A DNA stretch of 64,000 bases. Origin: Centroscyllium fabricii (taxonomy: Eukaryota). The stretch spans positions 135,408,001 to 135,472,000 of the forward strand of contig JBNRSN020000009.1 of assembly GCA_051313645.2 (NCBI GenBank), given 5' to 3'. The position numbers were made by a program, and so were the translations under genes. Position 1 is the stretch's first letter. Each line of letters opens with the position of its first letter. Below the pieces are notes generated by a model that was not told the origin of the DNA, made no database searches, and worked only from the letters and a program-made list of their open reading frames with translations. Of the stretch, positions 1 through 64,000 are shown piece by piece.

Positions 1-12045: not shown

Positions 12046-12409
12046 TGGACTTCCTCCTTCCAGCACCCTCACTGTGCTTAAATCAAGACTCCTCACACTG
12101 TTCCCTACTCTAGCTTACTCTTTTCCAGGAGTTCAGATGCGTGCACAGTGCTTCACTGAAGCGGGCTTATGGTCCGTTTACCGTACAATTGGAGGCGCTG
12201 CAAGTGAGATAAATGATGCTAGCTGAATATATGGGGACCAAGCAGCAGAGGTGGCTTGTCCCAGTCCCTCCAGACAGAGCTTGTCCCAGTCCCTCCAGAC
12301 AGAGCTTGTCCCAGTCCCTCCAGACAGAGCTTGTCCCAGTCCCTCCAGACAGAGCTTGTCCCATTCCCTCCAGACAGAGTGTGTCCTTCTCCCCCAGACA
12401 GAGCTTACG

Positions 12410-12810
12410 TAGAAACATAGAAGATAGGAGCAGGAGTAGGCCATTCGGCCCTTCGAGCCTGCTCCGCCATTCAATGAGATCATGGCTGATCATCCAAATT
12501 CAGCACCCTATCCTTGCCTTATCGCCATATCCCTCGATCCCTATCGAGCCTGCACCGACACATATCCCACCCTATCCCTGTAACCCGACATATTCGATCC
12601 CCCTAACACGAAGGGTCAATTTATCCTGGCCAATCAAACTAACCCGCACATCTTTGGACTGTGGGAGGAAACCGGAGCACCCGGAGGAAGCCCACGCAGA
12701 CACGGGGAGAATGTGCAAACTCCACACAGATAGTACCCGAGGCTGGATTTGAACCCGGGTCTCTAGTGCTGTAAGGCAACAGTGCTAACCACTATGCCAC
12801 CGTGCTGCCC
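12410..12810 (-). mobile_element. HE1-like V-SINE inserted in the satellite
   Basis: Full head-to-tail copy; satellite resumes at 12811. Confidence 0.9.
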
Positions 12811-13375
12811 TTGTCCCAGTCCCTCCACAGACAGAGGTTGTCCCAGTCCCACCAGACAGAGCGTGTCCCAGTCCCTCCAGACAGAGCTTGTCCTAGTCCC
12901 CGAGACAGAGCGTGCTAGTCCCCCAGACAGAGCGTGTCCTAGTCCCCGAGAAAGAGCGTGTCCCAGTCCCTCCAGACAGATCTTGTCCCAGTCCCCCAGA
13001 CAGAGCTTGTCCTAGTCCCTCCAGACAGAGCGTGTCCTAGTCCCCCAGACAGAGCGTGTCCTAGTCCCCCAGACAGAGCGTGTCCTAGTCCCCCAGACAG
13101 AGCGTGTCCTAGTCCCCCAGACAGAGCGTGTCCTAGTCCCCCAGACAGAGCGTGTCCTAGTCCCCCAGACAGAGCGTGTCCCAGTCCCCCAGACAGAGAG
13201 TGTCCCAGTCCCCCAGACAGAGCGTGCCCCAGTCCCTCCAGCCAGAGCCTGTCCCAGTCCCTCCAGACAGAGCCTGTCCCAGTCCCTCCAGACAGAGCTT
13301 GTCCCAGTCTCTCCACAGACAGAGCTTGTCCCAGTCCCTCCAGACAGAGCTTGTCCCAGTCCCTCCAGACAGAGC

Positions 13376-13882
13376 TTTTTTTTATTTTATCTTTATATTC
13401 GTTGATGGGATGTGGGCGTCGCTGTCTGGCAAGGCCTGCATTTAGTGCCCATCCCTAATTGCCCTCGAGAAGATGGTGGTGAGCCGCCTTCTTGAACCGC
13501 TGCAGTCCATATGGTGTCGGTACACCCACAATGTTGCGTAGCGGTTGTTTACAACTGAGTGGCTCGCTGGGCCATTTCAGAGGGCATCAAGAGTCAACCA
13601 CATTGCTGTGGGTCTGGAGTCACATGTAGGCCAGGCCAGACCAGGTAAGGACGGCAGATTTCCTTCCCTAAAGGACATTAGTGAACCAGATGGGTTTTTG
13701 CAACAATCGACAATGGTATCATGGTTGCCATTACTAAGACTAACATTTAATTCCAGAATTAAATTGAATTGAATTTAAATTCCATCAGCTGCCGTGGTGG
13801 GATTTGAACCCATATCCTCAGAGCATTTGACTGAGCCTCTGGCTTACTAGTCTAGTGACATAACTACGACGCCACCGCCTCC
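13376..13882 (-). mobile_element. tRNA-derived SINE (MetaSINE-like core) with LINE-derived tail, inserted in the satellite
   Basis: Reverse complement head GGAGGCGGTGGCGTCGTAGTTATGTCACTAG...GGTTCAAATCCCACC; core ggttcactaatgtcctttagggaaggaaatctgccgtccttacc; tail matches the LINE end at 49040-49330. Confidence 0.8.
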
Positions 13883-16800
13883 CGCCTGTCCCAGTCCCTC
13901 CAGACAGAGCTTCTCCCAGTCCCTCCACAGACAGAGCTTGTCCGAGTCCCTCCAGACAGAGCTTGTCCCAGTCCCTCCAGACAGAGCTTGTCCCAGTCCC
14001 TCCAGACAGAGCGTGTCCCAGTCCCTCCAGACAGAGCGTGTCCCAGTCCCTCCAGACAGAGCGTGTCCCAGTCCCTCCAGGCAGAGCGTGTCCCAGTCCC
14101 TCCAGGCAGAGCGTGTCCCAGTCCCTCCAGGCAGAGCGTGTCCCAGTCCCTCCAGGCAGAGCGTGTCCCAGTCCCTCCAGGCAGAGCGTGTCCCAGTCCC
14201 TCCAGGCAGAGCTTGTCCCAGTCTCTCCAGACAGAGCATTTCCTAGTCCCCCAGACAGAGCGTTTCGTAGTCCTACAGAGCTTGTCCCAGTCACCCCAGA
14301 CAGAGCTTGTCCCAGTCACCCCAGACAGAGCTTGTCCCAGTCACCCCAGACAGAGCTTGTCCCAGTCACCCCAGACAGAGCTTGTCCCAGTCACCCCAGA
14401 CAGAGCTTGTCCCAGTCACCCCAGACAGAGCTTGTCCCAGTCACCCCAGACAGAGCTTGTCCCAGTCACCCCAGACAGAGCTTGTCCCAGTCACCCCAGA
14501 CAGAGCTTGTCCCAGTCCCTCCAGACAGAGCCTGTCCTAGTCCCTCCAGACAGAGCTTGTCCCAGTCCCTCCAGACAGAGCTTGTCCCAGTCCCTCCAGA
14601 CAGAGCTTGTCGTAGTCCCCCAGACAGAGTGTGTCCCAGTCCCTCCAGACAGAGCTTGTCCCAGTCCCTCCAGACAGTGTGTGTCCTAATCCCCCAGAGT
14701 GTGTCCTAGTCCCCCAGACAGAGCTTGTCCCAGTCCCTCCACACAGCGCTTGTCCCAGTCCCTCCAGACAGCTTGTCCCAGTTCCTCCACAGACAGAGCT
14801 TGTCCCAGTCCCTCCAGACAGAGCTTGTGCTAGTCCCCCAGACAGAGCATGTCCCAGTCCCTCCAGACAGAGCCTGTGCTAGCCCACCAGACAGAGCTTG
14901 CCCCAGTCCCTCCACAGACAGAGATGGTCCCAGTCCCTCCAGACAGAGCTTGTCTCAGGCCCTACACAGGCAGATCCTGTCTCTGTCCCCCAGACAGAGC
15001 TTGTCCCAGTCCCTCCAGACAGCTTGTCCCAGTCCCTCCACAGACATATGTTGGCCCTGTCACCAGACAGAGCTTGTCCCAGTGCCTCCACAGACAAAGC
15101 TTGTCCTAGTCCCCAGACAGATTGTGTCCCAGTCCCTCCAGACAGAGTGTGTCCCAGTCGCTCCAGAAACAGAGCTTGTCCCAGTCCCTCCAGACAGAGC
15201 TTGTCCCAGTCCCTCCAGACAGAGCTTGTCCCAGTCCCTCCAGACAGAGCTTGTCCCATTCCCACCAGACAGAGCTTCTCCCACTCCCTCCAAACAGCTT
15301 GTCCCAGTCCCTCCAGACAGAGCGTGTCCCAGTCCCTCCAGACAGAGCGCCTCACAGTCCCTCCAGACAGAGCTTGTCCTAGTCCCCCCAGACAGGGCTT
15401 GTCGCAGTCCCCCCAGACAGGGCTTGTCGCAGTCCCTCCAGACAGAGCTTGTCCCAGTCCCTCCAGAGAGGGCTTGTCCCAGTCCCTCCAGAGAGGGCGT
15501 GTCCCAGTCCCTCCGGACAGAGCTGGTCCCAGTCCCTCCGGACAGAGCGCGTCCCAGTCCCTCCGGACAGAGCGCGTCCCAGTCCCTCCGGACAGAGCGC
15601 GTCCCAGTCCCTCCGGACAGAGCGCGTCCCAGTCCCTCCGGACAGAGCGCGTCCCAGTCCCTCCGGACAGAGCGCGTCCCAGTCCCTCCGGACAGAGCGC
15701 GTCCCAGTCCCTCCGGACAGAGCGCGTCCCAGTCCCTCCGGACAGAGCGCGTCCCAGTCCCTCCGGGCAGAGCGCGTCCCAGTCCCTCCGGGCAGAGCGC
15801 GTCCCAGTCCCTCCGGGCAGAGCGCGTCCCAGTCCCTCCGGGCAGAGCGCGTCCCAGTCCCTCCGGACAGAGCGCGTCCCAGTCCCTCCGGACAGAGCGC
15901 GTCCCAGTCCCTCCGGACAGAGCGCGTCCCAGTCCCTCCGGACAGAGCGCGTCCCAGTCCCTCCGGACAGAGCGCGTCCCAGTCACCCAGACAGAGCGTT
16001 TCATAGTCCTCCAGACAGAGAGTGTCCAAGTCCCCCAGACAGAACTTGTCCCAATCACCCCAGATAGAGCTTGTCCCAGTCCCTCCAGACAGAGCTTGTC
16101 CCAGTCCCTCCAGACAGAGCTTGTCCCAGTCCCTCCAGACAGAGCTTGTCCCAGTCCCTCCAGACAGAGCTTGTCCCAGTCCCTCCAGACAGAGCCTGTC
16201 CCTGTCCCAGTCCCTCCAGAAAGAGCCTGTCCCAGTCCCTCCAGACAGAGCCTGTCCCAGTCCCTCCAGACAGAGCCTGTCCCAGTCCCTCCAGACAGAG
16301 CTTGCCCCAGTCCCTCCAGACAGAGCTTGTCACAGTCCCTCCAGACAGAGCTTGTCACAGTCCCTCCAGACAGAGCGTGTCCCAGTCCCTCCAGACAGAG
16401 CGCGTCCCAGTCCCTCCAGACAGAGCGCGTCCCAGTCACCCAGACAGAGCGTTTCATAGTCCTCCAGACAGAGAGTGTCCAGGTCCCCCAGACAGAACTT
16501 GTCCCAATCACCCCAGATAGAGCTTGTCCCAGTCCCTCCAGACAGAGCCTGTCCCTGTCCCAGTCCCTCCAGAAAGAGCCTGTCCCAGTCCCTCCAGACA
16601 GAGCCTGTCCCAGTCCCTCCGGACAGAGCGTGTCCCAGTCCCTCCAGACAGAGCTTGCCCCAGTCCCTCCAGACAGAGCTTGTCACAGTCCCTCCAGACA
16701 GAGCTTGTCACAGTCCCTCCAGACAGAGCGTGTCCCAGTCCCTCCAGACAGAGCGTGTCCCAGTCCCCCAGACAGAGCGTGTCCCAGTCCCCCAGACAGA

Positions 16801-19800
16801 GTGTTTCCTAGTCCCCAAGAACGTTTCGTAGTCCTCCAGACAGAGCGTGTCCCAGTCCCCCAGACAGAGCTTGCCCCAGTCCCTCCAGACAGAGCTTGTC
16901 ACAGTCCCTCCAGACAGAGCTTGTCACAGTCCCTCCAGACAGAGCGTGTCCCAGTCCCTCCAGACAGAGCTTGTGCTAGTCCCCCAGACAGAGCTTGTCC
17001 CAGTCCCACCAGACAGAGCTTGTCCCAGTCCCTCCAGACAGAGCGTGTCCCAGTCACCCAGACAGAGCGTTTCATAGTCCTCCAGACAGAGAGTGTCCAA
17101 GTCCCCCAGACAGAACTTGTCCCAATCACCCCAGATAGAGCTTGTCCCAGTCCCTCCAGACAGAGCTTGTCCCAGTCCCTCCAGACAGAGCCTGTCCCTG
17201 TCCCAGTCCCTCCAGAAAGAGCCTGTCCCAGTCCCTCCGGACAGAGCCTGTCCCAGTCCCTCCGGACAGAGCCTGTCCCAGTCCCTCCGGACAGAGCGTG
17301 TCCCAGTCCCTCCAGACAGAGCTTGCCCCAGTCCCTCCAGACAGAGCTTGCCCCAGTCCCTCCAGACAGAGCTTGTCACAGTCCCTCCAGACAGAGTTTG
17401 TCACAGTCCCTCCAGACAGAGCGTGTCCCAGTCCCTCCAGACAGAGCGCTTCCCAGTCCCTCCAGACATAGCGCGTCCCAGTCACCCAGACAGAGCGTTT
17501 CATAGTCCTCCAGACAGAGAGTGTCCAAGTCCCCCAGACAGAACTTGTCCCAATCACCCCAGATAGAGCTTGTCCCAGTCCCTCCAGACAGAGCTTGTCC
17601 CAGTCCCTCCAGACAGAGCCTGTCCCTGTCCCAGTCCCTCCAGAAAGAGCGTGTCCCAGTCCCTCCAGACAGAGCTTGCCCCAGTCCCTCCAGACAGAGC
17701 GTGTCCCAGTCCCTCCAGACAGAGCTTGCCCCAGTCCCTCCAGACAGAGCTTGTCACAGTCCCTCCAGACAGAGCTTGTCCCAGTCCCTCCAGACAGAGC
17801 TGGTCCCAGTCCCTCCAGACAGAGCTGGTCCCAGTCCCTCCAGACAGAGCTGGTCCCAGTCCCTCCAGACAGAGCTGGTCCCAGTCCCTCCAGACAGAGC
17901 TGGTCCCAGTCCCTCCAGACAGAGCTGGTCCCAGTCCCTCCAGACAGAGCTGGTCCCAGTCCCTCCAGACAGAGCTGGTCCCAGTCCCTCCAGACAGAGC
18001 TGGTCCCAGTCCCTCCAGACAGAGCTGGTCCCAGTCCCTCCAGACAGAGCTGGTCCCAGTCCCTCCAGACAGAGCTGGTCCCAGTCCCTCCAGACAGAGC
18101 TGGTCCCAGTCCCTCCAGACAGAGCTGGTCCCAGTCCCTCCAGACAGAGCTGGTCCCAGTCCCTCCAGACAGAGCTGGTCCCAGTCCCTCCAGACAGAGC
18201 TGGTCCCAGTCCCTCCAGACAGAGCTGGTCCCAGTCCCTCCAGACAGAGCTGGTCCCAGTCCCTCCAGACAGAGCTGGTCCCAGTCCCTCCAGACAGAGC
18301 TGGTCCCAGTCCCTCCAGACAGAGCTGGTCCCAGTCCCTCCAGACAGAGCTGGTCCCAGTCCCTCCAGACAGAGCTGGTCCCAGTCCCTCCAGACAGAGC
18401 TGGTCCCAGTCCCTCCAGACAGAGCTGGTCCCAGTCCCTCCGGACAGAGCGCGTCCCAGTCCCTCCGGACAGAGCGCGTCCCAGTCCCTCCGGACAGAGC
18501 GCGTCCCAGTCCCTCCGGACAGAGCGCGTCCCAGTCCCTCCGGACAGAGCGCGTCCCAGTCCCTCCGGACAGAGCGCGTCCCAGTCCCTGCGGACAGAGC
18601 GCGTCCCAGTCCCTCCGGGCAGAGCGCGTCCCAGTCCCTCCGGGCAGAGCGCGTCCCAGTCCCTCCGGACAGAGCGCGTCCCAGTCCCTCCGGACAGAGC
18701 GCGTCCCAGTCCCTCCGGACAGAGCGCGTCCCAGTCCCTCCGGACAGAGCGCGTCCCAGTCCCTCCGGACAGAGCGCGTCCCAGTCCCTCCGGACAGAGC
18801 GCGTCCCAGTCACCCCGGACAGAGCGTTTCATAGTCCTCCAGACAGAGAGTGTCCAAGTCCCCCAGACAGAACTTGTCCCAATCACCCCAGATAGAGCTT
18901 GTCCCAGTCCCTCCAGACAGAGCTTGTCCCAGTCCCTCCAGACAGAGCTTGTCCCAGTCCCTCCAGACAGAGCTTGTCCCAGTCCCTCCAGACAGAGCTT
19001 GTCCCAGTCCCTCCAGACAGAGCCTGTCCCTGTCCCAGTCCCTCCAGAAAGAGCCTGTCCCAGTCCCTCCAGACAGAGCCTGTCCCAGTCCCTCCAGACA
19101 GAGCCTGTCCCAGTCCCTCCAGACAGAGCTTGCCCCAGTCCCTCCAGACAGAGCTTGTCACAGTCCCTCCAGACAGAGCTTGTCACAGTCCCTCCAGACA
19201 GAGCGTGTCCCAGTCCCTCCAGACAGAGCGCGTCCCAGTCCCTCCAGACAGAGCGCGTCCCAGTCACCCAGACAGAGCGCGTCCCAGTCCCTCCAGACAG
19301 AGCGCGTCCCAGTCCCTCCAGACAGAGCGCGTCCCAGTCCCTCCAGACAGAGCGCGTCCCAGTCCCTCCAGACAGAGCGCGTCCCAGTCCCTCCAGACAG
19401 AGCGCGTCCCAGTCCCTCCAGACAGAGCGCGTCCCAGTCCCTCCAGACAGAGCGCGTCCCAGTCCCTCCAGACAGAGCGCGTCCCAGTCCCTCCAGACAG
19501 AGCGCGTCCCAGTCCCTCCAGACAGAGCGCGTCCCAGTCCCTCCAGACAGAGCGCGTCCCAGTCCCTCCAGACAGAGCGCGTCCCAGTCCCTCCAGACAG
19601 AGCGCGTCCCAGTCCCTCCAGACAGAGCGCGTCCCAGTCCCTCCAGACAGAGCGCGTCCCAGTCCCTCCAGACAGAGCGCGTCCCAGTCCCTCCAGACAG
19701 AGCGCGTCCCAGTCCCTCCAGACGGAGCGCGTCCCAGTCACTCCAGACAGAGCGCGTCCCAGTCCCTCCAGACAGAGCGCGTCCCAGTCCCTCCAGACAG

Positions 19801-22800
19801 AGCGCGTCCCAGTCCCTCCAGACAGAGCGCGTCCCAGTCCCACCAGACAGAGCGCGTCCCAGTCCCACCAGACAGAGCTTGTCCCAGTCCCACCAGACAG
19901 AGCGCGTCCCAGTCCCACCAGACAGAGCGCGTCCCAGTCCCACCAGACAGAGCGCGTCCCAGTCCCACCAGACAGAGCGCGTCCCAGTCCCACCAGACAG
20001 AGCATGTCCTAGTCACCCAGAGCGTTTCATAGTCCTCCAGACAGAGAGTGTCCTAGTCCGCCAGACAGAGCTTGTCCCAGTCACCCCAGACAGAGCTTGC
20101 CCCAGTCTCTCCAGACAGAGCTTGTCCCAGTCCCTCCAGACAGAGCTTGTCCCAGTCCCTCCAGACTGGAGCGTGTCCCAGTCCCTCCAGACTGGAGCGT
20201 GTCCCAGTCCATCCAGACAGAGCGTGTCCTAGTCCCCCCAGACAGGGCTTGTCGCAGTCCCTCCAGACAGAGCGTGTCCCAGTCCTTCCAGAGAGAGCGT
20301 GTCCCAGTCCCTCCAGACAGAGCTTGTCCCATTCTCTCCAGACAGAGCTTGTCCCAGTCTCTCCACAGACAGAGCTTGTGCTAGTCCCCCAGACAGAGCT
20401 TGTCCCAGTCCCTCCAGACAGAGCGCGTCCCAGTCCCACCAGACAGAGCGCGTCCCAGTCCCACCAGACAGAGCGCGTCCCAGTCCCACCAGACAGAGCG
20501 CGTCCCAGTCCCACCAGACAGAGCGCTTCCCAGTCCCACCAGACAGAGCGCGTCCCAGTCCCTCCAGACAGAGCATGTCCAAGTCACCCAGACAGAGCGT
20601 TTCATAGTCCTCCAGAGAGTGTCCTAGTCCCCCAGACAGAGCTTGTCCCAGTCACCCCAGACAGAGCTTGCCCCAGTCCCTCCAGACAGAGCTTGCCCCA
20701 GTCCCTCCAGACAGAGCTTGTCCCAGTCCCTCCAGACAGAGCGTGTCCCAGTCCCTCCAGACAGAGCGTGTCCCAGTCCCTCCAGACAGAGCTTGTCCCA
20801 GTCCCTCCAGACAGAGCTTGTCCCAGTCCCTCCAGACAGAGCTTGTCCCAGTCCCTCCAGACAGAGCTTGTCCCAGTCCCACCAGAGAGAGCGTGTCCCA
20901 GTCCCTCCGGACAGAGCTTGTCCCAGTCCCTCTGGACAGAGCTTGTCCCAGTCCCTCCGGACAGAGCTTGTCCCAGTCCCTCCGGACAGAGCTTGTCCCA
21001 GTCCCTCCGGACAGAGCTTGTCCCAGTCCCTCCGGACAGAGCTTGCCCCAGTCCCTCCGGACAGAGCTTGCCCCAGTCCCTCCGGACAGAGCTTGCCCCA
21101 GTCCCTCCGGACAGAGCTTGCCCCAGTCCCTCCGGACAGAGCTTGCCCCAGTCCCTCCGGACAGAGCTTGCCCCAGTCCCTCCGGACAGAGCTTGCCCCA
21201 GTCCCTCCGGACAGAGCTTGCCCCAGTCCCTCCAGACAGAGCTTGCCCCAGTCCCTCCAGACAGAGCTAGTCCGAGTCCCTCCAGACAGAGCGTGTCCCA
21301 GTCCCTCCAGACAGAGCTTGTGCTAGTCCCCCAGACAGAGCTCGTCACAGTCCCTCCATAGAGACTTGCCCCAGACCCTCCAGTTTGTCCCAGTCCCTCC
21401 AGAGCGTGTCCCAGTCCCTCCAGACAGAGCTTGTCCCAGTCCCCCAGACAGAGCTTGTCCCAGTCCCTCCAGAGCCTGTCCCATTCCCCCAGACAGAGCT
21501 TGTCACAGTCCCTCCACAGACAGCTTGTCCCAGTCCATCCACAGACAGAGCTTATCCCAGTCCCTCCAGACAGAGCTTGTCCCAGTCCATCCAGACAGAG
21601 CTTGTCGTAGTCCCCCAGACAGAGTGTGTCCCAGTCCCTCCACAGACAGAGCTTGTGCTAGTCCCCCAGACAGAGCTTGTCCCAGTCCCTCCAGACAGAG
21701 CTTGTCCCAGTCCCTCCAGACAGAGCTTGTCCCAGTCCCTCCAGACAGCTTGTCCCAGTCCCTTCAGACAGAGCTTGTGCTAGTCCCCCCCAGACAGAGC
21801 TTGCCCCAGTCCCTCCACAGACAGAGATGGTCCCAGTCCCTCCAGACAGATCTTGTCTCAGGCCCTACACAGACAGAATTTGTCCCTGTCCCCCAGACAG
21901 AGCTTGTCCCAGTCCCACCAGACAGAGCTTGTCCCTGTCCCTCCAGACAGAGCGCGTCCCAGTTCCTCCAGACAGAGATTGTCCCAGTCCCACCAGACAG
22001 AGCGTGTCCCAGTCCCACCAGACAGAGCGTGTCCCAGTCCCTCCAGACAGAGCGTGTCCCAGTCCCTCCAGAGCGTTTCCTAGTCCTCCAGACAGAGAGT
22101 GTCCTAGTCCCCCAGACAGAGCTTGTCCCAGTCCCTCCAGACAGAGCGCGTCCCAGTCCCTCCAGACAGAGCGCGTCCCAGTCCCTCCAGACTGGAGCGC
22201 GTCCCAGTCCCTCCAGACTGGAGCGCGTCCCAGTCCCTCCAGACTGGAGCGCGTCCCAGTCCCTCCAGACTGGAGCGCGTCCCAGTCCCTCCAGACTGGA
22301 GCGCGTCCCAGTCCCTCCAGACTGGAGCGCGTCCCAGTCCCTCCAGACTGGAGCGCGTCCCAGTCCCTCCAGACTGGAGCGCGTCCCAGTCCCTCCAGAC
22401 TGGAGCGCGTCCCAGTCCCTCCAGACTGGAGCGCGTCCCAGTCCCTCCAGACTGGAGCGCGTCCCAGTCCCTCCAGACTGGAGCGCGTCCCAGTCCCTCC
22501 AGACTGGAGCGCGTCCCAGTCCCTCCAGACTGGAGCGCGTCCCAGTCCCTCCAGACAGAGCGCGTCCCAGTCCCTCCAGACAGAGCGCGTCCCAGTCCCT
22601 CCAGACAGAGCGCGTCCCAGTCCCTCCAGACAGAGCGCGTCCCAGTCCCTCCAGACAGAGCGCGTCCCAGTCCCTCCAGACAGAGCGCGTCCCAGTCCCA
22701 CCAGACAGAGCTTGTCCCAGTCCCACCAGACAGAGCTTGTCCCAGTCCCACCAGACAGAGCGCGTCCCAGTCCCACCAGACAGAGCGCGTCCCAGTCCCT

Positions 22801-25800
22801 CCAGACAGAGCATGTCCTAGTCACCCAGAGCGTTTCATAGTCCTCCAGACAGAGTGTCCTAGTCCCCCAGACAGAGCTTGTCCCAGTCACCCCAGACAGA
22901 GCTTGCCCCAGTCCCGCCAGACAGAGCTTGTCCCAGTCCCTCCAGACAGAGCTTGTGCTAGTCCCCCAGACAGAGCTTGTCCCAGTCCCACCAGACAGAG
23001 CTTGTCCCAGTCCCTCCAGACAGAGCTTGTCCCAGTCCCTCCAGACAGAGCGTGTCCCAGTCCATCCAGACAGAGCGTGTCCTAGTCCCCCCAGACAGGG
23101 CTTGTCGCAGTCCCTCCAGACAGAGCGTGTCCCAGTCCTTCCAGAGAGAGCGTGTCCCAGTCCCTCCAGACAGAGCTTGTCCCATTCTCTCCAGACAGAG
23201 CTTGTCCCAGTCTCTCCACAGACAGAGCTTGTGCTAGTCCCCCAGACAGAGCTTGTGCTAGTCCCCCAGACAGAGCTTGTCCCAGTCCCTCCAGACAGAG
23301 CGCGTCCCAGTCCCTCCAGACAGAGCGCGTCCCAGTCCCACCAGACAGAGCGCGTCCCAGTCCCACCAGACAGAGCGCGTCCCAGTCCCACCAGACAGAG
23401 CGCGTCCCAGTCCCACCAGACAGAGCGCGTCCCAGTCCCACCAGACAGAGCGCGTCCCAGTCCCACCAGACAGAGCGCGTCCCAGTCCCACCAGACAGAG
23501 CGCGTCCCAGTCCCTCCAGACAGAGCACGTCCTAGTCACCCAGACAGAGCGTTTCATAGTCCTCCAGACAGAGAGTGTCCTAGTCCCCCAGACAGAGCTG
23601 GTCCCAGTCACCCCAGACAGAGCTTGCCCCAGTCCCTCCAGACAGAGCTTGCCCCAGTCCCTCCAGACAGAGCTTGTCCCAGTCCCTCCAGACAGAGCGT
23701 GTCCCAGTCCCTCCAGACAGAGCTTGTCCCAGTCCCTCCAGACAGAGCTTGTCCCAGTCCCTCCAGACAGAGCTTGTCCCAGTCCCTCCAGACAGAGCTT
23801 GTCCCAGTCCCACCAGAGAGAGCGTGTCCCAGTCCCTCCGGACAGAGCTTGTCCCAGTCCCTCCGGACAGAGCTTGTCCCAGTCCCTCCGGACAGAGCTT
23901 GTCCCAGTCCCTCCGGACAGAGCTTGTCCCAGTCCCTCCGGACAGAGCTTGTCCCAGTCCCTCCGGACAGAGCTTGTCCCAGTCCCTCCGGACAGAGCTT
24001 GTCCCAGTCCCTCCGGACAGAGCTTGTCCCAGTCCCTCCGGACAGAGCTTGTCCCAGTCCCTCCGGACAGAGCTTGTCCCAGTCCCTCCGGACAGAGCTT
24101 GTCCCAGTCCCTCCGGACAGAGCTTGTCCCAGTCCCTCCGGACAGAGCTTGTCCCAGTCCCTCCGGACAGAGCTTGCCCCAGTCCCTCCGGACAGAGCTT
24201 GCCCCAGTCCCTCCGGACAGAGCTTGCCCCAGTCCCTCCGGACAGAGCTTGCCCCAGTCCCTCCGGACAGAGCTTGCCCCAGTCCCTCCGGACAGAGCTT
24301 GCCCCAGTCCCTCCGGACAGAGCTTGCCCCAGTCCCTCCAGACAGAGCTAGTCCGAGTCCCTCCAGACAGAGCGTGTCCCAGTCCCTCCAGACAGAGCTT
24401 GTGCTAGTCCCCCAGACAGAGCTTGTCACAGTCCCTCCATAGAGACTTGCCCCAGACCCTCCAGTTTGTCCCAGTCCCTACCGACAGAACTTGTCCCAGT
24501 CCCTCCAGAGCGTGTCCCAGTCCCTCCAGACAGAGCTTGTCCCAGTCCCCCAGACAGAGCTTGTCCCAGTCCCTCCAGAGCCTGTCCCATTCCCCCAGAC
24601 AGAGCTTGTCACAGTCCCTCCACAGACAGCTTGTCCCAGTCCATCCACAGACAGAGCTTGTCCCAGTCCATCCAGACAGAGCTTGTCGTAGTCCCCCAGA
24701 CAGAGTGTGTTCCAGTCCCTCCAGACAGAGCTCGTCCCAGTCCCTCCACAGACAGAGCTCGTCCCAGTCCCTCCACAGACAGAGCTTGTGCTAGTCCCCC
24801 AGACAGAGCTTGTCCCAGTCCCTCCAGACAGAGCTTGTCCCAGTCCCTCCAGACAGAGCTTGTCCCAGTCCCTCCAGACAGCTTGTCCCAGTCCCTTCAG
24901 ACAGAGCTTGTGCTAGTCCCCCCCAGACAGAGCTTGCCCCAGTCCCTCCACAGACAGAGATGGTCCCAGTCCCTCCAGACAGATCTTGTCTCAGGCCCTA
25001 CACAGACAGAATTTGTCCCTGTCCCCCAGACAGAGCGCGTCCCAGTCCCACCAGACAGAGCTTGTCCCTGTCCCTCCAGACAGAGCGCGTCCCAGTTCCT
25101 CCAGACAGAGCTCGTCCCTGTCCCCCAGACAGAGCTCGTCCCAGTCCCACCAGACAGAGCTCGTCCCTGTCCCTCCAGACAGAGCGCGTCCCAGTTCCTC
25201 CAGACTGAGCTTGTCCCAGTCCCTCCAGACAGAGCTTGTCCCAGTCCCTCCAGACAGAGCTTGTCCCAGTCCCACCAGACAGAGCGTGTCCCAGTCCCTC
25301 CAGAGCGTTTCCTAGTCCTCCAGACAGAGCGCGTCCCAGTTCCTCCAGACAGAGCTTGGCCCAGTCCCACCAGACAGAGCGTGTCCCAGTCCCACCAGAG
25401 CGTGTCCCAGTCCCTCCAGAGCGTTTCCTAGTCCTCCAGACAGAGAGTGTCCTAGTACCCCAGACAGAGCCTGTCCCAGTCACCCCAGACAGAGCCTGTC
25501 CCAGTCACCCCAGACAGAGCCTGTCCCAGTCCCTCCAGACAGAGCCTGTCCCAGTCCCTCCAGACAGAGCCTGTCCCAGTCCCTCCAGACAGAGCCTGTC
25601 CCAGTCCCTCCAGACAGAGCCTGTCCCAGTCCCTCCAGACAGAGCCTGTCCCAGTCCCTCCAGACAGAGCCTGTCCCAGTCCCTCCAGACAGAGCCTGTC
25701 CCAGTCACCCCAGACAGAGCCTGTCCCAGTCACCCCAGACAGAGCCTGTCCCAGTCCCTCCAGACAGAGCCTGTCCCAGTCCCTCCAGACAGAGCCTGTC

Positions 25801-28800
25801 CCAGTCCCTCCAGACAGAGCCTGTCCCAGTCCCTCCAGACAGAGCCTGTCCCAGTCCCTCCAGACAGAGCCTGTCCCAGTCCCTCCAGACAGAGCCTGTC
25901 CCAGTCCCTCCAGACAGAGCCTGTCCCAGTCCCTCCAGACAGAGCCTGTCCCAGTCCCTCCAGACAGAGCCTGTCCCAGTCCCTCCAGACAGAGCCTGTC
26001 CCAGTCCCTCCAGACAGAGCCTGTCCCAGTCCCTCCAGACAGAGCCTGTCCCAGTCCCTCCAGACAGAGCCTGTCCCAGTCCCTCCAGACAGAGCCTGTC
26101 CCAGTCCCTCCAGACAGAGCCTGTCCCAGTCCCTCCAGACAGAGCCTGTCCCAGTCCCTCCAGACAGAGCCTGTCCCAGTCCCTCCAGACAGAGCCTGTC
26201 CCAGTCCCTCCAGACAGAGCCTGTCCCAGTCCCTCCAGACAGAGCCTGTCCCAGTCCCTCCAGACAGAGCCTGTCCCAGTCCCTCCAGACAGAGCCTGTC
26301 CCAGTCCCTCCAGACAGAGCCTGTCCCAGTCCCTCCAGACAGAGCCTGTCCCAGTCCCTCCAGACAGAGCCTGTCCCAGTCCCGCCAGACAGAGCCTGTC
26401 CCAGTCCCGCCAGACAGAGCCTGTCCCAGTCCCGCCAGACAGAGCCTGTCCCAGTCCCTCCAGACAGAGCCTGTCCCAGTCCCTCCAGACAGAGCCTGTC
26501 CCAGTCCCTCCAGACAGAGCCTGTCCCAGTCCCTCCAGACAGAGCCTGTCCCAGTCCCTCCAGACAGAGCCTGTCCCAGTCCCTCCAGACAGAGCCTGTC
26601 CCAGTCCCTCCAGACAGAGCCTGTCCCAGTCCCTCCAGACAGAGCCTGTCCCAGTCCCTCCAGACAGAGCCTGTCCCAGTCCCTCCAGACAGAGCCTGTC
26701 CCAGTCCCTCCAGACAGAGCCTGTCCCAGTCCCTCCAGACAGAGCCTGTCCCAGTCCCTCCAGACAGAGCCTGTCCCAGTCCCTCCAGACAGAGCCTGTC
26801 CCAGTCCCTCCAGACAGAGCCTGTCCCAGTCCCTCCAGACAGAGCCTGTCCCAGTCCCTCCAGACAGAGCCTGTCCCAGTCCCTCCAGACAGAGCCTGTC
26901 CCAGTCCCTCCAGACAGAGCCTGTCCCAGTCCCTCCAGACAGAGCCTGTCCCAGTCCCTCCAGACAGAGCCTGTCCCAGTCCCTCCAGACAGAGCGTGTC
27001 CCAGTCCCTCCAGACAGAGCTTGCCCCAGTCCCTCCAGACAGAGCTTGCCCCAGTCCCTCCAGACAGAGCTTGCCCCAGTCCCTCCACAGAGCTTGCCCC
27101 AGTCCCTCCAGACAGAGCTTGTCCCAGTCCCTCCAGACAGAGCTTGTCCCAGTCCCTCCAGACAGAGCTTGTCCCAGTCCCTCCGGACAGAGCTTGCCCC
27201 AGTCCCTCCAGACAGAGCTTGCCCCAGTCCCTCCACAGACAGAGATGGTCCCAGTCCCTCCAGACAGAGCTTGTCCCATTCTCACCAGTGTGTGTCCTAG
27301 TCCCCCAGACAGAGCGTTTCCTAGTCCCGAGACAGAGCGTTTCGTAGTCCTCCAGACAGTGTCCTAGTCCCCCAGACAGAGCTTGTCGCAGTCCCTCCAG
27401 ACAGAGCTTGTCCCAGTCCCTCCAGACAGAGCCTGTCGCAGTCCCACCAGACAGAGTGCGTCCTAGTCCCCCAGACAGAGCTTTTCATAGTCCTCCAGAC
27501 AGAGAGTGTCCTAGTCCCCCAGACAGAGCTTGTCCCAGTCACCCCAGACAGAGCGTGTCCCAGTCCCTCCAGACAGAGCTTGTCCCAGTCCCTCCAGACA
27601 GAGCTTGACCCAGTCCCACCAGACAGAGTGCGTCCTAGTCCCCCAGACAGAGCGTTTCATAGTCCTCCAGACAGAGTGTCCTAGTCCCCCAGACAGAGCT
27701 TGTCCCAGTCACCCCAGACAGAGCGTGTCCCAGTCCCTCCAGACAGAGCGTGTCCCAGTCCCTCCAGACAGAGCGTGTCCCAGTCCCTCCAGACAGAGCT
27801 TGTGCTAGTCCCCCAGACAGAGCTTGTCACAGTCCCTCCATAGACAGACTTGCCCCAGACCCTCCACAGTTTGTCCCAGTCCCTACAGACAGAACGTGTC
27901 CCAGTCCCTCCACAGACAGAACATGTCCCAGTCCCTCCACAGACAGAGCGTGCCCCAGTCCCTCCAGACAGAGCGTGCCCCAGTCCCTCCAGACAGAGCG
28001 TGCCCCAGTCCCTCCAGACAGAGCGTGCCCCAGTCCCTCCAGACAGAGCGTGCCCCAGTCCCTCCAGACAGAGCTTGTGCTAGTCCCCCAGACAGAGCTT
28101 GTCACAGTCCCTCCATAGACAGACTTGCCCCAGACCCTCCACAGTTTGTCCCAGTCCCTACAGACAGAACGTGTCCCAGTCTCTCCACAGACAGAACGTG
28201 TCCCAGTCCCTCCACAGACAGAGCGTGCCCCAGTCCCTCCACAGACAGAGCGTGCCCCAGTCCCTCCAGACAGAGCGTGCCCCAGTCCCTCCAGACAGGA
28301 GCGTGCCCCAGTCCCTCCAGACAGGAGCGTGCCCCAGTCCCTCCAGAGCGTGTCCCAGTCCCTCCAGACAGAGCTTGCCCCAGTCCCTCCAGACAGAGCT
28401 TGCCCCAGTCCCTCCAGACAGAGCTTGCCCCAGTCCCTCCAGACAGAGCTTGCCCCAGTCCCTCCAGACAGAGCTTGCCCCAGTCCCTCCAGACAGAGCT
28501 TGTCCCAGTCCCTCCGGACAGAGCTTGTCCCAGTCCCTCCGGACAGAGCTTGTCCCAGTCCCTCCGGACAGAGCTTGTCCCAGTCCCTCCGGACAGAGCT
28601 TGCCCCAGTCCCTCCACAGACAGAGATGGTCCCAGTCCCTCCAGACAGAGCTTGTCCCATTCTCACCAGTGTGTGTCCTAGTCCCCCAGACAGAGCGTTT
28701 CCTAGTCCCGAGACAGAGCGTTTCGTAGTCCTCCAGACAGTGTCCTAGTCCCCCAGACAGAGCTTGTCGCAGTCCCTCCAGACAGAGCTTGTCCCAGTCC

Positions 28801-31800
28801 CTCCAGACAGAGCCTGTCCCAGTCCCACCAGACAGAGTGCGTCCTAGTCCCCCAGACAGAGCTTTTCATAGTCCTCCAGACAGAGAGTGTCCTAGTCCCC
28901 CAGACAGAGCTTGTCCCAGTCACCCCAGACAGAGCGTGTCCCAGTCCCTCCAGACAGAGCTTGTCCCAGTCCCACCAGACAGAGTGCGTCCTAGTCCCCC
29001 AGACAGAGCGTTTCATAGTCCTCCAGACAGAGAGTGTCCTAGTCCCCCAGACAGAGCTTGTCCCAGTCACCCAAGACAGAGCGTGTCCCAGTCCCTCCAG
29101 ACAGAGCGTGTCCCAGTCCCTCCAGACAGAGGGTGTCCCAGTCACTCCAGACAGAGGGTGTCCCAGTCACTCCAGACAGAGCTGGTCCCAGTCCCTCCAC
29201 AGCCAGAGCTTGTCCCAGTCCCTCCGGACAGAGCTTGTCCCAGTCCCTCCGGACAGAGCGTGTCCCAGTCCCTCCGGACAGAGCGTGTCCCAGCCCCTCC
29301 GGACAGAGCGTGTCCCAGCCCCTCCGGACAGAGCGTGTCCCAGCCCCTCCGGACAGAGCGTGTCCCAGCCCCTCCGGACAGAGCGTGTCCCAGCCCCTCC
29401 GGACAGAGCGTGTCCCAGTCCCTCCGGACAGAGCGAGTCCCAGTCCCTCCGGACAGAGCTTGCCCCAGTCCCTCCGGACAGGGCGTGCCCCAGTCCCTCC
29501 AGACAGAGCGTGTCCCAGTCCCTCCAGACAGAGCTTGTGCTAGTCCCCCAGACAGAGCTTGTCACAGTCCCTCCATAGACAGACTTGCCCCAGACCCTCC
29601 ACAGTTTGTCCCAGTCCCTACAGACAGAACGTGTCCCAGTCCCTCCACAGACAGAACGTGTCCCAGTCCCTCCACAGACAGAGCGTGCCCCAGTCCCTCC
29701 AGACAGAGCGTGCCCCAGTCCCTCCAGACAGAGCGTGCCCCAGTCCCTCCAGACAGAGCGTGCCCCAGTCCCTCCAGACAGAGCGTGCCCCAGTCCCTCC
29801 AGACAGAGCGTGCCCCAGTCCCTCCAGACAGAGCGTGCCCCAGTCCCTCCAGACAGAGCTTGCCCCAGTCCCTCCAGACAGAGCTTGTGCTAGTCCCCCA
29901 GACAGAGCTTGTCACAGTCCCTCCATAGACAGACTTGCCCCAGACCCTCCAGTTTGTCCCAGTCCCTACAGACAGAACGTGTCCCAGTCTCTCCACAGAC
30001 AGAACGTGTCCCAGTCCCTCCACAGAGCGTGCCCCAGTCCCTCCACAGACAGAGCGTGCCCCAGTCCCTCCAGACAGAGCGTGCCCCAGTCCCTCCAGAC
30101 AGAGCGTGCCCCAGTCCCTCCAGACAGAGCGTGCCCCAGTCCCTCCAGACAGAGCGTGCCCCAGTCCCTCCAGACAGAGCGTGCCCCAGTCCCTCCAGAC
30201 AGGAGCGTGCCCCAGTCCCTCCAGACAGGAGCGTGCCCCAGTCCCTCCAGACAGGAGCGTGCCCCAGTCCCTCCAGACAGGAGCGTGCCCCAGTCCCTCC
30301 AGACAGGAGCGTGCCCCAGTCCCTCCAGACAGGAGCGTGCCCCAGTCCCTCCAGACAGGGCGTGCCCCAGTCCCTCCAGACAGAGCGTGTCCCAGTCCCT
30401 CCAGACAGAGCTTGTGCTAGTCCCCCAGACAGAGCTTGTCACAGTCCCTCCATAGACAGACTTGCCCCAGACCCTCCACAGTTTGTCCCAGTCCCTACAG
30501 ACAGAACGTGTCCCAGTCCCTCCACAGACAGAACGTGTCCCAGTCCCTCCACAGACAGAGCGTGCCCCAGTCCCTCCAGACAGAGCGTGCCCCAGTCCCT
30601 CCAGACAGAGCGTGCCCCAGTCCCTCCAGACAGAGCGTGCCCCAGTCCCTCCAGACAGAGCGTGTCCCAGTCCCTCCAGACAGAGCTTGTGCTAGTCCCC
30701 CAGACAGAGCTTGTCACAGTCCCTCCATAGACAGACTTGCCCCAGACCCTCCACAGTTTGTCCCAGTCCCTACAGACAGAACGTGTCCCAGTCCCTCCAC
30801 AGACAGAGCGTGCCCCAGTCCCTCCAGACAGAGCGTGCCCCAGTCCCTCCAGACAGGAGCGTGCCCCAGTCCCTCCAGACAGGAGCGTGCCCCAGTCCCT
30901 CCAGACAGGAGCGTGCCCCAGTCCCTCCAGACAGGAGCGTGTCCCAGTCCCTCCAGACAGGAGCGTGTCCCAGTCCCTCCAGACAGGAGCGTGTCCCAGT
31001 CCCTCCAGACAGGAGCGTGTCCCAGTCCCTCCAGACAGGAGCGTGTCCCAGTCCCGCCAGACAGGAGCGTGTCCCAGTCCCTCCAGACAGGAGCGTGTCC
31101 CAGTCCCTCCAGACAGGAGCGTGTCCCAGTCCCTCCAGACAGGAGCGTGTCCCAGTCCCTCCAGACAGAGCGTGTCCCAGTCCCTCCAGACAGAGCGTGT
31201 CCCAGTCCCTCCAGACAGAGCGTGTCCCAGTCCCTCCAGACAGAGCGTGTCCCAGTCCCTCCAGACAGAGCGTGTCCCAGTCCCTCCAGACAGAGCGTGT
31301 CCCAGTCCCTCCAGACAGAGCGTGTCCCAGTCCCTCCAGACAGAGCGTGTCCCAGTCCCTCCAGACAGAGCGTGTCCCAGTCCCTCCAGACAGAGCGTGT
31401 CCCAGTCCCTCCAGACAGAGCGTGTCCCAGTCCCTCCAGACAGAGCGTGTCCCAGTCCCTCCAGACAGAGCGTGTCCCAGTCCCTCCAGACAGAGCGTGT
31501 CCCAGTCCCTCCAGACAGAGCGTGTCCCAGTCCCTCCAGACAGAGCGTGTCCCAGTCCCTCCAGACAGAGCGTGTCCCAGTCCCTCCAGACAGAGCGTGT
31601 CCCAGTCCCTCCAGACAGAGCGTGTCCCAGTCCCTCCAGACAGAGCGTGTCCCAGTCCCTCCAGACAGAGCGTGTCCCAGTCCCTCCAGACAGAGCGTGC
31701 CCCAGTCCCTCCAGACAGAGCGTGCCCCAGTCCCTCCAGACAGAGCGTGTCCCAGTCCCTCCAGACAGAGCTTGTGCTAGTCCCCCAGAGAGCTTGTCAC

Positions 31801-34800
31801 AGTCCCTCCATAGACAGACTTGCCCCAGACCCCACAGTTTGTCCCAGTCCCTCCAGACAGAGCGTGTCCCAGTCCCTCCAGACAGAGCGTGTCCCAGTCC
31901 CTCCAGACAGAGCGTGTCCCAGTCCCTCCAGACAGAGCGTGTCCCAGTCCCTCCAGACAGAGCGTGTCCCAGTCCCTCCAGACAGAGCGTGTCCCAGTCC
32001 CTCCAGACAGAGCGTGTCCCAGTCCCTCCAGACAGAGCGTGTCCCAGTCCCTCCAGACAGAGCGTGTCCCAGTCCCTCCAGAGCGTGTCCCAGTCCCTCC
32101 AGACAGAGCGTGTCCCAGTCCCTCCAGACAGACCGTGTCCCAGTCCCTCCAGACAGAGCGTGTCCCAGTCCCTCCAGACAGAGCGTGTCCCAGTCCCTCC
32201 AGACAGAGCGTGTCCCAGTCCCTCCAGACAGAGCGTGTCCCAGTCCCTCCAGACAGAGCGTGTCCCAGTCCCTCCAGACAGAGCGTGCCCCAGTCCCTCC
32301 AGACAGAGCGTGCCCCAGTCCCTCCACAGACAGAGCGTGCCCCAGTCCCTCCAGACAGAGCGTGCCCCAGTCCCTCCAGACAGAGCGTGCCCCAGTCCCT
32401 CCAGACAGAGCGTGTCCCAGTCCCTCCAGACAGAGCTTGTGCTAGTCCCCAGACAGAGCTTGTCACAGTCCCTCCATAGACAGACTTGCCCCAGACCCTC
32501 CACAGTTTGTCCCAGTCCCTACAGACAGAACGTGTCCCAGTCCCTCCACAGACAGAGCGTGCCCCAGTCCCTCCAGACAGAGCGTGCCCCAGTCCCTCCA
32601 GACAGAGCGTGCCCCAGTCCCTCCAGACAGAGCGTGCCCCAGTCCCTCCAGACAGAGCGTGCCCCAGTCCCTCCAGACAGAGCGTGCCCCAGTCCCTCCA
32701 GACAGAGCGTGTCCCAGTCCCTCCAGACAGAGCTTGTGCTAGTCCCCCAGACAGAGCTTGTCACAGTCCCTCCATAGACAGACTTGCCCCAGACCCTCCA
32801 CAGTTTGTCCCAGTCCCTACAGACAGAACGTGTCCCAGTCCCTCCACAGACAGAGCGTGCCCCAGTCCCTCCACAGACAGAGCGTGCCCCAGTCCCTCCA
32901 CAGACAGAGCGTGCCCCAGTCCCTCCACAGACAGAGCGTGCCCCAGTCCCTCCAGGCAGGAGCGTGCCCCAGTCCCTCCAGGCAGGAGCGTGCCCCAGTC
33001 CCTCCAGGCAGGAGCGTGCCCCAGTCCCTCCAGGCAGGAGCGTGCCCCAGTCCCTCCAGGCAGGAGCGTGCCCCAGTCCCTCCAGGCAGGAGCGTGCCCC
33101 AGTCCCTCCAGGCAGGAGCGTGCCCCAGTCCCTCCAGGCAGGAGCGTGCCCCAGTCCCTCCAGGCAGGAGCGTGCCCCAGTCCCTCCAGGCAGGAGCGTG
33201 CCCCAGTCCCTCCAGGCAGGAGCGTGCCCCAGTCCCTCCAGGCAGGAGCGTGCCCCAGTCCCTCCAGGCAGGAGCGTGCCCCAGTCCCTCCAGGCAGGAG
33301 CGTGCCCCAGTCCCTCCAGGCAGGAGCGTGCCCCAGTCCCTCCAGGCAGGAGCGTGCCCCAGTCCCTCCAGGCAGGAGCGTGCCCCAGTCCCTCCAGGCA
33401 GGAGCGTGCCCCAGTCCCTCCAGGCAGGAGCGTGCCCCAGTCCCTCCAGACAGGAGCGTGCCCCAGTCCCTCCAGACAGGAGCGTGCCCCAGTCCCTCCA
33501 GACAGGAGCGTGCCCCAGTCCCTCCAGACAGGAGCGTGCCCCAGTCCCTCCAGACAGGAGCGTGCCCCAGTCCCTCCAGACAGGAGCGTGCCCCAGTCCC
33601 TCCAGACAGGAGCGTGCCCCAGTCCCTCCAGACAGGAGCGTGCCCCAGTCCCTCCAGACAGGAGCGTGCCCCAGTCCCTCCAGACAGGAGCGTGCCCCAG
33701 TCCCTCCAGACAGGAGCGTGCCCCAGTCCCTCCAGACAGGAGCGTGCCCCAGTCCCTCCAGACAGGAGCGTGCCCCAGTCCCTCCAGACAGGAGCGTGCC
33801 CCAGTCCCTCCAGACAGGAGCGTGCCCCAGTCCCTCCAGACAGGAGCGTGCCCCAGTCCCTCCAGACAGGAGCGTGCCCCAGTCCCTCCAGACAGGAGCG
33901 TGCCCCAGTCCCTCCAGACAGGAGCGTGCCCCAGTCCCTCCAGACAGGAGCGTGCCCCAGTCCCTCCAGACAGGAGCGTGCCCCAGTCCCTCCAGACAGG
34001 AGCGTGCCCCAGTCCCTCCAGACAGGAGCGTGCCCCAGTCCCTCCAGACAGGAGCGTGCCCCAGTCCCTCCAGACAGGAGCGTGCCCCAGTCCCTCCAGA
34101 CAGGAGCGTGCCCCAGTCCCTCCAGACAGGAGCGTGCCCCAGTCCCTCCAGACAGGAGCGTGCCCCAGTCCCTCCAGACAGGAGCGTGCCCCAGTCCCGC
34201 CAGACAGGAGCGTGTCCCAGTCCCGCCAGACAGGAGCGTGTCCCAGTCCCTCCAGACAGAGCGTGTCCCAGTCCCTCCAGACAGAGCGTGTCCCAGTCCC
34301 TCCAGACAGAGCGTGTCCCAGTCCCTCCAGACAGAGCGTGTCCCAGTCCCTCCAGACAGAGCGTGTCCCAGTCCCTCCAGACAGAGCGTGTCCCAGTCCC
34401 TCCAGACAGAGCGTGTCCCAGTCCCTCCAGACAGAGCGTGTCCCAGTCCCTCCAGACAGAGCGTGTCCCAGTCCCTCCAGACAGAGCGTGTCCCAGTCCC
34501 TCCAGACAGAGCGTGTCCCAGTCCCTCCAGACAGAGCGTGTCCCAGTCCCTCCAGACAGAGCGTGTCCCAGTCCCTCCAGACAGAGCGTGTCCCAGTCCC
34601 TCCAGACAGAGCGTGTCCCAGTCCCTCCAGACAGAGCGTGTCCCAGTCCCTCCAGACAGAGCGTGTCCCAGTCCCTCCAGACAGAGCGTGTCCCAGTCCC
34701 TCCAGACAGAGCGTGCCCCAGTCCCTCCAGACAGAGCGTGCCCCAGTCCCTCCAGACAGAGCGTGTCCCAGTCCCTCCAGACAGAGCTTGTGCTAGTCCC

Positions 34801-35591
34801 CCAGAGAGCTTGTCACAGTCCCTCCATAGACAGACTTGCCCCAGACCCCACAGTTTGTCCCAGTCCCTCCAGACAGAGCGTGTCCCAGTCCCTCCAGACA
34901 GAGCGTCTCCCAGTCCCTCCAGACAGAGCGTCTCCCAGTCCCTCCAGACAGAGCGTCTCCCAGTCCCTCCAGACATAGCGTCTCCCAGTCCCTCCAGACA
35001 GAGCGTCTCCCAGTCCCTCCAGACAGAGCGTCTCCCAGTCCCTCCAGACAGAGCGTCTCCCAGTCCCTCCAGACAGAGCGTGTCCCAGTCCCTCCAGACA
35101 GAGCGTGTCCCAGTCCCTCCAGACAGAGCGTGTCCCAGTCCCTCCAGACAGAGCTTGTCCCAGTCCCTCCAGAGCCTGTCCCATTCCCCCAGACAGAGCT
35201 TGTCACAGTCCCTCCACAGACAGCTTGTCCCAGTCCCTCCACAGACAGCTTGTCCCAGTCCCTCCACAGACAGAGCTTATCCCAGTCCCTCCAGACAGCT
35301 TGTCCCAGTACCTCCAGACAGAGCTTTTCCCAGTCCCTCCAGACAGAGCTTGTCCCAGTCCCTCCAGACAGAGCTTGTCCCTGTCCCTCCAGACAGAGCT
35401 TGCGCTAGTCCCCCAGACAGAGCTTGTCCCAATCTCTCCAGACAGCTTGTCCCAGTCCCTCCAGACAGAGCTTGTGCTAGTCCCCCAGACAGAGCTTGTC
35501 CCAGTCCCTCCAGACAGAGCTTGTCCCAGTCCCTCCAGACAGAGCTTGTCCCAGTCCCTCCAGACAGAGCGTGTCCCAGTCCCTCCAGACA

Positions 35592-35976
35592 GGGCGGCAC
35601 GGTGGCATAGTGGTTAGTACTGTCGCCTTACAGCACTAGGGACCCATGTTCAAATCCAGCCTCGGGTACTATCTGTGTGGAGTTTGCACATTCTCCCCAT
35701 GTCTGCGTGGGTTTCCTCCGGGTGCTCCGGTTTCCTTCCACAGTCCAAACATTTGCGGGTTAGGTTGATTTACCAGGATAAATTGACCCTTACTGTGTGG
35801 GGTTACAGGGACAGGGTGGGATATGTGTCGGTGCAGGCTCGAGAGGGATCAAGGGATATGGGGATGGGGCGGGGACGGCGTGCTGGGTTTGGATGATCAG
35901 CCATGATCTCATTGAATGGCGGAGCAGGCTCGAAGGGCCAAATGGCCTACTCCTGCTCCAATCTTCTATGTTTCTA
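35592..35976 (+). mobile_element. HE1-like V-SINE inserted in the satellite
   Basis: gggcggcacggtggcatagtggttag...ttctatgtttcta. Confidence 0.9.
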
Positions 35977-36316
35977 TGTCCGAGTCCCTCCAGACAGAGC
36001 GTGTCCCAGTCCCTCCAGACAGAGCGTGTCTAAGTCCCTCCAGACAGAGCGTGTCCCAGTCCCTCCAGACAGAGCGTGTCCCAGTCCCTCCAGACAGAGC
36101 GTGTCCCAGTCCCTCCAGACAGAGCGTGTCCCAGTCCCTCCAGACAGTGTGTCCCAGTCCCTCCAGACAGAGCATGTCCCAGTCCCTCCAGACAGAGCAT
36201 GTCCCAGTCCCCCAGACAGAGAGTGCCCTAGTCCCCCAGACAGAGCTTGTCCCAGTCCCGCCAGACAGAGCTTGTCCCAGTCCCCCAGACAGAGTGTGCC
36301 CCAGTCCCTCTAGACA

Positions 36317-36694
36317 GGGCGGCATGGTGACATAGTGGTTAGCACTGTTGCCTCACAGCGCTGGGGGCCCGGGTTCAAATCCAGCCTCGGGTACTATCTG
36401 TGTGGAGTTTGCACATTCTCCCCGTGTCTGCATGGGTTTCCTCCGGGTGCTCCGGTTTCCTCCCACAGTCCAAAGATGTGCGGGTTAGGTTGATTGGCCG
36501 GGATAAATTGACCCTTAGTGTTAGGGGGATTAAATATGTGGGGTTACAGGGACAGGGTGGGATGTGTCGGTGCAGGCTCGAAGGATATGGGGACGGTGTG
36601 CTGGGTTTGCATGATCAGCTATGATCTCATTGAATGGCGGAGCAGGGTCGAAGGGCCGAATGGCCTACTCCTGCTCCTATCTGCCATGTTTCTA
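36317..36694 (+). mobile_element. HE1-like V-SINE inserted in the satellite
   Basis: gggcggcatggtgacatagtggttag...atgtttcta. Confidence 0.9.
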
Positions 36695-37454
36695 TGTCCC
36701 AGTCCCTCCAGACAGAGCCTGTCCCAGTCCCTCCAGACAGAGCCTGTCCCAGTCCCTCCAGACAGAGCCTGTCCCAGTCCCTCCAGACAGAGCCTGTCCC
36801 AGTCCCTCCAGACAGAGCTTGTCCCAGTCCCTCCAGACAGAGCTTGTCCCAGTCCCTCCAGACAGAGCTTGTCCCAGTCCCTCCAGACAGAGCTTGTCCC
36901 AGTCCCTCCAGACAGAGCATGTCCCAGTACCTCCAGACAGAGCTTGCCCCAGTCCCTCCACAGACAGTGCTTGTCCCAGTCCCTCCAGACAGAGCTTGTC
37001 CCAGTCCCTCCAGAGCCTGACCCTGTCCCTCCAGACAGAGCTTATCCCAGTCCCTCCAGACAGAGCTTATCCCAGTCCCTCCAGACAGAGCTTATCCCAG
37101 TCCCTCCACAGAGAGGGTGGAAGAGGGCGCAGGCGGAAGATGGCGCAGGCTATCTGTGCTCCTCAAACAGGCCTTTGAAAAAGAAAGAAAAGCAGATGTG
37201 GAAGCCTTGAATGTCGTGGAGATATATATATATTTAACAAACAGGAAGGCATTCCAGCAGAGACATGTGTAATTAAAGATATTTGTCCATTGCCTAGACC
37301 ATCAGACAATGGTACTGGATATTGGTATGGTCAGAACTCTGGAATTGTTTATGATCAGCAATCTGTTCAATAACCCAAGGGTCATAAAATGTCCAGCCAG
37401 TTTCAAATTGATGATCGAAGGGGGCACAAGCTGAAAGTTGCTGAGAAGCGCATT

Positions 37455-37787
37455 CATAGAATCGCTACAGTGCAGATAGAGGCCATTTCGGCCAATCGAG
37501 CCTGCACCGACACATATCCCACCCTATTCCCGTAACCCCACATATTCCCACCCTATCCCCGTAACCCCACATATTTAATCCCCCTAGCACTAAGGGTCAA
37601 TTTATCATGGCCAATCAACCTAACCTGCACATCTTTGGACTGTGGGAGGAAACCGGAGCACCCGGAGGAAACCCACGCAGACACGGGGAGAATGTGCAAA
37701 CTCCACACAGATAGTACCCGAGGCTGGATTTGAACCCGGACCCCAGCGCTGTGAGGCAACAGTGCTAACCACTATGCCACCGTGCCG
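37455..37787 (-). mobile_element. HE1-like V-SINE with a variant 3' tail
   Basis: Same head and core as the other copies; different short tail (atagaatcgctacagtgcagatagaggcc) and a ~25-bp internal duplication. Confidence 0.85.
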
Positions 37788-38007
37788 TGAATTCTTGAAG
37801 TCACATGCACATCCAATGAAATGGGTGTAACAGGGGAAAGCTCTTGAAAAGTTGTCACTTCGGGAGAACAGGGGAAGCGTCCGAACACAGCCCGGTGCTC
37901 CAAGTGTGAGGGTGTCTCAACTGCTCAAAGACAGCTTGTATTAGAATAGGTCTGATGGACTTGTTAACTGTCTGATTAAGTTTGCATGGACTGTTGACTA
38001 AAGGTAA

Positions 38008-38735
38008 TGGCCCAGAAATTGTCCTCCGAAGGCGTGAGCACGGACGGGGTACTCACCCGTAGGCCATTGCAAAGTGCTGGTTTCCTGCATGCACTGCGCA
38101 TGCGCGGGAAACCGGCACTTCCGTTCCCCGAACCAAGTGGTTACGCGGTGAAGCGCGTGCGCATTGCACTTGCGCTATTTTTTTTTAAACAGGATTTTCT
38201 GTCCAGGTAAATGAGAAAAAGTTAGACATGAAAAAGTAGGCATAGGGCCTGCTTTTAACAAGGGAAGTGCTGAATTAATTCAAATTAAAGCATTTTTTCC
38301 AGTTATTATTTTAAAAGAATGGCAAGTTTCTTTTTAGTCCCGTTCGGAAAAATAATTAATTTTTTCAAAAATTAAAATTATTGTTTAACATAGTTATTTA
38401 ATGTAATTTATAGTTATTTTAAAAATGTGATTTAAAAAAAATTATTTGAAGTTTCAGTGATGTTTTGGGGCTTGTAGTTTTCATAGTTTTGACAGCTCTT
38501 CCTGTCAAACTTATGAATGAAGCACTCCCTGCTCCGATTTGCTCTCCGTGGCCCACGTGATCTCAGGGGACGCATCAAACTAACTGCACCCCTGGGATCC
38601 ACAAGCACAGCGCGTCGGCAGTTGGAGGAGGCCCCGCATCGGAATTCCACGCGGGCCAAAAGCTCAGCGGTCGGCGCGCAAGTGAAGTGCAGGTTGGAGG
38701 CTTGCACCTGCGGGAAGCCTCGTATTTCTGGGCCA
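38008..38735. mobile_element. Non-autonomous DNA transposon (MITE), possibly Harbinger-type
   Basis: 12-bp terminal inverted repeat TGGCCCAGAAAT (38008) / ATTTCTGGGCCA (38724); CpG-rich ends, AT-rich core. Confidence 0.7.
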
Positions 38736-38798
38736 ATATGTTGAACTGACGTCTGGAGTTAATTAGAACTGGAATCTAACAACCCTAACTTTATCATA

Positions 38799-38997
38799 TC
38801 CCATTACACATTAGACTGTGACTCCACACTGACTCCGCAATAACCCATTACACATTAGACTGTGACTCCACATGGATTGGCCTACTCCTATCTTGTGTGT
38901 GTTTCTGTATATAACCCATTACACGTTAGACTGTGACTCCACACGGACTCTGCAATAACCCATTACACGTTAAGGTGACTCCACATTGATGCTGTAA
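38799..38997. repeat. ~43-bp tandem repeat x4 abutting an RRP9 donor site
   Basis: aataacccattacacattagactgtgactccac... repeated, with a short CR1-tail insert at ~38878-38910. Confidence 0.8.
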
Positions 38998-39004
38998 TAC
39001 TCAC

Positions 39005-39105
39005 AGGGTTTCAACGTAGGCATTCTGGTCGACATTCCATACCTTGACCGAGCGGTCATGGGAGGCGCTGTATAACTGATGCGTTCCTTTCCTAAAGGAC
39101 AGGCC
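39005..39105 (-). CDS. RRP9: RRP9 coding exon (101 nt)
   Basis: GLSFRKGTHQLYSASHDRSVKVWNVDQNAYVET(L); tcag acceptor, gtgagt donor, ends phase 2. Confidence 0.96.
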
Positions 39106-40177
39106 CTGAGGGAAGAACAGAGCAGTTAATGGAGGCCGTGCAGGAGCTGGAGATACAAAAGGCTATGGGTGGAGAGCAACTTTAACCACTTAAAAGCAGA
39201 AGGACGCCTTCAAAGTTCTCTACATTTTCCAAAGACGATTTTCTGTAAAAATTCTAACGCTATCCCCTCTCTCTCCCTTTGTAGCCATCTCAAGTACCCA
39301 AAGTAAAGTTTAATGTACCGAAGACAATTTCTCTCAAGGTGATGGGTTCACCGGTCTTTGTAGTGTTGTGTGCTTTTGTTCCGACTGCTCATCATTCCTT
39401 CTCCCACCCCACTATGATGGGTGACACCAAGAACCCATTCCCCAGTGATCTACACCACCAGGGCAACGTTGCTGGTTATCTTATAGATTCTCATGTTTAC
39501 TGCTTCCCCCAGTGCCTGGGTTGCCATTTTCAATGCAAGTTTGTTAGTTTATTTTCTCGGGCATTTTTCCATACACAGTTGGATACAGTCAATAGTCACA
39601 AGATTGTGCAGCACCAACAGCAGTACCTCAACCGTTGTCAGAAATTTGCACAAAAAATACAGGCAAACCACAGCCCCAAGGTGTGTCTCTGCTGCTGTTC
39701 CTGCACAAGGTTCCTGTGAAGCAATAATCACTCCTTGCCACCAGGGGGCAGCTGAACACCACACCAGGGCTCAAAATGTCCGAGAAAAGATTTCCCTTCC
39801 GAAGCTCAGCGCCACACCAGCCAGTGCTGGAGCTCTGATGGCAAGCGCCGTTCATCGTTAAACACGCTCCTGATCAGAGCTACCAACTCCACTAGCTGAA
39901 AAAAATTAGTCAGGAAATCCTGATGCTTCCTCGTGCTGCCTTAATACCCAACACCCCTCTTGCTGCCCAACTGCTAGAAATAATTGGTTATAAACTGGAT
40001 AAAAGGTGCTACTTTCTCCACTAGTACCCAGGGCCTTATCCTACTCCCTTAACATTAAAGGCATCATTTCAAAGTTGGCAGACGACATGAAATGTGGAAA
40101 TGTAGCCAACAGCGAGGAGGATAGTAACACCTCACGAGGGCGTAGACAGATGGGTGAAATGGACAGACACGTGGCAG

Positions 40178-41371
40178 ATTCAATTCAATTCAAGTTTTAT
40201 TGTCATTGCAGAGTAGTAGTACAATACAACGAGATGAAGACTCGACGCTCCTGAGAGTAGTGCAAATAAATTACATGCAAATTGCATACAGTAAAGTACA
40301 TTTCAGGTGTGCAGGTACCGGAGTTTAAAAAAAAAGAGTTCAGGAGGCTGACAGCCCTGGGGAAGAAGCTGTTCTTAAATCTGGTCGTGCTGGTGCGAAT
40401 TGATCTGTAGCATCTCCCGGAGGGCAGGGGGGAGAACAGACTGTGGCTGGAGTGTGTGGGGTCTTTAATAATGTTCAGAGACCTCCATAGGCAGCGTTGG
40501 AGGTAGATGCTTTCCATTGACAGTAGCTGAGTACCGGTGATTCGTTGGGCAGTTTTGATTACCCGCTGCAGGGCCGAGATGGTGTAGTTTCCATACCAGA
40601 CTGTGATGCAGCTTGTCAGTATGCTTTCGATTGTGCAGCGGTAGAAGTTGGAGAGGATGCCGGATGACAGCCTGGCTTTCTTCAGCTTCCTTAGGAAGTA
40701 CAGGTGCTGTTGGGCCTTCTTAACCAGAGAGGAGGTGTTTAGTGACCAGGAGAGGTCTTCCGAGATGTGGACGCCGAGGAACTTGAAGCTGGACACCCTT
40801 TCCACCTCAGCCCCTTGGATGAAGATGGGGGTGTGTCTTCTGCTTTCAGTCCTCCGGAAGTCCACTATGTTCTCCTTAGTATTCTTGGTGTTCAGTGCTT
40901 GGTTGTTATCGGCACACCATCCCACAAGGCGCTGAATCTCATCCCTGTAGGCTAACTCATCGTTGTTGGTGATCTGGCCAACCACCGTGGTGTCATCCGC
41001 AAACTTGATGATCGTGTTGGAGCCATGGACAGCCGCACAGTCGTGAGTGAAGAGGGAGTAGGAGGGGGCTCAGCACACAGCCTTGTGGGGGCCCCCGTGT
41101 TCAGGGTAAGGGGGGGGGGGGGGGGGGGGGGGGAGGAGGGGAGGTTGCCTAACTTCACAGACTGTGGTCTGTTGGTTAGGAAGTCCAGGGTCCAGTTGCA
41201 GAGGGAGGTGTTCAGGCCGAGGGTGAGGAGTTTGGTAGACAATTTGCTGGGGACGATGGTGTTGAATGCTGAGCTGTAGTCAATAAACAGCATTCTGATA
41301 TGTGTATCTTTGCTATCCAGGTGGTTTAGTGCAGAGTGAAGAGCCGTTGTGATTGCATCTTCCGTAGATCT
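40178..41371 (-). mobile_element. Rex1/Babar-clade LINE, 5'-truncated
   Basis: [12 protein letters not shown]...[35 protein letters not shown]-terminal FKNSFFPRAVSLLN; (TTGAA)n tail at 40178. Confidence 0.88.
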
Positions 41372-41864
41372 GTGAAGTGTTAAGTGATGCACTTTGGTAG
41401 GAAGAATGAGGAGCGGGAATATTAACGACATGGCCCAATATTAACAGGGGTGCAGGAACACCATCCCACACCTGTTAATATTGGGCCATGTCGTTAATAT
41501 TCCCGCTCCTCATTCTTCCTACCAAAGTGCATCACTTAACACTTCACAGATCTACGGAAGATGCAATCACAACGGCTCTTCACTCTGCACTAAACCACCT
41601 GGATAGCAAAGATACACATTTCAGAATGCTGTTTATTGACTACAGCTCAGCATTCAACACCATCGTCCCCAGCAAATTGTCTACCAAACTCCTCACCCTC
41701 GGCCTGAACACCTCCCTCTGCAACTGGACCCTGGACTTCCTAACCAACAGGCCACAGTCTGTGAAGTTAGGCAACCTCCCCTCCTCCCCCCCCCCCCCCT
41801 TACCCTGAACACGGGGGCCCCCACAAGGCTGTGTGCTGAGCCCCCTCCTCTACTCCCTCTTCAC
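41047..41864. repeat. ~400-bp near-perfect inverted repeat (arms 41047-41448 and 41471-41864, 22-nt loop)
   Basis: Opposite-strand ORFs 40952..41431(-) and 41488..41808(+) translate almost identically. Confidence 0.95.
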
Positions 41865-44708
41865 TGCAAGAAGTATAAGGAACAAGGCAGGGGAGTTAGG
41901 GGCATGGATGGCGGCATGGGACTACGATGTGGTGGCCATTACAGAGACATGGCTGGAGCAGGGACAGGACTGGATGCTTGGGGTCCCGGGATACAGAAGC
42001 TTCTGGAGGAACAGGGAGGGAGGAAAGCGCGGGGGGGGGGGGGGGGGGGAGTAGCACTGCTGGTCAAGGACAACGTGACGGCTACAGAAAAAAACTTTGA
42101 GGGGGGACACACGAACGGAGGTAGTATGGGCGGAGCTTAGGAATAGGAAGGGGGCGGTAACGTTAGTGGGAGTCTTCTATAGACCACCAAATAGTAGCAG
42201 GGAGGTGGAGGAGGAAATTGCGCGACAAATAAAGGAAAGATGTGGGGGACAGAGGGTAGTTATAATGGGAGATTTCAATTTCCCTAATATAGACTGGAAT
42301 CTAGGTAGGTCAAGGAGTGCAGAGGGTGAGATTTTCCTACAATGCATACAGGAAGGTTTCCTGACACAATACGTGGAGGAACCAACAAGGGGGGGGGGGC
42401 AACGTTGGACCTGGTTCTGAGAAATGAACCAGGCCAAGTGGTAGAACTGGGGGTAAGGGAGCACTTTGGGGACAGTGACCACAATTCGGTGACGTTCACA
42501 ATAGTAATGGAGAAGGATAGGAGCAGGAGGCAGGGTAAGGTATACAGCTGGGGGAGGGGAAATTACGACAGGGTTAGGCATGATTTAGCTAATACCAATT
42601 GGGAACGGGAACTTGCGGGGAGAGGAACGGAAGAAAAATGGAGAGTGTTCAGGGAGAAAATTTTGAAAGCCCTGGATAAGCATGTCCCGAGTAGGATGGG
42701 AAAAAAGGGTAAGATGAGAGAACCATGGATCACGAAAGAGGTAGAACAACTAGTAAAAAAGAAGGAAGCATATGATAAAATGAGAAAACAGAGTACAGAA
42801 GGGGCGGGAAGGGAGTACAAAGAAGCAAGGAAAAATCTGAAAAATGGGCTAAGGAAGGCAAAGGGAGGGCACGAGAAGGCATTAGCGAGAAGGATAAAGG
42901 AGAACCCTAAGGCTTTCTATGCGTACGTAAGAAACAAAAGGATGACTAGGGTAAGAGTAGGGCCGATCAAAGACAGCAAGGGAGAAACGTGCACGGAGCC
43001 AGAGGAAATTGGGGAAGCACTAAACGAATATTTTGCATCCGTGTTCACAAGGGAGAGGGAACAAAAAGTAGAGGGGGAGTTCAAGATACAAGGGGAAACG
43101 ATGGGGGAAGTAAATATCCAGAGGGGGGAGGTATTAGATATTTTGGAGAAACTAAAGGTAGACAAATCTCCTGGGCCAGACGGGATGTATCCAAGGATTC
43201 TCTGGGAGGCGAGGAACGAAATCGCAGAGCCACTGACCTCTATCTTTAGATCATCGCTATCCTCGGGGATAGTCCCCGAGGACTGGAGAGAGGCGAATGT
43301 GGCTCCCATATTTAAAAAGGGGAAAAGGGACGTGCCAGGGAACTACAGACCAGTCAGCCTCACCTCAGTGGTTGGAAAGATGATGGAAAGGGTCCTGAGG
43401 GACAAGATCTACGACCATCTAGAAAGGGGCAAATTAATCAGAAGCAGTCAGCACGGTTTTGTTAAGGGTAAATCGTGTCTGGCCAACCTGATAGAATTCT
43501 TTGAAGAGGTGACCAAGAGTGTGGACGAGGGAAAGGCGGTTGATGTCATATATATGGACTTCAGCAAGGCGTTCGACAAGGTCCCGCACGGTCGGCTCAT
43601 GAAGAAAGTAAGGAGTTGCGGGGTAAGCAACAAAGTGGTGGGATGGATTGAGAACTGGCTGGCTCAGAGGAAGCAGAGGGTAGTGGTAGAAGGCCAATAC
43701 TCGAGCTGGAGACCGGTCACCAGCAGGGTACCACAGGGGTCGGTGTTGGGGCCACTACTGTTTGTAATCTTCATCAATGACTTGGAGGAGGGGGCTGAGG
43801 GGTGGGTCAGCAAATTTGCGGATGACACAAAGATTGGGGGAGTAGTGGATGAGGAGGAAGGGAGTAGAACGATTCAGAGGGATATAGGCAGGATGCAGAG
43901 CTGGGCTGAAGAATGGCAAATGGAGTTCAACACGGGGAAATGCGAGGTGATGCACTTCGGCAGGGCAAATAGGAAGAGGGAATATAGGGTCAACGGCAGG
44001 ATCCTGAGTGAAGCAGAGGAGCAAAGGGATCTGGGAGTATATGTACACAGATCACTGAAGGCTGCCACCCAGGTGGACAAAGCAGTAAAAAAGGCCTATG
44101 GTGTATTGGCCTTCATCAACAGGGGAATAGAGTTTAAGAACCGGGAGGTCATGCTGCAGTTGTACAGGTCACTGGTGAGACCACACGTGGAGTACTGTGT
44201 GCAGTTCTGGGCACCGTACTACAGGAGGGATGTGGAGGCACTGGAAAGAGTGCAGAGGAGATTCACCAGGATGCTGCCGGGAATGGGGGGAAAGTCATAC
44301 GAGGAAAGGTTAAGGGAACTGGGACCCTTCTCCCTGGAACGAAGAAGGAAGAGGGGGGACCTGATAGAGATGTATAAAATGATGAAGGGGATCGACAGAG
44401 TCAATGTGCAAAGACTGTTTCCCCGGGCGGGAAGAACGACAACAAGAGGACACGAGCACAAGATTCAAGGAGGAAGATTCAGACGGGATGGCAGGGGCAA
44501 GTTCTTCACACAAAGAGTGGTCGGGGAATGGAATAGGCTACCATCTGAAATAGTGGATGCGGACAGTCTGGGTGCTTTTAAAAGGATGATAGACAGATAC
44601 ATGGAAGGGAAGGAACAGTAGGGGGGACAGGAAAAATCAGAGACGGAATAAGGGCGGCACTACATTGAGGGCCCAAGAGCCTGTACAGTGCTGTATGTTC
44701 TATGTTCT
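41865..44708 (+). mobile_element. Young CR1 LINE with near-complete ORF2 (APE endonuclease + RT)
   Basis: ARSIRNK, AITETWL, IMGDFNFP, SDHN, DFSKAFDKV, PQGSVLGP, KFADD; 759-aa ORF 42342..44621; (tatgttc)n tail; aaca on both flanks. Confidence 0.95.
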
Positions 44709-44892
44709 AACAGAGACACAAGCCTTTGAAGGGGGCAAGTTGAGCGGGCTGTTAAAAAGGCCTCTGGATTCTTGGCTTTATAAATAGCGGCAGCGAGTAC
44801 AAAAGAAAGTTATATTAAGCCTTCATAAATCACTAGTTAGGCCCCAGCTGCAATATCATGTCTAATTCTGGGCACCACACTTTAAGAAGGAT

Positions 44893-45796
44893 GACACAAA
44901 GCTGGGTGGGCGTGTGTGCTGTGAGGAGGATGCCGAGAAGCTCCAGGATGATTTGAACAGGTTGGGTGATTGGGCAGATACAATATAATGTGGATTAGAA
45001 TGCAGTAAATGCGAGGTTATTCACTTTGGTGGCAAAAACAGGAAGGTAGATTATTATCTGAATGGCAATAGATTGGGAGAAGGGGAAGTGCAATGAGACC
45101 TGGGTGTCCTTGTGCACCAGTCGCTGAAGGTAAGCATGCAGAAGGCGGTTAATAAGGCAAATGGTATGTTGGCCTTCATAGCGAGAGGGTTCGAGTACAG
45201 GAACAAGGATGTCTTGCTGCAGTTGTACAGGGCCTTGGTGAGACCACACCTCGAGTATTGTGTAGTTTTGGTCAACTTATCTGAGGAAGGATGTTCTTGC
45301 CATGGAAGGAGTGCAGAGAATATTTACCAGGCTGATACCTGGGATGGCAAGAATGACGTATGAGGAGAGATTGGGTCGATTAGGCTTGTACTCACTGGAG
45401 TTTAGAAGAATGAGAGGGGATCTCATCGAAACTTATAAAATTCTAACAGGACTAGACAGACTACATGCAGGAAGGAAGCTCCCGATGGTCGGGGAGTCCA
45501 GAACCAGGGGTCACAATCTGAGGATAAGGGGTAAGCCATTTAGGACAGAGATGAGGAGAAATTTCTTCACCCAGAGAGTGGTGAACCTGTGGAATTCTCT
45601 GCCACAGAAGGCAGTAGAGGCCAATTCATTAAATATATTCAAGAAGGAGTTAGATATATTTCTCAAGGCTAACGGTATCAAGGGATATGGGGAGAAGGCA
45701 GGGACAGGGTTCTGAATTTGGATGATCCCTGATCCCATTGAATGGCGGAGCAGGCTCGAGGGGCCGACTCCTGCTCCTATCTTCTATGTTTCTATG
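44893..45796 (+). mobile_element. CR1 3' fragment nested in the old CR1
   Basis: DDTKLGG...KANGMLAFIARG...NLWNSLPQ plus ttctatgtttcta tail. Confidence 0.9.
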
Positions 45797-46344
45797 TCAA
45801 GGTCTTAGGGAGGGTGCAGAATAGATTTAAGAGAATGATGCCAGGGGTGAAAGACTTCAGTTGCATGGAGAGACAGGAGAAACTGGAGCAGAGAAGGTTA
45901 AGGGGAGATTTGATAGAGGTGTTCAAAATCATGAAGGGGTTTGATCGAGTAAATAAGGAGAAACTGTTACCATGGCAGAGGGGTTGGTAACCAGAGGAGA
46001 CAGATTTACGGTAATTGGCAGAAAAACCAGAGGCGAGATGAGGAAATTACTTTTTCCGCAGCGAGTTATGATGATCCGAATGCACTGGCTGAAAGGGTGG
46101 TGGAAGCAGATTCAATAATAACTTTCAAAAGGGAATTAGATAAATACTTGAAATGGAATAATGTGCAGGGTTATGGGGAACTGGGACTAATTGGATCGCT
46201 CTATCAAAGAGCCGGCGCAGGCACGATGGGCCGAATGGCCTCCTACTGTGCTGTATCATTCTATTTAACTCTTTGAAAGGGACAGTCTCTTCCACATATA
46301 ACCTTCATCTCCTGCCCACCCTGCCCCCCCCAATGCTGACTCAC

Positions 46345-46437
46345 CGATATTGTGTCTTTATGTCCTTTGAACGTGTAAAGGTGTCGGCAGGAGGCGGGGT
46401 CCCAGATCAAGATCAGCTTGTTTCGGTCTCCTGTAGC
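46345..46437 (-). CDS. RRP9: RRP9 coding exon (93 nt)
   Basis: ATGDRNKLILIWDPASCRHLYTFKGHKDTIS; gcag acceptor, gtgagt donor. Confidence 0.96.
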
Positions 46438-46929
46438 CTGCAGGGAAAGGAAAGGCAGTTAGATCCGATGCTGGGTGCACGGTCACAGAGACACTACCCA
46501 CCAAATCTACAGTAACCTTCGCATACATCATCAGATTCTACAAAACAACTGCCCATACATACTCAGTGAGACAAATCACGCCCACTATGGCTGTATAACT
46601 CAATGCACTGGAGGTCACCTCACCCCAGATAGTGAGACTATATGGGAGTGTTCAGGAACCGACATTTAAAAACGAGCCCTACATGAAATGACCGTCTCAA
46701 CCAATCCAATTGTAGTGGGTAAGAACTACCCCCAACTTGGCACTGGATGGACTACTTTACTTGGAACGACCACAGGATGACTGATGTGGGAAACAGCAAA
46801 TATCACACACTGGTGCAGTAGGGGACACGCTTATGAATTTGGGGCTTAAGCACGCTGTTGGGACAAAGTAGGAGCTGCTTCATGCTGCGTCTAACCTGTG
46901 CTATGCCCGACAGGGGAGCACTCGATGTT

Positions 46930-47570
46930 AGCCTTGGTTCAGTGGTAGCACTCGCGCCCTTGAGTCAGAAGGTCATGAGTTCTGAGCCCCAGGCTGACAC
47001 TCCGGGGCAGTACTGAGGGAGTGCTGCACTGTCGGGAGGTGCAGTCTTTCGGATGAGCTGTTAAAGAATTTCTTCACCTAGAGAGTGGTGAACCTGTGGA
47101 ATTCTCTATCACAAAAGGCAGTAGAGGCCAAGTCATTAAATATATTCAAGAAGGAGTTGGATATATTTCTAAGAGCTAAAGGGATCAAGGGATATGGGGA
47201 GAAGGCAGGGAACAGGGTACTGAGTTTGGATGATCAGCCATGATCTCATCGAATGGCGGGGCAGGCTCGGTGGGCCGAATGGCCTACTCCTGCTCCTATC
47301 TTCTGTTAAACCGAACCGAGCTCCTATCTGCCTTCTGAAGTGGACATAAAGATGACATGGCGCTATTTTGATGAAGAGCAGGGGAGTTCTCTCCAGTACC
47401 CTGGTCAATATATTTATCTCTCAACATTAAAGCAGATTATCGTGCAATTTGCTGTTTGTGCACAAATTGGCAGCTGCATTTGCTACATTACAACAGCTCC
47501 ACATGGGCTATAAAGTGCTTTGTGATGCCCGGAGATCATGAAAGGCGCTATAGAAATGCAAGTCCTTTCT
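46930..47570 (+). mobile_element. Deu-domain SINE interrupted by a CR1 3' end (~47065-47302)
   Basis: tRNA-like head ttggttcagtggtagcac...gagtcagaagg; ctgttaaa duplicated on both sides of the CR1 piece; tail gaaaggcgctatagaaatgcaagtc. Confidence 0.82.
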
Positions 47571-47620
47571 TGATACTGCCTTAAGTGGCACCTCAAGCAC
47601 AAACCGCACAGAAAGAGTAA

Positions 47621-48339
47621 GGGGGATAAAAGTGAGTGGCACCCCCTTTTGGGCGCTAACCTCGGCGGGGCGCTACTTTTAGCGCCCTGAAAATGTTTGC
47701 GCCGTTCTGCTGCAAATTCAGTTGTCGTGCCCCAAGCAGGAGGTGGGGCGCTCCTGGAAGCGCTGCATCTCGTTCCTGGGGCGCTGCGACTGAATATCTT
47801 GCCGCTGCGTGCAGCACGTCGCGCCGTGGTACTGCAGGCCTTCCACCCTTTAAAGGGGAGGGGCCTAGCGCAGTGCGACCCAGGGACCAGCTCGGCCACC
47901 GGGGATCAGGAGTGCCGGTAAAAGAGCCCGGCAGTCGAGAGAAGTGCCGGGCTCACGGAGCGCAGCCGGCACTCCGCAGGGGAGCTGCAGAGGAGGCCGG
48001 GGGCAGCAGAGGAGGCAGGTGCCAGCAACAAAAATGGCCGCCCGGCACCGCTCCTTTAACTTGCACTGCCCCGGCTGCAGGTACGCCCCCCTGACCCCAT
48101 CAGACAAAGCGTCCGCCGGTAAGTCAGGGGGCGCAACTGAAGATCGCGGCCGGGGCACAAGCAGGGCGCTGCGCACGGCGATGATGTCATCACCAGCGGC
48201 GCAGCACCACGGGGCGCTAACTGCTACCGCGAACCTTCCACTGAATTTCACAGGAGGCGTGGACGATGCCACATCCAGGCGCCAGGTGATCCCCTCTTAG
48301 GGCGCTAACGGCTGGCGCAAGCAACCCAATTTCTAGCCC
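47621..48339. mobile_element. CpG-rich putative non-autonomous DNA element
   Basis: Abrupt GC/CpG-rich block with repeated gggcgctaac motifs; right end aatttctagccc resembles the 38008 MITE terminus; left terminus only weakly matches. Confidence 0.5.
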
Positions 48340-48344
48340 ATAGA

Positions 48345-48455
48345 TGTAAGAAGTCACACAACACCAGGTTACAGATCAACAGTCTGGACTATAACCTGGT
48401 GTTGTGGGAAGTCTTGCATTTGTCCATCCCAGTCCAACACCGGCACCTCCACATC
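48345..48455. mobile_element. Minimal Penelope-like insertion (inverted terminal pieces) with 12-bp target duplication
   Basis: ctagcccataga at 48333 and 48456; internal cacaacaccaggtta / taacctggtgttgtg inverted repeat. Confidence 0.78.
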
Positions 48456-48514
48456 CTAGCCCATAGAGTTTAACAGTCCCCGACTGGGATGGTGCAGGAG
48501 ATGGAGCCACTCAC

Positions 48515-48639
48515 CAGGTACTTGCCATCTGACGAGATTGCCATGGAGAGGATGTGCATCGTGTGGCCCACATGTCGATCTGCCGTTCCCTTGCGCCCGC
48601 CGTGGATTGTGTGAACCTTCTTCCCACTGGTAATGTCCC
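48515..48639 (-). CDS. RRP9: RRP9 coding exon (125 nt)
   Basis: (W)DITSGKKVHTIHGGRKGTADRHVGHTMHILSMAISSDGKYL; MAISSDGKYL identical to human; phase matches the previous exon across a 122-nt intron. Confidence 0.96.
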
Positions 48640-48761
48640 CTAGACGTGGGCGAGACACAGTATCAAGCACCGCCCTTTAAAGATGCCGATTCTCAATAAG
48701 GAGACACGGAGCACGAAGGGCCGGTCAAACCCCAGCCTGCACGCGGGCTGCATAAACTCAC

Positions 48762-48888
48762 ACTTAATGATGGAACAATCTTTGGATGCTGAGAATATGT
48801 ATTTATCATCGGGAGACAGAACCAGACACGTGACTGGAAGCTGGTGGCCTCGTAACAGGCGGATCTCGGATACATCCGGGGGCAGATA
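48762..48888 (-). CDS. RRP9: RRP9 coding exon (127 nt), first WD40 repeat
   Basis: YLPPDVSEIRLLRGHQLPVTCLVLSPDDKYIFSASKDCSIIK(W); ttcag acceptor, gtgagt donor. Confidence 0.96.
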
Positions 48889-49039
48889 CTGAAAGAAGAT
48901 AAAAATAGGGTTACTGTCACTTTCAAAGTCCAACTACAGGGGCAGAGAGACGCACGGACACATCCAGTTACGGGGAGGAATGGTAACCTAGATATCGGTT
49001 ACACTGTTTGCAAAATCGGGGAGGGGAGAAAGAGGTTTT

Positions 49040-49390
49040 TTAATTTATTCTCCGGATGTGGGCAATGTTGACAAGACCGCATTTATTGCCAATCCTTAGT
49101 CACCCTGAGAATCTGGTGGTGGGCCTTCTCCTTGAACCCCTGCAGTCTGTGTGGTGATGATGCTCCCACAGCGGTGTTAGCTAGGGAGTTCGAGAATATT
49201 GACCCAGTGACGATGATATACATCCAAGGCAAGATGGTGCACAAGTTGGAGGGGACCTTGCAGGCGACGTGTTCCCATGACATTGCTGCTCTCGTCCTTT
49301 ATGGTAGCAATGGCTGGAAGTTGCTGCAGTGAATCGTGTAGATAGTATGCAGCGCACTGGCAGTGGAAGGGGTGGACAGTGAGCCCAGTG
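49040..49390 (-). mobile_element. LINE 3' end (CR1-group), partner of the 13376 SINE tail
   Basis: ORF 49083..49283 ends GSIFSNSLANTAVGASSPHRLQGFKEKAHHQIL; nucleotide match to ~13400-13540. Confidence 0.7.
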
Positions 49391-50263
49391 ACGGCACACA
49401 CACGCTATAGGGCACAGCAGTGACATCCAGGCAATTCTGAATGCATCTTTACATCGCATTACAGGCAAACTCTGCTGAATTCTGCCTCATTAACCCTGAA
49501 GAGCCTGTCTGTTCTGAACAAGCGGGATTGACTGTCTGACCCACTGTCACAGAAGGTCGGGCAAGTGTGTCAATCAATGCCTCAACCGCACACACCAACG
49601 GAGTCTATACCCCTGAGGTTGGTTGGTTGAGAGGTTGGGGGGAAAAGTGAAAGCTTCCTATACAGCAAGAATGAGCACTAGTGGGGGGAGTGGTCAGGCG
49701 AGCAGTTCGCCGTACAGCAACAAGGGTTGCCCCAGTGTACATGGCCAGAACTGAAGCCCAGTGAGTCAACATTTATACCAACAAAATGTAACACTGAAGA
49801 GAAACCTGCAGCTGGATATTCCTTCAGTCACTAATGTGGCTGACAATCCAGTGAGTGCGAGAGAAGAACATTTTAAATCTTGGCAGGTCTGCATCTATAT
49901 TTTAAACAGCTAGATTTGAAAACAGAGGCTGCACCTTTGCTAAATGCAAGATACTCTGCCTGCAAGAAACAGATTGGGAAGCTGTTCACGAGTTAACAAA
50001 TAAAAGTTTTCTTTGAAGGTGAGCAGCCTGATGAAAATATTAACACGCGTAGCATTCATGGGACTGCTGTGTAATCTCCAATTGTCGTCATGCGGCAAGA
50101 TCGCCTGGTGGAATTGCGAAAAGTAAAACAAAAATACAACTGTTACAAGGCATTATTCCACTGTGAAAATTAACATTCTGTTAGGCTGATTTCTTGAAAG
50201 GAATTGCCAGAAGAAACTGGGTAAATAACAAACTCAAGTCATCCCGGTTTTGAAATTGCAATA

Positions 50264-50785
50264 CAGGTTGAGCACCGTTAATCCGGCAGGGTCAGGACCA
50301 GCACCCTGCCGAATTTTTGAAAACACCGAATGATTGAAGCTTCGGCGGCGCATGTGCAGAGCATTCAAAATGGCCACCGCAAAATTTTCACTGCTCTGCG
50401 CACTCGATTCTGCTGCCCATGGCGGATCAGGGAGTGGGCTGCACGGCTCCAGCGGGCCCGACGCCACCACACATCAGCTTCGGAACGCGGCGACGTCAGC
50501 ACACAGCCAGGCAGGAGCCTCCGGCAGCGATGGCGTTTTGGCTGTATCGCGTCCTGCGAAAGGTGGCTGGCACAACAGCTCATCTTCTGGGCCTGGGATT
50601 CACCATCGGCATCAGGGTGGTCACTAAGCCGGGATCCAGTGAGCATCTGTTAGGTGAAAGGGAAGCCCAGCCCCGACGGCAGCCATTTTGAATGGTCTGC
50701 GCATGCACCGGGCAGTCGGGAAAATCTGTGCCGGACGTCTGAAGGTGCCGGTTTTTCGGGTACCGGATTAACGGTGCTCAACCTG
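50264..50785. mobile_element. Tc1/mariner-pogo (Tigger-like) MITE
   Basis: Perfect 23-bp TIR CAGGTTGAGCACCGTTAATCCGG with TA on both flanks. Confidence 0.9.
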
Positions 50786-51232
50786 TAATGAATTGTGCTG
50801 TAAAGCATTGTGACTAGATTTCTGCTTCTGTGAAGCATTTTATTTATAAATAAATCTGAGGCAGTAGCTTAGCCTGTACGAAGCAGTTCAGCCATGTAAA
50901 TCTTTTCTGCTTTCGAAACTGACAACTGATGCAATGGGTATCCTATGTGTTGCCGAGTAAGCAATTTAACACGATCAGGGTTAATTATTAGACTGGGGCT
51001 ATGCTAATTCAGCGCGAGAGAGTAAAAGATCCAGGTTTCAATTTGTAAGTGACATGGTCTGCTTGTGGAAACTGTCATCACGCCATTTACAGGAGAAACA
51101 ATTGTTGGAAAAAGCCTGAGCTGTAACTGTGAGTGTAGGACAGGTTTCCCCGTTTTGTACTCACACTTGGCATTTTGCTCACAAGAGTGGTGGGAGGGAA
51201 ATCTACCCGCCGGTATTTAAACTTTTACTCAC

Positions 51233-51274
51233 ATCTTTGGCGAGGAGTCGTTTAAGTTTTCCTTTCTGTTCCAG
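51233..51274 (-). CDS. RRP9: RRP9 coding exon (42 nt)
   Basis: tag|CTG GAA CAG...AAA GAT|gtgagt; LEQKGKLKRLLAKD vs human LEQRGRLQKLVAKE. Confidence 0.92.
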
Positions 51275-52979
51275 CTACAAAGAGACACAACAAAAATCAA
51301 AAATAAGCATGACATAACTGGAAAGACATTCCACCACGGTGTATGTTTTTACACTACAAAGTAAAAACAATTCAACCACATAGAAAATCCAAGGTTAATA
51401 ATTAGTGGATGAACTTTAAAAGACCCTTGAGCTACAGAGTCTCTCACCTCTGGGACCTGGCCAACTCCGATAGGATTAAAGTCTGCTCTCTAACAGCAAG
51501 CGTCCGCTATAAAGCTGATCAGAAGTCTCTACCAAATGAGGGGCAGCACAAAACTGCCCACAAATCAGCACAAACCGATAGCAAACTAACCATCTCACCA
51601 AGAAGCACCATAGGAATTGTGGAAAACATTTAAACTGATGGAGAAGGCGCTCCTCTGGAGCCTTTGTTTTATAAAAGCTTCAGCAGTCGCTGTACAATGT
51701 CGCATCACACTGTAGATCATTTCTGAACACACAATGCCCGTCCTTAGAAGGTAAACTTATTATTCGTTTAAATCAAGGGCTACAATCCCAACCAATGCCA
51801 GAGGGCCAGTCTCAGCAACACTTCATGATGGGACGCGGGTTACTGCCTGTGATTCCCCGCATCGTGGACAGTTGTCAAAGAAGGGGTCAGGTACTTTTCC
51901 TAAAGGGAAAAGGAAAACAAACGATACAAAAAGTAAAAACACAGTAAGACTTGAGAAATTATAGATCATTTAGCCTAACATCTGTTGTTGGGAAATTACT
52001 AGAGTCTATAATTAAGGGTAGGGTGACTGCACACCGTGAACATTTTCAGTTGATCAGAGACAGCCAGCATGGATTTGTGAAAGGTAGGTCATGCCCATCG
52101 AACCTGATTGAATTTTTTGAGGTGGTGACTGGAGTAGTGGACGGGAATGTCGATGGATGTTGTTTATATGGACTTCCAGAAGGCATTTGATAAAGTCCCT
52201 CATAAGAGACTGTTAACTAAGGTAGAAGCCCACGGAGTTGAGGACCCATTATTGACCTGGTTAGGAAATTGGCCAAGCGGCAGGAGACAGGCAGTGGGGA
52301 TACTGGGCAGGTACTCAAATTGGCAGGTGACTAGCGATGTCCTGCAGGGATCTGTGTTGGGGCCTCAACTATGCACCGTATTTATTAACGACTTAGATGA
52401 TGGGATAGTGAGCCACATATCCACGTTTGCCGATGGCACAGAGACGGGCGGCATTGTAGATGGAAGCATAAAATTACAGAGAAATATCAACAGATTAAGT
52501 GAATGGGCAAAACTGTAGCAAATGGATTTCAATGTAGGCAAATGTGAGGTCATCCACTTTGGACCTAAAAAGGATAGACCAGGGTACTTGATAAATGGTG
52601 AAAGGCTAAAAACAGTGGAGGTCCAAAGAGACCTGGGGTTCAGGTACATAGATCATTAAAATGTCATGAACAGGTAGAGAAAATAATCAGAAAGGCTAAT
52701 GGGATGCTGGTCTTTATATCTGGAGGACTAGAATACAAGGGGGTAGAAGTTCTGCTGCAGCAAAACAAAGCCCTGGTTAGACCACACCTGGAGCACGGTG
52801 AGCGGTTCTGGGCACCGTACCTTGGGAAGGATATATTGGCATTTGAGGGAGTGCAGCGTAGGTTTACCAGAATGATACCCGGACGCCAGCGGTTAAATTA
52901 CGAGAGATGACAAACTAGGGTTGTATTCCCTGGAATTTAGAAGGTTAAGCAGTGATTTGATCGAAATTTTCAAGATATA

Positions 52980-55900
52980 TTGGTTTTAAGTAAATCCTAG
53001 GTAGTTAAATTTTAATAAATAAGTTACATTTTAGTAATAAAGTAATATAAGGGTTAAGTCATAGCAGGAGATCTCGGACCCGTGTCGTGCTCCTCCTGTG
53101 CCATGTGGGAAGTCATGGAGCTGCGGATGGACTCACTCTGGAGCATCCGCGATGCCGAGAACTTTGTGGATTACTCATTTAGTGAGTTGGTCACACCGCA
53201 GGTAAAGGCTAGGTCAGATAGTAAATGGGTGACCAAGAGGCAGGGCAATATCGGGAAGGTAGTGCAGGAGTCCCCTGCGGTCGTCTCCCTCCAAAACAGA
53301 TGTACCGTTTTGGATACTGTTGGGGGAGATGACCTACCAGGGGAAGGCACCAGCAGCCAGGTTCATGGCACCATGGCTGGCTCTGCTGCACAGCAGGGCA
53401 GGAAAAAGAATGGTAGAGCTATAGTGATAGGGGACTCAATTGTAGGGGAATAGACAGGAGTTTCTGTGGCCGCAACCGAGATTCCAGGATGGTATGTTGC
53501 CTCCCTGGTGCAAGGGTCAAGGATGTCTCGGAGCGGCTGCAGAACATTCTGGAGAGGGAGGGTGAACAGCCAGCTGTCGTGGTGCATGTAGGTACCAACG
53601 ATATAGGTAAAAAGCGGGAAGAGGTCCTACAAGCAGAATTTAGGGAGCTAGGAGCTAAATTGAAAAGTAGGACCTCAAAGGTAGTAATCTCTGGATTGCT
53701 ACCAGTGCCACGTGCTAATCAGAGTAGAGAGAACAGGATAGCAAGATTAAATACGTGGCTTGAGCAGTGGTGCAAGAGGGAGGGATTCAAATTCCTGAGG
53801 CATTGGAACCAGTTCTGGGGGAAGTGGGACCTGTACAAAAGGGAGAGTCTGCACTTGGGCAGGACTGGAACCGATGTCCTCGGGGTAATATTTGCTAAGG
53901 CAGTTCGGGAGGATTTAAACGAATATGGCAGGGGAATGGGAACCCATGTAGCGAAACAGAGGGAAGTAATATGCAGTCAGAAACAAATGTTAGAAGGGTG
54001 AGAAACAATAGGGGAAGGCCGAGTAAACAAAGGCAAGAAACACAAAGGGCCATACTAAATCATAAGTCTAAAAGGGCAAAGGGTGTTAATAAAACAAGCC
54101 TAAAGGCTCTGTGTCTTAATGCAAGGAGTATCCGTAATAAGGTGGATGAATTGACTGTGCAAATAGATGTTAACGGATATGATGTGATTGGGATTACAGA
54201 GACGTGGCTCCAGAACAATCAAGGCTGGGAACTGAACATCCAGGGGTATTCAACATTCAGGAAGGAAAGAATAAAAGGAAAAGGGGGTGGGGTAGCATTG
54301 CTGGTTAAAGAGGAGATTAATGCAATAGCTAGGAAGGACATTAGCTTGGAGGATGTGGAATCAATATGGGTTGAGCTGCAGAACACCAAAGGGCAGAAAA
54401 CGTTAGTGGGAGTTGTGTACAGACCTCCAAACAGTAGTAGTGAGGTGGGGGAGGGTATGAAACAGGAAATCAGAGATGCGTGCAAAAAAGGCACAGCAGT
54501 TATCATGGGTGACTTTAATATGCATATAGATTGGGCTACTCAAACTGGAAGCAATATGGTGGAGGATTTCCTGGAGTGTTTAAGGGATGGCTTCCTAAAC
54601 CAATATGTTGAGGAACCAACTAGAGGGGAGGCCATCCTGGACTGGGTGTTGTGTAATGAGGGAGGACTAATCAGCAATCTTGTGGTGCGAGGCCCCTTGG
54701 GGAAGAGTGACCATAGTATGGTGGAGTTCTACATTAGGATGGAGAAGGAAACAGTTAATTCAGAGACCATGGTCCAAAACTTAAATAAGGGCAACTTTGA
54801 GGGTATGAGGCGTGAATTGGCGAGGTTAGATTGGCAAGCGATATTTAAGGGGTTATCAGTGGAAGGGCAATGGCAGACATTTAGAGATCGCATGGATGAA
54901 CTACAACAATTGTACATCCCTGTCTGGCGTAAAAATAAAAAAGGGAAGGTGGCTCAACCATGGCTAACAAGGGAAATCAGGGATAGTATTAAAACCAAGG
55001 AAGTGGCATACAAATTGGCCTGAAGTAGCAGCAAACTCGGGGACTGGGAGAACTTTAAAACTCAGCAGAAGAGGACGAAGGGTTTGATTAGGGCAGGGAA
55101 AATAAAATATGAAAGTAAGCTTGCAGAGAACATTAAAACGGACTGCAAAAGCTTCTATAAATATGTAAAAAGAGGTTAGTAAAAACAAACGTAGGTCCCC
55201 TGCAGTCAGAAACAGGGGAAGTCATAATGGGGAACAAAGAAATGGCAGATCAATTGAATAACTACTTTGGTTCGGTGTTTACTGAGGAGGACACAAACAA
55301 CCTTCTGGAAATAAAAGGGGTCAGAGGATCTGGTAAGAGGGAGGAGCTGAGGGAAATCCTTATTAGTCGGGAAAAGGTGTTGTGGAAATTGATGGGACTG
55401 AAGGCTGATAAATCCCCAGGGCCTGATGGTCTGCATCCCAGAGTACTTAAGGAGGTGGCCTTGGAAATAGTGGATGCATTGACGATCATTTTCCAACATT
55501 CCTTAGACTCTGGATCAGTTCCGATGGAGTGGAGGGTGGCTAATGTAACCCCTCTTTTTAAAAAAAGGAGGGAGAAAACAGGGAATTATAGACCGGTCAG
55601 CCTGACATCGGTGGTGGGTAAAATGATGGAATCAATTATTAAGGATGTCATAGCAGACCATTTCGAAAGTGGCGACATGATAGGTCCAAGTCAGCATGGA
55701 TTTGTGAAGGGGAAATCATGCTTGACAAATCTTCTGGAATTTTTTGAGGATGTTTCCAATAGGGTGGACGGGGGGGGAACCAGTAGATGTGGTGTATTTG
55801 GACTTTCAGAAGGCTTTCGACAAGGTCCCACACAAGAGATTGGGGTGCAAAGTTAAAGCACATGGGATTGGGGGTAATGTGTTGAAGTGGATTGAGAACT

Positions 55901-56987
55901 GGTTGGCACACAGGAAACAAAGAGTAGGAGTAAATGGGTACTTTTCAGAATGGCAGGCAGTGACCAGCGGGGTACCGCAAGGTTCAGTGCTGGGGCCCCA
56001 ACTGTTTACATTATATATTAATGATTTGGACGAAGGGATTAATTGTAGTATCTCCAAATTTGCGGATGACACTAAATTGGGAGGCAGTGTGAACAATGGG
56101 GAGGATGCTAGGAGGCTAGAGTGACTTGGACAGGTTGGTGAATGGGCAAATGTATGGCAGATGAAGTACAATGTAGATAAATGTGAGGTTATCCACTTTG
56201 GTGGTAAAAATAGAGAAACAGACTATTATCTGAATGGTGGCAGATTAGGGAAAGGGGAGGTGCAACGAGACCTGGGCATCATGGTACATCAGTCACTGAA
56301 GGTGGGAATGCAAGTGCAGCAGGCGGTCAAGAAAGCAAATGGCATGATGGCCTTCATAGCAAGGGGATTTTAGTACAGGAGTAGGAAGGTGATGCTACAG
56401 TTGTACAGGGCCTTGGTGAGGCCACACCTGGAGTATTGTGTGCAGTTTTGGTCTCCTAACTTGAGGAAGGACATTCTTGCTATTGAGGGAGTGCAGCGAA
56501 GGTTCACTAGATTGATTCCTGGGATGGCCAGACTGACATATCAAGGAAGACTGGATCAACTGAACTTGTACCCTCTGGAGTTCAGAAGAATGAGGGGGGA
56601 TCTTATAGAGACGTTTAAAATCCTGACTGGTTTAAGACAAGTTAGATGCGGGCAGAATGTTTCCAATGTTAGGGAAGCTTAGAACCAGGGGTCACAGTCT
56701 AAGGATAAAGGGGAGGCCATTTAGGACTGAGATGAGGAGAAACTTCTTCACCCAGAGAGTGGTGAATCTGTGGAATTCTCTGCCACAGAAGGTTGTTGAG
56801 GCCAGTTCGCTAAATATATTCAAAAGGGAGTTAGATATAATACTCACAACTAGGGGGATCAAGGGGTATGGTGAGAAAGCAGGAGTGGGTTACTGAGGTA
56901 GCATGTTCAGCCATGAACGCATTAAATGGCGGTGCAGGCTCGAAGGACCGAATGGTCTACTCCTGCACCTATTTTCTATGTTTCTAT
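52980..56987 (+). mobile_element. Near full-length CR1 (ORF1 SGNH esterase-like + ORF2), disabled
   Basis: ORF1 IVIGDS, VHVGTND; ORF2 LNARSIRNK to RT with premature stops and frameshifts; ttctatgtttcta tail. Confidence 0.93.
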
Positions 56988-57102
56988 ATTATGGGAAACT
57001 GATAAGGTAAGATAGAGAGAAACTATTTGTGCTGGTTGGTGATTCTAGGACAAAGGGACATAGTCTAAAAATTAGAGACAGGCCATTTGGGAGTGAAGTT
57101 CG

Positions 57103-60100
57103 GAACGGTCTGCATCTGTACGGGAATGGTACCGATGTCCTCGGGGTAATATTTGCTAGAACTGTTCGGGAGGATTTAAACTAATATGGCAGGGGGATGG
57201 GAACCTAGGAGAAGGGGGAAGTCATGGAAATAAATGGTAGAAGGGTGAGAAGCAATAGGCAAAGGCCAGAAACACAAAGGGCCAAACTAATTCATAAGGA
57301 GAGTGTGAAAAAAGCAAGCCTGAAGGCTTTGTATCTTAATGCAAGAAGCATTAGAAACAAGGTAGATGAATTAGCTGTGGAAATAGAGGTAAACGAGTAT
57401 GATTTGATTGGGATTACAGAAACATGGCTGCAGGGGGGGCAAGGCTGGGAACTTAACATCCAGGGGTATACAATATTTAGGAAGGATCGGCAAAAAAGAA
57501 AGGGAGGTGGGGTAGCATTGCTGGTGAAAGAAGGGATTAACGCAATTGAAAGGAAGGATATTAACTCTGATGATACGGAATCTATATGGGTAGAACTGAG
57601 AAATAGCAAGGGGCGGAAAACTCTAGTGGGAGTGGTATATAGGCCTCCAAACAGTAATATGGAGGTGGGGGAAGGCATAAAAAGGGAAATTAGAGAAGCG
57701 TGCAATAAGGGCACAGCTGTCATCATAGGTGACTTTAATTTACATATAGATTGGACTAGCCAAATTAGTAAAAGTACCGAGGAGGAGGAATTCCTAGAAT
57801 GTGTATGGGACGGTTACCTGGACCAATATGTCGAGGAACCAACTCGGGATCAGGCCATCTTAGACTGGGTATTGTGCAATGAGAAGGGACTAATTGGCAA
57901 TCTTGTTGTACGAGGCCCCTTGGGTCGGAGCGATCATAATATGATCGAATTCTCACTTGAGATGGAGAGAGAAGAAATTGACTCAGAGACTAAGGTCCTC
58001 AATTTAAATAAAGGGAATTATGATGGTATGAGAAGGGAATTAAGTAAGATCGATTGGGCGGTGTTTCTGGGGGGATTAATGGTGAATAGACAATGGCAAG
58101 CTTTCAAAGATAGAATGGAAGAATTACAGAACTTGTTTATACCGGTTTGGCATAAAAATAAACCTAAAAAGGTGACTCAGCCGTGGATAACAAGGGAAAT
58201 TAGGGACAACATAAAATCCAAAAAAGGACATATCAATTGGCCAAAAAAAGCACCAGACCTGAAGATTGGGAGCAGTTCAGGATACAGCAAAGGAGGACAA
58301 AGGGATTAATCAGGAGGGGGAAAATAATGATGAAAGTAAGCTTGCGGCAAACATAAAAACCGACTGCAAAAGCTTTTATAGGTATATCAGGAGGAAAAGA
58401 TTGGTAAAATCCCAAGTCGGTCCCTTGCGGTCCGATTCAGGGGAATATATAATGGGGAATAAGGAAATGGCAGACCAATTAAATTCATATTTTGGTTCTG
58501 TCTTCAACAAAGGAGGACACAAATAACCTCCCTGGGATATCGGGAAACATAGGGACGAATGCAAGGGAGGAGCTGACAGAAATCAGTATTTCTAAGGATA
58601 TGGTGTTGGGGAAGTTGAAGGGATTGAAGGCCGACAAATCCCCAGGGCCTGATAATCTACATCCTAGGCTACTTAAGGAGGTGGCCCTAGAGATAGTAGA
58701 TGCCTTAATAATCATTTTCAGGAACTCGATAGACTCGGGAACAGTACCCATGGATTGGAGGGTAGCAAATATTACCCCACTGTTTAAAAAAGGGGGTAGA
58801 GAAAAAGCAGGGAATTATAGACCAGTAAGCCTTACATCAGTAGTGGGCAAAATGTTAGAGTCCATTATTAAGGATGTAACAGCGGAGCACTTGACAAATA
58901 GGTACGGGATCGGACAGAGTCAACATGGATTTACAAAAGGTAAATCGTGCTTGACTAATCTATTGGAATTCTTTGAGGAAGTAACAGGTAAAATAGATGC
59001 GGGAGAGCCAGTAGATGTGGTGTACCTTGACTTCCAGAAAGCCTTCGATAAGGTCCCACATAAAAGATTAGCATGCAAAATCGAGGCTCATGGGATTGGG
59101 GGCAACGTATTGACATGGATAGAGAACTGGCTGGCAGATAGAAAACAGAGAGTTGGAATAAACGGCTCGTTTTCTGAGTGGCAGGCGGTGACTAGTGGGG
59201 TGCCGCAGGGATCTGTCCTGGGACCCCAGCTGTTCACAATATATATTAATGATCTGGACCAGGGAATTGGATGCAACATCTCCAAATTTGCAGATGACAC
59301 TAAACTAGGAGGGGGGGTGGGCTCTGAAGAGGATGTCAGGAAGCTCCAGTGCGATTTGGACAAGTTGGGGGAATGGGCGGATACATGGCAAATGCACTAT
59401 AATGTGGATAAATGTGAGGTTATCCACTTTGGGGGCAAAAACAGGAGGGCAGATTATTATTTAAATGGCAATAGATTGGGAGATGGGGAAGTGGAGAGAG
59501 ACCTGGGTGTTCTTGTGCACCAGTCACTGAGGGCGAGCATGCAGGTGCAACAGACGGTTAAGAAGGCAAATGGTATGTTGGCCTTCATATCAAGAGAGTT
59601 TGAGTACAGGAATAAGGATACCTTACTACAGCTGTACAAGGCACTGGTGAGACCACACCTTGAGTATTGTGTACAGTTTTGGTCGCCTCATCTGAGGAAG
59701 GATGTTCTTGCCATGGAAGGAGTGCAGCGGCGATTCACCAGGATGATACCTGGAATGGCAGGAATGACCTACGAGGAGAGATTGTGTAGATTGGGCCTGT
59801 ACTCGCTGGAGTTTAGAAGATTGAGAGGGGATCTCGTCGAAACATATAAAATTCTGACAGGCCTGGACAGGTTAAATTCAGAAAGAATGTTTCCAATGGT
59901 CGGGGAGTCCAGAACCAGGGGCCACAGTCTAAGGATAAGGGCCGATATGAGGAAAAATTTCTTCACCCAGAGAGTGGTGAGCCTGTGGAATTCCTTGCCA
60001 CAGAGGGCAGTGGAGGCCAGTTCATTAAATATATTTAAGAGGGAATTGGATATATTTCTTCAGGCTAAAGGGATTAAGGGCTATGGAGAGAAGGCGGGGA

Positions 60101-60224
60101 CAGGGTACTGAACTGGAAAGATCAGCCATGATCTCAGCCAAAGATCAGCCATGATCTCATTAAATGGCGGAGCAGGCTTGAAGGGCCGAATGGCCTACTC
60201 CTGCTCCTATCTTCTATGTTTCTA
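57103..60224 (+). mobile_element. 5'-truncated CR1 (ORF1 end + essentially whole ORF2)
   Basis: ORFs 57224..58309 (APE) and 58492..60111 (RT); a few frameshifts near 58220-58510. Confidence 0.93.
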
Positions 60225-60800
60225 TACTTCTACACAAAAAGAGTGGTAGAAGTTTGGCACTCTCTTCTGCAAATGGCAATTGATGTGAGATCAATTGTTA
60301 ATTTTAAACCCGAGATTGATGGATTTTTGTTAACCAAAGGTATTAGAGTAATAACGCAATGGCACAGGAGGCCGCCATTCGGCCCATCGAGTCCGTGCCG
60401 GCTCTGTCGAGCAATCCAGTCAGTCCCATTTCCCCGCTCTATCCCCGTAGCCCCGCAAGTTTATTTCCCTCAAGTGCCTTTCCCTTGAAAACATTGAGTG
60501 TCTCCACTTCTGCCAGCAGCGAGTTCCAGGTCCTCACCACTTGCTGTGTAAAAATGTTTTTCCTCACATCCCGCCTGTATCTCTTGCCATTAAGGGATAT
60601 GGGCCAAATGTGGGTATATGGAGTTAGGTTACAGATCAGCCATGATCTCACTGAATGGTGGAGCAGGCTCGAGGGGCTCAATGGCCGACTCCTGTTCCTG
60701 TGACTGAAACGGAGCCTTTCCACTTGCTCGATGGAAGCTGGGATGGTGTTGCTTTCTGATACATTTCCTTCCTGTCCTTTTAAAAGGCGGAGTTTCTTAC

Positions 60801-60853
60801 CACTTCCTCCTCCAGCCTGCCTCCGATCAGGTCACTCTCAAACTTCTCCTCTT
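60801..60853 (-). CDS. RRP9: RRP9 (U3-55K) internal coding exon, probably exon 4
   Basis: tttgcag|AA GAG GAG AAG TTT...GAA GTG|gtaaga; translates (E)EEKFESDLIGGRLEEEV, similar to human FEEDQVAGRLKEDV; ends phase 0. Confidence 0.88.
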
Positions 60854-60934
60854 CTGCAAACAGAAATGATCAGAATTACAGCAGCAGACCCCAGGACTGC
60901 TCAAAGACAAGGAGACAATACCCAGCTCATTACC

Positions 60935-61475
60935 AACCACACCGCCAATTTTTGTATCATCTGCAAACTACTTAATCACGTCCCCTACACTGAAGTCTAA
61001 ATCATTGATATATACACAAGAAGCAAGGGACCTAGGACTGAGCCCTGTAGAATCCCCTGGAAACAGAATTCCAGTCACAAAAACACCCGTCGACCATTAC
61101 CCTTTGTTTCCTGCCACTGAGCCAATTTTTGATCCAACTTGCCACTTTCCCTTGGATTCCATGGGCTTTTACTTTCATGACCAACATGCCATTTGCCTTC
61201 CTTATTGCTTGCTGTACCTGCATGCTAGATTTGTGTTTCGTGCACGAGGACACCAACATTTGAAAGTTTCTCACCATTTAAAAAAATATTGTTTTTCTAT
61301 TCTTCCTACCAAAGTGAATAACCTCACATTTCCCTATATTATACTCCATCTGCCACCTTACTGCCCACTCACTTAGTCTGTCTATATACCTTTGCAGACT
61401 GTGCTCTCCTCACAGCTTACTGTCCCACCTAGCTTTGTCAAAACCCTTGCTAAAATCCATGTAGACTACATCATA
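60935..61475 (-). mobile_element. Old CR1 RT fragment carrying a copied insert
   Basis: MKVKAHGIQGKVASWIKNWLSGRKQRV; 61181-61437 is a copy of 62166-62417. Confidence 0.75.
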
Positions 61476-62422
61476 CCCATCCTGTTGTGATAGTGTTCAG
61501 TAAAGCAATGGTTTGAGGGGCTGGGAGTGTTACACAATAGCGGATGGGAGGAACATAGGAGCAGGAGTCAGCCATATGGCCCCTCGTGCCTGCTCCGTCA
61601 TTCAATGAGATCATGACAGATCATCCACCTCAACTCCAGTTTTCTGCCCGATCTCCATATCCCTCGATTCCCCTACAGTCCAAAAATCTCTCTCAGTCTT
61701 GAATATACTCAAAGACTCAGCATCCACAACCCTCTGGGGCAGAGAATTCCAAAGATTCACAACCCTCTGAGTGAAGAAATTCCTCCTCATCTCAGGCTTA
61801 AATGGCCGACCCCTTATCCTGAGACTATGCGCCCAACTCAAGCCACTCCAGCCAGGGAAAACAACCTCTCAGCATCTACCCTGTCAATCCCCTTCAGAAT
61901 CTTGTATGTTTTAATGAGATCACCTCTCATTCTTCTAAACTCCAGAGAGTATCGGCCCATTCTACACAATCGCTCATCATCGGACAGCCCTGTCATCCCA
62001 GGAATCAATCTCGTGAACCTTTGTTGCACCCCCTCCAAGGCAAGTATATCCTTAGATAAGGAGACCAAAACTGTGCACAGTACTCCAGGTGTGGTCTCAT
62101 CAAGGCCCTGAACAATTGTAGCAAGACTTCCTCACTCTTATACTCCAAGCCCCTTGCAATAAAGGCCAACATGCCATTTGCCTTCCTTATTGCTTGCTGT
62201 ACCTGCATGCTAGATTTGTGTTTCTTGCACGAGGACACCAACATTTAAAAGTTTCTCACCATTTAAAAAGATTCTGCTTTTCTATTCTTCCTACCAAAGT
62301 AAATAACCTCACATTTCCCAACATTATACTCCATCTGCCACCTTACTGCCCACTTAGTCTATCTATGTACCTTTGCAGACTGTGTTCTCCTCACAGCTTA
62401 CTGTCCCACCTAGCTCTGTATC

Positions 62423-62810
62423 ATAGAAACATAGAAACTAGGAGCAGGAGTAGGCCATTCAGCCCTTCGAGCCTGCTCCGCCATTCAATGAGATCATGGC
62501 TGATCATCCAAACCCAGCACCCCGCCCCTGCCCTCCCCCCATATCCCTATCAAGTCTGCACCGACACATATCCCACCCTATCCCCGTAACCCCACATATT
62601 TAATCCCCCGAACACTAAGGGTCAATTTATCATGGCCAATCAACCTAACCCGCACATCTTTGGACTGTGGGAGGAAACCGGAGCACCCGGAGGAAACCCA
62701 TGCAGACACGGGGAGAATGTGCAAACTCCAGACATAGTACCCAAGGCTGGATTTGAACCCGGGTCTCCAGAGCTGTGAGGCAACAGTGCTAACCACTGTG
62801 CCACCGTGCC
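62423..62810 (-). mobile_element. HE1-like V-SINE
   Basis: Same sequence family as the 11405 copy. Confidence 0.9.
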
Positions 62811-63432
62811 ACCTGGTCATCAGCAAACTTGGATACGTTACACTCGGTCCCTTCATCCAGGTCATTAATCTAGATTGTAAATAGCTGAGGCCCCAACACT
62901 GATCCTTGCGGCACCCCACTAGTTACAGCCTGCCAACCTGAAAAAGATCTGTTCATCCCTACTCTGTTTTCTGTCTATTGACCAATCCTCTATCCATGCT
63001 ACTATATTGCCCCCTATATTGCCCCCATGAGCCGTAATCTTGTGTAATAACCTTTTATGTGGCACCTTATCGAATACCTTTTGGAAATCCAAATATACTA
63101 CATCTACCGGTTCCCCTTTATCTACCCGGCTAGTTACATCCTCAAAAAACATAATAAATTTGTCAAACACTTTCATAAAACCATGTTGACTCTGCCTAAT
63201 CAAGTTATGATTTTCTAAGTGGCCTGATACCACTTCCTTAACTGTGGATTCCAGCATTTTCCTGACAACTGATGTCAGGCTAACTGGCCTGTAGTTCCCT
63301 GTAATTTCTCCCTCCTTTCTTGAATAGCGGTGTTACATTTGCGACCTTCCAATCCACTGGGACCTCTCCAGAATCTAGGGAATTTTGGAAGATCACAACC
63401 AATGCATCCACTATCTCTTCAGCCACCTCTTT

Positions 63433-63823
63433 AGGGTGGCACAGTGGATAGCACTGTTGTCTCACAGCACTGGAGACCCGGGTTCAAATCCAGCCTCGGG
63501 TACTATCTGTGTGGAGTTTGCACATTCTCCCCGTGTCTGCGTGGGTTTCCTCCGGGTGCTCCGGTTTCCTCCCACAGTCCAAAGATGTGCGGGTTAGGTT
63601 GACTGGCCATGATAAATTGACCCTTAGTGTTCGGGGGATTAAATATGTGGGGTTACGGGGATAGGGTGGGATATGTGTCGGTGCAGGCTCGATAGCGATC
63701 GAGCGATATGGGGAGAGGGCAGGGGCGGGTTACTGGGTTTGGATGATCAGCCATGATCTCATTGAATGGTGGAGCAGGCTCAAAGGGCCGAATGGCCTAC
63801 TCCTGCTCCTAGTTTCTATGTTT
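63433..63823 (+). mobile_element. HE1-like V-SINE
   Basis: gggtggcacagtgg...ttctatgtttc. Confidence 0.9.
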
Positions 63824-64000
63824 CAGAACCCTAGGATGTAGGCCGTCAGGTCCAGGGGATTTGTCGGCTTTTAGCCCCATTAGTTGCTCTAGTACTTTTT
63901 CCTCTTTGGAAACTACCCCCCAGAATGAGCTGCCGCTAGCTGCTCCCCACCAGGTGGGCTGGAGATTCCATCGTCAAACAGTAGAGTTATCAGCAGCCAC

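Follow-up and report, generated by a model that had tools for sequence, protein, structure and literature searches.

Inverted copies of host flank at the 5' end of a LINE insertion have been described for human L1. Among somatic human L1 insertions, three carried a short fold-back inversion on the upstream side of the target site and one more had it together with an internal inversion (0.3% and 0.1%), the 52-220 bp of synthesis was attributed to extra DNA-polymerase synthesis, and one co-inserted piece of pre-mRNA was recorded (Nam et al. 2023, PMC10191854, accessible text). Two L1 insertions with reciprocal-end inverted duplication, one from a cell clone and one from a tumour, were presented in the available part of another report (bioRxiv 10.1101/2024.12.14.628481, Fig. 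4A, D, E), in which a resected 3' overhang was proposed to anneal to itself over about 2 bp of homology, forming a small hairpin, the TSD-like duplication being retained. According to the available passages on zebrafish ZfL2 LINEs, several extra nucleotides at the 5' end are copied from the flank in annealing-type joining (PMC4245944, PMC4760211, PMC2666801), and cDNA-primed snap-backs were described for R2 insertions in the accessible portion of PMC11371274. At yeast double-strand breaks, the available sections of PMC11724301 describe fold-back through a hairpin of imperfect microhomology, followed by synthesis and then by capture by the other end, where 0-5 bp of microhomology are used.

The locus described here adds a new element family to this known class of rare repair scars. 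An earlier sequence-only reading had implied more novelty than published work supports, as the same architecture was already described for L1 in the accessible parts of both L1 reports (PMC10191854; 10.1101/2024.12.14.628481). Like the somatic L1 cases in the accessible text of PMC10191854, the locus is rare and carries, between target end and element, upstream flank sequence copied in inverted orientation, whereas here the element is CR1-type, the insertion is apparently inherited, the copy reaches 394 nt and a 10-nt templated step precedes the fold-back. A small hairpin at the tip and a short homology, and probably a TSD-like duplication, are shared with the L1 cases of 10.1101/2024.12.14.628481, but templated filler stands before the hairpin in the CR1 locus and none is described in the available part of that report. 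ZfL2 offers another non-L1 vertebrate LINE with flank-templated 5' extras, which are described in the available passages as several nucleotides, in contrast to the long inverted copy here. The yeast events agree in the imperfect-microhomology hairpin, the synthesis and the capture by the other end through microhomology, and differ in that, in the sections available, no retroelement is involved and most inversions span 5-34 bp (PMC11724301). Compared with the L1 cases as far as their published text was accessible, the scar was somewhat longer and more layered. A CR1 case of a fold-back flank copy was not found in the literature search, whose coverage excluded most subscription papers. L1 twin priming also produces a 5' inversion at the time of insertion, but there the element sequence is inverted; here the inverted segment came from host flank and not from element RNA, and the CR1 was colinear. 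A twin-primed inversion was rejected on this ground, in agreement with the earlier reading.

The features below are given in coordinates of the window, that is, the whole 64-kb stretch of DNA that was analysed.

39001-48933, minus strand: segment of host gene RRP9 (U3-55K), whose exons near 46.4 kb and at 39.0-39.1 kb enclose the intron with the insertion
40054-40188, plus strand: old CR1-type fragment upstream of the Rex1-type element; alignment with family copies L210 and L214 stops 2-6 nt short of the resumption point at 41374
40180-41373, minus strand: 5'-truncated LINE inside the old CR1, which we take to be of Rex1/Babar type; Pfam RVT_1 (below cut-off) and PF09004; left end approximate
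40911-40926, plus strand: likely filler template; 40911-40916 matches the target end at 5/6 bases, and 40917-40926 would be the copied part
41047-41448, plus strand: left arm, original flank and fold-back template, from the arm alignment and locus-specific bases
41374-41460, plus strand: old CR1-type fragment containing the target site, from comparison with family copies
41449-41470, no strand: hairpin tip; 41467-41469 pair with 41450-41452, with a terminal mismatch 41470/41449 and a 14-nt loop at 41453-41466
41457-41460, plus strand: putative left TSD copy aaca, from sequence identity
41461-41470, plus strand: 10-nt filler, a direct copy of 40917-40926 by sequence match
41471-41864, minus strand: right arm, inverted copy of 41047-41448, from the arm alignment
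41859-41865, plus strand: arm/CR1 join with a 6-of-7 microhomology, flank base retained at 41864
41865-44709, plus strand: young LINE, presumably CR1-type, 5'-truncated near the ORF2 start, with endonuclease and RT domains and frameshifts in homopolymer runs
44709-44712, plus strand: putative right TSD copy aaca, first base shared with the tail
44713-44830, plus strand: old CR1-type fragment resumed; about 18 nt absent after its first 4-5 nt; right end approximate

As read from the sequence, the order of nesting was old CR1, then the Rex1-type element, then the young CR1-type element. The Rex1-type element was represented by 23 genomic copies, which were 3.8-6.4% diverged and alignable up to 41371-41373. 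The young element was taken to be CR1-type from its ORF2 layout and short tandem tail, a clade label for which the Pfam endonuclease and RT domains were the sole check made, and its 3' end matched family copies to 44709. The old CR1 was interrupted at ggaaca|gagac, as had been proposed: GAGA followed GGAACA in 8/10 old-CR1 family copies, as it does at 44713, after which about 18 nt were absent from the window. The motif aaca was likewise confirmed at 41457 and 44709, flanking the inverted copy and the CR1 together. Because family copies aligned to 44709, so that the first A of the right aaca doubled as the last tail base, the TSD was counted as 3-4 nt only; the 18-nt gap lay next to its right copy, and both the TSD and the gap were reconstructed from family copies alone.

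The palindrome itself was borne out by alignment. The left arm, 41047-41448, is 402 nt long, and the right arm, 41471-41864, is its inverted copy of 394 nt, with 14 nt between them; within the window the two arms were the closest long inverted pair. The differences between them were nearly those counted by eye before, namely two substitutions (41168/41751 and 41299/41620), a 2-nt AG absent from the left arm after 41059 and present in the right, and a G-run of 24 in the left arm versus 14 in the right. The original upstream flank was retained, the inverted copy stood between the target end and the element, the tip (3 bp and a terminal mismatch) and the target end were 8-12 nt apart, and the far arm end directly abutted the CR1. 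It had also been claimed that the copy spanned a pre-existing Rex1-type/old-CR1 junction and was templated at its own locus. The junction at 41373/41374 indeed falls inside the arms and was crossed by the right-arm copy, and the locus-specific bases 41087 and 41348 were common to both arms. For the 87-nt old-CR1 piece, the two arms were the only near-identical matches among the 41 matches listed genome-wide, the next best reaching 87%.

At the three sites where the arms differ, 22-23 of the 23 Rex1-type family copies agreed, and derived changes were found on both arms. Both substitutions were derived on the right-arm copy, whereas the AG deletion was derived on the left, or template, arm, AG being kept in 22/23 family copies; the deletion must therefore be later than the copying, allelic, or an assembly error. 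Error-prone copying of the arm was considered for the two substitutions on the copy and was rejected, as their number was accounted for by age alone. In the young CR1, 10 private substitutions were counted in 2,843 positions (0.35%) against 75 locus rows of at least 98% identity, some of which were the same insertion fetched twice. This rate predicted about 2.8 differences between the arms, and 2 substitutions and 1 indel were observed, which would fit a copy and a CR1 insertion of the same age.

At the hairpin tip, sequencing data agreed with the assembled palindrome. The contigs of runs X1 and X2 each covered 41419-41500 unbroken with 0 differences, at depths of 4 and 2, limits that are presumably what a 31-mer graph gives at a palindrome tip. 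X1 and X2 were two samples of one study, with a library type not on record, and may include the assembled animal; the check covered the hairpin tip only, the arm/CR1 join and the 3' join lying outside it. A tip-crossing piece was not among the pieces listed for X3 and X4, for which 44,347 further pieces were unlisted, and the empty-site joint was not among the 15 of 26 joints shown. The unbroken contigs suggested that no empty allele was present in X1 and X2, at depths of only 4 and 2. Long palindromes can arise from chimeric reads. An assembly or fold-back read artefact was largely refuted all the same, and its probability was close to negligible: although the two samples came from one study that may include the assembled animal and the reads did not reach the arm/CR1 join, both contigs passed through the tip without differences, derived changes lay on both arms at sites conserved in 22-23/23 family copies, which is not chimera-like, and neither filler nor microhomologies would be expected from a chimera.

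The junction was found to be a patchwork of nearby templates with three joins at imperfect microhomologies of 5/6, 3/4 and 6/7. At join 1, the target end 41455-41460 matched 40911-40916 at 5/6 bases and the next 10 bases equalled 40917-40926; the 10-nt length given earlier for the filler was correct, but the earlier reading had missed that it is templated. The 13 nt at 41458-41470 were identical to 40914-40926, with 2 matches within the window and 0.02 expected. The filler sequence also occurred in 2/203 non-local 1-kb windows, in other Rex1-type copies, so its template may lie elsewhere, but it was probably the local 40917-40926. A filler background of 32% was discarded, as it was inflated by a 21-kb satellite. 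At join 2, the filler end paired with 41450-41452 (3/4 match, that is, 3 bp and the terminal mismatch), and the product carried the filler's A where the arm has C. At join 3, the arm end matched the CR1 family at 6/7 bases, and the product carried the flank's C at 41864 where the family has A (28/29 other copies). The 1-nt T overlap formerly assigned to the arm/CR1 join was actually part of this 6-of-7 microhomology.

We consider, with a probability of about 0.7, that the 10-nt direct and 394-nt inverted flank copies were made in one repair event, in which the free upstream target end primed three times in succession. The copy ends coincide with the insertion junctions and the ages agree, as would be expected of one event. 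After the nick by the CR1 endonuclease, RT would have extended cDNA on the bottom strand to about 41865. The top-strand 3' end at 41460 would have annealed to 40911-40916 and copied 10 nt, and the new end would then have folded onto 41450-41452 of the same strand and copied about 400 nt, a step that requires 41450-41452 to be single-stranded via bottom-strand resection. Annealing to the CR1 cDNA over the 6-of-7 match would finally have let the extended end prime second-strand synthesis. A host repair polymerase of Pol theta or Pol delta type is a likely candidate enzyme, although its identity is not readable from sequence. Joining of several nearby templates through short microhomologies with some mismatches is a signature of Pol theta, and 394 nt is long for this polymerase. 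Against the proposed mechanism, the tip pairing is just 3 bp, and annealing at 40911-40926 needs a bottom strand there, just past the stretch requiring resection.

A mismatched primer keeps its own base, and therefore joins 2 and 3 both point to left-to-right synthesis of the top strand; these two bases favour synthesis from the upstream target end. Run in the opposite direction, the 3' end of the CR1 cDNA would have jumped to the upstream bottom strand at 41046, been extended toward the nick by RT or a host polymerase, switched at 40926 (top strand, 10 nt) and annealed to the target end. Such a jump yields the identical orientation, run-off near the nick accounts for the position of the tip, and precedents exist in the template-jump model for ZfL2-2 extras (available text of PMC2666801) and in the cDNA-primed synthesis on nearby rDNA of R2 insertions (available text of PMC11371274). 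Primed through the full microhomologies, however, the product should show the CR1 base at 41864 and, at 41470, that of the arm; the opposite was found at both, which makes this course of events unlikely. The observed sequence would also result from a cDNA jump with 1-nt overlap and chance matches, or from a single later substitution, at roughly 1 in 1,000 each when estimated post hoc. A flank base beside a 3-nt overlap was also retained in the second inverted case of the family (L225, described below), which lends weak support to priming by the flank end.

The sequence-only reading had preferred DNA fold-back on the argument that extension of the cDNA on the minus-strand RRP9 pre-mRNA would give a direct copy. 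This argument was wrong: with the CR1 cDNA as the bottom strand, a jump onto that RNA would leave an insert whose top strand has the sequence of the RRP9 pre-mRNA, and hence an inverted copy. Orientation thus does not exclude RNA, RRP9 runs on the minus strand across the site, and one co-inserted local pre-mRNA piece is known for L1 from the accessible text of PMC10191854. RT switching from CR1 RNA to the nascent pre-mRNA and reverse-transcribing 394 nt of intron is nevertheless very unlikely, as an RNA template continues beyond the insertion site, which would make the stop 8-12 nt from the target end a coincidence, and the direct filler and the mismatch polarity would be left unexplained. The conclusion that fold-back synthesis took place while the 5' end of the CR1 was being completed stood as the best fit, because the tip lies at the target site and the mismatched base of the left-hand donor was kept at two joins. 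It was also considered that the palindrome formed separately, before or after the CR1, as an ordinary inverted duplication of break repair. Such duplications arise at any break, to judge from the available sections of PMC11724301, but both ends of the copy are insertion junctions, copy and CR1 are enclosed as a unit by the putative TSD, their ages agree, and long flank copies sit precisely at the 5' end of three other members of the young CR1 family; a separate origin was accordingly rated as highly improbable.

The scan for inverted flank copies proposed with the first reading was carried out on 150 other 5' junctions of the young CR1 family, of which similarity searches supplied 95 and truncation-picking patterns 55; the flank available per junction was 0.9-3 kb. 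L119 (without flank), repeat loci of insertions already included, and 4 repeated and 12 non-truncated pattern hits were excluded, 7 older similarity loci were left out because the fetched DNA did not reach their 5' ends, and 30 of the 163 hits from one pattern search were used. In this sample, which was enriched for ORF2-start truncations, placed full-length 5' ends roughly and let arms longer than the flank escape detection, inverted flank copies were found at 1/150 junctions (95% interval 0.02-3.7%) and long flank copies of either orientation at 3/150 (0.4-5.7%). The one further inverted case, L225, lies on a 39-kb contig and carries 218 nt of 100% identity; its template lies upstream of the target end, at a distance of about 640-850 nt. 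L026 has flank copies of 7 nt and then 100 nt, both direct, L221 a direct copy of 25 nt, and L279 a short slip duplication. Several candidates were rejected: L028, with 154-nt arms ending 83 nt upstream, was a dispersed palindromic repeat; L261 consisted of two old CR1 copies at 86%; and the 18-nt inverted ends around 1.2 kb in L291, of which L097 has the same end, were read as a transposon interrupting the CR1. Direct matches at L024, L085, L107, L112, L121, L131, L142, L145, L231, L237, L272 and L275 were assigned to pre-existing repeats or tandem arrays.

The four long flank copies, 394 and 218 nt inverted and 100 and 25 nt direct, all belonged to insertions (the present one, L026, L221 and L225) truncated within about 10 nt of one another near the ORF2 start. 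An enrichment test prompted by L026 was run on an independent sample. Templated copies of at least 25 nt, a threshold picked after seeing the data, were found at 2/16 ORF2-start truncations vs 0/133 others (p = 0.011); at a threshold of at least 15 nt the counts were 2/16 vs 3/133 (p = 0.09), and against the pattern controls alone 2/16 vs 2/39 (p = 0.57). A truncation hot spot at the ORF2 start was unsupported, with 13 truncated copies vs 7 in an equally conserved control window (p = 0.26). The enrichment of flank copies at ORF2-start truncations was thus suggestive only. It is doubtful, though conceivable, that, when the CR1 cDNA of this lineage stops at the ORF1/ORF2 boundary, a long-lived break results, patched by the upstream target end through serial template switching with a first jump 400-700 nt upstream. 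If this were true, the repair route would be determined by where the element is truncated, and the strand that primes 5' joining could be read on a genome scale from inherited CR1 junctions.

In the RRP9 intron, the Rex1-type sequence was predicted to form a 400-bp RNA hairpin of -850 kcal/mol, and on this model the transcript may possibly be a source of double-stranded RNA; the repair has probably left a scar without function. Taken as a single locus, the insertion represents a rare accident and not a new system. It extends a scar of somatic human L1 to an apparently inherited insertion of CR1 type, and bears on the mode of 5' joining in LINEs and on the choice of priming strand. The bases retained at its three mismatched microhomologies favour the upstream target end as primer, and in the young CR1 family the same feature can be counted over hundreds of truncated copies.

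The CR1 subfamily to which the focal insertion in the RRP9 intron (window 41865-44709) belongs is very young across the source assembly (G000). Fully identical scores over 271 nt were obtained for 11 other CR1 copies in the assembly besides the focal one, and a pattern search of the same assembly returned 163 matches marking CR1 truncations within one short interval close to the 3' end. Copies of flanking sequence were detected at the 5' end of the following members; in the first of these the flank copy is inverted, making it the second such case after the focal insertion.

Contig C331, about 16,100-20,030 (L225/L243): CR1 copy, inverted flank copy at the 5' end
Contig C1044, about 321,989,600-321,993,000 (L026/L218): CR1 copy, flank copies direct and serial
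Contig C2, about 181,413,200-181,416,800 (L221/L244): CR1 copy, direct flank copy at the 5' end

The inverted copy at L225/L243 was 218 nt long, with arms 100% identical and about 640 nt apart; some 700 nt upstream lies a short match in direct orientation, which might reflect a first step. At L026/L218, a 7-nt copy (source about 400 nt upstream) was followed by one of 100 nt, both direct, with a possible 5-nt TSD. The direct copy at L221/L244 was 25 nt, its source lying about 700 nt upstream.

A dispersed palindromic repeat with near-perfect arms was also observed at two further loci, L028/L165 and L024 (154-nt arms with 2 mismatches at L028), and resembles a Penelope-type inverted pair. An RRP9 intron contained a satellite of 25-nt period (window 13887-35592, about 870 copies, 21.7 kb), and on the minus strand window 41047-41864 was predicted to form a near-perfect 400-bp hairpin, mostly of Rex1-type sequence, in the RRP9 pre-mRNA.

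An element with 18-nt inverted ends seemingly broke up young CR1 copies at two loci, L291 and L097, which makes it a possible DNA transposon with recent activity.
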